From the NCBI RefSeq assembly GCF_963853765.1, contig NC_088856.1, positions 52,266,001 through 52,330,000 on the forward strand: a stretch of 64,000 nt of DNA, given 5' to 3'. This DNA is from Magallana gigas (taxonomy: Eukaryota). Of this stretch, positions 1 through 64,000 are shown in pieces. Position numbers and translations under genes: made by a program. Numbering within the stretch: the first letter of the stretch is position 1; every line of letters begins with the position of its first letter. The notes beneath the pieces were generated by a model. It made no database searches, was not told where the DNA came from, and was given only the letters and a program-made list of their open reading frames with translations.

Positions 1-249
1 TGATAAATCACATTTTTACTTAATAACTTTGATTATACAAAGTAAGATTTCAGTAACAAGACTGGAATTACTATGACTTTACTGCTCACATTCAAGAAAA
101 TTGTTTTAATACTTGTCTGCATACTTATCAAAATGTACATGTACATTCATAGCGATTTTAGTGCTTCCAAGTCAATACAGTGAAATGACAGTTACCTTAC
201 TGAATCAAAGTAAATATCATATAAGAAGACAAAGTTAATAGAGTCTTAC

Positions 250-1726
250 CGGTGAACGTACTACTGGTAAAAATTCTGACAATCTTTGCAGACGACGGGT
301 ACTCGAGTGACATATCTCCGCCGTAAGCCCGACGGGCGAGGTTAATATCAGTCTCCTGCTGAATTTTACTGGACATGCGCAGGGAGATCAGAACCTTGAA
401 GTCCGTCAAGGAATCTATTTTGTTGCCCCTTCCTACCATTTCCGGTGTGATCTGCCCCCTGGTGACAGGAATAGTAATTACCTCCCCTGTCTGGTCGGAA
501 TTCGTTGTCGCCGCTTGCGAATTTTGAGATGTGCCGCCATTGCTTACGTCTGCCTGAGAAGTGCTCTTATCCAGCGCCTTACTACCTCCTGATCTAGTCG
601 TTTGTTGTCCGCCATTTTTCGAATTGTAGGATAAATTTCTTCCATCGGTATTCGCTTCGTTCGACGGGTCTGGGTTTTTGTGACTGATAAAGAATTCATA
701 AAGAACAACTACTGTAAATTCCTAATTAAACGCGAGGAATTAATATCCGCGAAAAATCGCGAGAAGCATCCTTCGCGGATTTTAAAATCTCGCCATTATT
801 TTCTGAGAGTTGAAAACTATAAGAAATAAGGAGAAAAGTTCAACGTTCGCGATTTTATATTCTCGCGATTTGGTAGAAACCAGCGGGATCGCGGAATTAA
901 GTACTCGCGTAATATAAGGAATTTACAGTATATATTTTAAAGATAGTTTTACTCGGAGGTGTAATTGTAGCATTCAAAAATGGGAAAGATTCTCCCATCC
1001 ACACAATCGCAAATTCTCGGCTGTTTTCTCTGCGAAAAAAGTTGCGATTACGATCCTCAGCCTTAAAGATTTGTTATCATCCTAAAGTTGAAGTAAGAAC
1101 AACTGTTTTAATAGTATCCCGGCCTTCTACACAGTGACAGCAAATGTTTAAAGCTATAATGGAAAACTCTGTAATTTGTTGAGATTTGTGTTTACAAATA
1201 TGATTGATGCATCGGCGGCTTAAATCCCAAAAAATTTAGATAATACATCACATAATCTATATAGGGTTACTTTCGCCTCGTGGTTTTTTTTCGATCTTCT
1301 AAACTTTGAAACGTTTTCGTTCCATCTTGAATTTGTCCAGATACAGTAAAAAAATATATACTCTTTTTTAAATAACACAGTTTAAAAATTGATTTGAATT
1401 TGTCTAGTCTTAAACAAAGTAAGCAAATCAGGTCATGCAACAATCAATATCTCTAAAATACGTTTGAAATATATTTATTGCATATAATTAATATATTCAT
1501 TACATTTAACATCACATATTTCTTTATGTGTGAGCACAAATATAAACTTAATATCACTTTTAATTGTGTTTCTATCTCTCCTTTAAAACACGTAAGGATA
1601 ACCGCCCTTTTTTTATTTACCCAGTTTAAATGTTGTTTATCAAGTTGATGTTTATCTGTGTTCAGAGTTATCTTACCAGACAGCCGGAACAACATCCTTA
1701 AACTTGCGTAGGTATTCTTGGTACAT
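250..1726 (-). CDS. 5' end of NACHT and WD-repeat domain-containing protein (NWD1/NWD2-like); continues beyond window start
   Basis: Exon 1726-1677 (MYQEYLRKFKDVVPAVC, phase-2 donor GTAAG) joins exon 683-250 (acceptor tttatcag, 434 nt open, donor G|GTAAG). The product ends in KIVRIFTSSTFT(D), which matches the N-terminal RxFxSSTFxD (DUF4062-like) motif of NWD proteins as recalled. NACHT/WD40 domains are not in the window. Exon 1 is less certain than exon 2. Confidence 0.72.
710..930. mobile_element. ~220 bp MITE with TA termini, in NWD intron
   Basis: Imperfect ~27 bp terminal inverted repeats: tactgtaaattcctaattaaacgcgag versus ctcgcgtaatataaggaatttacagta. No coding capacity. Confidence 0.75.
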
Positions 1727-3510
1727 GCTCAGTGAATTACATGTTACCACAACAACCGGCGACGCTAATAATATAGCACGTGTAAAAAACTATTTTCAGT
1801 ATCTGAGCGTGATCGCTATAGTCAGCCATGCTTGTTTGTGTGTGTAATGGCAACACGCTTGTTTACTTACAGTATTGATCAGAAAGTAGACTACGGGCCT
1901 GGGACATTTAAACAATCTTCTAATGATAGTCACTCAACCAGAAACTCGCCCTTTTTTTTCTACAGGGAAGACCGAAAGCTGGATTAAACGTCGGTATGGG
2001 CCAATAATATACGTAGCCTGGCTTAAAATAAATTCAAACCAACTCCATCAATGTTGAATAAATAGAATAGAATAGATTTTCCAAATTAGGGCCTCATGGG
2101 GCATGACATATATATTAACTATGATTACATATAAAGTGATTTTAAGCTAGTAACACTCGCCACGTACCTACAGTTTATATGTAATTGTTGACATTTTATA
2201 TTCGATGAACACGTATCCTGAAAGTAAATTAATTTTTTTTATTTTAGGCATGATGATCGATTTTAAACTTGACGTCTGTTTATGCTACTCTCTAACTTAT
2301 TTCTCAAATGTAGAAAATCTATACTTTAAATTTCCATTGCAGATTTCATCCATTCATAAGTAAAATGAAGCTGTTTCCTTATAGGAGTTTCTTCAATTAC
2401 ATGTATCACGGATTGGGATAATTGAACGATCAATAACACGTTGAGTTCATAATTATTGACGTATTATTACTTGTATGTCGGATTTGCATATCAATATTTA
2501 ATTTTTATTAATGTATCTATGGAATTATTTATTCTTGTTTATTTTGGATTAATTATTTTTTTAACTTATTTTATCATTCATCTTTCTTTAATGATTGATC
2601 ATTTATTTTATTTTTATTGAATGAATGAATGAATGAACTTCAAGTATTTGGTTGAATAAAATTCAGTTTTTCTAATCATATTTTCAATACTGAAATTGAT
2701 ATGTAAATAACAATAAGATGAGCATTTTAAAAGAAAATGACTCAATAGTGTGCTGAGCTAAGATCGATTATTTAGTGCAACGAATGTGCGATGAATAACT
2801 ATTTGAAAGTCGTTATCCTCCAATTAAAATGCAATCTCCTGGCATATCTCAAATGAATCATCATGTAAACAATGCTAAGGCAAAGAAGGTCTGACTCCAG
2901 ACGTCATGGACATGCGTTGATTGTCTGGATAACAAAACAACATAATTAAATGTTGCCGTGATCGTATCTTGCAAAAAAAAAAAACCATTAATAGAAAGAA
3001 GTTATCAGGAATAGTTTTTACTTAAAAATAATATCAACATCTTGATCTTTTAAAATAATTTTTTCCAGTTCAAACACACGGCAACACGTACGAATAATGT
3101 AGATAGTCGCCAATATTTATGTAGAGATGTTGAACCGGTTTCGTCGCAGACATCATAGAATATTTATTGGAGCTAAATAAGTGAGTAGTGTTCCTGAGTG
3201 TGAGCGAGACTAATGAAGTCGCTGGTGTAGTCAGCAACGAGCCGCCCATTGTTTCTTCTACGGACTACTCCGTGGTATCGGTGAGCGAGATGTATAGCGT
3301 GCCGATCAAAATAAACCGTGATGTTCCGGAGAAAGGAACCATACGATGGAATTAAATATTGGATCGATCTACGGCTTAAGCATCAGACTGAATTTACGGG
3401 CTTCGTGTGCCTCAGAAAAACCTGAAAGTTTGATAACACTTCCGCACGGAAAAACTGTCTGTGACGAAAAGGGACTTCGGCGCCTGGCGACAGAGAAATA
3501 GCGAGTCGAA

Positions 3511-6500
3511 ATGGCGGAAAGTACCGTAACGGAGACTGCATCACCGGACAAGCAGCCCAACCCCACGGGACAGGCCAAGAAGACCATTCAGACCAAGGGA
3601 AATGTTGTCATATTCGCCATGGACGGGAGTGACATTGCTATTAACGCCCTTAAGTGTGAGTTCACTATATTGTATCTTATATACGATTATATTTCCTTTC
3701 CAGTTTTTCTTTATATCAAAGACTCAAATGACTACCAGTTGCTCAAAGACTAAGTAAAGAGCCAATATTGCATATGATGGCATAAATTATGAATTTATGG
3801 AATGCCCTTACGTACTGTTAACTTGTATCCTTTTTGGCATACTTAAGAGGGCTGGACTGTCTTGGCCATTTTTAGACTGTATTGGTCTTCTTTAGAAAAA
3901 GAGCTCTAATATAAAAATATAGTCGAATACCCAAATTTAAAATGTAAAATTTTTGGATTATTTCTCTTCTTAATAATACTTCATAGGGAAAAAAAATCAC
4001 ATCTGAAAGGTTTTGTAGATCTGATGGTAAATTTGTTGACCGTTGAAGCTCCTTAAGATGCCGTTTGTGTTCGCTATTGCGTTTAAGTTTTGTAGTCAAA
4101 ATACTCTAAGATCTTGAAGAAAGAACTATATTATTCTCAATTTTCAATTATTTTGAAAAATTATTTTTGCAACACTATCGAATTCATCTTTTGATCGTGA
4201 AAATTAGTCGCTTGGAATATGAGTCGAATTTGTACTGTCTTCAAGATTTATATAATAAAAAATACATAAAATTTGAAATAAAATAATAAAATAATTATTG
4301 CTATTTATTACAAATACTTATATGTGATGTCATGGTTTATTATAAAATGACTTGCGTCCATAAGCTGCTTCAAAAAAATTATGGCCATTAGATAAAAGCT
4401 TTTGACTTACGAAAATGTTGACGCATAAATTGTTTAAAATGATTTAAATATTATTTTTGATTGATTTGAGTCTGATCAAAAAGCACAAACTGTCCTGATT
4501 AATAAAGAGGAGATCTACAATTCTGTTGATGTCGTTGAAATTTCCTGTCATGCATTATTCCTTTTTATTATACTTTCATGTTAAATATTAAACTCTGATT
4601 GGTTTAGACGCAGTTGATAATCCGTTTTGTTATACTTTCATGTTAAATACTGAAATCTGATTGGTTTAGACGCAGTTCATAATCCGTTCTATTACCCACA
4701 GCGTTAGCAACGCACTTAGCAACGGGTAACATTAAAAATTATTATACTTTCATGTTAAATACTGAAATCTGATTGGTTAAGACGCAGTTGATAATCCGTT
4801 CTATTACCCTCAGCGTTAGCAACACACTTAGCAACGGGTAACACAACGAATTGTTACATGCGCGTAAATCATGCGCGTACGGTTCGGCGTAGAATTTACG
4901 TCATTTCTATATTAAAGCAGTAAAAAAATCTCTAAAATCTTGACATTCAGTATAATAAAATAAATAGTGCCTGTTTGGGAGGATAACAGTTGAAATTGAC
5001 ACCTCTCGAAAACCATTGTCAACCTCCGCTTCGCGTCGGTTGACAATGGTTTCCTCGGGGTGTCAATTTCAACTGTTACCCTCCCAAACAGGCACTATTT
5101 ATATATTGTTACATGCGCGAAAATTATGCGCGTACGGTTCGCCGTAGAATTTACGTTATTCCTATGTAAAGGCAGTTAAGTTTTCTTTAAGATTAAGACA
5201 TTCAGTATAACAAAATAAATAGTGTCTGTTTGGGAGGATAAAAGCTGAAATCAACACCCCTCGAAAACCATTGTCAACCGACGCGAATGTTTTCGATTAT
5301 AGATGATTGATTGATTCATGCGTAAAGTGCAGATCGATTAGATAATTGATTGATTCATGCGTAAAGTGCTGATCGACATCGAAATATCAACAGTTTACTT
5401 GAGGATAGACTTCTTTACGATCAAAACAATATAAAAACACGGTAATTAAAATAAACTGTGCAAATGCATATATCACACTAGAAAATGAGAAATCTTCGCC
5501 GAAAATTTGCTCCTAGGCCTAATATTGTTCTGGCATCCTTTAAATTTTACCCCCCCCCCCGCCCCCTTTTCTATACCCAAATCCACCTTATTCTGCACTT
5601 GTACGGTGTTAACCGAAAAACGAGTGCCAATTTATGAAAGGATTTTTTATGTTTTAATTCGCCTGATTCCTGCATTCAATTTTAGATTATTTTGAATAAT
5701 TTCTGTGAAATAAATGCGAAAACTGATACTCAACGCATACAATCTGTGGTTATTGATCGAGGTAAAATTGCATCACACTCCCGAGTCATTATCAAATATT
5801 AACAGCGATTTCTGCGGGACATGCGATGCTCAGGAAATGGTTTCTGTGTTAGGCCTCGACGGGTCGTCCCGAGATTTAACATTTGATGGAATGTTTTTGT
5901 GAATTGAGAATCATCCGAACAATGAACAGACTATTTTTGTTGACGGAATTGACTAAATGCATTTGACACTAATTGATATTCAACACGTAGTACATTTTAC
6001 AATAGTTTTATTTTTTCAAGCTATTTAAGGTTATTAAAGATCATTTTGCCATGATTGTTTTTACATTTTTTATATTCAGCAGTTAGCTGAACAATCCATT
6101 GTTTGGTTTCTATACATTGTAAGTAAGATGTTGGTAAACGATTTCTGTATATGGTTTTAAAAGAGGAAATGGAAATCATGGTTGATTCACCATCCTTTTA
6201 AAGTCAAAGTACTTTAAGTGCTAATTGGATTATTGCAAGAACCTATTAATGTAAGATCCGGAATGAATAAGGGTGAATCTCAAAGTACGCTACATGGTGC
6301 ATGTATTTTTAAAATGGTCACAATAGACCATGTCAAGATCTTTTGCATGTTTTTATTTAAAAATGGATATAACATCAACCACAGAGTATTTTTTTCTTAA
6401 TTAAAATGACCCTCGATTACGGCGACGTCTATGGTGTGTATAATATCACCACTGGGACATAAGTCTTACAAGTAGACTATGACAGTTTTGAGGTGTATGA

Positions 6501-9500
6501 TCTGCAGGAAAAAATATCAAACACCACTTAGACGTGCGCCATATGTCTAAGTATTAAGCGCTGGTGAGACCCAGACCAAAACAAGAGTGCATAGACTGCC
6601 TTAATGGACATTTATGTTCCAGATCGACGGAAGATGCGTTCTTGATTGGCGCAGATACGGATCTGAATAGCTCTGCTTCAGCATGGTCAGTGATGGCGGG
6701 AAACCTCCTCGCGTGATATGCCGCGGTGTTCATTAACTGCAATAAAAGTCCCATTAGCCCCGCACTTTAGAGCGACATTAATGAGGTTTTGTTTATCGAG
6801 ATGTTGTATTAGAGAAAAAAAACCTTAAAATTCAATGTTTTGTGGATGACAGACATTAATGACATAACGGTGTAAAAGGAAGTAGGGAGCTCGTGTCATA
6901 AACTAAGGGTCTTCCGTGGCATTCACCAAATATGAAGGCATGCAAGGCCATGTCTTTACTCCTGATGAATACTAAAAGATACAGTTTATGCTTTTCATAC
7001 TCAGGCTTCTATATTTTTTACAATCCCGTTTAAAAAAAACTATATTTGAATACAATATAAGCCCAATCTCATGTGAGTGCTTTAAAAAAGCAATGTCGAG
7101 TATCAAAATATTACATTATTTTCTAAATTGCCCATTTTTTTTAACCTCGTGAATGTAAACTGTTTAAATAGTGTTCAATAATGTTTTAACGGTTTTGATT
7201 ATGTTTTGTTTTTATTATTTCATGACTTGTAATTTAATTATGCTTAACTTTACTCTGTCATTGTTGTANNNNNNNNNNNNNNNNNNNNNNNNNNNNNNNN
7301 NNNNNNNNNNNNNNNNNNNNNNNNNNNNNNNNNNNNNNNNNNNNNNNNNNNNNNNNNNNNNNNNNNNNNNNNNNNNNNNNNNNNNNNNNNNNNNNNNNNN
7401 NNNNNNNNNNNNTATAAGTTATGAATTTTATTTTTTACATCAAAGAGAAGTTTATATACAATGTTAATGTGCCAATCATAATAATCCTTACAATGCCGTT
7501 ACAATATCACCTACAGAAAAGTGAAACATGCCATTTGATTGGTTTAATCAAGTTTGTTATGACATTATAAAACAGTACCCTTTAAAGGTCGTTGTCATAT
7601 ATCTACGTTTTGCGCTTATGAAAAAAATCTGTGTTTATAAATGATAATTTCTTTGGTTTGCTTTTTTGTTGGAGCACATTTCAAAATTTATTTTTAGAGT
7701 TAAATATCAAGAACAAAAACTTTGTGAAGATATAGACAATAAAGAAAAAAATACAGAAAGAACAATAAAAAAAACTAGAAATGACAATTGAATATTCTCT
7801 TTTCACGTGGTTTGATATATACAAATATACAAATATCATGTTCTTTTACAAACAGGTTCACCATTTGATTCGTAAATATATGTCTCACATTTTTCCAGTT
7901 GATGTTTTTCTTATACATGTAAGTATCTAAACATTAAAAGCTTACAGTTCTTCAATTTTTTTTTACCTAGGGTACGCCTCAAAATGTCACAGACCGGAAG
8001 ACGTAGTAGTTCTTGTATACGCCGTAGAAATGAGCGAGATCTTCACTTCCGCCCAGTGGCTACAAAGTAAGTCACGTGATCCTCAAACGTACGTACGACT
8101 TTTGTTTAACCTTTGCTATTCTAGCCGTATTGTCATTGTATATGCTAATTTCTTTCTAGTTTGTTGTCTGTGTAAGCTCGTCGATTCGTCATTTTTAGAC
8201 TGAGGTAATTGCACTCTGGTCTGGTAAAGACGTTTTATCTATAGAGCTCTAGCTTTATTTTAAAGCATGGTCATGACTTATAGAATCAAAATTAAATTAG
8301 ATAATCTCTCAGTGGTATGATTTATCACTTATTTTATAACAATGTAAAAATTAGAAGAAAAAAAATAATAAGCAATGAAGTCCAGTAGAAAAAAAAATTG
8401 ATTGTAATCGATCGACTGTAAATAATTATAAATCAGATATTCTACCAATTATATTTGTAGCATTTATAAGGATACATTTTCTTTTAGACTTGACTTGTAA
8501 TCAAATTATGTAAAGTAAAAATGAAAGGGTCAAAAGTTGAGCCCAATGTGACGGTGAGCGGTTGATATTGATACAAGTAGCAATAATCTAAAAGGCACCG
8601 CCTCAAGGAGACAGTAGGCGCTTCAGAAGTGATTGGTTTGAATCTCTTGAGAACCATTTATATCTGTTCCTTCGATTTGCTTTAAAAAGACATTATAGTA
8701 TTATAATTACTCGTCTCCTTAATCTCTGTATCATTATGTCATTGCAAACAAAATGCGTTGTTAATAAAATATTGAGATAAAAAATATTAACAGAATGTGG
8801 TTATTTTAGTTTATCTATATATTAACTATATTTTCATATATGCTTTAATAGTTATAACCCTTGTGAACTTGAGCATCTTTCCTGTTTTAAGTATTCATTG
8901 CAATCTAAAACACTGGGAGCTAACATTTAGAGTCATAATATTGTTCCATATATTTTAGCGCCTAACACAGAAGATATCGATGCCTTTCAAACTATATTCC
9001 GACATGAAATAGAAAAAATACAGAAGAAACTTCAGACGTTTACTAAAGTGTTACGACAACTAGAGGTAATTTTCCGTACCTATTATTAATGTTTTATGGA
9101 AGCCTGGTTTGTTTGGTTTTTTAATTCATTTTTTTATTTTAAATTATCTATTCGTTGTTTTATTATATTATGTTTTCATTTTTTTTCAATATTTTAATTT
9201 TAACTGAAAAGGTGTTTTCCTTTTTGGTGTTTAGATTTTTCATTTATATATTCATCTTTTTATTAGCTGCGTTGTTTTCTTGGATCTTCTACTTTTGTGA
9301 TAAATGACGACTAATTTCTTTTGTTCTTTTCCTCGCCAAAAGATTAATGGAAGCGTCAGAAGTACTCACGCCTGCAAGCCCGGAGAGGGAATAATCAATG
9401 TAGCCAAGGAGCTGAACGCAACCATGATTGTCACCGGAAGTAGGGGTCACGGTAAACTCAGGAGAACTCTGCTGGGTAGTGTCAGTGATTACTTGATACA

Positions 9501-9549
9501 CCACGCGGACATTCCTGTACTTGTGTGTCGTCATCAATCATTTAATTGA
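3511..9549 (+). CDS. Universal stress protein A-like (USP domain), 4 exons, 184 aa
   Basis: Exons 3511-3655, 7971-8066, 8959-9065, 9343-9549, all GT-AG with compatible phases (1,1,0). Motifs VIFAMDGS and GSRG-x9-GS (GSRGHGKLRRTLLGSVSDYLIHHADIPVLV) are the canonical USP ATP-binding signature. Confidence 0.93.
4568..5288. mobile_element. Non-autonomous DNA element with a long internal palindrome, present as partial tandem copies (class unassigned)
   Basis: The start motif ttatactttcatgttaaata recurs at 4568, 4630 and 4742. A hairpin spans 4962-5100 with ~63 bp arms and a 13 nt loop. A further partial internal copy spans ~5106-5288. Confidence 0.7.
7269..7411. other. Assembly gap (N run) in USP intron 1
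   Basis: Run of n characters. Confidence 0.99.
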
Positions 9550-10621
9550 CGTCACTCTTGTTATAAATAATTGCTGAAAATCCGCTTTCAGAGATTTAGA
9601 AGGTAAAAGATTCTGTACTTGACAAGATGTGTTTGTTTATTATCATGTAATCATGTCCTAAAAAGTGTATTAAAGGATATATATCATGTAAAGAATTTTA
9701 TTTTTTTATGGGGGGGGGGGGGTTGAATAGATTTTACTGATATTTTTTTATAGTTCTATACCTTACATTACGATATAAGATTTGTTACATTCTGAAGATG
9801 CATATTTTGGAAACACATGGCGTTTCAACTTCTATTCATCCGATTTTTTCATCCGTGCTATTTACTGTGTAGCAAATCCAACAGAGTCGAGTTCGACATA
9901 CACGTCTATTTGCCGAGTACAACCTTGAAGGCCATCGAAGACTTGACAGAAAAAAACCCACATTGCGTCGATTACTTAGTAGCATTACTATCCAGACTCC
10001 GTGTAAATTAACACAGATGATGGGGATGTATCACTATATACATGAAAAGTATAGTGTACACCCGCCGACATAGAGTTCATATATATGCTAGCAATCCATA
10101 AAGATTCCTCACTGGTAGATTGATGAGCCATTAGTAAAAGCATCACGCCTTTCATCAAGTGATACGTGACAATGCATGAGATTGATGTAACTTCAGTAGC
10201 TCCACTGTTCACTGTTTCACTCTTACAATTCGTACCATGCAAGGTTACAATTTCCGCAACATTTTGACGAATTGTAATGAAAATATACATACCCGTCAAC
10301 GATTGTAATAAAAATACAATAGATCTATATCCTTCACCGAAGCACACATTGAAATCGATACAAGAAACAATAAGATCCAATATTTCTCTGTTTTGACGTG
10401 TTATCTTTTTAACCTGAAGAAATTAACAAGAAGAAAAAACATCTTTTCTTAGAAATATTTATACTGGGAAATATGATCGTTCCTCCATTCGGAAGTCTCT
10501 CGGAACATAATGCACAATTTGCCATGATATCACCACGTACCACTATGTTGTCTCTCAGCATGCAGTGCTTTTTTCCCCATATTACTCGTTTTTAGTCCTT
10601 ACAAGATAGTGGCATTTCAAA

Positions 10622-10624
<3 letters not shown>

Positions 10625-10708
<84 letters not shown>
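10625..10708. repeat. (CT)n microsatellite
   Basis: About 40 CT units with one interruption. Confidence 0.97.
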
Positions 10709-10864
10709 AGACTCAGAACATCAACCCCAAAACATCAATATTGAAATTGAATATAACTTCAATTGATACGCAAGGTTGTCTATTGATGTAAATCAAAACT
10801 CAGACGAATAGAATTCGTAAAGAGTAGTGAGAGAGATCGAAGGCGTTGAGAAGTTCACCAGAGG

Positions 10865-13800
10865 ATGGTCTGTCTAGAGAGAATGAAGAGGGACCTTGGG
10901 CAGGACTCCGCGACGCTGGACAAATTTGTAGAATTCCAGGTAACTGAGGGTGAAGAATCACTAGGGCAATTTCATATAATTAATTTGTTTTTATTAAAAA
11001 TACCGGATAAGAGTATCTCTTTTAAAAAATCTTTTGTTTTACAGTCTAATTCGGTTTGACAGACGTTGATTTTATACTTGTGAATATGTATGCTGCAAAA
11101 CTACTCCTTTAAAAACAAATCTATCATCTCGAACAAAACATTAGGTTAAATTAAAAACGAAAATGATTTATATTATGGAAGTCAATGTAAAACATATATC
11201 AAATAACTTATTTGTATTTGTATAATGGTTTGGGAAGATTAATGTTGTTGCATTTACATATTTTCTAACATATCATGGAAGAAACTCAATATCACTGTAG
11301 TGTATTTACAGTAACGCTTATCTTTACGTTTTCTCCAGTTTGAAAATATCATATGATTAGAAAGTAAAGATGATGGGTAGGGGGCCTTCTTCCTGTAATC
11401 AATTTGAATGATGCATTGTCAGACTAAAAACGAAAGGGTAAATAAATTAAATATCAGAATTTGTAATTTCAAAATGCGTTAAGTGTCTTGATAGTGAAAT
11501 ATGTTCATGCACCTTCATAATGCACTTTGTAAAGTAAAAATTTTAAAGTGCGTTGACCTGGACCCAAATGAACATTTTTCTCAAAGTGGGTTGATTTGGT
11601 CCCAAATCTAACGCAAAGTGCGTTATATATATATATATTATTAAGTTCTTTATTACAGTAATACATGTACATACAGACAAGGTATATAACAAAAGAGCCC
11701 TCAAGGAACTTTTGTTTAAATTTACACGTCAAAAACAAAAGGCCGAGTTTTGAATACGTTTCCCATAGCTTTGCGGTTAAATTTGAGCTTATAATTCGTT
11801 TTTGTGAAAAGAATAATTTTACAAAGTATATGAACATCAACGTTCTAGCATTTTCACAATCGATGGGTCTTTTATCTGAATAATCTATAACTCATTACTT
11901 GAATTAAAATATGGAAATATATACACCCCCAATGTAATAAAAGGATACCTGGAAATAAAATTAAGGTATGGATTATGCCTCGAGAGAAATTTGTCATCTA
12001 CGACCAATTCTTCTACACGTGTCGTCGGCATTCCGAGACATGTTCGTTGTACGGGATTTAAAAAAAGGTTTTTATACGTATTGCCAACACAACCCTTCAG
12101 TCACTATAGGTAAGAATATAAGTAACAGAATAAAGGACAAGGCGGGGCAATTTGTAATGAGTTTCAGTACACTCACTTTTCTAACTTATAATTTTTGACA
12201 ACGTGCTGCTACATACAAGTCTCGTCTCTCTGTCTTTATATGCACGTTAGCCTCCCTAATTGTCGTTAGATGATTTTCCCTGATAAAACAATGCCCGGCG
12301 CATTTGACCAACTAATTCTCAACGGAGACATTTATACACGTGCAAGCTGCCGAGCTGAGAAATCAATAAAAGAGAGATAGGCACAAGTTGATCAGCTTTT
12401 TTTCTCGTAGTCGCCTTAAGGTAAAGATTGAGTAGTTTCAAATGCACCATTGATGTACATTTACTTCAATAAGATACGACCCCCCTCCCCTCCAATGAAC
12501 TTCAAAAAATACACCGAAAGCAAGATTACGATGGTTAAAAGAACCTAAGGTACAATACAATACTTTACAATACCGTTGTTTGCAAAATTATCTGATCATT
12601 AACATTTATGATCCGTTGTAAAGGATTTCTTACTATACTCTGTCCCAAGATATTCTCGATTTACTTTTTGCTTTATAACTCGATATTTATTTATACCTCA
12701 AGGGTTCACGCGATGTTCATTACGATCCACTTCTTTACAACCGGTTGTAGTTTAGAGGAACGGATCATAAATCCTTGCCCAGCAAAGATGGCTATCAATG
12801 GAATGTCGTAATTGTCTTCAAGATTAATCAATGGTTATTAAATTAAAAAGTAAAAGTGTTGAAACAATTCTGAAAGGGTGCGTATAATGTATCGGGTATT
12901 TAAAACATTTTAGAACGCTAGGCATTCTGAGCGAGTAAGTGTAGATCATTTGTCAACATTGTGAAAATTTTAACTTTTGAAACGAATATATCTGCGAAAT
13001 ATGAAGGAAAATCTTTCTCAAATAAATCAATTTTTTAATAAAGAAAAATCCAAGCGTTTAAATAACGTGATACTCTTCACCTATTGTACTGTTTCAGTTC
13101 GGACAAACAAGGTACATGTACCCGCTGTGGTGCTCCCTATGGTTGCTGTTCCACCTGGCCTGGGTTATAGTGGAGATCTATTGGTGGGAGACCGTGGACT
13201 TCACCAGTGAGCTGTGGCCGGTTTATCTGACCAACTGGGGATATGCCGTCCTACTTCTGTACCTTGTGATGGATTTTTTAATTTCAGTCTACGTCAGGTT
13301 CATCATCAACACACGAGTTGGTTTGTATATATCATAGAGACATGGAGACGATTCAGTATTAAAGACATACGGATGATTCAATACATGTATAACAGACACA
13401 CAGACGATCAAAAGCTACTCATATACAGACAATCCAATATAACAGACATATCGACAATCCAATATTACAGACATACTAAGAATCCAAAATTACAGACATA
13501 CAGACGATCCAATCTAACCGACATACAGACTGTCCAATATAACAAACATATATAAAATACAACATAATAGACATACAGACATTTCATTAAAACAGACAAT
13601 TTAATATATCACACACATGCAGACGATCAAATATAACAGGCATATAGACAATCCAATATAACAGACATAAAGACGATCCAATATTTAAAACATGTAGACA
13701 ATTTAATATAACAGACATGTGGACTATCCAAATAAAAAGATATACAGACTATCTATTATAACAGGCATAAAGACAATACAATGTAACAGAGATACAGATT

Positions 13801-16486
13801 ATCCAATATAGCAGACATAAAGACGATACAATGTAACAGAGATGCAGATTATCCAATATAGCAGACATAAAGACTGTCCAATATAATAACAAACATATGG
13901 ATAATCCAATATAACAGACATACCGACTATCCAATATAACAGACATAAACACGATACAATGTAACAGTGATACAGATTATCCAATTTGACAGACATACAG
14001 TTATAACAGACAAACAGACGATCCAATATAAAATACATATAGACGAGCCAGTATAACAGACATGCAATCGATCTAACATTGCGAACATTATGAATCATGC
14101 AGACTCATGATTCTATAACTTTTTGACAAAGGGATTTTGTTATCCTAAAGCACCGTTTATACAAAAACTAAAACGTCACCAAGTTTTGCATATATCAATC
14201 GAAGTTGTTAATTCAGTTTCAGAGATTAACTGGTCCATGACTTGGTATAGTAAAACACAATGGGTATTACTAAACGTTAATAACGCTACGTCCGTCATCA
14301 TCACGCTGGCTTACTGGACTCTCATCGCTTCAAGTAAGTGTCCGTCTTTACTGGACTTTCATCGCTTCAAGTAAGTGTCCGTCTTTACTGGACTTTCATC
14401 GCTTCAAGTAAGTGTCCGTCTTTACTGGACTTTCATCGCTTCAAGTAAGTGTCCGTCTTTACTGGACTTTCATCGCTTCAAGTAAGTGTCTGTCTTTACT
14501 GGACTCCCATTGCTTTAAGTTAGTGTCCGTCCTTACTGACTCCCATTGCTTTAAGTAAGTGTCCGTCTTTACTGGACTCCCATCGCTTCAAGTAAGTGCC
14601 AATCCCTACTGACCTTCATCATTTCAAGTAGGTGCACATCCTTAATTCTCAACGCTTTAAGTAAATGTTTATCCTTATTGACCCTCGTCGCTTCAAGTAT
14701 ATGTTCATCCTTATTGACTCTCGTCGTTCAAGTAGGTGTCTATCATTACTGAACTCACATCCATTCAAGTAAGTGTGCATCTTTACAAACTCTCATCGCT
14801 TATTGTAAGTTCCTATCCTTTCTGATTTTATGGCTTCTTTAAAGTATCCATCTTACTGAACCCTCATCACTTCAAGTACGTGTCTATGATTACTAATCTA
14901 TAATTGCTTCAACAAGTGTCCATCCTTACTGACTTTCATCGCTTCGAGTAAGTGTCTATTTTGTCCGATCTCTCATTGCTTCAAGTAACCGTCCATTATT
15001 ACTTAACTTTAACTAATTCGAGTAAGTGTCTATTTTTTCTCCACTTTTATCGTTTTAAGTAACTGTCCATCCTTACTAATAATCTTTCATCACTTCTAGT
15101 AAGTGTTCATTTTTTCTGAAGTTTCGTCGCTTTAAGTAACTGTCCATCCTTAGTGAGCTCCCATAGCTTTCAGTGTCTTTTTTCGGATATCTCATCGCTT
15201 TAAATAACAGTCTATCCTTACGGATCTATCATTGCACCAAATAAGTGTCTATTCTTACTGATCTATCATCTTTTTAAGTGTATATTTTTACTGATCTTTC
15301 ATCGCTTCTTCTAAGTGTCTATCGTTACTGACATCCATCGCTTCAAGTAAGTGTCCATCCTTACTGGACTCTCATCGCTTTAGATGTGTGTTCATTTTTT
15401 TTACCCTCATTGCTTTATTGTAAGTCTTCACCGTTATCAGAACCTCTTCGCAAAAAAAACTCTAATTGCAGAAAGAAAGATTTTACCCCTTAATAGAAAT
15501 TCATTGGTTTCAAATAATTTGGTTTTCTTTTTTTCTTTTTTTTTGTTCAAGGTCAAATTTAATGTTTATTGCATTTATCTTCATCCATGCTTGCCTCTAA
15601 TTACGCTTAAAACACCCATATTTCAAGTAAGTTTTTTTATTTTTTCAGAGAACCTCTGCTAAAAGGTGTTTCTTTTTGTTATTTTTTTTAAAAAACCTTC
15701 TATCTTCTAGTATTTCGTATCATTTTTTTTAAATACAGTTTTTTTTTACGATTATAATTTTAAACCCTCGTCAGTCATTGCTTTAAGTACAAGCAAGTAT
15801 ATATAACTGCACAATAATCAATACAAATAAATATAAGTTCTTACTGACACCTCGTCGCATTAAAGATTTATTTAAAGTTACTTAGTTCTTTGGAATATCG
15901 TTTCAAATACTTTTACAAAATGCAATGAATACAACATAATCCTATCCATAAAAGAAGTAACTATCTTTTTGTTTACAGAATACTAATTCCATCAAGAAAC
16001 ATCTTAATTCCAGATTTTTTTTCTTTGCATTTTCTTGATGATACACAAATGAATGACTTTATTTATGACAGATTTCTCAAATGTTGATTCAGCCTGGAAG
16101 TATTTTTCTTTTTAGATACACATGCAACGAGCATAAACAAACATGGTTTAAATTCTGTTTACGCCATCATCAACATTTTTATAACGGCCAAACCTATTAA
16201 CATCACGCACATGTGGCATCCCGTACTCTTTTCGCTGATTTATGTGGTATTTTCTGTGATATATCAGCTCGGGTTCGGTGTTCCACCAATATACACCGTG
16301 CTGGACTGGTCTAAACCAACCACAGCCCTGCTAACATCGGTGCCTTTGGTTTTCATTGGAGTCCCGTTGTGTCACGTGATGTTCTTTATTCTGTATAGAA
16401 CGCGCTGTGTAATATTTAGGAAATGCTGTCTGAAGAAGGATAAGGCAGAAACAAGTACCCGTCACTCAGACCTACAGGATGAATAG
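10865..16486 (+). CDS. Protein rolling stone-like / FAR-17a-AIG1 family multi-pass membrane protein, 4 exons
   Basis: Exons 10865-10939 (ends FVEFQ|GT), 13098-13320, 14217 or 14223-14333, 16116-16486; phases 0,1,1 are compatible. Motifs YLTNWG, YWTL, HGLNSV and IYTVLDW, plus several hydrophobic helices. Exon 1 is the least certain. Confidence 0.82.
13335..14065. repeat. Degenerate ~25 bp minisatellite (atccaatataacagacatacagacg) in intron 2
   Basis: Repeated acagacat and atccaatata cores fill most of the intron. Confidence 0.85.
14311..15381 (+). repeat. 37 bp minisatellite containing the exon 3 end and the GTAAGT splice donor
   Basis: Unit tactggact(c/t)tcatcgcttcaagtaagtgtccgtctt. Donors recur at 14334, 14371, 14408, 14445 and 14482, then the array decays; roughly 29 units. 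Confidence 0.93.
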
Positions 16487-16525
16487 GCATGATGGGATAC
16501 AGAAATAGATTTGTTTTTGGGGAAA

Positions 16526-16551
16526 ACAGACAGACAGACAGACAGACAGAC

Positions 16552-16593
<42 letters not shown>
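16526..16593. repeat. (ACAG)n(AG)n compound microsatellite in the 3' flank of the rolling stone-like gene
   Basis: Directly visible. Confidence 0.95.
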
Positions 16594-16595
<2 letters not shown>

Positions 16596-17460
16596 CAGAC
16601 AATGTCTGATTATCTAATTAATACAATTTATTTTACTGCAAAACAGATTATCACTGTTATATCTTTTTGGTCATATATATAATTTTTGTTATTGAGGGCG
16701 GGGGTAAACAAGGCTTTGTTTTAGCTTAAGTATTTCAATGTATAACGGCCGATATTTGTAACCATGATATCAATTTGAAGTTTTATCAAATAAAATTATT
16801 CCACCAAAGGAATTTTCAAAATGTTGATTATTGTCCGGTTAAATGCACCTTGAAATTTACTTTTAAGTGTACCATTAAAATAATGTAAAAAGTAACTTGA
16901 AATTTATACAAATCTCTTGCTGAATGTATATGCATAAACCTTCTCTTCGTTAAAATAAGTAATAAAATGAAACATTTACCGCAAATATTATGACAAAATT
17001 CAATTTTTCTTCCTTTCATCATGGGACATTACTCTTCAATATAGTTTTAAGATGCCAAATAACCGGACCCTTATATTTAGTCAGACATGTAAATTCGGTT
17101 CATTTCACTTTCCTTGTGATCTAGCTATACATATATAAGTAATCAAAAATAATTTAAAATTGTTCAATACCCCTTCATTATACATTGAATACCTTATTTT
17201 TTTTCCAAGCCCACAACCTTCCGTTAACTATTAATACATTCTTAGACTAATTCTATGCAGACGTAAGGAAAGTTCGTATTGAGTGTAATCTCCGAAAACA
17301 AAAGTGACATGGTTTTGTTAGATATGTACATTGAAGTAACAAAGATGAGCTGGCGTGAATAATCAACTTTAATGAGATCATTCTTATCTATATTTTGGAC
17401 GAAAACGTGGGCATTGCGAATAGATAACATTGTTGGGACCAAACGTTAAGGGCACTCAGT

Positions 17461-20400
17461 ATGAAAAGTCTGTTTCTTCTTTTATCCATTGTCTCAGCCT
17501 CAATATCCAAACCTGCTGACCTTGAATCGAGGCTGCAGGTTTTTGAGGTCACCTTGAAGAAACAGGAAATTGAAAACCGTGAATTAAAAGAAGAGGTGCG
17601 CTCATTGAAGACTGACAACCGGCAAATATTGATACAGCTGGCTCTGATGAGCGGAGCTACACGTGGGAACAGGCACGTGCTCTCACAGCGATTGCTTCAT
17701 CAAGGTAAAGGAAAATAAATAACATCTGCCAAATGATTCGATAACAATAGCGTAATCTTGAAAATGATATTTGGCGTATTTTTGTTCTATCGTTAATCTT
17801 TTCTCATTGTGCCGCCCGGACTTTATAATGATAAATATTTACATTTTTTATGTCTTATGTCAATACATTAGGAATCAAAGGATTAATGTTGGGTTTGTTT
17901 TAAAAGTTTATTTTCTCGCAAACATCGCATGTCTTAAAGTGCAGTCATCCTTTGCAACGTATAGTTCAATGCATTTCATCAATAACGTACCGTTGGAGAA
18001 CAAGCGGGTTGTGCTTTATTATGTGAAATGAAAATAATGTAAAAAATGTCAATGGTTAAATATCTAATCAACATTATATAAAAACACCTATTCTTTGAAC
18101 ATTATGATGACAGGTGATTATTATGATCGGGGTGTAATCATATTTAGCAAAAAACCTTAGAGCTTTATTGGATTTGATAATGCTCCAATCAAGTTCTCAA
18201 AAAATGATTCCTTATTTCTTAAATAAATTCATTAAACAAAATAGAGACCTGAATAAACAAGTTTATCATGTTAACAGGTATTCACTTTCTGAATTTATTT
18301 GAGAACATTTTCATATATTAATGATATAATACATTTTGCTGAAACGGTCAAATATTTTAATCTCAGAACTTAAAAAGAAACATAATTTACAATGGCAAAG
18401 CAAATGGAACTAATTAATAAGTCTGGAGTGAGCAAGATACAATATTTCTCGCTTATATAACTCCTGTCACTCCGGGACTGCCCGTTCTTAGGGCGATCTT
18501 GCTGCGTTCCTAAAAATGCAGAACGCCAAGGTGCACTTAGTAGAGTTTCCTACATTGGTGCAGCACCATAGCATCTTCATTGGTCGCGGCAGAGTCAAAA
18601 TGTACGCTATTCTACGACGCGTACTTTGAGCAAGCACAAAGTACGCTCCGCGGTTCGACGTTCTGATAAACACATAGTAGAAACGAAGCGGGATCGCCTT
18701 GGCAGCGCAGTAAGGTCCCCATGGTGGCCAGCAACGCCACCGTTAGCGCGCTTAAGTAATTCAGGTAGTTGCAGTATAGGTGCAGTGCATGATTTGTTGA
18801 CTGCGCTTGAACGGAGCCCTCTCGAAGTCCTTTGAAATATCACGACGTCAATATTTACATTCCACATATTTTTTGCTTATAAAGTGTTTTAAAAGCTACG
18901 GCAGTTTTGACACGTACTGTAATACACAGAGGGTACTTAATGGTTAAAATGACGACTTTTATTATGACGTCACAAACGTTGAACGCTTTAAACTGCAACG
19001 TCACAAGCGAAAATTAAAGTTCACGCTTGTGGCAGTTACAGTGGCTCTTCCATTAATATGAACTTACTCTCAGAATAAGATAGGAATTTTAAGGTATAAA
19101 CCCCCAAGAAGTTAAAAAAATGTAAATATTAGCATTAAATTTTAGCGTGCAACCCTATTGAATATAAAATATGAAAGCGGATAGGTACCCTCAGTTATCT
19201 TTCTGAGGACTAGTAGTTAAATATTCAGTATAAACATATACTGATTATAAAAACAAATCGACTGCCTGTCGTAGAATCAAGTATGTACAGGTATATATGC
19301 GCTGGCTCTAATATACAGGTTAGGCTCTTATGGCTCCGGCTCTTATAGCTCGGCTCTTATGGCCCCGGCTCTTTCAGCGCGGCTCCGGCTCTTCGTGGCT
19401 CCTGCTCTTCGTAGCTCCGGCTCTTACAGCAAGGTAATTATTGTTTATAAATTAAATAGAAAAAAAATATATACACAAAGTCAGGAAAGACTTGTTCAGT
19501 CACGTCTAGACTTCGTATATAATAAAAAAAAAACCCAAACAAAACACAATTGTAATTCTAAAGACAGTTACCTAATTATTTTCCAACCTTCCTGTAGCGC
19601 AGCTTTAGCATCGACTGACTTAACGCGCGAAACACTTCCTTATATAACCTTTTCAAACAACGCCACCTGGCGGACAAAAACTAACTAGAAAAACTGTTAG
19701 AGGCAGAACGACAATTTCCGGATTGTCACAATACCCACGCCTCAAAACCATGCGACCCCGCATGTAAGTAATAATAAAAAAAATACCCAAACATTTCTCT
19801 AATATCTTTAATAGTTTCATTAACGATAACTTTAACTATTGATTCAGGAGAGCTTCTTGCTTCCTGTACAACAATGTTTTAACAATTGTTTGTTCACTCT
19901 GGGCAGAAGTTTTCTCTTTGAATTACTCTTCTTCGATCATGACAATGTGCTCGGTCTCCTTCCTTCCACTTGGTGATTGTCCACTCAACTCTTCGTACTT
20001 TCTTCTCTATCTGCGTTGCCGAAGTACTAAATAAACTCGAAGGTCTGCAAATCTTTGGGCGTGCAGGAACCCCAGAAGAAGATACAAATGGTTCTTTACG
20101 CTTTGGAGCGAAAATTGGTAATGGCACAGTAGGTTTTCTATAGATCCTTCCAATATGTACTTCTTTCTGATCTTTCTCTTTGTGCTGCACTTCTTTCTCG
20201 CTTTCTGTCTCGGAGACATCACAAACAATGTTGTGAAGATTGCCAGGGTCTGCTTCTTTCCATTCACTGTCCGATCTTCTTCATCCACATCTGTTTCTTT
20301 TCTTTTCTCTTCATCTACAACCAGCACGCTTTTTGTCGTCTGATCCTGCTTATCTGTAGTGGTAGTGGATATTGCTTTCGGGGAAACTTGCTGGTCCAGC

Positions 20401-23400
20401 TCAGCATGCCTTTTCTTATGTCTCGTAAGGTTCCCCATCTTGTTCGTGGCAAATTCACAATCTTGTCGATCACAACCATATCTCTTATTAAGCTGCTTTA
20501 ACCCACATTCTGTAATGTGCTTTGTGATTTCATCCATATCAAAACTCTTAAACTTGCACATAGGACATTTCCGCTCCTTTCTGGGAGTTGTCTTCTTTTG
20601 TGGCATTTGTCTTTCTGGAAAGACATAAAAAAAATCGTCAAATATCAGTTTTCTCAAAGATGTATTTAAACGTGCAAAATCATACTAACTAAACATATCT
20701 TTCTGGGAGTTGTCTTCATTTGTGGCATTGTCTTTCTGGAAAGACATATTAAAAAAAATCGTCAAATATCAGTTTTCTCAAAGATGTATTTAAACGTGCA
20801 AAATCATACTAACTAAACATATCATTTTGGGAGTTAGACATTTTTTTCTACAATTCAACTACATAATCAGACAGATACTTGGGTCTTCGACGCTCCCTTA
20901 ACCTATCTGACAATCTCTCACAGTCTTCACTTTTGAGCTCATCGAGCTCTGCAGTATCAATTTTATCATCAGCTGTTAAAGGATTGGAAGACTTAGAGCT
21001 CGTCTCCTCATCCTGATAGGACTGGGCTCTTTTTGGCCTCATTCGGTCAACGTGAATGGCTTGCGGTTTTCTGTATGGACCACAGTTTACCCTATAGCTT
21101 ACATCGGATAACTTATCTTTCACGCGATATGGCCCTTTCCAAAATTGAGTCAATTTTGGAGATTTTCCGACTGCATATCTAGGGAAGTATACATACATTT
21201 CATGTCCTGGTGAAAACGTATTCCAACTTAACTTTGTATCATGGAAACTTTTCTGTCTCAACATGGAGCCAAATGAATTTTCTCTCACAAAGGTATGTGT
21301 CATTTCCATCTTCTCTTTTAGATCCCAAACCCATTGTTGTAATGTGATATCTTTGATCTGGGACGCCATTTCAAATGCAATATCTAGAGGTGTCCGAACC
21401 TCTCTTCCCAACATAAGATAATTGGGGCTAAATCCAGTGGATTCCTGTTCCACCGATCTATATGCCATAAAGACATATGGTAGTAACTCATCCCAGTCTG
21501 ACTGATGTTCATCAACCAATGACCTCAGCATGGTAATCAACGTTTTGTTAAACCTTTCAACAAGTCCGTCACATTGAGGGTGATATGGACTTGTTCTTGT
21601 CTTCTTGATATTCAACACTTTGCACATCTCTGTGAATATGTTTCCCTCAAATTGTTTTCCCTGATCTGCATGCAAAGAGCTCGGAATTCCAAATCTTGTC
21701 AGAACTTCTCGAACTAATAGTCTAGCAATGGTAACAGTCTCCATATTTGGCACAGCAAAGGCTTCTACCCACTTTGTAAAATAGTCACAAATTACCAGTA
21801 TGTACCGGTTACCATTCTCGGTTCTTGGTAATTCTCCCACTATGTCCAAAGCAATTGTGTTATGTTTTATGTTCATGAGAGTATTCCAGAATCTGACGTC
21901 GTGCTTTAAATGGAACGACTGCTTGGAAACTTGTTCCCTTCTCATCTTTCCATTTTCTATACAGTAATTCATCTTGAACCTGTAGAATATCTCTTTGTGC
22001 CCAAAGAGCTTTTGTCATTATCCCTCCATAACTTAGTTCTGTTTGACTGGGTTTTATATTTTCAAGGAGCCATTTTTTTACAAGACATATCTCCTTGTCT
22101 TCTTTTTGAAGATCTGCAAGGGAAATGTCATCGATTCCTGTTTCGTTGTGAACGTTATCTGTTTCCTTACTTCTAGTCTCAATACCACATACTTGATGTG
22201 TTGTTTTCTTTTCTGAAAAGGATTTCTTTGACTTCTCCATCTCCCAGTTTGGATTATACTTGCATTTATTACATGGACGGCGACTGAGTGCATCCGCATT
22301 TCGATGCTGAGAGCCAGAACGACGTTCTATAGTCATATCATACATGATTAGAATTTCCAGCCAACGTGCCAACTGACCTTCTGGTTGCTTAAAGTTTAGG
22401 AGCCATCTAAGCGAACCATGATCTGTACGAATGAGAAATTTTCTTCCATACAGATAATGTCTAAAATACTTGACAAAGGAAACAACTGCTAATAATTCCT
22501 TCTTTGTCACACAGTACTTCCGCTCCGATTTGGATAAAGTTCAGCTCGCAAATGCAATAACTTTCTCAGCTCCTCCTTGATTTTGTGAAAGCACAGCACC
22601 TATGGCTGAATCACTCGCATCTGTATCCAGAATGAAAGGTTCATTAAAATCTGGAAATGTAAGTATTGGAGCACGTGTCAATGCCAATTTTAACTTGTCA
22701 AATGCCACTTGGCATTCATCCGTCCATTTGAACTTGACATCTTTGTTTGTCAATTTATGTAGAGGTTTTGCTATTAAACCAAAATCCTTTACAAATCTCC
22801 GGTAATAACTACATAACCCTAGGAAAGCTCTAACCTCTTTGACTGTAGTTGGCTCAATCCATTCCTTAATTGTGTCTAGTTCTTAGGATCAGTTGCAACT
22901 CCTGACTGTGAAATGACATGACCTAAATAATCCACTTTATGTCCATACAAAGTACATTTCTTTGGCTTTAACTTTAGACCAGCTGAAAACAACCGATTAA
23001 AAACTTTCTGCAGATTTTCGGTCATTTCATCGAAAGTTTTACTGAACACAATTATATCATCTAGATATATCAGGCATGTTTCCCATTGGAGACCACACAA
23101 AACTGTCTTCATCAAGCGTTCGAAGGTCGCAGGAGCGTTACAAAGCCCGAATGGCATGACCTTGAACTGATAGAGTCCTTTCATTGTGATAAATGCCGTT
23201 TTAGGTCTATCTTTGGGATCAACTACAACCCGCCAGTATCCAGAGGAAAGATCTAATATTGAGAACCAACGAGCACCTGAAAGATGATCCAAGGTCTCGT
23301 TGATTCTTGGTAATGGATATGCATCCTTGATCGTGGCATCGTTGAGTCTCCTGTAATCAACGCAGAAACGAAAGCTTCCGTCTTTCTTACGAACAAGAAT

Positions 23401-26400
23401 CACACCGGAGGCCCAAGGGCTTGATGACTTTTCTATCACATCTTCCTATAGCATATCGTCTATTTGTTGATCTATGTGATCTTTCCAATGCACTGGGGTT
23501 CTTCTTAATGACTGGCGTATAGGTATCCGAGAACCTGTGTTAATAGAATGTTTCACAATATCTGTCCTACCAAAATCCTTGTCGTCTTTTGAGAATAACC
23601 CAGAATTGCGTAACAGCAGAGATTTTAACGCTTCTCTCTGTTTCACTTTTAGTGTACTGCTAGACCTATTAAACAAATCTTGCAGAGCTGGATTAAGTTG
23701 TTTTGCTTTCACCTTACTGATGTCTGTAGGTCCTTCTATCACGTCATCTACTGGAGAAAGATTTGCAACAACAGTGTCACTGTGTATAACTTGTACCTGC
23801 GAACTTAAATTCATGAGCCTCACAGGTACAACTTCATTATTAGAAACAAGAATTTTCCCTATTAGTCCCTTTTCTGACTTTAAGAACTCATCATCACCTT
23901 CAATTATGCTTGCACCTTCTGGCAATCTTTCTTTGTCTGGTATACAAACATTGCAGTTTGTGACAATTTCTGACCTTGGTGGTATGTGAATGGTGTCTGC
24001 CATGCTAACTCGAAAACATCCTATGTGGCCCTTCCGTATCATAGAAATAGAGTTATCCCTTATCTTCAGGATATGTTTCGGCACATCTACAACACCATCA
24101 AATTTGAGCAAAAAGTCCAAACCCAAGATAGCATCCAAAGATATGTCTGCAACAGCAACAGTTGAACCGTATATCAGCTTATCAATGGTTATTGGCAAAT
24201 CCAGCTTTCCATAGACCTTAAGCGGCTCGCTGTTGGCTGATAGCACAGGGTGTCCTACTTTTTCCAAGGAATTCAAAGTAGCAGTTTTACTAGATATTTT
24301 ATCAAATATTTCTTTTCTCAGCACCGATAGAGTGGCTCCCGTATCAACTATCATACATATACCCAGACCACAGATAGATGCCTCGATAAACATCCCAGCA
24401 TCTCCTACAACTCCTACTTTGTTGGAAGAGTTTGATGGATTTACCTTCTGTGTTCGGTCTTGCTTTTCGTTAGAAAACACTCTTCGAGACGAGTTTTCAT
24501 TTTTCTTTGAGCGGCACTCTTCCTTAATGTGACCTTTATTTCCACAGTTATGACATATGGCAGATTTTTTCCAATCCACATTTGAAAATCTCTTCTCCGA
24601 TTTTCCCTTTAGCTCCTTCAACTCCTTCATAATAATCTCCATTGATTTCTGAAGATCTAATTTTGATGCATTTACATCATTCAGCTCTGATGTAACTTTT
24701 ACGTCTGGAGAATTTTCTTGTCCCATTGCTCTTACTGAAGGAGTTACTGCTCCTAGTCTCTGCTCAGCCTTAAGGAATGCTTCTAGCTCAATGGCATTTC
24801 TAACTGCTTCGTTAAGGTTTCTCGGCCTTGCCTGCTTAATCCTTAAACGCATGTCTGATAGGGCAATTTTGCACATGCTTCGAAATGTGACTTGTAATCA
24901 AGCCATGATGTTGTTCCGTCGTATGTCGCAGGTTTGATATTTGGAGCATTTTTCCGGCTCGCCGATGGATTAACAGAGCTCGTGCCCTGTATATCAGGAA
25001 GACGTGGCTCTCTTCTGGTCGGAGAACGTGTTTTTCTTCTAAATGTTATATTTTCCACTGGTCCCCGGGGTGTATCTATTGGCATCTGCTTATCATCTCT
25101 GTGTAGATAGGGGCTCAGATCATAGTCATCCCTTGCAAAAGCGTTGACTGTTTTGGACCCTAATGTGACTGATTTCTTTATATTCCCACCATTTATACCA
25201 GCTCCATCATCTTCCAAGAACTGGGCAGTAGCAATACCTAAATCAGGAGTATTTTGGCTATGGGGTCTGCTAGTTCCAGCAGGGGTAGAATGGGCGCGTT
25301 CTTCAATTTCATACGCAGCGATTTGCTGTTCCAGCTCTCTGATTGTTGCGTTTATGTCCTCCAAATCCATGCTCAATCAATCAAGCAATGACAGTTAAAC
25401 ACAATTGAAACTACTAGTGATTATCCCACCGCGTGCAACCCTATTGAATATAAAATATGAAAGCGGATAAGTACCCTCAGTTATCTTTCTGAGGACTAGT
25501 AGTTAAATATTCAATATATACATATACTGATTATAAAAACAAATCGACTGCCTGTCGTAGAATCAAGTATGTACAGGTATATATGCGCTGGCTCTAATAT
25601 ACAGGTTAGGCCCTTATGGCTCCGGCTCTTATAGCACGGCTCTTATGTGTCCGGCTCTTTCAGCGCGGCTCCGGCTCTTCGTGGCTCCTGCTCTTCGTAG
25701 CTCCGGCTCTTAGAGCACGGTAATTATTGTTTATAAATTAAATAGAAAAAAATATATACACAAAGTCAGGAAAGACTTGTTCAGTCACGTCTAGACTTCG
25801 TATATAATAAAAAAACCCAAACAAAACACTATTGTAATTCTAAAGACAGTTACCTAATTATTTTCCAACCTTCCTGTAGCGCAGCTTTAGCATCGACTGA
25901 CTTAACACGCGAAACACTTCCTTATATAACCTTTTCAAACAACGCCACCTGGCGGACAAAAACTAACTAGAAAAACTGTTAGAGGCAGAACGACAATTTC
26001 CGGATTGTCACAAAATCATGATTTTTTGAAAGATACAGTCTCATAATTGCAGCCATGTGTAGATACAAATTTTCATAACGCTCTGACCTCAATTTATATG
26101 CACACACCCCTGCAGTTATGAGACTGTATCTTTTAAAACATCATGATTCAATGTTATAGTATTGTGCACGCAGACAGTGCATGGAGCAAGCATTGAACGC
26201 GAGGTAAAATTCTTAGCAGGTCATTAGCACTCGGTGTGAGCGCTGTCAAACGCCATGCGATTAGAACTCCATAGGCACGCAGATAAGCGCCGAAGAAGCG
26301 CCATGAAAACGTTTCAGTCGCCGTCTTTTCCTTGTAAAAAATTTATTTCAAAATGTTCAAATTTTTAAAAATTTCCTGCGATTTCACGGCGATTCAAGAA

Positions 26401-27808
26401 ATTTTACAACTTCGTAATAACTCGATGAGAACGCAACTTGGTGTGACAGTCCTTTTCTTATATTTGGCGTGCACCAGATTCAATATTTTTTGTCGATTTT
26501 AAATATCTAATGTATAATTTATCAACTAATTGTTTTTAATTCAAGAAAATGAAATTGGGTAGCAATTACAAACTCCGTAAAGGGAAAAGAAAAAAATCAC
26601 AAAACGCTGATTGCACAGAAGATGATTATAGTAGTTAATAACTCAAGTGATGTCAAAATAATCAAAGTACTGAAGTACTAAGGGAAATTGAATTTATCGA
26701 TTATCATTTATTTTAAAATCAACTTATCTTGCATGGCAATTAGTTTCTAGTCTGTATTTGAATTACGCACTTTTTTATTATATGAATTTTTAGACTTTTC
26801 CGACAAAAATTTCAAGAAACCCCATATGAATCATGTTGTGTAATATCTAAAGATAGATTTCAAACTATGTATTAGTAATCGAACAATTCTTAAAATCGTA
26901 TGGATCCAAGCACTAGTGATATCGAACTCTGGTCTCGTTCAACCAGACGCTCGGCTGTCTCCGTTAATATCCAACAAGCAAGAAAGCCCCTCTGCTTGTC
27001 GGAGATTTACGGAGACAGCCGAGCGTCTTGTTGAACGAGACTTTATTACGCTCTGGCGTAGGAACATTTGAGACTACAAAAATATCTAAATTGTTCGTAT
27101 TATATAAAATCTGACTATTCTAAAAGTGTTTATAGATAAGTTTCCTTGAAAAACAATGCTTCAGCATACGTTACATCGAGTTTTTCTATTATTTTCAAGA
27201 ACTAAGTCTTGTCAGCGGCGATGATTTGTGCTTAGGTCCAAACACTGTTTCACTTTCGGTTTGCCATAGTAACTGCATAGGAGAGTTGATTAAAATCAAC
27301 TCCCAAAAATCAGTACTTTTTTTTCTTAACAAATTGCTTTTGAAAGAAATCAAATGAGAAATGCTGCACTAACACGGCTACAATTTTCTACTACTTCACA
27401 GATTCGCCTATTGATGGGATCGGTTTCTATGCCTACATGTCTAAGGATGAGCCTGACCCCCGGGGTCATCACACCCTGATCTATGACGTAACGCAGACAA
27501 ACCTTGGGAATGGCTACAATAGAAATACAGGTGTTTTTACTGCTCCTCGGGACGGGCTTTACTCTTTCACGTGGTCTACACGAGTAGCATGCTCACACGC
27601 TCACACGACAGATCTCATCATCAATGAGAGGATCATGGGAAGCACGTATGCATATTGTGGCTATAACACCGTGACTGGTCACGTGGTAGCAATAGTCAAT
27701 CAAGGTGACGTCATATTCGTCCGAACACATTCCACGTCTCCAGGACAAGGCGCTATTAAAAGTAACGAATTCGGTCGATCGGCTTTCTCCGGATTTCTAA
27801 TACAATAA
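17461..27808 (+). CDS. C1q domain-containing protein 1 (signal peptide, coiled coil, gC1q)
   Basis: Exon 17461-17704 (hydrophobic N-terminus, heptad-like ESRLQVFEVTLKKQEIENRELKEEV, phase-1 donor) and exon 27402-27808 (FYAYM...TNLGNGYNRNTGVFTAPRDGLYSFTW...FSGFLI). The phases match across a 9.7 kb intron that holds the Gypsy element. Confidence 0.85.
19148..19730 (-). repeat. 3' LTR
   Basis: Direct repeat of 25434-26012 with about a dozen substitutions and three homopolymer indels by manual alignment. Contains internal ggctctt tandem units. Confidence 0.95.
19894..20606 (-). pseudogene. Extra ORF3 of the Gypsy element: tandem zinc-finger protein, frameshifted
   Basis: ATG at 20606. CPMC-x12-H-x3-C and CDRQDC-x12-H-x3-H fingers. 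A frameshift near 20270 continues into SDSEWKEADPGNL...RIYRKPTVPLPIFAPKRK...VEWTITKWKEGD. Confidence 0.72.
20578..20823. repeat. ~122 bp tandem duplication covering the ORF3 acceptor and start
   Basis: The block ttctgggagttgtcttc...ctaaacatatc occurs twice back to back. Confidence 0.88.
20848..24400 (-). pseudogene. pol: Gypsy pol: aspartic protease, RT, RNase H, integrase
   Basis: IVDTGAT and ILGLDFL (PR); WASGVILVRKKDGSFRFCVDYR and YLDDII (RT); ILDTDAS and TKKELLAVV (RNase H); ALDIVG, HADQG and GLVERFN (IN DDE core). In-frame stops at 23446-48 and 22541-43, a frameshift at ~22878, and a deletion at ~21870. Confidence 0.95.
24400..25376 (-). pseudogene. gag: Gypsy gag with internal deletion
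   Basis: KPATYDGTTSWLDYKSHFEACAK jumps out of frame to SDMRLRIKQARPRNLNEAVRNAIELEAF. The zinc knuckle CHNCGNKGHIKEEC is in frame with the protease. Confidence 0.88.
25434..26012 (-). repeat. 5' LTR
   Basis: Direct repeat of 19148-19730; followed on the minus strand by cgcggtgggataa and the gag ORF. Confidence 0.95.
26014..26148. repeat. 135 bp inverted repeat (mini-foldback) abutting the 5' LTR
   Basis: Arms 26014-26052 and 26110-26148 (aatcatgatt...agatacagtctcataa.tgcag and its reverse complement). Confidence 0.85.
26932..27041. mobile_element. 110 bp palindromic MITE
   Basis: 49 bp arms gtctcgttcaac.agacgctcggctgtctccgt... with a 12 nt loop. Confidence 0.8.
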
Positions 27809-29789
27809 TTGCTACACTTTATAATTGCATTACTTTATAATTGTAAGATAAAGTATTTCCACAAAAAAAGAATAATAATTGTTCAATTTGTTTATATGTT
27901 TGAGTATTTACCTTTTTGTTTCCTGTTTTTGTTTACTGTTCTTGAAAAACCGTTTTCTTTTTGTTTATACATGTATGTAACCATTTGACGTTGACAAAAT
28001 GATTGAAATAATTCTCTCAAAATAGATCCCAAATATTATGCTCACTTGATAAAATATTCTTTTAAAATTCCACAACGTTTTTTATTTTAAAATATAATAC
28101 AGTATGTTCTTTTATCTGAAACATGTCTGTATAGAAAGAAATTTATGAGGTATGGTAATAGGATTGACCTTTGAAGGCTTCTTAACATCTCTTTTATATT
28201 TGTTTGAAAGAGGGGCATTATACGATCAATACGTACAATAATGTAAAATTCATAATTAAAATAAACCCATTGTTTCTATGTGGTCCCACTACCATTGTTA
28301 TTATGGCATTGGGTCAATATAGCAGAATGGTATTTCAGAGCTAATTTGAGATTCATCTTCAGCATTAAGTTGGGGTTTTAAGAGTAAAATATTTTATTTT
28401 AAAAGTTGGCATTTTTCAAAATAAAGAAGATAATTTGCATAGAAATGCATAATTTCACAGTGGTTTATGGCAACAAAATACACATTTCAAACATAATTAT
28501 TTCTATTGTACTTGAAATTAAAATTACACTCAATTTTTTTCACACACGTTAAGAACTAAGCAATGTAGAATTTTAAGATCAAAAATTGAGAACAGTTGAT
28601 ATGGAAACAGTTCATTTTCTTTGAATGAGCCTTATTGATATATTGAATAGGGTCTATAAATTGTTCATGTTTAAGTACTTAGGTAAACCAGGTATGTCCT
28701 GAACTTTCATGCAGTTAAAAAACCCTGTCGTTTCTTTGGAGTTTTAAAAGGTACATGTAAGAAGTGTTTTACTTAGATGCAGAACTTAAGATCCACTCGA
28801 GATTGACGGACCGTGGAGCTACAGTTGCATCCGTACAAAAAACTGTATATTTATTGCGCAAAAAAAGTTGTGCGTGGTTTTAGACTTCCTAACCTCATTT
28901 AGGAATAAATTCTGTGAAAATTTTAGTGCCAACAATTTTTCAGATATTTACTTGAGATGTAATTCCTTTTTCCTGCCTCTGACTATCATTTAAACACCCT
29001 CACCAGTCCCATAATGTGAAACAATTTTATTTGTTTACAGGTAGAAATGGCGGCTCTTGATTCCGACATAGATTTATTATACTCCACTTTCAGAGGTCAG
29101 TTCGGGTGTTTGAGGCAAGTAAACTGGTGAACCAGTAATATAATGTCTCAGAAATGTTTTGGTATTGAAAACTTCACAGAATATATTCCTTAATAAGTTT
29201 AATAAAATAAACATTTTAATTATAATGCAAGTATATTTAACGCAAGAAATATACACCGTACAGTTTTTGGAATAGAGGTAACAGTTACTGTTGCTCAGCT
29301 TTGTTTTGGTATGCTACTTAATTTTCCATAGCAACAACCCTTTTTTGTTGTATGTATAACAATCATGATTCTTTTATATTATAAAAATGTGGGCAAATTT
29401 TCACAAATATAAGAAAAAAAAATAATAAAAAAAAAATCTTAAACCTTCTGCTTTGGTTACCATGGCAACGAGTACCCACAACAACCAATTTTAGGATGTT
29501 TAGCTTTTTACAATTTGGAGTTTTCATGTATTGAATATAAAGTAAGACTCGGGGTAATTTCCCCTGTGCGAAGGCTTATTAGGAATTACTAGCTACATAG
29601 TTGTTTATCGACTTATTGTATTCTGATATATAATGCTTACTTTTAGATACAGGAATGTCGAGGAGACAACTCAAAAAGCGTAACTTTGGTTTATGATATC
29701 TTGTCAGAGTGGGTTAAAAGCATCAGATGTATATTAAAATTTCGTGTTAAACGACGGAGAGGTCAAATGGAAACCAAATATCCTTTTGT

Positions 29790-31375
29790 TTGAACTAGAT
29801 AGATTGCACGATCAATATGTACTGGTCCCTGTTGATAAGGCAATTATAAACATTGTCTTTGTTTGTAAGTCACATTATATTAATTGCATTTTCAAAGAAC
29901 TAGCTTTTGATTTTACACATGGTAATCCTACTTACACCCATAGCAGTCTTTCCAAGCAGGAAATACTTCAAAATCATAAATCGGTTATGAATAGCTTTAA
30001 TATCCCCAATAAACAAAATGAATTTGATTTACCTTATTTGTACTGGATTCCAAAGCTTCACAAAAGTCCTTACAAACAGAGATATATAGCAGGTTCCAGT
30101 AAAGGTTCTACCAAACCTCTCTTTTTACTCCTTATTAAAATTCTTACAGTAGTGAAGGAGAATCTTCAAGAGTACTGTACAACAAAATACTCCAGAAGTG
30201 GTGTGAATCAGATGTTGATACTAAAAAACGAATAAATAGAAACGTTGAGGTCACATAATCTAACCAAAACCAATAGCATCAAAACTTACGATTTTTCAAT
30301 GCTTTATACAACAATTTACAACGACAAATTAAATCTAGGCTTTTTGATATCATCGACAGTTGTTTCTATAATAAAAATGGAAGTCGTAAAAATGCTTACC
30401 TTGTCATTGGAAATCTAACAAAATATTTTGTTAAAAACCATTCAGATTGCACACACAAGTACTCTGAAGTTGACATTAATAAGATGCTTGAGTTTCTGAT
30501 AGACAACATCTATGTAGTTTTTGGAAATTCAAGTCTTCCAAAAATATGTTGGAATTCCCATGGGTACCAATTGTGCCCCATTGTTAGCAGACCTATTTTT
30601 GTATTCTTATGAAGCAGAATTTATTCAAATACTTGTACGTGAATAAAATAAATCACTTGCTGTGGCCTTCAACTCAACATTCAGGTATATTGACGACGTA
30701 TTATCAATTAACAATTGTTATTTCCATAATTACGTCGACTTGATATATTCCAGTGAACTTGAAATAAAAGACACCACTGAATCTGCGTCATCTGTTTCAT
30801 ATTTGGATATTTGACTGGAAATGAACACATTGATGGTTACCTAACAACAAATCTTTATGATAAACGCGATTACTTCAATTTTTCTATAGTCAACTTTCCT
30901 TACTAATGTAGCAATATACATTCATTACCTGCATATGCAGTTGATTCGATGCGCAAGGGCATGCTCTTCGTATGAACAGTTTCTAAGACGAAACAACTAC
31001 TGACAAACAAGTTGATGAAACAGGAATATCAACAGTCTCGTTTGAAGTCATCTTTTTGTAAGTGTTATGGTCGATAAAACGACCTTTTCAGCAAATACAT
31101 TCTTCCACTGGGTCACATGCTGACTGACATTTTTCACACTAATTGTTAGACCATAATTAATCACCTAATTTTCTACGGACTTTTCCGTTTTTCCCCGATT
31201 GCGACATAGAGCACACGGCAGATGTTACCGGTCATCAGAGGATGCTCACTCCTTTATGGCACCTGATCCTACCTCTATCTTTTTAGAGGTCCGTGTTGCT
31301 CTGCTTTGAATTTGTATTTCGTTTTATGGATTTTTGAGATGGTTGACAGTTTGTTATTGTATTTTTTCATCAATT
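29790..31375 (+). mobile_element. 5'-truncated, decayed Penelope-like retroelement (RT region and 3' end)
   Basis: VLVPVDKA, YWIPKLHKSPYKQRYIA, IKTYDFS, GIPMGTNCAPLLADLFLYSYE, FRYIDD and SYLD motifs across several frames, with stops and frameshifts. No GIY-YIG domain seen. Confidence 0.85.
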
Positions 31376-32271
31376 GTAATTCTTTCTGTCACATGTATGA
31401 AACTACAATGTTTGACTATATTTATCAAATTCCTGAATGTATTGAAATCACGTCTAGTTTGATTTGTCTTTTGAACAATCTGTTTCTTGGTTTGCATGTA
31501 CAAGTATAGCCTGAACTAACCATATGATAGTTTTCATTCTGGCACGCAAAATGATAATCAGTCAAAATGAATGAAAATTTTAAACTTTATTTAAATGCTC
31601 ACATTGCTCCCAATTTTTTTTATGAAACTGTGTTAAATTACGATAACTTGGTAAGTATTATCTAAGTTTTGTTTTACATATGGTTGAAATTTAAGGTTTG
31701 GATATTATTACAATCTTGTATCTTTTTTCTACCGAATTTTACCTATTTATCAAATCAGAAAGTTGTCAAATTGTTGCAATTATTAGACAAAGTAAAGCTT
31801 TCATCTCGGAATGTATTTGCTTTAAAAAAATTTGTTTTTAATCCAAGAAACTCTCAATAAAAAACATAATATATTTGAAATGGAATTGTCTACTTAACAA
31901 AAATTCGACGTTGCGATATAATTTTATTGTCTTAAAACCAGAAGGTGATGCAGATATTAGAAATTTACTAGTTTGTGTTTTAACAAAGTGTAGCAAGTTC
32001 AAAAAGAAACTTATCACGATACAAAGTGTATTAATTAATACCCATAAATCATGTCATCCACTTTGTCAATGTGTTCCCAGATGCAATATCACGACAGTTA
32101 TGTAAAGAACAACCTGTTGCCCAATTTGCGTGTTCTGTATTAACACGACCTTATCACATATATTGTCAGTAGCACGCAAACCAGTGATTATTTTAAAAAA
32201 TCAATAACAATTTTAAACTTTATTTATATTTCACGTTGCTCCGCCGAAGTTTTTTTTAAGATCAAGGCAAA

Positions 32272-34360
32272 ATGAATGCAATTTTGGTAAGATTCTATAA
32301 CGATAACTTCATTTGTCGAGATTATCATACGTTTTATTGTCAAAATTAATATCCTGAAATATAATTTTGTAAAATACTAGTTCTCTATAAATATGCCGTT
32401 TTGTTGGTTTTTTTTTAAAATACTACATTTAAACGATCTCAGGGTAAGCTATATTGTAAAAAATAAAATGAAAGGGGAGGTTGCCAGAGTTCATTACATA
32501 CAAGCAGTGTTTTAGTTTTTTTTTGTTTTTGTTTTAGGTTCTAAAAGAAACTTATCACGATACAAAGTGCATGTAAATGACCATTAATATTTTTTAAAGA
32601 TTATATATGTACTTTGCTTTATTTCTTAACATGCAATAACCCCTGCCTCTGGGGTTTTCCAGAGGTCCGTTATTGCTCTGCTCTGGACTGTTGATTGAAT
32701 ACCGGATTGTCCACGAATATTTCTCCGTTTTTCCAGATCATGATATTTTCCCCCAAACTACGACATTTTTCCCGATAATTACATTGTTACCGATATGACA
32801 TTGGGCGCACGGCGGGTGTGTCCTGTCAGCAGAGGATGCTTACTACTCCTAGGCCCCTGATCCTACCTCTATCTTTTTGGACATCCGTGTTGCTCTGCTT
32901 TGAATTTGTATTTTGTCTTATGGGTGTTTGAGATGATTGACGGTCTGTTATTAGTTTTTTTTTTTATAATACATTTAATATGTTTAATTTAGTTTATAAC
33001 GAATGTATACATTAAAACCACATCATAAATGTAATTTTATAAATTGACATGACGACGGGTAATTTAACAAAATGTTTTTTTTTTTAATGTTTCTAAATTC
33101 CGTACACATTTATTTTATAAAGTGATGATAATTTCTATCGATATTATATTTATCCGTTGATTTTAAAAGAAATATGTTAGTAGCATATAACTTTGGAAAA
33201 TACAAGTATTCAATAAATATCAGATTCAGTTGCTCATTGGTAGTACATATATAGATAATTTCATTTACGCTTAGTAAGAAGAATTTTTTTTTAAATATTA
33301 AAAATGAATAATTTGAAATCCTAACGCTACCCTCATAACCTATTGTTATTGTGATTTAATCATAACGTCTTCAAAGACAATGGCAAAATGAGCAATTCTA
33401 ATTTTGTGTTAATGAACAACAATAATACTTGTAGATATTTTGGGATTTTTCTTCAGAATATGAATTTAATGACGTTTGGACACATCACTACGTCTCTGTT
33501 TGTTCTGGCGATTGTGGACGTCAACGCTAAAAGTATTCTCATTAACAATAGTACCGTTAAAATCATCGTCAGCGAAAACAACTCGTCAAATGGAATACAG
33601 ACTAGTGTTTTAATGGACCGACTTTACAAAGACATGAAGATTCCATTTCAAATTGAGAAGAAGATTCAAGCTATTACAGATAAGGTTTCTAAATTGGAGA
33701 ATAAAGTGGAATCCAAATCTTCATTCAGCACAAAAACTAAAAGCAAAGGTATGTGAGGATAACAAAAGATGAATATACGTACCTCTTAAAACATTTTATT
33801 AACTATCCTCAATGATTAATAAATACTTCTCCAAATATGAAGTACCAGTTTTTCTTATACATTGTATACATTTGTTAAAGCTGGCAGGCCGCTAATTGAT
33901 ATACATAATAATCATTCAATAAATTATTCTTATGGAGATCAGGATTTTGCATGATTTTATTTTTTTTTTCATATAAGGAGAGGGTTTCTATGCCTACGTA
34001 TCAAATAACCTAGCAAATCCTGGTGGCGGCCATACCATTGTGTATGACGTGGTAATGACGAATTTCAAAAACGGATTCAATAAACATACGGGTATTTTCA
34101 CTGTTTCTGTAGAAGGTCTATACTCATTGACATGGGTTACGCGTGTATATTGCAGTAAATCGTACACAACTGAGTTACATGTCAATAAGAGTATTGCCGG
34201 TTCTACGTTTGCTTATTGCGGGGCAGATACGGTCACCGGAAATGCCGTTGTTCAGCTGCACAAAGGTGATGTTGTATTCGTGCGCACTCTCGCTGGAAGA
34301 GGGGAGATCAGAAGTAATAAGTACGGGCGAACTTCTTTTTCAGGATTTCTTGTCAATTGA
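32272..34360 (+). CDS. C1q domain-containing protein 2
   Basis: Putative 15 nt coding micro-exon 32272-32286 (MNAIL|GTAAG), exon 33457-33748 (signal peptide, coiled coil, phase 1) and exon 33978-34360 (gC1q ending FSGFLVN). Alternative start at ATG 33460. Confidence 0.85.
32640..32955 (+). mobile_element. Short fragment related to the 3' end of the Penelope-like element, in C1q-2 intron 1
   Basis: cacggcgggtgtg...gaggatgcttact...ctgatcctacctctatcttttt...tccgtgttgctctgctttgaatttgtattt matches 31212-31360. A partial terminal repeat precedes it at ~32641-32690. Confidence 0.72.
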
Positions 34361-35310
34361 TATTATTTGAATGTTTAATAAATGCATGCAGAATAATAAA
34401 GCCTTTATCTCATTATTTTGAAATTTGTTAAAAGGCACGCATGAAAATCGAGAGAAGTAAACATATGTATTTAAAGTTTGTAATAATGGAATCAAAGCTT
34501 TCATGATATGGCTTATTAAGTAGACTTCGGGTTTCTTAGCGTATTGTACATGTAATAGCCTTTTTACTGCAATTAGGGACTGATATAAGGAAGAGTACAT
34601 GTACACCATAAACATTGTTTTACTTTCTGAAAAGGTTAATGATATTAGATCAAACGATAATCAAATAATGCACCAGTTTATTTCATTGATGTGCTGATTT
34701 TTTAAAGCAAAGCGTGCGGAAAAGAAAGCAATCACCAACCATGAAACATCATTTAAACATAATTTAATGTCAATTCTATCGAGAAATTTAGAATTTAATG
34801 TATGGCTGTGTGGTTTTAGGTATCATATTGCATTAAAATAAAATCTTAAATATCATAACTACATTAAAATGTCTTAACAAACGTGAGACAAATAGTCTGG
34901 ATATCCTGCTTCTATTCCATTCATAATTTTATTTTTTTTCACATTCCAGTTACTTCACCGGATAGAAGGATATACCAATGTATTGTAAAGTAACATAAAC
35001 CTGTTTATTGACTGTTTATTGAGGAAGGTAGTAGGTATATTGTCCCCCCTGACAGCAGCAATTTCCCAAATTGTTAAGCTTACCCAACTTGCATTCAACA
35101 AGAACAATTGATCGTTTTAATTGCAAAAGGCCAAACCAAGGTAACATTTCTTTTTAGTTATTTTTGTTACTTAAGTTAAAAACGAGAGAGGAAGTACATA
35201 AGCAAATAGTTAATGAAAATGTGACTTCAATTGACATGTGCATGTAGGATGAAATCCATATTCATACAAGACAATGATCAGTATATGCTCAGTGGTAAAA
35301 AAAAATGAAT

Positions 35311-36020
35311 ATCCATGAATCCTGTCATACACTTTGTCAATGTGTTCCTTGATTGATGCAATACCACGACAGTTATGTCAAGAACAACCTGTTGCCCAAT
35401 TTGCGTGTACTGTATTAACACGACCTTATCAAATATGTTGTCAGTGGCACGCGAACTAGTGGTTATTTTAAAAGATCAATAACAATTTTAAACTTTATTT
35501 ATATTTCACGTTGCTCCACCGAAGTTTGTTTTTTTTTAAGAATCGGGGCAAAATGAATGCAATTTTGGTAAGTTTAGAATCTTTCTTATCCAGAAGAACT
35601 CTCAATTAACATGTAATAGAGGTTAGATAAAATCGTCTATTTGATTAGATAAATCTGACTTTGCCATGTTGTGAGTAAATTAAATACATCAAAGCAGAAT
35701 GTAATTTCATGGACAGTCCAACGAGAGATACTAAACTTTTCACATTTTATACAACTTTCATTTTTATATCGATAACTTTATTTATCGAGATTATCATACG
35801 TTTATTGTCAAAATTAATATCCTGAAATATAATTTTGTAAAATACGAGTTTTCTATAAGTATGCCATTTTGCTGTTTTTGTTTTGTTTTTGGGTTGTTTT
35901 TTTTTTGGTTGTTTTTAAATACTACATTTAAACGCTCTCAGGGTAAGCTATATCGTAAAAAATAAAATGAAAGGGGAGTTTGCCATATTTCATTACATAC
36001 AAGCAGTGTTTTAGTTTTTT
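35311..36020 (+). repeat. Duplicated promoter/first-exon block shared by C1q-2 (~32040-32520) and C1q-3
   Basis: Near-identical non-coding blocks upstream of both genes. The second copy has a ~200 bp insertion after the donor. Confidence 0.85.
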
Positions 36021-37011
36021 TGTTTTTGTTTTTTTTTTATGCACACTCAAATTAAAACTCTAGCGCAGCTGGACATAATCGTAACACAGCGAGACACTTC
36101 GCCTCTTGCTGTTTTAAGTTACCAGTATTCACTTACTGTCTTTACCAAATTGGGATACACTTCTGTGGTAACTAATTTAAATAAAACATTGCTTTTTCAG
36201 AATATCAGTTCATTTATGGTTGGACGCATCTGTGCGTTTGTGTTTGTTTTGGCGATTGTTGAAATCACCGCTAAAAGTATTGTCATTAATAACAGTACCG
36301 TTAATGACATAATCAGCGGGGACAAGCCGTTAAATGGGACACAGAGAAGTACTTTGATGGACCAACTCTATGAAGAGACCATGTTCCGATTCCAGATAGA
36401 GAAAAAAATGCAAATTCTCACGGATAAGGTATCAAAACTCGAAGAAAAGGCAAAATATAACATTAACGGTAAAGGTAAGTACGTGAAGAAATAGATTACT
36501 TAAGAAAACAAAATATATCTTATAAAGCATTCTAACGATCTTAAACTTTGCTGAATACTGACTTGGGTTTAAAAGGTTGCAAAATACATATAAATTGAGT
36601 TCATATCTTTTTCTTTTTTTTCTGTTAGAAAAAGGCTTCTATGCCTACGTATCACGTGACTTGAACAATCCTGGAGGTGGTCATACAATTGTGTTTGACG
36701 TTGAGATGACGAATTTCAAAAACGGATACAACAAACATACCGGTGTTTTTACGGTTCCTGTCGATGGTCTCTATTCATTAACATGGGTGACAAGAGTTGA
36801 ATGCAGTAAATCGTACACAAGTCAACTTCATGTCAACAAAAGAATCGTGGGCTCTACATTCGCTTATTGTGGATACAATACGGTCACCGGAAATGCTATT
36901 GTTAATCTGCGTAAAGGTGATGCTGTTTTTGTGCGTACCCTTGCCGGAAGTGGACAGATCAGAAGTAATGAGTTTGGTCGTACTTCGTTTTCAGGATTTC
37001 TTGTCAATTGA
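35553..37011 (+). CDS. C1q domain-containing protein 3
   Basis: Putative micro-exon 35553-35567 (MNAIL|GTAAG), exon 36201-36474 and exon 36629-37011 (gC1q). Alternative start at ATG 36216. Confidence 0.87.
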
Positions 37012-38415
37012 TATAATTTAACTGTTTAATAAATTCACCAGAAATGTATTGTCTTCGTCTCCTTTTATTTTAGTTTTTTTCTTTTTTTAAAATAATAATG
37101 TTTTAATTTAGCTAATGCGTTGGAAATATTTTGTGTTCCTATGAATTTTCTTCTTTTTAAGTTAAGTATATAATAAATTTTGTGTTAAAATCTTTAGAAA
37201 AAGCAAAATGGTGAAAATGCTGTAATGAAAAGGGAGCTTGCCAGTTCTTTTAAAATCTTCGTATGTCAGATACATTTGTCTTCGCATAACATATGCCTTC
37301 CACCAGCTGCTAGGGTTCAAATTCAGAGGCAAGGCATTCTACACTTCAACCTTAAGGTCAATTTTTAAAGCTACTTACTCTGCAGTTACAAAATCTGAAA
37401 ATATTAATTAAAAGCGATATGTTTGATTGAATCTGAATTATACAGTACTCATTTTTTCATTCTTTTGAGTAAATATGCAATAACATAATCAAAAGACTCC
37501 ATGAAAGTCCAGCGTACCTTTCTTTTCACAATCGTAAATGATAAGATGTACAAACCTTTTGCAGATACAGTGTGTGCTTAGGCATCCTGGTTTGGATCCT
37601 GTTTGTTATTTTAATGTACCTAAAAATATGAAGTAAACAAAATTAAGGCTAGTGGTGTAAAAATATAGGAATTAAATATACGGAACAACATAAACGCTAT
37701 ATGGATACGTTCTACGTCTTGGAAATACTTTAACAACAAGTAAGTAAAAATCATCTGAAACACGTTAGCCTATGGATCAAATGATACCCGAATTCGCATT
37801 CACTTACTAAGAGTCATTTTTGAGCAGTCAATTTTTTTTCTATCAGAGCAATGATATTTTAAGATGCTCATATTGACGCATGTTTATGTTGATTGCTTTA
37901 TGAGCATGGCCAGTAACATCCTTCGATACATAAAACCAATTGTTTCATTGAAAGAACCCAACAAAATGATCGCCAACGTTTACCATGCTTAAAAAGACAG
38001 GTTACATATATGAACAAAGATTATAACCAAAGGGTGATACAGTAGGCATTTTGGTGTAAAATTACCAATATATATTCAAATAACCGCGTAATCTTAAATA
38101 CGTTTTACCAACAAGCCTTTACAGACCATATAACAAAATCTGAGGTATCTAATAGGCACCAACAATCAACATTAAAAATTATTTTATTGGCCAACTAGTT
38201 TTAACAAATTTGGATAAAAAATTGCATTCATTGGACAGTCAAAATACTGTATATTATGTCAAATGTAGAAATATATTTATTTTTTAAACATGGAAAAATT
38301 GTTATTTAAAGTAGGTTCACAAACTCCATTCATCAAGGGGAGTTATTATTAATATGAATTGTAATCTTCATCAATTTCACGTCTATGTCTTACCTGGTTA
38401 GCTCTTGTGCTGCTT

Positions 38416-38818
38416 GTGGTGCTTTTATTTCATGCTACATATAATTTGGTGCTTCCATGTAATACCACAAGTGGGCTTCTTTTTAATGCTACATATAATT
38501 TGGTGCTTCTATGAAATACTACAAGTGGTGCTTCTGTGTTATACTACAAGTGGTGCTTCTATGTAATACTACAATTGGTGCTTCTATGTAATACTACATG
38601 TGGTACTTCTATGTAATACTACAAGTGGTGCTTCTATGTAATACCACAAGTGGTGCTTCTATGTAATACTACAAGTGGTGCTTCATTCTAATACTACATG
38701 TGGTGCTTCTATGTAATACTACAAGTGGTGCTTCTATGTAATACTACAAGTGGTGCTTCTATTTAATGCTACATGTGGTGCTTCTATTTAATGCTACAAG
38801 TGGTGTTTCTATTTAATG
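38416..38818. repeat. 25 bp minisatellite (ggtgcttctatgtaatactacaagt), about 16 units
   Basis: Units counted by eye between C1q-3 and C1q-4. Confidence 0.92.
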
Positions 38819-38992
38819 AAAGTCAAGTTACAAACGAAATACAGAGCTTTGTTGTGTAGATAAGCTGAAGTCCCCCCCCCTTACTGAAAAAAAATCAAAT
38901 TTCTTAAACACAGCAAAACTACTTAACCTATGCCTCGGACCCCCCCCCCCCCCCCCACCACGACAAACCTAAATATCACTCGGAATTCTAGA

Positions 38993-39036
<44 letters not shown>

Positions 39037-39352
39037 GAATCAGCTGAAAGAATTTCATAGGAAACGAATGCAGTTATGTTTCTCGATATCTGACGTTTAA
39101 AATTATGTTTTATTTGAGCTACGTGTAGAAAAAAAGATTTATACGTTGTAATAGTGGACAGTTTTAAACAACTGCAACATATTGCAATGTTTGCATTTAA
39201 TTTTACCCAAAGTAAACGACAATTAATAAATATGCCTCGATTGTAAACAATGGATTGATTTATTTACTATAAAATGTAAATTTCCAGTTGATAAACAATA
39301 AATATAAAAGTTTGAATTTCGTTGCTTTATTGCACAATTGCTTTTGCAAGAT

Positions 39353-40448
39353 ATGAACACAATGGCTTTTGGATGTATTTTGGCGTATATGACTGTTTTC
39401 ACAGTTGTTGAGATTAACGCCAAAAGTATTCTTATCAAGAATAGTACAGTTAAAAATATCATCAGCGAGAAAACCCCGTCAAATAGTACATTGATGAGTA
39501 CTCTGATGGACCAGCTCTATAAAGAGACCATGCTCCGATTCCAGATCGAGAAAAAAGTGCAAGCTCTCACGCAGAAGGTTTCAAAACTGGAAAAAAGAGA
39601 AGGCTCCGTTTACAATAAACCAAAAGGTAAGGAGAAAAAAGAAAAAATAAAGAGATAAGAAAAAAAACATATAAAGGCTGTTAATTCTATCTGTTCTATC
39701 TGAATTAAACAGGTATTGCAGAAATTGGACCTCTGGTTAAAGCATTTGATAACATCAAGTGCAATGTAAGAATAAATTCATAAAAAGCTGCAAGCTTGAT
39801 ATCACTAATAAATTACATGTACATGTATATGAATTTGTAACTTTTAGCATTCAAATTTAATAGACTGTGTGCTCTTAACCTAATTGTAATAAAATGCTGT
39901 CTGATGACCGATTCATAACTTTAAGTTCAAAAGTCAAGATTTTTGTCCAATACAAACGTATAATTGCATGTAGTATTCATCGAACAATTTGATTTGAAAA
40001 ATATTCAATCATGAATACGCTTTCTCATTAAAAATGGCATGCAAGATATTCGTTTATATCAATAGGAGAGGGATTCTATGCCTACGTATCACGTGACTTG
40101 GCCAATCCTGGAGGTGGTCATACTCTCGTCTATGACGCGTTGATGACGAATTTAAGAGACGGATACAACACACATACGGGTATTTTTACGGTTCCTGTCG
40201 ATGGCCTATACTCATTATCATGGGTGACAAGAGTTTCATGCAGTAAGTCGTACACAAGCCAACTACACGTCAACAAGAGAATTGTAGGCTCTACATTTGC
40301 TTATTGTGGATACAATACCGTCACAGGAAATGCTGTTGTCCAGCTGCGCAAAGGTGATGTTGTTTTTGTGCGCACTCTTTCCGGAAGTGGAAAGATTAGA
40401 AGTAATGAGTACGGGCGCACTTCGTTTTCAGGGGTTCTCGTCAAGTGA
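39353..40448 (+). CDS. C1q domain-containing protein 4
   Basis: Exon 39353-39626 (signal peptide, coiled coil, phase-1 GTAAG) and exon 40066-40448 (gC1q ending FSGVLVK). An upstream exon is likely (acceptor at 39350) but was not located. Confidence 0.87.
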
Positions 40449-43400
40449 TCGACTTTACGTGCAATTTTACTGATTATCAATTAAAGTTACAAAGCATAAT
40501 GATTCGTTTTGTCTCATTACCATTGTAGTTTTATTTGTATGCATTGTAAACTTTATTTAAAGAGGTTCGTTCATTTGATTTTGGGTAGCCGTTTTGGGTC
40601 ACCTCTTGTCCGGAAATTCTGTGTCATATATTAATTCTACTTGTAACTACCAATTTTACAATGCAAAATTTACTAAATTGAATAAAGTAGTTAAGGGAAA
40701 ATTACATATTTACAGAGTTTAGTAAGGAGCTATTTTTGCGGCGGGAGGTTTTTAAAAAGGAAATAAACATTTTTCATACATCAGTTGTTTCAGAGTACTG
40801 TAATTTTAGCTTCCTTATTTTCAGTGCAGACCAAATATCCAGATAGTTTCTGCATTGGGTTACTTTCATGTTTCAAAAACCATATTCAACAATATTTCAT
40901 TAATTCTATCGATATATATTGGCACATTTTACTAATATTTGAAAATAGTCAAGAAAAACTCCAATTTTTCTCTAAAATTAGCTTATTCATGCTATATCTC
41001 AAATTTTACATCATAGACCCATACTTTGATTTTATTTTCTGAATTTTTAAGATATTTTTGACAAGTCTATTAAAATTTTAGAAAAAGTTTGAGACTTTTA
41101 AATACTGTTTTTGCACGTTGAATCGTTAATGGATAAAAATAGCGTTTTATCAGCGCAAAAAGGTCAAAATTATCAATAAGGTGAAGAAATTGCAAACTTT
41201 TTTCTTTATGATTATTTTAATGTTATTAATTTTAAATAATAGAAGTTTGTATTTAATGCCATGGTTCATTTCGATTAAAAATTATTAAGGGAAAAGCGAT
41301 TTATGTGAAATTTGCACTTTCAGTGCAGAAAGGTCATATTAAATACACTGTAGCACCAAAAGAAGCATATAGACCCCAAAATTTTGTTTTAAATTTTGGT
41401 TTAGCTATGTATGTAGATTTTTAAAAAAAATACTTAAGAAAAAAACTTAAAGACTTATGTTCGCAGGATCCAACGTCCTAAATAAAAACATTTTTTTTTT
41501 ATTTAATATTAATCCTCATGTTTCACTTACATGGTATTGTGTTATCAACACACATTCGAAACACAAATATCAATACTTATTATTAAAATTTTGCTTCTAA
41601 AAATTTATTGACATTTTCAAAGTGTTCTTTCTTTCGTGTTTAATGTTTAAGTGTTAATGAAGCTGGTATTTTGGATAATCAAACAAAATAATTACACAGG
41701 CTAATGAACTGTGTCAATATGAATGTACAATACTGCTAGACGCTTTAAATATGAAACATTCCAATCGACAGTGTCGGTAAACGACCGAGTCAGGCTGAGT
41801 ATTATAATGAGTCAACGAGATACATGTAGAAAGAACTGGGACCTGCTTATCAACTTTCTACAAGATGTCCTTTTCTAACTTCTAACCACATCAAACAGGC
41901 TTGACATACTTTATTAATCCTATCGACAATAATACTATCTAATTAGTTTGTACATGCTGTTAACGGTGTTAATCCGCTTTTTAATTTTTTTAGAAGTTGA
42001 CAGTTCAGTTAGACTTTTTTGAATGGGTTAAATAGAAAGGCACGATTTGACAAACATATCTTTAAAAATGTATTTAAATCTTAATACATGTATCTATTTA
42101 TTTTTAGCTTTAGTAAACAGGATAACATTTTTTCATTCTTGATTTCTTTTTTTCTTTTTTTTTGCCTCTTGCACTGGATTAAACAAACTTTCTGAAAAGA
42201 ATATTTAGAACAAACTGCGGCGGTTTTATTTTTTATCAATTTTACCTTTAAAAATTGTAGACGATATTTAAAACAAACAGTGACGTTACAATAGCGGATA
42301 CTTAAACAAACGCAAAGCATTATGGCAATAGGGGTAATTTGTTTTGAACATGCATTTGTGACAAACTTGCTCATTAAAATTTTGGAACCACTGTCTACCC
42401 TGTCATTTGTTTTTACAAAAGAGAAAAGATTCTTTGCAAGAATTGGTTGGAGGTTATTTAAAGAAAACTCTAATACACTGCATCGCGTGTGTCTTGACAA
42501 GTGTCACTAGAAATTAAAGTTTCGAAAAAAAGAAAAGAAAAAAATACGTGTTGTCCAAATTAGAAAGATAAAATGTGTGCATGATCATACTTAAATGCTG
42601 ATATACAAAACATATGTAGAAGCAGGCCAAACAATTTCATTCTAAATCCACACCTTTCCTTTCAGTGCTTCTCCAATTTCACCAAGAAATTGCATTCATT
42701 TGTTATAACATCAAATTACCCGTTCTATGTACAACTGAAAGTAAACAAGATAAGATTTGTTGCTTTCACATTTTGGTAACATGTTACGGTGAATATTGAT
42801 CATGCATTGAGAAATGTTGTAATTGTTAAAATCAAATTACGTTCACTCGCCGTTGAAATGTCAGATTTTTCCTTTTAATTCTAAATGTGCTTGTTCTGCA
42901 TATCGCAACAGGTCAGTGTTTAAGGGCTTCGTGAGAGATACACTCCCCAAAAGTAAAAATGTTGAAAGGATCGAAATATGCAGGTTCTTTATAAAAGAGA
43001 ATTTACATTTAATATCCTGATTATACATTTTATATCATGCGCGTTTTTCTTCTTATTTATATATTTATCCTTTCATTGTTTGTTTGGTTTTTTTTGAGAA
43101 GGGGGTATGAGGTTTGATTCCCTGGAACTCTTTTCCGTAGTGTTCAGTATTTTAGAATTTTTATGTGTAAAACAATCAAATCATTGATTTGTGTTCATTT
43201 TGCCATGTTTTGGTGGTCATGAAATACCTTTATTTCTGGCGTTTTGCAATATTTAGGCAAACAGGTAATGAAAATAAAACTCATCACGCAACATAGCTTT
43301 AACAGAGACGTTGGTACATGTAAACAAGTGATTATATAGGTATATAAGAGTAATTAGTGCTTATATCACACCTTAACGGTTTCTTTTCATTATTTATCTA

Positions 43401-43970
43401 ATTCAGTCAAGCAATTCAAGTCACACGAATGGGTAGATAAAATCAAATTTCCAGATAAATTTACTCATGGCATGCAATTAAAATATTGGTTAATTTTGCC
43501 GTCGTAATAGCAAGCTTTCATTGATCGATCTTGTCATTTTCCGACTAGCTTATATAACATGCAATGATACCAATAGCAATTAATTAAATGCGTGCGTTTT
43601 ATCCGTGACCTTCGATGAACCTTGTTAAATAGATAAAAGCTGGTTCTCTGTTTCATGACATTTCGTGTGTGTTTTCGACATTTGATTTATAAATATAGAT
43701 AAAAGACAGTGGGGCAATCCGTAATTTGCTGAAGATTTATGAAAAGTGATATAATTGAAAAGGATATGTTCGTGTATCTGCTTCGAGATTAGTCAGGTTT
43801 TTTAAACAGTTAAATCCTAAAACTGCAAAAGATGAAAAGGAACCGAAGTCAATTTTAAAAACGCATGGACTTTTCTTGTGAGGGGTTTTTAGTTTAAAAT
43901 TGCCTGTCTACCTTGCATTGCTCATTTTCCATTTACAACAGTCAAGTGACAGAGTACTCTAACGTTAACT

Positions 43971-46900
43971 ATGCCAACAACATACAACTGCACGGACCCT
44001 GAAGCAGTGAATAAGGCTTACTATGTCGTGGTCAAGTCGTACTATGTTGACAGGGATCAGGTGTACTATATATGCTATGCCGACTATTCCATGAACGGGA
44101 GCCCCACCCTCACGTGTGACGGGGCCACGGGGAATTGGACGGGGAACTACCCCAAGTGTAGCTTGACCACCACCACCGTCACCACCACGACAACCACCCA
44201 GCCCTCAGACGGTAACTTTGAACTTTGAATATTGACCCCCTGTTTTCTTCTTGACCATGTATCTCTAAAGTTAATCATTCGTTAACTTTAATGGGCATGG
44301 TCGCGATCTCGGTCAAATTCTATTTTTCTGTTTTTATTATTTACAATGCTTTAGGAATGCATATCTCATGATCATGTTAAATTTGAGAGTCAGTCGTAGA
44401 GTTATAAGCAAGATACAGGGCTCACAATTCTTTGTCATGTAAACAAGACTCGTGCCCTGTTTTTGTTTTCATAGGTTCAGTATTACCGTAAAAAAAATTT
44501 GAGCTAATTTGTCTATCTCCGTATTCATCTTTAGCATAAATAAAGTGTTCCTAACATTTAACACATTCATTTTAGGTCTAAAAACTGGAATTCTCCCTTC
44601 AACATTTAAAATGTAAACAAAAGCTTTGTTTACCTAGCAAAAAATTTTAAGCTCCGTAACTCGTTTATAACTCAACGAACGACACTCAAATGTTGGTTGT
44701 CTATTAGAAATACCTCAATGAAGCATTGTAAACACTATAATGGAAAAAAATATATTTTGACAAAAATCGTGACCATACCCCTTTAAGGTAATTTTTGGGG
44801 GTTTTGTATTTGATGTATTTGTATTTTCAATAATATCTTATTCTTTTAAGATTACATATATAATGAATATTATAAATATCTGTAATATTATTTTAGTTCT
44901 TTAGAGCTAGGTCGATTGAACATTTTGAAATTGCTACGTTTTACTTTTAAATTTGTAAATTTATGCTTTCACTTTCGTTCCATGACTAGCTTTTTTCTCT
45001 TATATCTTAATTTTTTTATTATTAAGCACAACTTTATGAATAACCTTGTACATGTGTTGCTTTTTTAATTCTTTTCTTTAAAGTATTGCATGTTTAGTGT
45101 ATTGGGAAAGTTCTATAAAGGTTTAATATTTCAAAATTTAAAAAACAAACTCAAACGACTATATATAGATTATTTGTTGATGTATTTTCACCTGTGTAGT
45201 AAACAAAATCTACATTAAATGTCTCATTATACATGTATATCAAGAGAAATCACCGCAAAAGATGTTTATTATGTAGTCTCTAGAATATGACAAAAATGGT
45301 ATTCGAAAAAAATATTTCCACTTTTTTGAAAACATGTGAAAAATTGAAGTGAAAATAAGGAAAACAACAGTGAAATCAAAGTTATAGGTAACGCAACCCC
45401 AGCCCCCCATCCCACCCCCTCAGGACGGATAAGGATTTTGATTATTTGCACATTTTCAAATTTTAATTTATATTTTTCATTATAAGTAGTATTATTTTTT
45501 TGCTCGTCAAGATCTTTAAGACTGGCCCCCGCTTTCAAAAATGATGCTACGTACCTGAACTGGGATAGACAATACTATAATATGTTTTTCACCTGTTTAC
45601 AGACTGGCTATATGTTGGGGTCGGGCTGATGTCATTTCTAGCACTACTCTTCCTGCTGATTGTACTTCTTGCATGTATATTTCTATGTTACCGCCTATGC
45701 AGGTAAGAAAAGCTGTTTATTTATAGTTTCATAGAACAAGACCCATTTTTACTGGTTTTTTTTTTTGTTTTTTGTGTGGTTTTTTTTGGGTTTTTTTTTT
45801 TTTTTTTTTGTCTTTTATTTTTTTTTTTTTTGGTGGGGGGGGGGGAGGGGGGGGGGGGGTTAGTTGTAACCTTTTCAATGTGTTCGTACGATATGATTAA
45901 CTTTAAAAGAAATTTTATTAAGGAATATTCATTTCTTTTTACAATTTTGTGTAGCATTATTGTCCAACTTGAAACAGACTATAAAAATACTTTTAAGACT
46001 ATCTTACTTTTAATCGTAGGCAAGAATTTTTGTTAAGGAATTACAAACAGTATACAATCGTTTCTATGAAAAAAACAATGAGTTGCCAGGGTTACAAGTT
46101 CCTGGTTGAAACTAACTGAGGGGGAAATGAAATTAAAAGAGAAGCCTTTGAAAAAATATCAAAGAAAGTACATCTAAACAATATGATTGCTTGTTTTTGA
46201 AGTTGATGAAGGTATAAATTTGCAAACATTACAAAAATTACATAACCCGCCTTTGCATTTTAAACATAATGACATTCTTTAAGCAATAAGGAATCATTCT
46301 TTGAGTATTATGAGGTGATCAAATACGGTCGGGGAGATCAAATTCAGTAATGTCCGAAGGGTTTAAATGATCGATTTCATCACCTCGACCGTATTTGATC
46401 ACCTCCTATAATATTTTTATAGGATTGATTCCTTATTACTAGTATTCATATTTTTTAGCAATTGTATGATTATTATTAAAAATAGTCATTATGAAATGTA
46501 TTGGACTATACATTACAAAATCGGGTTGTGGTGTTATCATAGATAAAGACACATAGAAACTCGAGCGACTGTGCTGAAGAACTATCATCTTACCAGTTAA
46601 CATTGATCTCTACAGTGTATCGTTGTTAAAAAATTCACCCATGCTGAGAAACACATAGTATAAGATTCCATATATATGCATATATAAGACCAAATGTTTG
46701 TTTCCACTACTGTAAACATTGAAATTTTGCGGGGTAAAATGTTGCTATCTCTGCGTATCTTACTGTTATTTCAGGATCAAATTTTGTCCCAATAGCTAAT
46801 GAAAAAATATATCATTCATAATTTATGGAACACTCTTTTCGAAAATGATAACAAATGTTACCATGTTTACAACATCTCGATCACTTGCTAAACCCATACT

Positions 46901-47211
46901 CTTTCAGGAAACGGTCCAAAGTGAACGCTCTGCACGGGATCCAGGAACAGCTGGATGTCGGCTGCTGCTACGCGTGCTGCATGCGTTGTTGTCTGAAATG
47001 CTGCAGATGCTGTGCAGAAGATGATGACCTGAAAGGGAACCTCACCCCTCCACAGAGGGACACTTCCGTCTCCCCTTCGTCGGTTGTCCTTGACGACAGG
47101 TCGGGCTGGACACCAAAGACGATACGAAAAGAAGTCAAGCCCGCCAAGGAAATCACGGAGTGGAAACCGCACTCCAACCCGATGAGGAATATCAACACAA
47201 GTACAAAATAG
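43971..47211 (+). CDS. Sushi/CCP-domain single-pass membrane protein, paralog 1 (214 aa)
   Basis: Exons 43971-44211 (four-Cys CCP with V-Y-x-C, G...TC, G-x-W...P-K-C, then Thr stalk), 45603-45702 (TM) and 46908-47211 (Cys-rich tail). Phases 1 and 2. Confidence 0.86.
44288..44786. mobile_element. MITE flanked by TTAA (Kolobok- or piggyBac-type non-autonomous element)
   Basis: ttaa-tgggcatggtcgcgatc ... aaatcgtgaccatacccct-ttaa: imperfect ~19 bp TIRs with TTAA on both sides. Confidence 0.68.
46285..46437. mobile_element. ~150 bp palindromic element in Sushi-1 intron 2; a degenerate relative lies at ~18090-18225
   Basis: aataaggaatca...gaggtgatcaaatacggtcg mirrored by cgaccgtatttgatcacctc...tgattccttatt. 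Confidence 0.72.
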
Positions 47212-48770
47212 TGCTTCGAAGAATGACGTCACATAATCGAACACAAAGTGCCCGGATGACTGGACATTTACCGTCGTGATGTCATTACATGGACAATTTG
47301 GACATCGCATGATCGTGATCATTGACGCGAGATGATGTGAAGTTGAAGTTATCTGTAATTTTCTCTGCCAAAATCGATCAATTTTTTTATGATTAGATCG
47401 AGTGTGTACACTCTAGTGTTTTGTTTTATCAGTACGTCTTTTGTTTTATGTTTTACCAGTACATAATAACTAAGAATCCGTTTGAAATGGTTTTTATTCA
47501 CTGGAGTGCATTTTGTTCATGTTTTATGTCCCATATTGTCCTATACAAAAATGTTAATTCCTGTCCATCAGAATTTTGATTGTCAAGAAACAATGTCAAA
47601 TATAGAATTCATGAAAGATTGGGGTTTATTTTTGTAAAAGGATATTATATATATTTAAATCCTAGATGAGGAATCAAAGTATATTTGATATATCGGTAAA
47701 GCCTAAAACATTTTCATTTTGTATATGCACTGTACTGATTTCAGCGAGAGGTGTCAGACCTCATTTGTTATTAGTTGTTTGTCAAATACAACTTCTTTGT
47801 TAATTCGTGTTATGTGGTTCTGTTTTCTTCTGTTGGGGTTTATTTTTTTGGGGTGGGGGCGGGTGTTTTGTGGTTGGGGGTCGTATTTGTTTTTTTGTTT
47901 TTTTTAGGAGGGATGAGGGTATTTCTTTCAATTCTGCTTTCATTAAGGGTGATGGTGGGGGGGGGGGTGTGATTTTTGTGGATTTTAAATCAAGAATCGT
48001 AAAACGATTATCAGCTTAAGTTGTAAATGATAGCAGTTGGTCATCGTGACTGTAATGTAATTGTAAATAAATCGGCGAAACCGACAATTAAAGGCGCAAA
48101 AACGTCTTACTTAGAAAGATTCGGCCTTTGAGCCCATGTATATGGACTTCGGACCGCACGATAAGTCTGGCGATGTCTTAAAACTACTTAATGACCGTGC
48201 AATTAGGTAGATTGCACTGATTAATTTTATTTCAACTGACTTTATTGACTCTCAAATTAAATGGGTAACTGACAATTAAAGACTATATAAACTTTCTCCC
48301 AAAAACAAAGTAAGATATATTGAAGCTACAATTAACATATTTACATTGATTAGAGCATTAATTAATGGTCTACAGAGTGATATCATTGCGATTTTGTACG
48401 TGTTCATTAGAAATTGGAAAATGAAATCATTAGACAGGTTAGGTGTCTTAACCTTATGACCTTAATTATACATTTGTTGTTTTCGAAACAATTTTTGTTT
48501 CAACGTGTGCCAACTCACTACCTGTATTGATTGCACAGACTTACAGATAACAGCGTATAAAGACAGCATTGATAGCAGTGTCTCTTAAATTACATGTAAA
48601 CAGTTGTTTTAACTTTTGCGTGACAGTCAGTTTGATTTATGTTTTAAAATTGTACATTTGACAAACAGTGCTATTATTTTCCCTGCTATACTGACATTTG
48701 AATTGTTAAATTACAAAAAATGGGCAGTCACACCGAACACTTTAAAGAAATTATTTTCACTCTCAATATA

Positions 48771-48773
<3 letters not shown>

Positions 48774-48816
<43 letters not shown>

Positions 48817-48871
48817 AAGGAGGCAATAAATATAAAGTATTTTACCTTTAAAATATTGTTGGAATAAACAG

Positions 48872-48934
<63 letters not shown>

Positions 48935-48989
48935 AAGGAGGCAATAAATAGAAAGTATTTTACCTTTAAAATATTGTTGGAATAAACAG

Positions 48990-49043
<54 letters not shown>

Positions 49044-49099
49044 AGGAGGCAATAAATAGAAAGTATTTTACCTTTAAAATATTGTTGGAATAAACAGAA

Positions 49100-49168
<69 letters not shown>

Positions 49169-49223
49169 AAGAAGACAATAAATAGAAAGTATTTTACCTT
49201 TAAAATATTGTTGGAATAAACAG

Positions 49224-49264
<41 letters not shown>

Positions 49265-49300
49265 GATCTCTCTCTCTTTTTCTGATCTCTTTCTGATCTC

Positions 49301-49358
<58 letters not shown>

Positions 49359-49412
49359 AGGAGGCCATAAATAGAAAGTATTTTACCTTTAAAATATTGT
49401 TGGAATGAACAG

Positions 49413-49451
<39 letters not shown>

Positions 49452-49462
49452 CTCTCTCTCTC
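48774..49462. repeat. Compound array of five ~60 bp units separated by variable-length (CT)n tracts
   Basis: Unit caaggaggcaataaatagaaagtattttacctttaaaatattgttggaataaacagaat at ~48816, 48933, 49042, 49167 and 49356. Confidence 0.94.
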
Positions 49463-50149
49463 CCGCGTGTTTCCCCTGTCTCGGGCTCTATGAGTACAAT
49501 GATCCTGTTTGTGTCGTGCCATTGTGTTTTTATGCCGTTACCAGGTAGTAGAAGTCTCGCTGAAGTGTTTAAAGAGGGTAACCTATTCATTTATCTGTTG
49601 ACTTAACTTTCTTTCGTAATTCAATCGTTCCATCCTTTTGAATTTTAAGATCATAAAACAAGGAGGTGTCTGATAGATTTCGGTATTTAAATAAAAAGCT
49701 CTTCCATCCCGTACACACGAGTACATTTTCTAGGACGGATCTACACAATCTTGAAGAAGGATTATCGTTTTGACACTGCAATATATCGGGACGTTAAAGA
49801 GTTACATAACGGCTTCTGTTGTGCATTTCGAATCGTTTTTTGAACTGTTTCCCATTCTTTGGGCCAAATAATCATCTTTTTTAAGAAGTCGAGTACGATT
49901 TCACAGATCGGAAGCGGTTCCGTCATAATTTGATGTATTTATATGAAACGTGCGAAGTAACCGCATTTGCCGAAGTGAAATTCGATATCTCAAATACAGA
50001 AGAAAGTCTTGTAAAAATAATGACAAACTTTGGGTTCAGTTCATATTAGCTGTCACCAGCAATAAAATAGAACCATTTTCCTTTTTTAAAAACATTATCC
50101 TATCGATACCAGAGAGAGGAGGGGGAGAAAGTTGTAAGATCCTGAGGAA

Positions 50150-53100
50150 ATGTCGGCGTACAACTGTTCAGATCCTAGCGGGGTGTCCAATGGTTATCAT
50201 GTGATAGACAAGACTTACTATGAGAACGGTGATCAGGTGTACTTTATCTGCCACTCCTCGTACTCACTGGAAGGGAACCCCACCCTGACGTGCGATGGCA
50301 ACACTGGGAACTGGTCAGGGACGTACCCCACGTGTTCCGCGACCACCACTACCACTGATGCTCCGGAGTACGAAGGTAAAAAGGACAAAAAGTTTACACC
50401 CACAAATTAAGGAATAGGGAATCATTTTCTTTTTTTAGCATTTTGGTTTTATTAAATTGTTCAAAGATATGAAATATTAGATTATTGACATTTTTGAATT
50501 ATTTTCATTTCGTATAATTATAGTATGCAAACCCTGCTTGCACCCCAAAACACGGTGTTTCCGTCATTGAAGAAATGCTTCAAATTCTATAGTGTCATCA
50601 CAAACAAGACACTAGAATATGTAAAAATAAGCAGATACATTCAGGTATAGAAAATACTTATTTGTAAGTTTACAGCCGTGTTATTTGTATTTATAGAATA
50701 TTTTTGTTAGTGGTCATTCAAGTCAGCTTAACCAAAAGTATGCAGATTTGTTATCATAATGCCTCTTCTGTCTCGGTAATCACCGATCGTTAATTCATGC
50801 GAACATTTTCTTGATTACTAGTATGTCATTTTGAAATCAATTAAAAGGTAGAAAGATATCAATTCAAATAAAATCAAAACAAAACAATGTAGGAATCAAA
50901 ACAAAACAATGGAGGAGCCCGGGAAAATAACAATGATTAAGATTTTCAAAGCAGAATAAATATTAATAAACACAATTAGATAAGATCAAAAAACGATGAA
51001 AAACAGAATTTGTAGAAAATCAGTTTTAAAAGTGCAAAATATATTTGCTTAATTTGTTCTCAATTAAGAAGTTACAGTGTTTTGAAATGGTGTACAGAAA
51101 ATCTGATCTAGAAAGTGTTTCAATTAATTCTTTATCGATTGAAGTTAACTTTTTTACGATATTATTTTGTTGCAAAATGGAATTTTAATCCCTAGATATG
51201 TAAATAAAAGAGTTTAATTCATGTCACATGACATAATAAGGATACATTTTGAATTCATTGTATTGATTCCTGTTTTCTTGCATAATTATTTGAAAAAAAA
51301 AATAAAAATAATTCAGGACTCTTAATATTACTATAGTCTATGCAGTTGTCATAACATGAAATGCAATCAAATGATATTTTTAAAAAAAATAAAATAAAAT
51401 GAAATTCGTACATGTACATGATTGCTAGTAGATGCACTGATCTCGATATTACGTATAATAATTACTAAAGAACAAAAACCACTTTGTTCAACCTTTTTCA
51501 CAAGGAAAACGAAGTAAGTGCAAGGTCGCAAACCACGCCCAATGTGTATGATCCTCTTTGTAGAAGGGAGCTATGCAGACTCCGAATCGTGATTTGAGAC
51601 GATAAAATACATGAGATTAATTTTCGTAAACATACAAGATTTCTCCAAACAAAACTCAAAAATCCATTCACGGATCTAAGTGTATATGTCTGTGGTGAGG
51701 AAGGTGGTAGGGTTCCCGCGTATCCCTGGAAAATTCAATTTTATCGCGATATTCTGTATTAGCGTATTAGGCCAGGGCTTGGACACCCCCCCCCCCCCCA
51801 TCCCCGGCAAACAAAACGTATCCGTCAGAATCCAACCCCTGGGAAAATTTTCTAGATCCAGCAAGAAACTAATGTAGAGACTAGCATCTGAAAGCGTTAG
51901 TAAATACATTGTACGTTGTTAAGACATATTCATTGATTTCTTTACATGTAAGTATTTCCTTAAATCGGTTCACGTTAGTATTTATGACTGGAACAGAATT
52001 GCTCAAATTTGCAATTTTTATTATTTGAAAAAATAACAAACAAACAAAAAATTGAATAATCAGAAACCAAACAGTTCATTTTTTTTTATTTTTTTTTTTC
52101 CTGTTTAGCTTAACACTATATAAAATACCTGTTTTCAAAACAAAATAATTTTCTGAGTGAATTTAACAAAAAAGAAATAAACTTTATATAACATGTACTT
52201 GTCCTTATTAATTATTTGGTATTTTTTCTTTAATGATCATTCATCAAATTGAATCTTATAACCATTTTATTTCAAAAAGTTCTTTAATCGTTCATCTACA
52301 GTTTGATGATAAAAGAAAAAACCCTCAGGCTGATTACGCGTGGTAACGGTGATTCCCGTACTTAGATACCTCTGTTTTTAGATATATATAAACTGACCTG
52401 ATTTCGGAGTTAACAACTTCGAGTCCCTAGCAATAAACAGGATATGGGTTTCATGTCAAATACGTTTTTTTATCTATTCCCAATATATATCATGAACATA
52501 ACAAATTAAAAAGCAATATCCACTATATTTTACGACACTCTTAACCGGTTTACGGCATAATCTCTTTGACATAAATTTCACATTTTACGACATTGTCTCT
52601 TACGTAAAAGGAGGATCAATGCAATTAATTGAACATATTAGAAAACGTCAAATATTTGTTTAAAGCCTTTTGACGACAGAACACCTGATATTAGGAATTG
52701 GGAATAGAGCAATATTTCGTCCAAGGCTAGTTTTGCTCGTTTATATGCACCTTGACAAATATGCAAGAGTGCAAATCATTAAAGCTGTGCTCTCGGTGAC
52801 ATTTTTATTATCGTTAAAGAGGTTTCTGCACAGTGGTGATTTAAATGACCATGATTTTCGATAACAAACCGAACATCATAGACTGGAAGTTTATTAAATT
52901 TGATTCAGGGATGATAAGCATTTTACATATTACATTTTTTTTTTCAATTTTGTTTATTTACAAAAGCAATACATTTGTTGTTTTTTTTTCTCCAAAAATG
53001 AGACAACGAAGTTACATCATCTTGGTTACTTGTAATATCGTTCTTTTTTATCTGTTAGACGTTTTAAGAAAATATAGAAGTTATACAAGTTTTACATCAG

Positions 53101-64000: not shown

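Follow-up and report, generated by a model that had tools for sequence, protein, structure and literature searches.

The window, a 64,000-nucleotide stretch of the Magallana gigas genome, carries at 19141-26012 on its minus strand a Gypsy element whose Pfam matches run in the order gag-PR-RT-RH-IN with an LTR on either side, which places it among the Ty3/Gypsy elements (Metaviridae). The TG..CA ends agree with this assignment, as do the 4-bp target duplications found in the window copy, its siblings and most related families, and the primer-binding site of the siblings. The two LTRs are 97.3% identical (12 mismatches over 587 columns). Comparison with a sibling copy, L011, shows that the window copy has lost the end of its 5' LTR as well as the primer-binding site; moreover, its gag and integrase both carry deletions, and gag-pol, a single 1669-aa frame in two siblings, is interrupted. 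The features are as follows.

25431..26012, minus: 5' LTR, truncated at its 3' end and lacking the primer-binding site in this copy (comparison with L011)
25921..25928, minus: TATA-like box in the 5' LTR, from sequence, the motif being called likewise in 19 families
25847..25856, minus: predicted 5' splice donor (GT 25853-25852), 75 nt past the TATA box, absent from reads
20848..25370, minus: gag-pol (CCHC knuckle, protease, RT, RNase H, integrase), interrupted by stops, shifts and deletions
21191..21199, minus: donor within integrase (GT 21196-21195); RNA reads splice the matching sibling site in frame to the ORF3 acceptor
20626..20835, minus: tandem duplication, 124 nt, covering the acceptor region (units 20626-20711 and 20750-20835)
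20615..20636, minus: pyrimidine tract and splice acceptor of ORF3 (AG 20616-20615), RNA use seen on L011
19923..20606, minus: ORF3, about 230 codons, interrupted here near 20274 and 19953
20577..20606, minus: histone H3-like N-terminus (K4, T6, R8 and K9 equivalents), by comparison with host H3
20505..20567, minus: finger 1, CX2CX12HX3C, with acidic residues where base contacts usually sit
20406..20474, minus: finger 2, C2H2; most family members have K at -1 and R or K at +6
20236..20271, minus: acidic W-x(1-4)-D-P-G motif, in 44/48 proteins
20122..20151, minus: GR-x-x-RK-x-T-x-P motif, its core matched by 45/48 proteins
20005..20028, minus: LC8-type TQT motif; open siblings have TQT, this copy a degenerate form
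19923..19998, minus: predicted C-terminal beta-hairpin, of low and inconsistent confidence
19732..19743, minus: polypurine-tract-like site ahead of the 3' LTR, from sequence
19141..19730, minus: 3' LTR, with the 4-bp target duplication at 19137-19140 and 26013-26016

An earlier note, made from the sequence alone, had proposed an extra sense-oriented ORF between integrase and the 3' LTR, and this was borne out: integrase lies just upstream in 41 of the 43 own-genome loci examined. The CPMC-x12-H-x3-C finger, the C2H2 finger and the acidic linker that it described are all present, the change of frame after the linker brings in WKEADPG, RIYRKPT and WTITKWKEGD stretches, and the acceptor AG lies 8 nt from the ATG at 20606 as claimed, a spacing particular to the window copy (7 nt in open siblings). 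The end given for the ORF, 19894, is an artefact of reading on in a shifted frame because of the second break near 19953; the homologous stop is 19925-19923. The upstream duplicate of the acceptor region contains a second AG (20737-20736) and an ATG (20728) that opens merely a short peptide.

Spread, selection and splicing of ORF3

Although the window copy is broken, ORF3 is real and clade-wide. Protein searches of the own genome returned 47 and 25 matches, ORF3 occurs in 19 divergent families, and 26/43 loci have an open frame of 211-248 aa reaching from the start Met through the C-terminal hairpin region. Within the family of the window element, ORF3 is open in 2 of the 4 other near-full copies. 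Relatives occur in other oysters, pearl oyster and scallops; since two metagenome scans gave no ORF3 locus, the element context outside the own genome rests on P0242 and on gene models. Between families pN is 0.27-0.39 against a pS of 0.78-0.91 (9/9 pairs), the latter so near saturation that no omega is given, and within families pN/pS is below 1 in 11/12 groups, mostly on few changes. On these substitution patterns ORF3 is under purifying selection. It is nevertheless dispensable in cis, because a well-supported sub-lineage of 5 copies (SH-aLRT 99, in a quick-build tree without bootstrap from which 15/65 loci lacking a long open frame were excluded) has open gag-pol and no ORF3, and is young, with LTRs 99.3-100% identical in the 4 copies that have an LTR pair. 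Such young ORF3-less copies occur beside ORF3-bearing siblings.

Unrelated finger ORFs occupy the same position in neighbouring clades, and databases label some ORF3 relatives as host REST-like factors. The multi-copy zinc-finger genes annotated as "REST-like" or "uncharacterized" in bivalves are probably retrotransposon ORFs. A search for longer homologues gave 5 matches among 5434 candidates, all multi-finger host proteins and none a pol fusion, which is weak evidence. From a separate search of representative sequences, in which multi-finger proteins abounded, single-stretch, full-length rows alone were kept. ORF3 was not found in the published literature, Repbase being outside the scope of the search, nor in the available portions of PMC6238403, PMC10294476, PMC10547256, PMC13524379, PMC12440569 and PMC9587614.

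The earlier note took ORF3 to be probably spliced and proposed to look for junctions from a donor near the 5' LTR. Use of the acceptor stood, while the only junction seen starts inside integrase. With about 1 in 100 of each run's reads examined, a GT..AG junction from the integrase donor to the ORF3 acceptor was found in 2 of 4 raw RNA runs, from 2 studies (X21, 5 reads with 5 starts; X24, 1 read; plus 3 loose ends and 2 short-overhang reads). It joins the integrase core to ORF3 in frame, and every junction observed used this donor; a genomic copy lacking the intron was found in 0 of 24 matches. At the acceptor, unspliced reads (depth 9 in X21) coexist with spliced ones. No joint from the LTR donor to the acceptor appeared in the reads or contigs of 8 RNA runs, where depth at the LTR is about 1, and the RNA contigs of 4 runs held no splice joint. 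One RNA contig begins 2 nt ahead of the exon, a start that a known SNP explains equally well.

What points to the LTR donor, which accordingly stays a predicted site, is its conservation. A donor lies 55 to 125 nt past the TATA box in 16/19 families against 2.0 expected, an approximate figure from a donor matrix; the TATA calls are revised ones, a simple pattern having proved unreliable in some LTRs, and L113 was left outside this scoring. The donor is kept in 3/3 copies that lost ORF3 recently and is found in 0/4 copies (2 families) of a lineage with an ancient ORF3 loss. A strict acceptor precedes ORF3 in 17/19 families against a background of about 5%; a looser rule, with a background of 33-36%, was given up. 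A purine stands at -3 of the ORF3 start in 17/19 families, and the AG-to-ATG spacing spans all three phases. The integrase donor, in contrast, is not conserved beyond the window element's own family, and in-frame donors in the integrase tail (27/67) are near the one-third expectation and share no position; a clade-wide in-frame integrase splice was therefore rejected.

Motifs and predicted structure of the ORF3 protein

Two features beyond those of the earlier note are an H3-like N-terminus and an LC8-type TQT motif. Against host H3 from the same genome, ORF3 N-termini match T3 in 39/48, K4 in 43/48, T6 in 45/48, R8 in 26/48 and K9 in 33/48, counts that are not independent because the sequences are related. 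Mean identity to the H3 tail is 4.17 of 9 positions against 1.27 for column permutations, a value reached in 3/20000, and one copy, L147, equals H3 at 8/9. Against the ORF3 N-terminal profile, the score of the H3 tail was matched by 4 of the 252,532 9-mers that 128 long unrelated proteins contain and by 0/127 of their N-termini. The match lies where a mimic of H3 residues 1-9 should lie, at the protein end. Among 47 proteins, 44 have K-x-T, and in 41 of these it stands at a fixed distance from the Met, but 6-15 residues from the first Cys; the Met and H3-like end are retained even in fusions. P, A or V occupies residue 2 in 45/48, and by the aminopeptidase rule a start Met would be removed before any of these three. 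Poorly kept are A1 (13/48), R2 (1/48) and S10 (2/48); position 1 is Pro in 20/48, so the N-terminal Pro followed by Arg that defines a SNAG motif is not what these proteins carry. A tail that keeps T3, K4, T6 and K9 but not R2 would fit readers of the ADD type, for example DNMT3 or ATRX. The resemblance may in part have another origin, because the stretch also reads as T-P-x-K/R, a CDK-type consensus site, in 23/47 proteins; T3, K4 and T6 are retained in the families without the proline.

A [TVIC]QT motif lies 15-75 aa from the C-terminal end in 43/47 proteins (shuffle mean 2.0, maximum 7), with D/S/E at -4 and E/D at +2, flanks that fit the LC8 anchors described in the available text of PMC6607443, and with low pLDDT around it, as expected of an LC8 client anchor in a disordered region with an H-bonding residue at -4 and D/E/P at +2. 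By the same source, many TQT peptides fail to bind LC8. Modelled as a complex with host LC8, ORF3 scored 0.75 against 0.31 for the best of 3 controls, and 2/3 runs passed, on residues 191-200 (contact agreement between runs 1% or more, partner pLDDT 43 or more). The complex-model mark is reached by 51/78 solved and 2/108 mismatched pairs (39/65 and 2/126 for eukaryotes), and the pass may reflect the model's memory of solved LC8-TQT complexes.

The finger region is the better-defined fold, at least in prediction: pLDDT is 94-96 over residues 11-70, with the expected C-x-C..H-x-H geometry, zf-C2H2 is matched by 19/22 proteins at E<=0.05, and profile matches are to CTCF and other fingers. Finger 2 has K at -1, N/Y/D at 3 and R at 6, residues that look typical of DNA-binding fingers; finger 1 is acidic, and the linker between them is 4-11 residues. 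Two fingers by themselves confer little DNA specificity. Foldseek found nothing at E<=0.001 in the PDB or among viral models, the VIA comparison reached a best Z of 4.8 on the fingers alone, and the ESM Atlas recognition value was 2161, below the 2300 mark, with clusters unnamed or generic finger. ZNF512, at 0.92 in the ESM Atlas, is a lead only. The earlier note's statement that ORF3 is not env was confirmed: the maximum 19-residue Kyte-Doolittle mean is 0.92, a hydrophobic segment (1.6) is reached in 0/34 proteins, and Pfam finds no env family.

A putative chromatin decoy, its rivals and known systems

The reading of the earlier note, an accessory nucleic-acid- or chromatin-binding gene of a Gypsy lineage, is supported, in that none of the three outcomes it named as contrary occurred: ORF3 is open in siblings, dN/dS near 1 is not what the pN and pS values give, and reads of two studies use the acceptor. 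Its choice among regulator, anti-silencing factor and targeting factor, left open, is narrowed by the H3-like N-terminus and the LC8-type motif. The gene, its position, purifying selection, acceptor use, the H3 match and the TQT motif are established, and the best explanation, to which we would give about an even chance, is that ORF3 is an accessory gene of an oyster Gypsy clade with its own acceptor, whose product of roughly 210-290 aa, bearing an H3-like tail, is a putative trans-acting, LC8-dimerised chromatin decoy that would shield the element promoter from silencing. A short non-coding LTR exon would be joined to the ORF3 acceptor, and translation would therefore begin at ORF3's own Met, whose cleavage before Pro, Ala or Val would free the H3-like end. 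Such a stand-alone start is favoured by the fixed Met to K-x-T distance, the choice of residue 2, the purine at -3 and an AG-to-ATG spacing that spans every phase. Finger 2 may bind DNA, perhaps the element's own LTR, with finger 1 structural or protein-binding; LC8 would pair two chains through TQT, and the tail would occupy H3K4/K9 readers or writers. Trans action fits the young ORF3-less copies beside ORF3-bearing siblings. The effect could run as activation or as self-repression.

The main rival, because one family fuses the ORF3 module to integrase, is an integrase accessory or tethering module, attached to the integrase C-terminus by splicing or stop loss and guiding or shielding the integration complex by way of chromatin readers and LC8. 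The observed in-frame junction is just such a join, RefSeq model P0004 has the same one, in P0008 and P0326 the join falls at the integrase end, a second pol fusion is found in P0242, and in the fused own-genome family (3 copies) integrase and module share a single frame, acceptor AG and LTR donor both being lost. However, the integrase donor fails to be conserved outside the window element's family and in-frame tail donors are near chance; the splice would delete the SH3-like C-terminal domain of integrase; Met and H3-like end persist in the fusions; gene models may merely extend frames upstream, P0234 joining gag; and fusion occurs in 1/20 families, not clade-wide as in chromoviruses. We regard it as unlikely.

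Less likely again is an ordinary LTR transactivator or repressor, built of fingers, the activation-like acidic W-DPG motif and an LC8 dimer, in which the N-terminus serves as a nuclear-localisation signal or CDK phospho-switch and its H3 likeness is coincidental. The T-P-x-K/R stretches, the conserved acidic Trp motif and an architecture like that of ASCIZ/ATMIN speak for it; against it are the families that keep T3, K4 and T6 without proline, the anchoring of the motif to the Met, and one family nearly identical to H3. A Rev- or CERV-like nuclear regulator, made from spliced RNA and licensing export of the unspliced genome that it binds, is a shade more doubtful still. It has a precedent in CERV (PMC10309623) and would account for the coexisting spliced and unspliced reads; the ORF3-less lineage also lacks the LTR donor, as expected if only intron-bearing genomes need the protein, but this co-loss is equally expected from disuse. 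Moreover, it leaves the Met-anchored H3-like end unexplained, finger 2 looks suited to DNA, and CERV as described differs in size, exons and domains. A single, neutral capture of a zinc-finger exon from the host, suggested by the broken window copy, repeated ORF3 loss and the REST-like names of some relatives, has a negligible probability, being refuted by the presence of ORF3 in 19 families and several bivalve genera, the tree, purifying selection, the conservation of splice signals and the near-constant link to integrase.

Returning to the decoy, a bolder form of it, which we put forward tentatively and think rather doubtful, is that bivalve Gypsy elements encode a true H3-tail mimic: a putative zinc-finger dimer docking on the element's own LTR and acting as a decoy for H3K4/H3K9 readers or methyltransferases, which would make it a sequence-targeted anti-silencer of an animal retrotransposon. 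The module would be switchable onto integrase by splicing or fusion and therefore may also act at insertion. Either way, the ORF3 family is a small protein with testable motifs, and one genome offers a natural experiment in ORF3 families, young ORF3-less derivatives, a lineage losing both ORF3 and donor, and an integrase-fused family.

The comparisons that follow extend as far as the available parts of the papers cited. Like errantivirus env and other third ORFs of Metaviridae (PMC12992720; bdelloid ORF3s, PMC5408684), ORF3 lies between integrase and the 3' LTR on the sense strand with its own acceptor, and in errantiviruses the upstream exons are variable too (PMC12992720); unlike them, it has no signal peptide, membrane-spanning segment or enzyme domain, but zinc fingers and short linear motifs. 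The CERV protein of the C. elegans element Cer1 (PMC10309623) is likewise an accessory protein, other than env, of an LTR retrotransposon of animals, and shares with ORF3 a spliced mRNA, a Cys-rich part and predicted multimerisation, but by description, the sole basis of comparison, has 517 aa, gag-shared exons, a C4-type loop, a G-like domain, a ring-forming domain and a role in RNA export. VANC of the Arabidopsis VANDAL transposons (PMC6719617) is also a transposon accessory protein with a proposed trans action on its own family; it is set apart, again by description, as the product of a plant DNA transposon for which that text mentions no histone mimic. The same 2019 review counts only three transposon-encoded anti-silencing systems, those described being from plants.

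For transposon-encoded histone mimicry no case was found in the literature; mimicry is known from viruses and host SNAG factors, none of them, as described, transposon-encoded like ORF3. SNAG factors such as SNAIL (PMC13316430) combine an N-terminal H3-tail look-alike, often with Pro1, with C2H2 fingers, as ORF3 does, but require Arg2, present in 1/48 ORF3 proteins, which keep T3, K4, T6, R8 and K9. Influenza NS1 (PMC12937675) also places an H3 look-alike on a chromatin protein, at its C-terminus whereas that of ORF3 is N-terminal. TQT motifs in a disordered C-terminal region are shared with the LC8 clients ASCIZ/ATMIN, a transcription factor with many LC8 sites, and Panoramix, which dimerises through LC8 for transposon silencing (PMC7861614); these are host proteins, whereas ORF3 is transposon-borne and has one to three such motifs. 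Finally, chromovirus integrases (PMC12440569, PMC13524379) carry a chromatin-related module after integrase, as do the elements studied here, one oyster family even fusing it; unlike them, ORF3 has no chromodomain and is a separate gene in 19/20 families.

The element and its clade

The Gypsy element that carries ORF3, the extra zinc-finger frame between integrase and the 3' LTR, lies in the window as follows.

19141-26012, minus strand: Gypsy retrotransposon, LTR pair 97.3% identical, 4-bp target duplication

Pfam domains run in the order knuckle, protease, RT, RNase H, integrase. The copy is defective: gag-pol has stops, shifts and deletions, the primer-binding site is gone, the acceptor region is duplicated, and ORF3 itself is broken near 20274 and near 19953. 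The element may lie antisense within an intron of a C1q-domain gene, with a C1q exon (E 7e-17) and a signal-peptide/coiled-coil exon on either side of it, on the plus strand (27344-27808 and 17428-17718). Adjoining the 5' LTR is an inverted repeat with 58-nt arms (26014-26148; related sequence at L015, another locus of this genome), possibly a small DNA transposon hit by the Gypsy element. At 13335-15453 and 29738-30612 there are tandem arrays of 25-nt and 37-nt units and a broken frame that resembles a non-LTR or Penelope-type RT fragment and has no Pfam match in the part scanned.

Protein searches of the same genome with the two halves of ORF3 returned 47 and 25 matches; among 43 loci examined, integrase lies directly upstream in 41 and the frame is open, at 211-248 aa, in 26. 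An independent start from integrase gave 150 matches, of which 60, picked for long open frames and spread, were retrieved, and a quick tree of 50 of the 65 loci places 31 rows in a clade with SH-aLRT 99, 22 carrying ORF3 and 9 without it. ORF3 is clade-wide, and later counts are based on 19 families; the 10 family representatives compared are 28-34% identical to the ORF3 protein of the window family. Named relatives come from Crassostrea, Saccostrea, Ostrea, Pinctada, Pecten, Mizuhopecten and Argopecten, their context being visible only where pol shares the protein or gene model (P0242, P0008, P0326). Annotations make several of them REST-like host factors and assign two to symbiont MAGs, which we read as host DNA. 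To judge by a RefSeq protein that is 93% identical, the host of the window is probably a Crassostrea oyster. At L046/L047 and L104, two copies with ORF3 stand 6945 nt apart, apparently in tandem with one LTR in common.

Splicing into ORF3

In 17 of 19 families the ORF3 ATG has a strict acceptor no more than 20 nt away; the background is 96 of 1958 for ATGs in pol and 140 of 2850 for positions in the 3' UTR. When raw RNA reads were aligned to the sibling copy L011, a GT..AG joint into this acceptor was found in 2 of 4 runs, from two studies (in X21, five reads beginning at five positions; in X24, one read), besides 3 loose ends and 2 reads with a short overhang; the reads come from other animals than the genome and are not assignable to the window copy. 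The observed donor falls within integrase, and splicing from it keeps the reading frame; RefSeq model P0004 makes an identical join. None of 24 matches is a genomic copy without the intron. One family outside the clade has the finger module in frame with integrase (3 copies), and lacks both the acceptor AG and the LTR donor. These reads and fusions favor the notion that ORF3 tethers integrase, but neither arrangement is conserved, conservation of the integrase donor having been looked for in other families and not found, and we regard tethering as unlikely.

Sixteen of 19 families, versus 2.0 expected, have another donor, predicted with an approximate scoring matrix 55-125 nt past the TATA box of the LTR. 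All 3 copies with a recent loss of ORF3 have it, as does 1 of 10 outgroup elements; it is absent from all 4 copies of the lineage that lost ORF3 long ago and from the one fused element scored. No joint from it appears in reads or contigs, at a depth near 1. In the window, an upstream ORF of 11 codons (25893-25858, minus strand) stops shortly before this predicted donor. A third possible donor is seen in the Ostrea edulis gene model P0234, where about 60 residues resembling the gag N-terminus are joined to ORF3. Four X21 reads jump back from 7121 to 6788 (L011:6788-7121) with ends that are not splice-type; the probable cause is a tandem duplication within a single copy. Upstream exons joined to env also vary among errantiviruses (PMC12992720).

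The protein and its putative role

The reading we prefer, at what we judge to be even odds, is that ORF3 is a putative LC8-paired finger protein: LC8 would pair two finger proteins, the pair would display an H3K4/K9-like tail, and it would act in trans on the chromatin of the element, in the simplest case as a decoy that counters silencing. ADD-type readers may be candidate partners of the tail. The selected product appears to be a stand-alone protein, because the H3-like end is Met-anchored, the second residues are small, a purine stands at -3 and the splice phase is free.

AlphaFold gives a confident two-finger unit (residues 11-70); confidence is low over the long region that follows, and the hairpin at the C-terminus is uncertain. 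Finger 2 has K at -1 in 36 proteins and R or K at +6 in 47, and finger 1 is acidic at these positions; an acidic W-DPG motif is kept in 44 of 48 and RK-x-T-x-P in 45 of 48, and no hydrophobic segment was found in 34 proteins. Compared with host H3, the N-terminus keeps T3 (39/48), K4 (43/48), T6 (45/48), R8 (26/48) and K9 (33/48), and poorly keeps A1 (13/48), R2 (1/48) and S10 (2/48); one copy is identical at 8 of 9 positions. The mean identity is equalled in 3 of 20000 column permutations, and the profile score of the H3 tail by 4 of 252,532 background 9-mers. The motif is constant in position relative to Met, not to the first Cys, and in 23 of 47 it can also be read as a CDK-type site. That ORF3 is a plain transcription factor whose H3 likeness is coincidental seems distinctly improbable.

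Near the C-end, 43 of 47 proteins carry [TVIC]QT, against a mean of 2.0 after shuffling, with flanks agreeing with described LC8 ligands; PMC6607443, which gives that description, also notes that many TQT-type peptides fail to bind LC8. The model of ORF3 with host LC8 scores 0.75 versus 0.31 for the best control. Of solved pairs 51 of 78 attain the pass mark, of mismatched pairs 2 of 108; the runs share at least 1% of their contacts, the pLDDT of the partner is at least 43, and one run of 3 failed. The pass may reflect the model's memory of solved complexes. A CERV-like export factor is, in our estimate, slightly less probable again than a plain transcription factor.

Between families, pS is 0.78-0.91 versus pN 0.27-0.39 in 9 of 9 ORF3 pairs, on protein-guided codon alignments, which can lower pN. 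Constraint is stronger in the fingers than in the remainder, and weaker there than in the core of integrase. Within families, 11 of 12 groups have a pN/pS below 1, from few changes. Neutral capture is highly improbable given this constraint. ORF3 is not needed in cis, because young copies of three families have it deleted (L016/L017; L081/L082/L091; L092) and a sub-lineage of 5 copies with open gag-pol lacks it entirely (LTRs 99.3-100% identical in the 4 with an LTR pair).

The integrase-fused family (L115:1841-3601, minus strand; L131, L144, L147) shows the closest likeness to H3, at 7-8 of 9 positions, and contains three QT/QC motifs. Neighbouring Gypsy clades of this genome (L114, L116-L130) have non-homologous third ORFs of 112-462 aa, mostly with Cys/His finger patterns and in no case with an H3-like start. 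TQT-like motifs occur in those of L119, L122 and L124, and that at L130:1344-2576 (minus strand) combines fingers at its N-terminus with a BTB/POZ domain at its C-terminus (BTB_2, E 2.2e-18).

Relation to known systems

In the portions of the literature searched, mollusc transposon surveys included, no description was found of ORF3 or of a transposon-encoded H3 mimic; a bare ORF3 may already be on record beyond that search, in Repbase, in a supplement or in a subscription journal. Several comparable features are known from other systems: non-env third ORFs in CERV of C. elegans Cer1 (PMC10309623) and in bdelloids (PMC5408684), histone mimics (PMC12937675, PMC13316430), anti-silencers in plants (PMC6719617), and LC8 in the service of piRNA silencing (PMC7861614).
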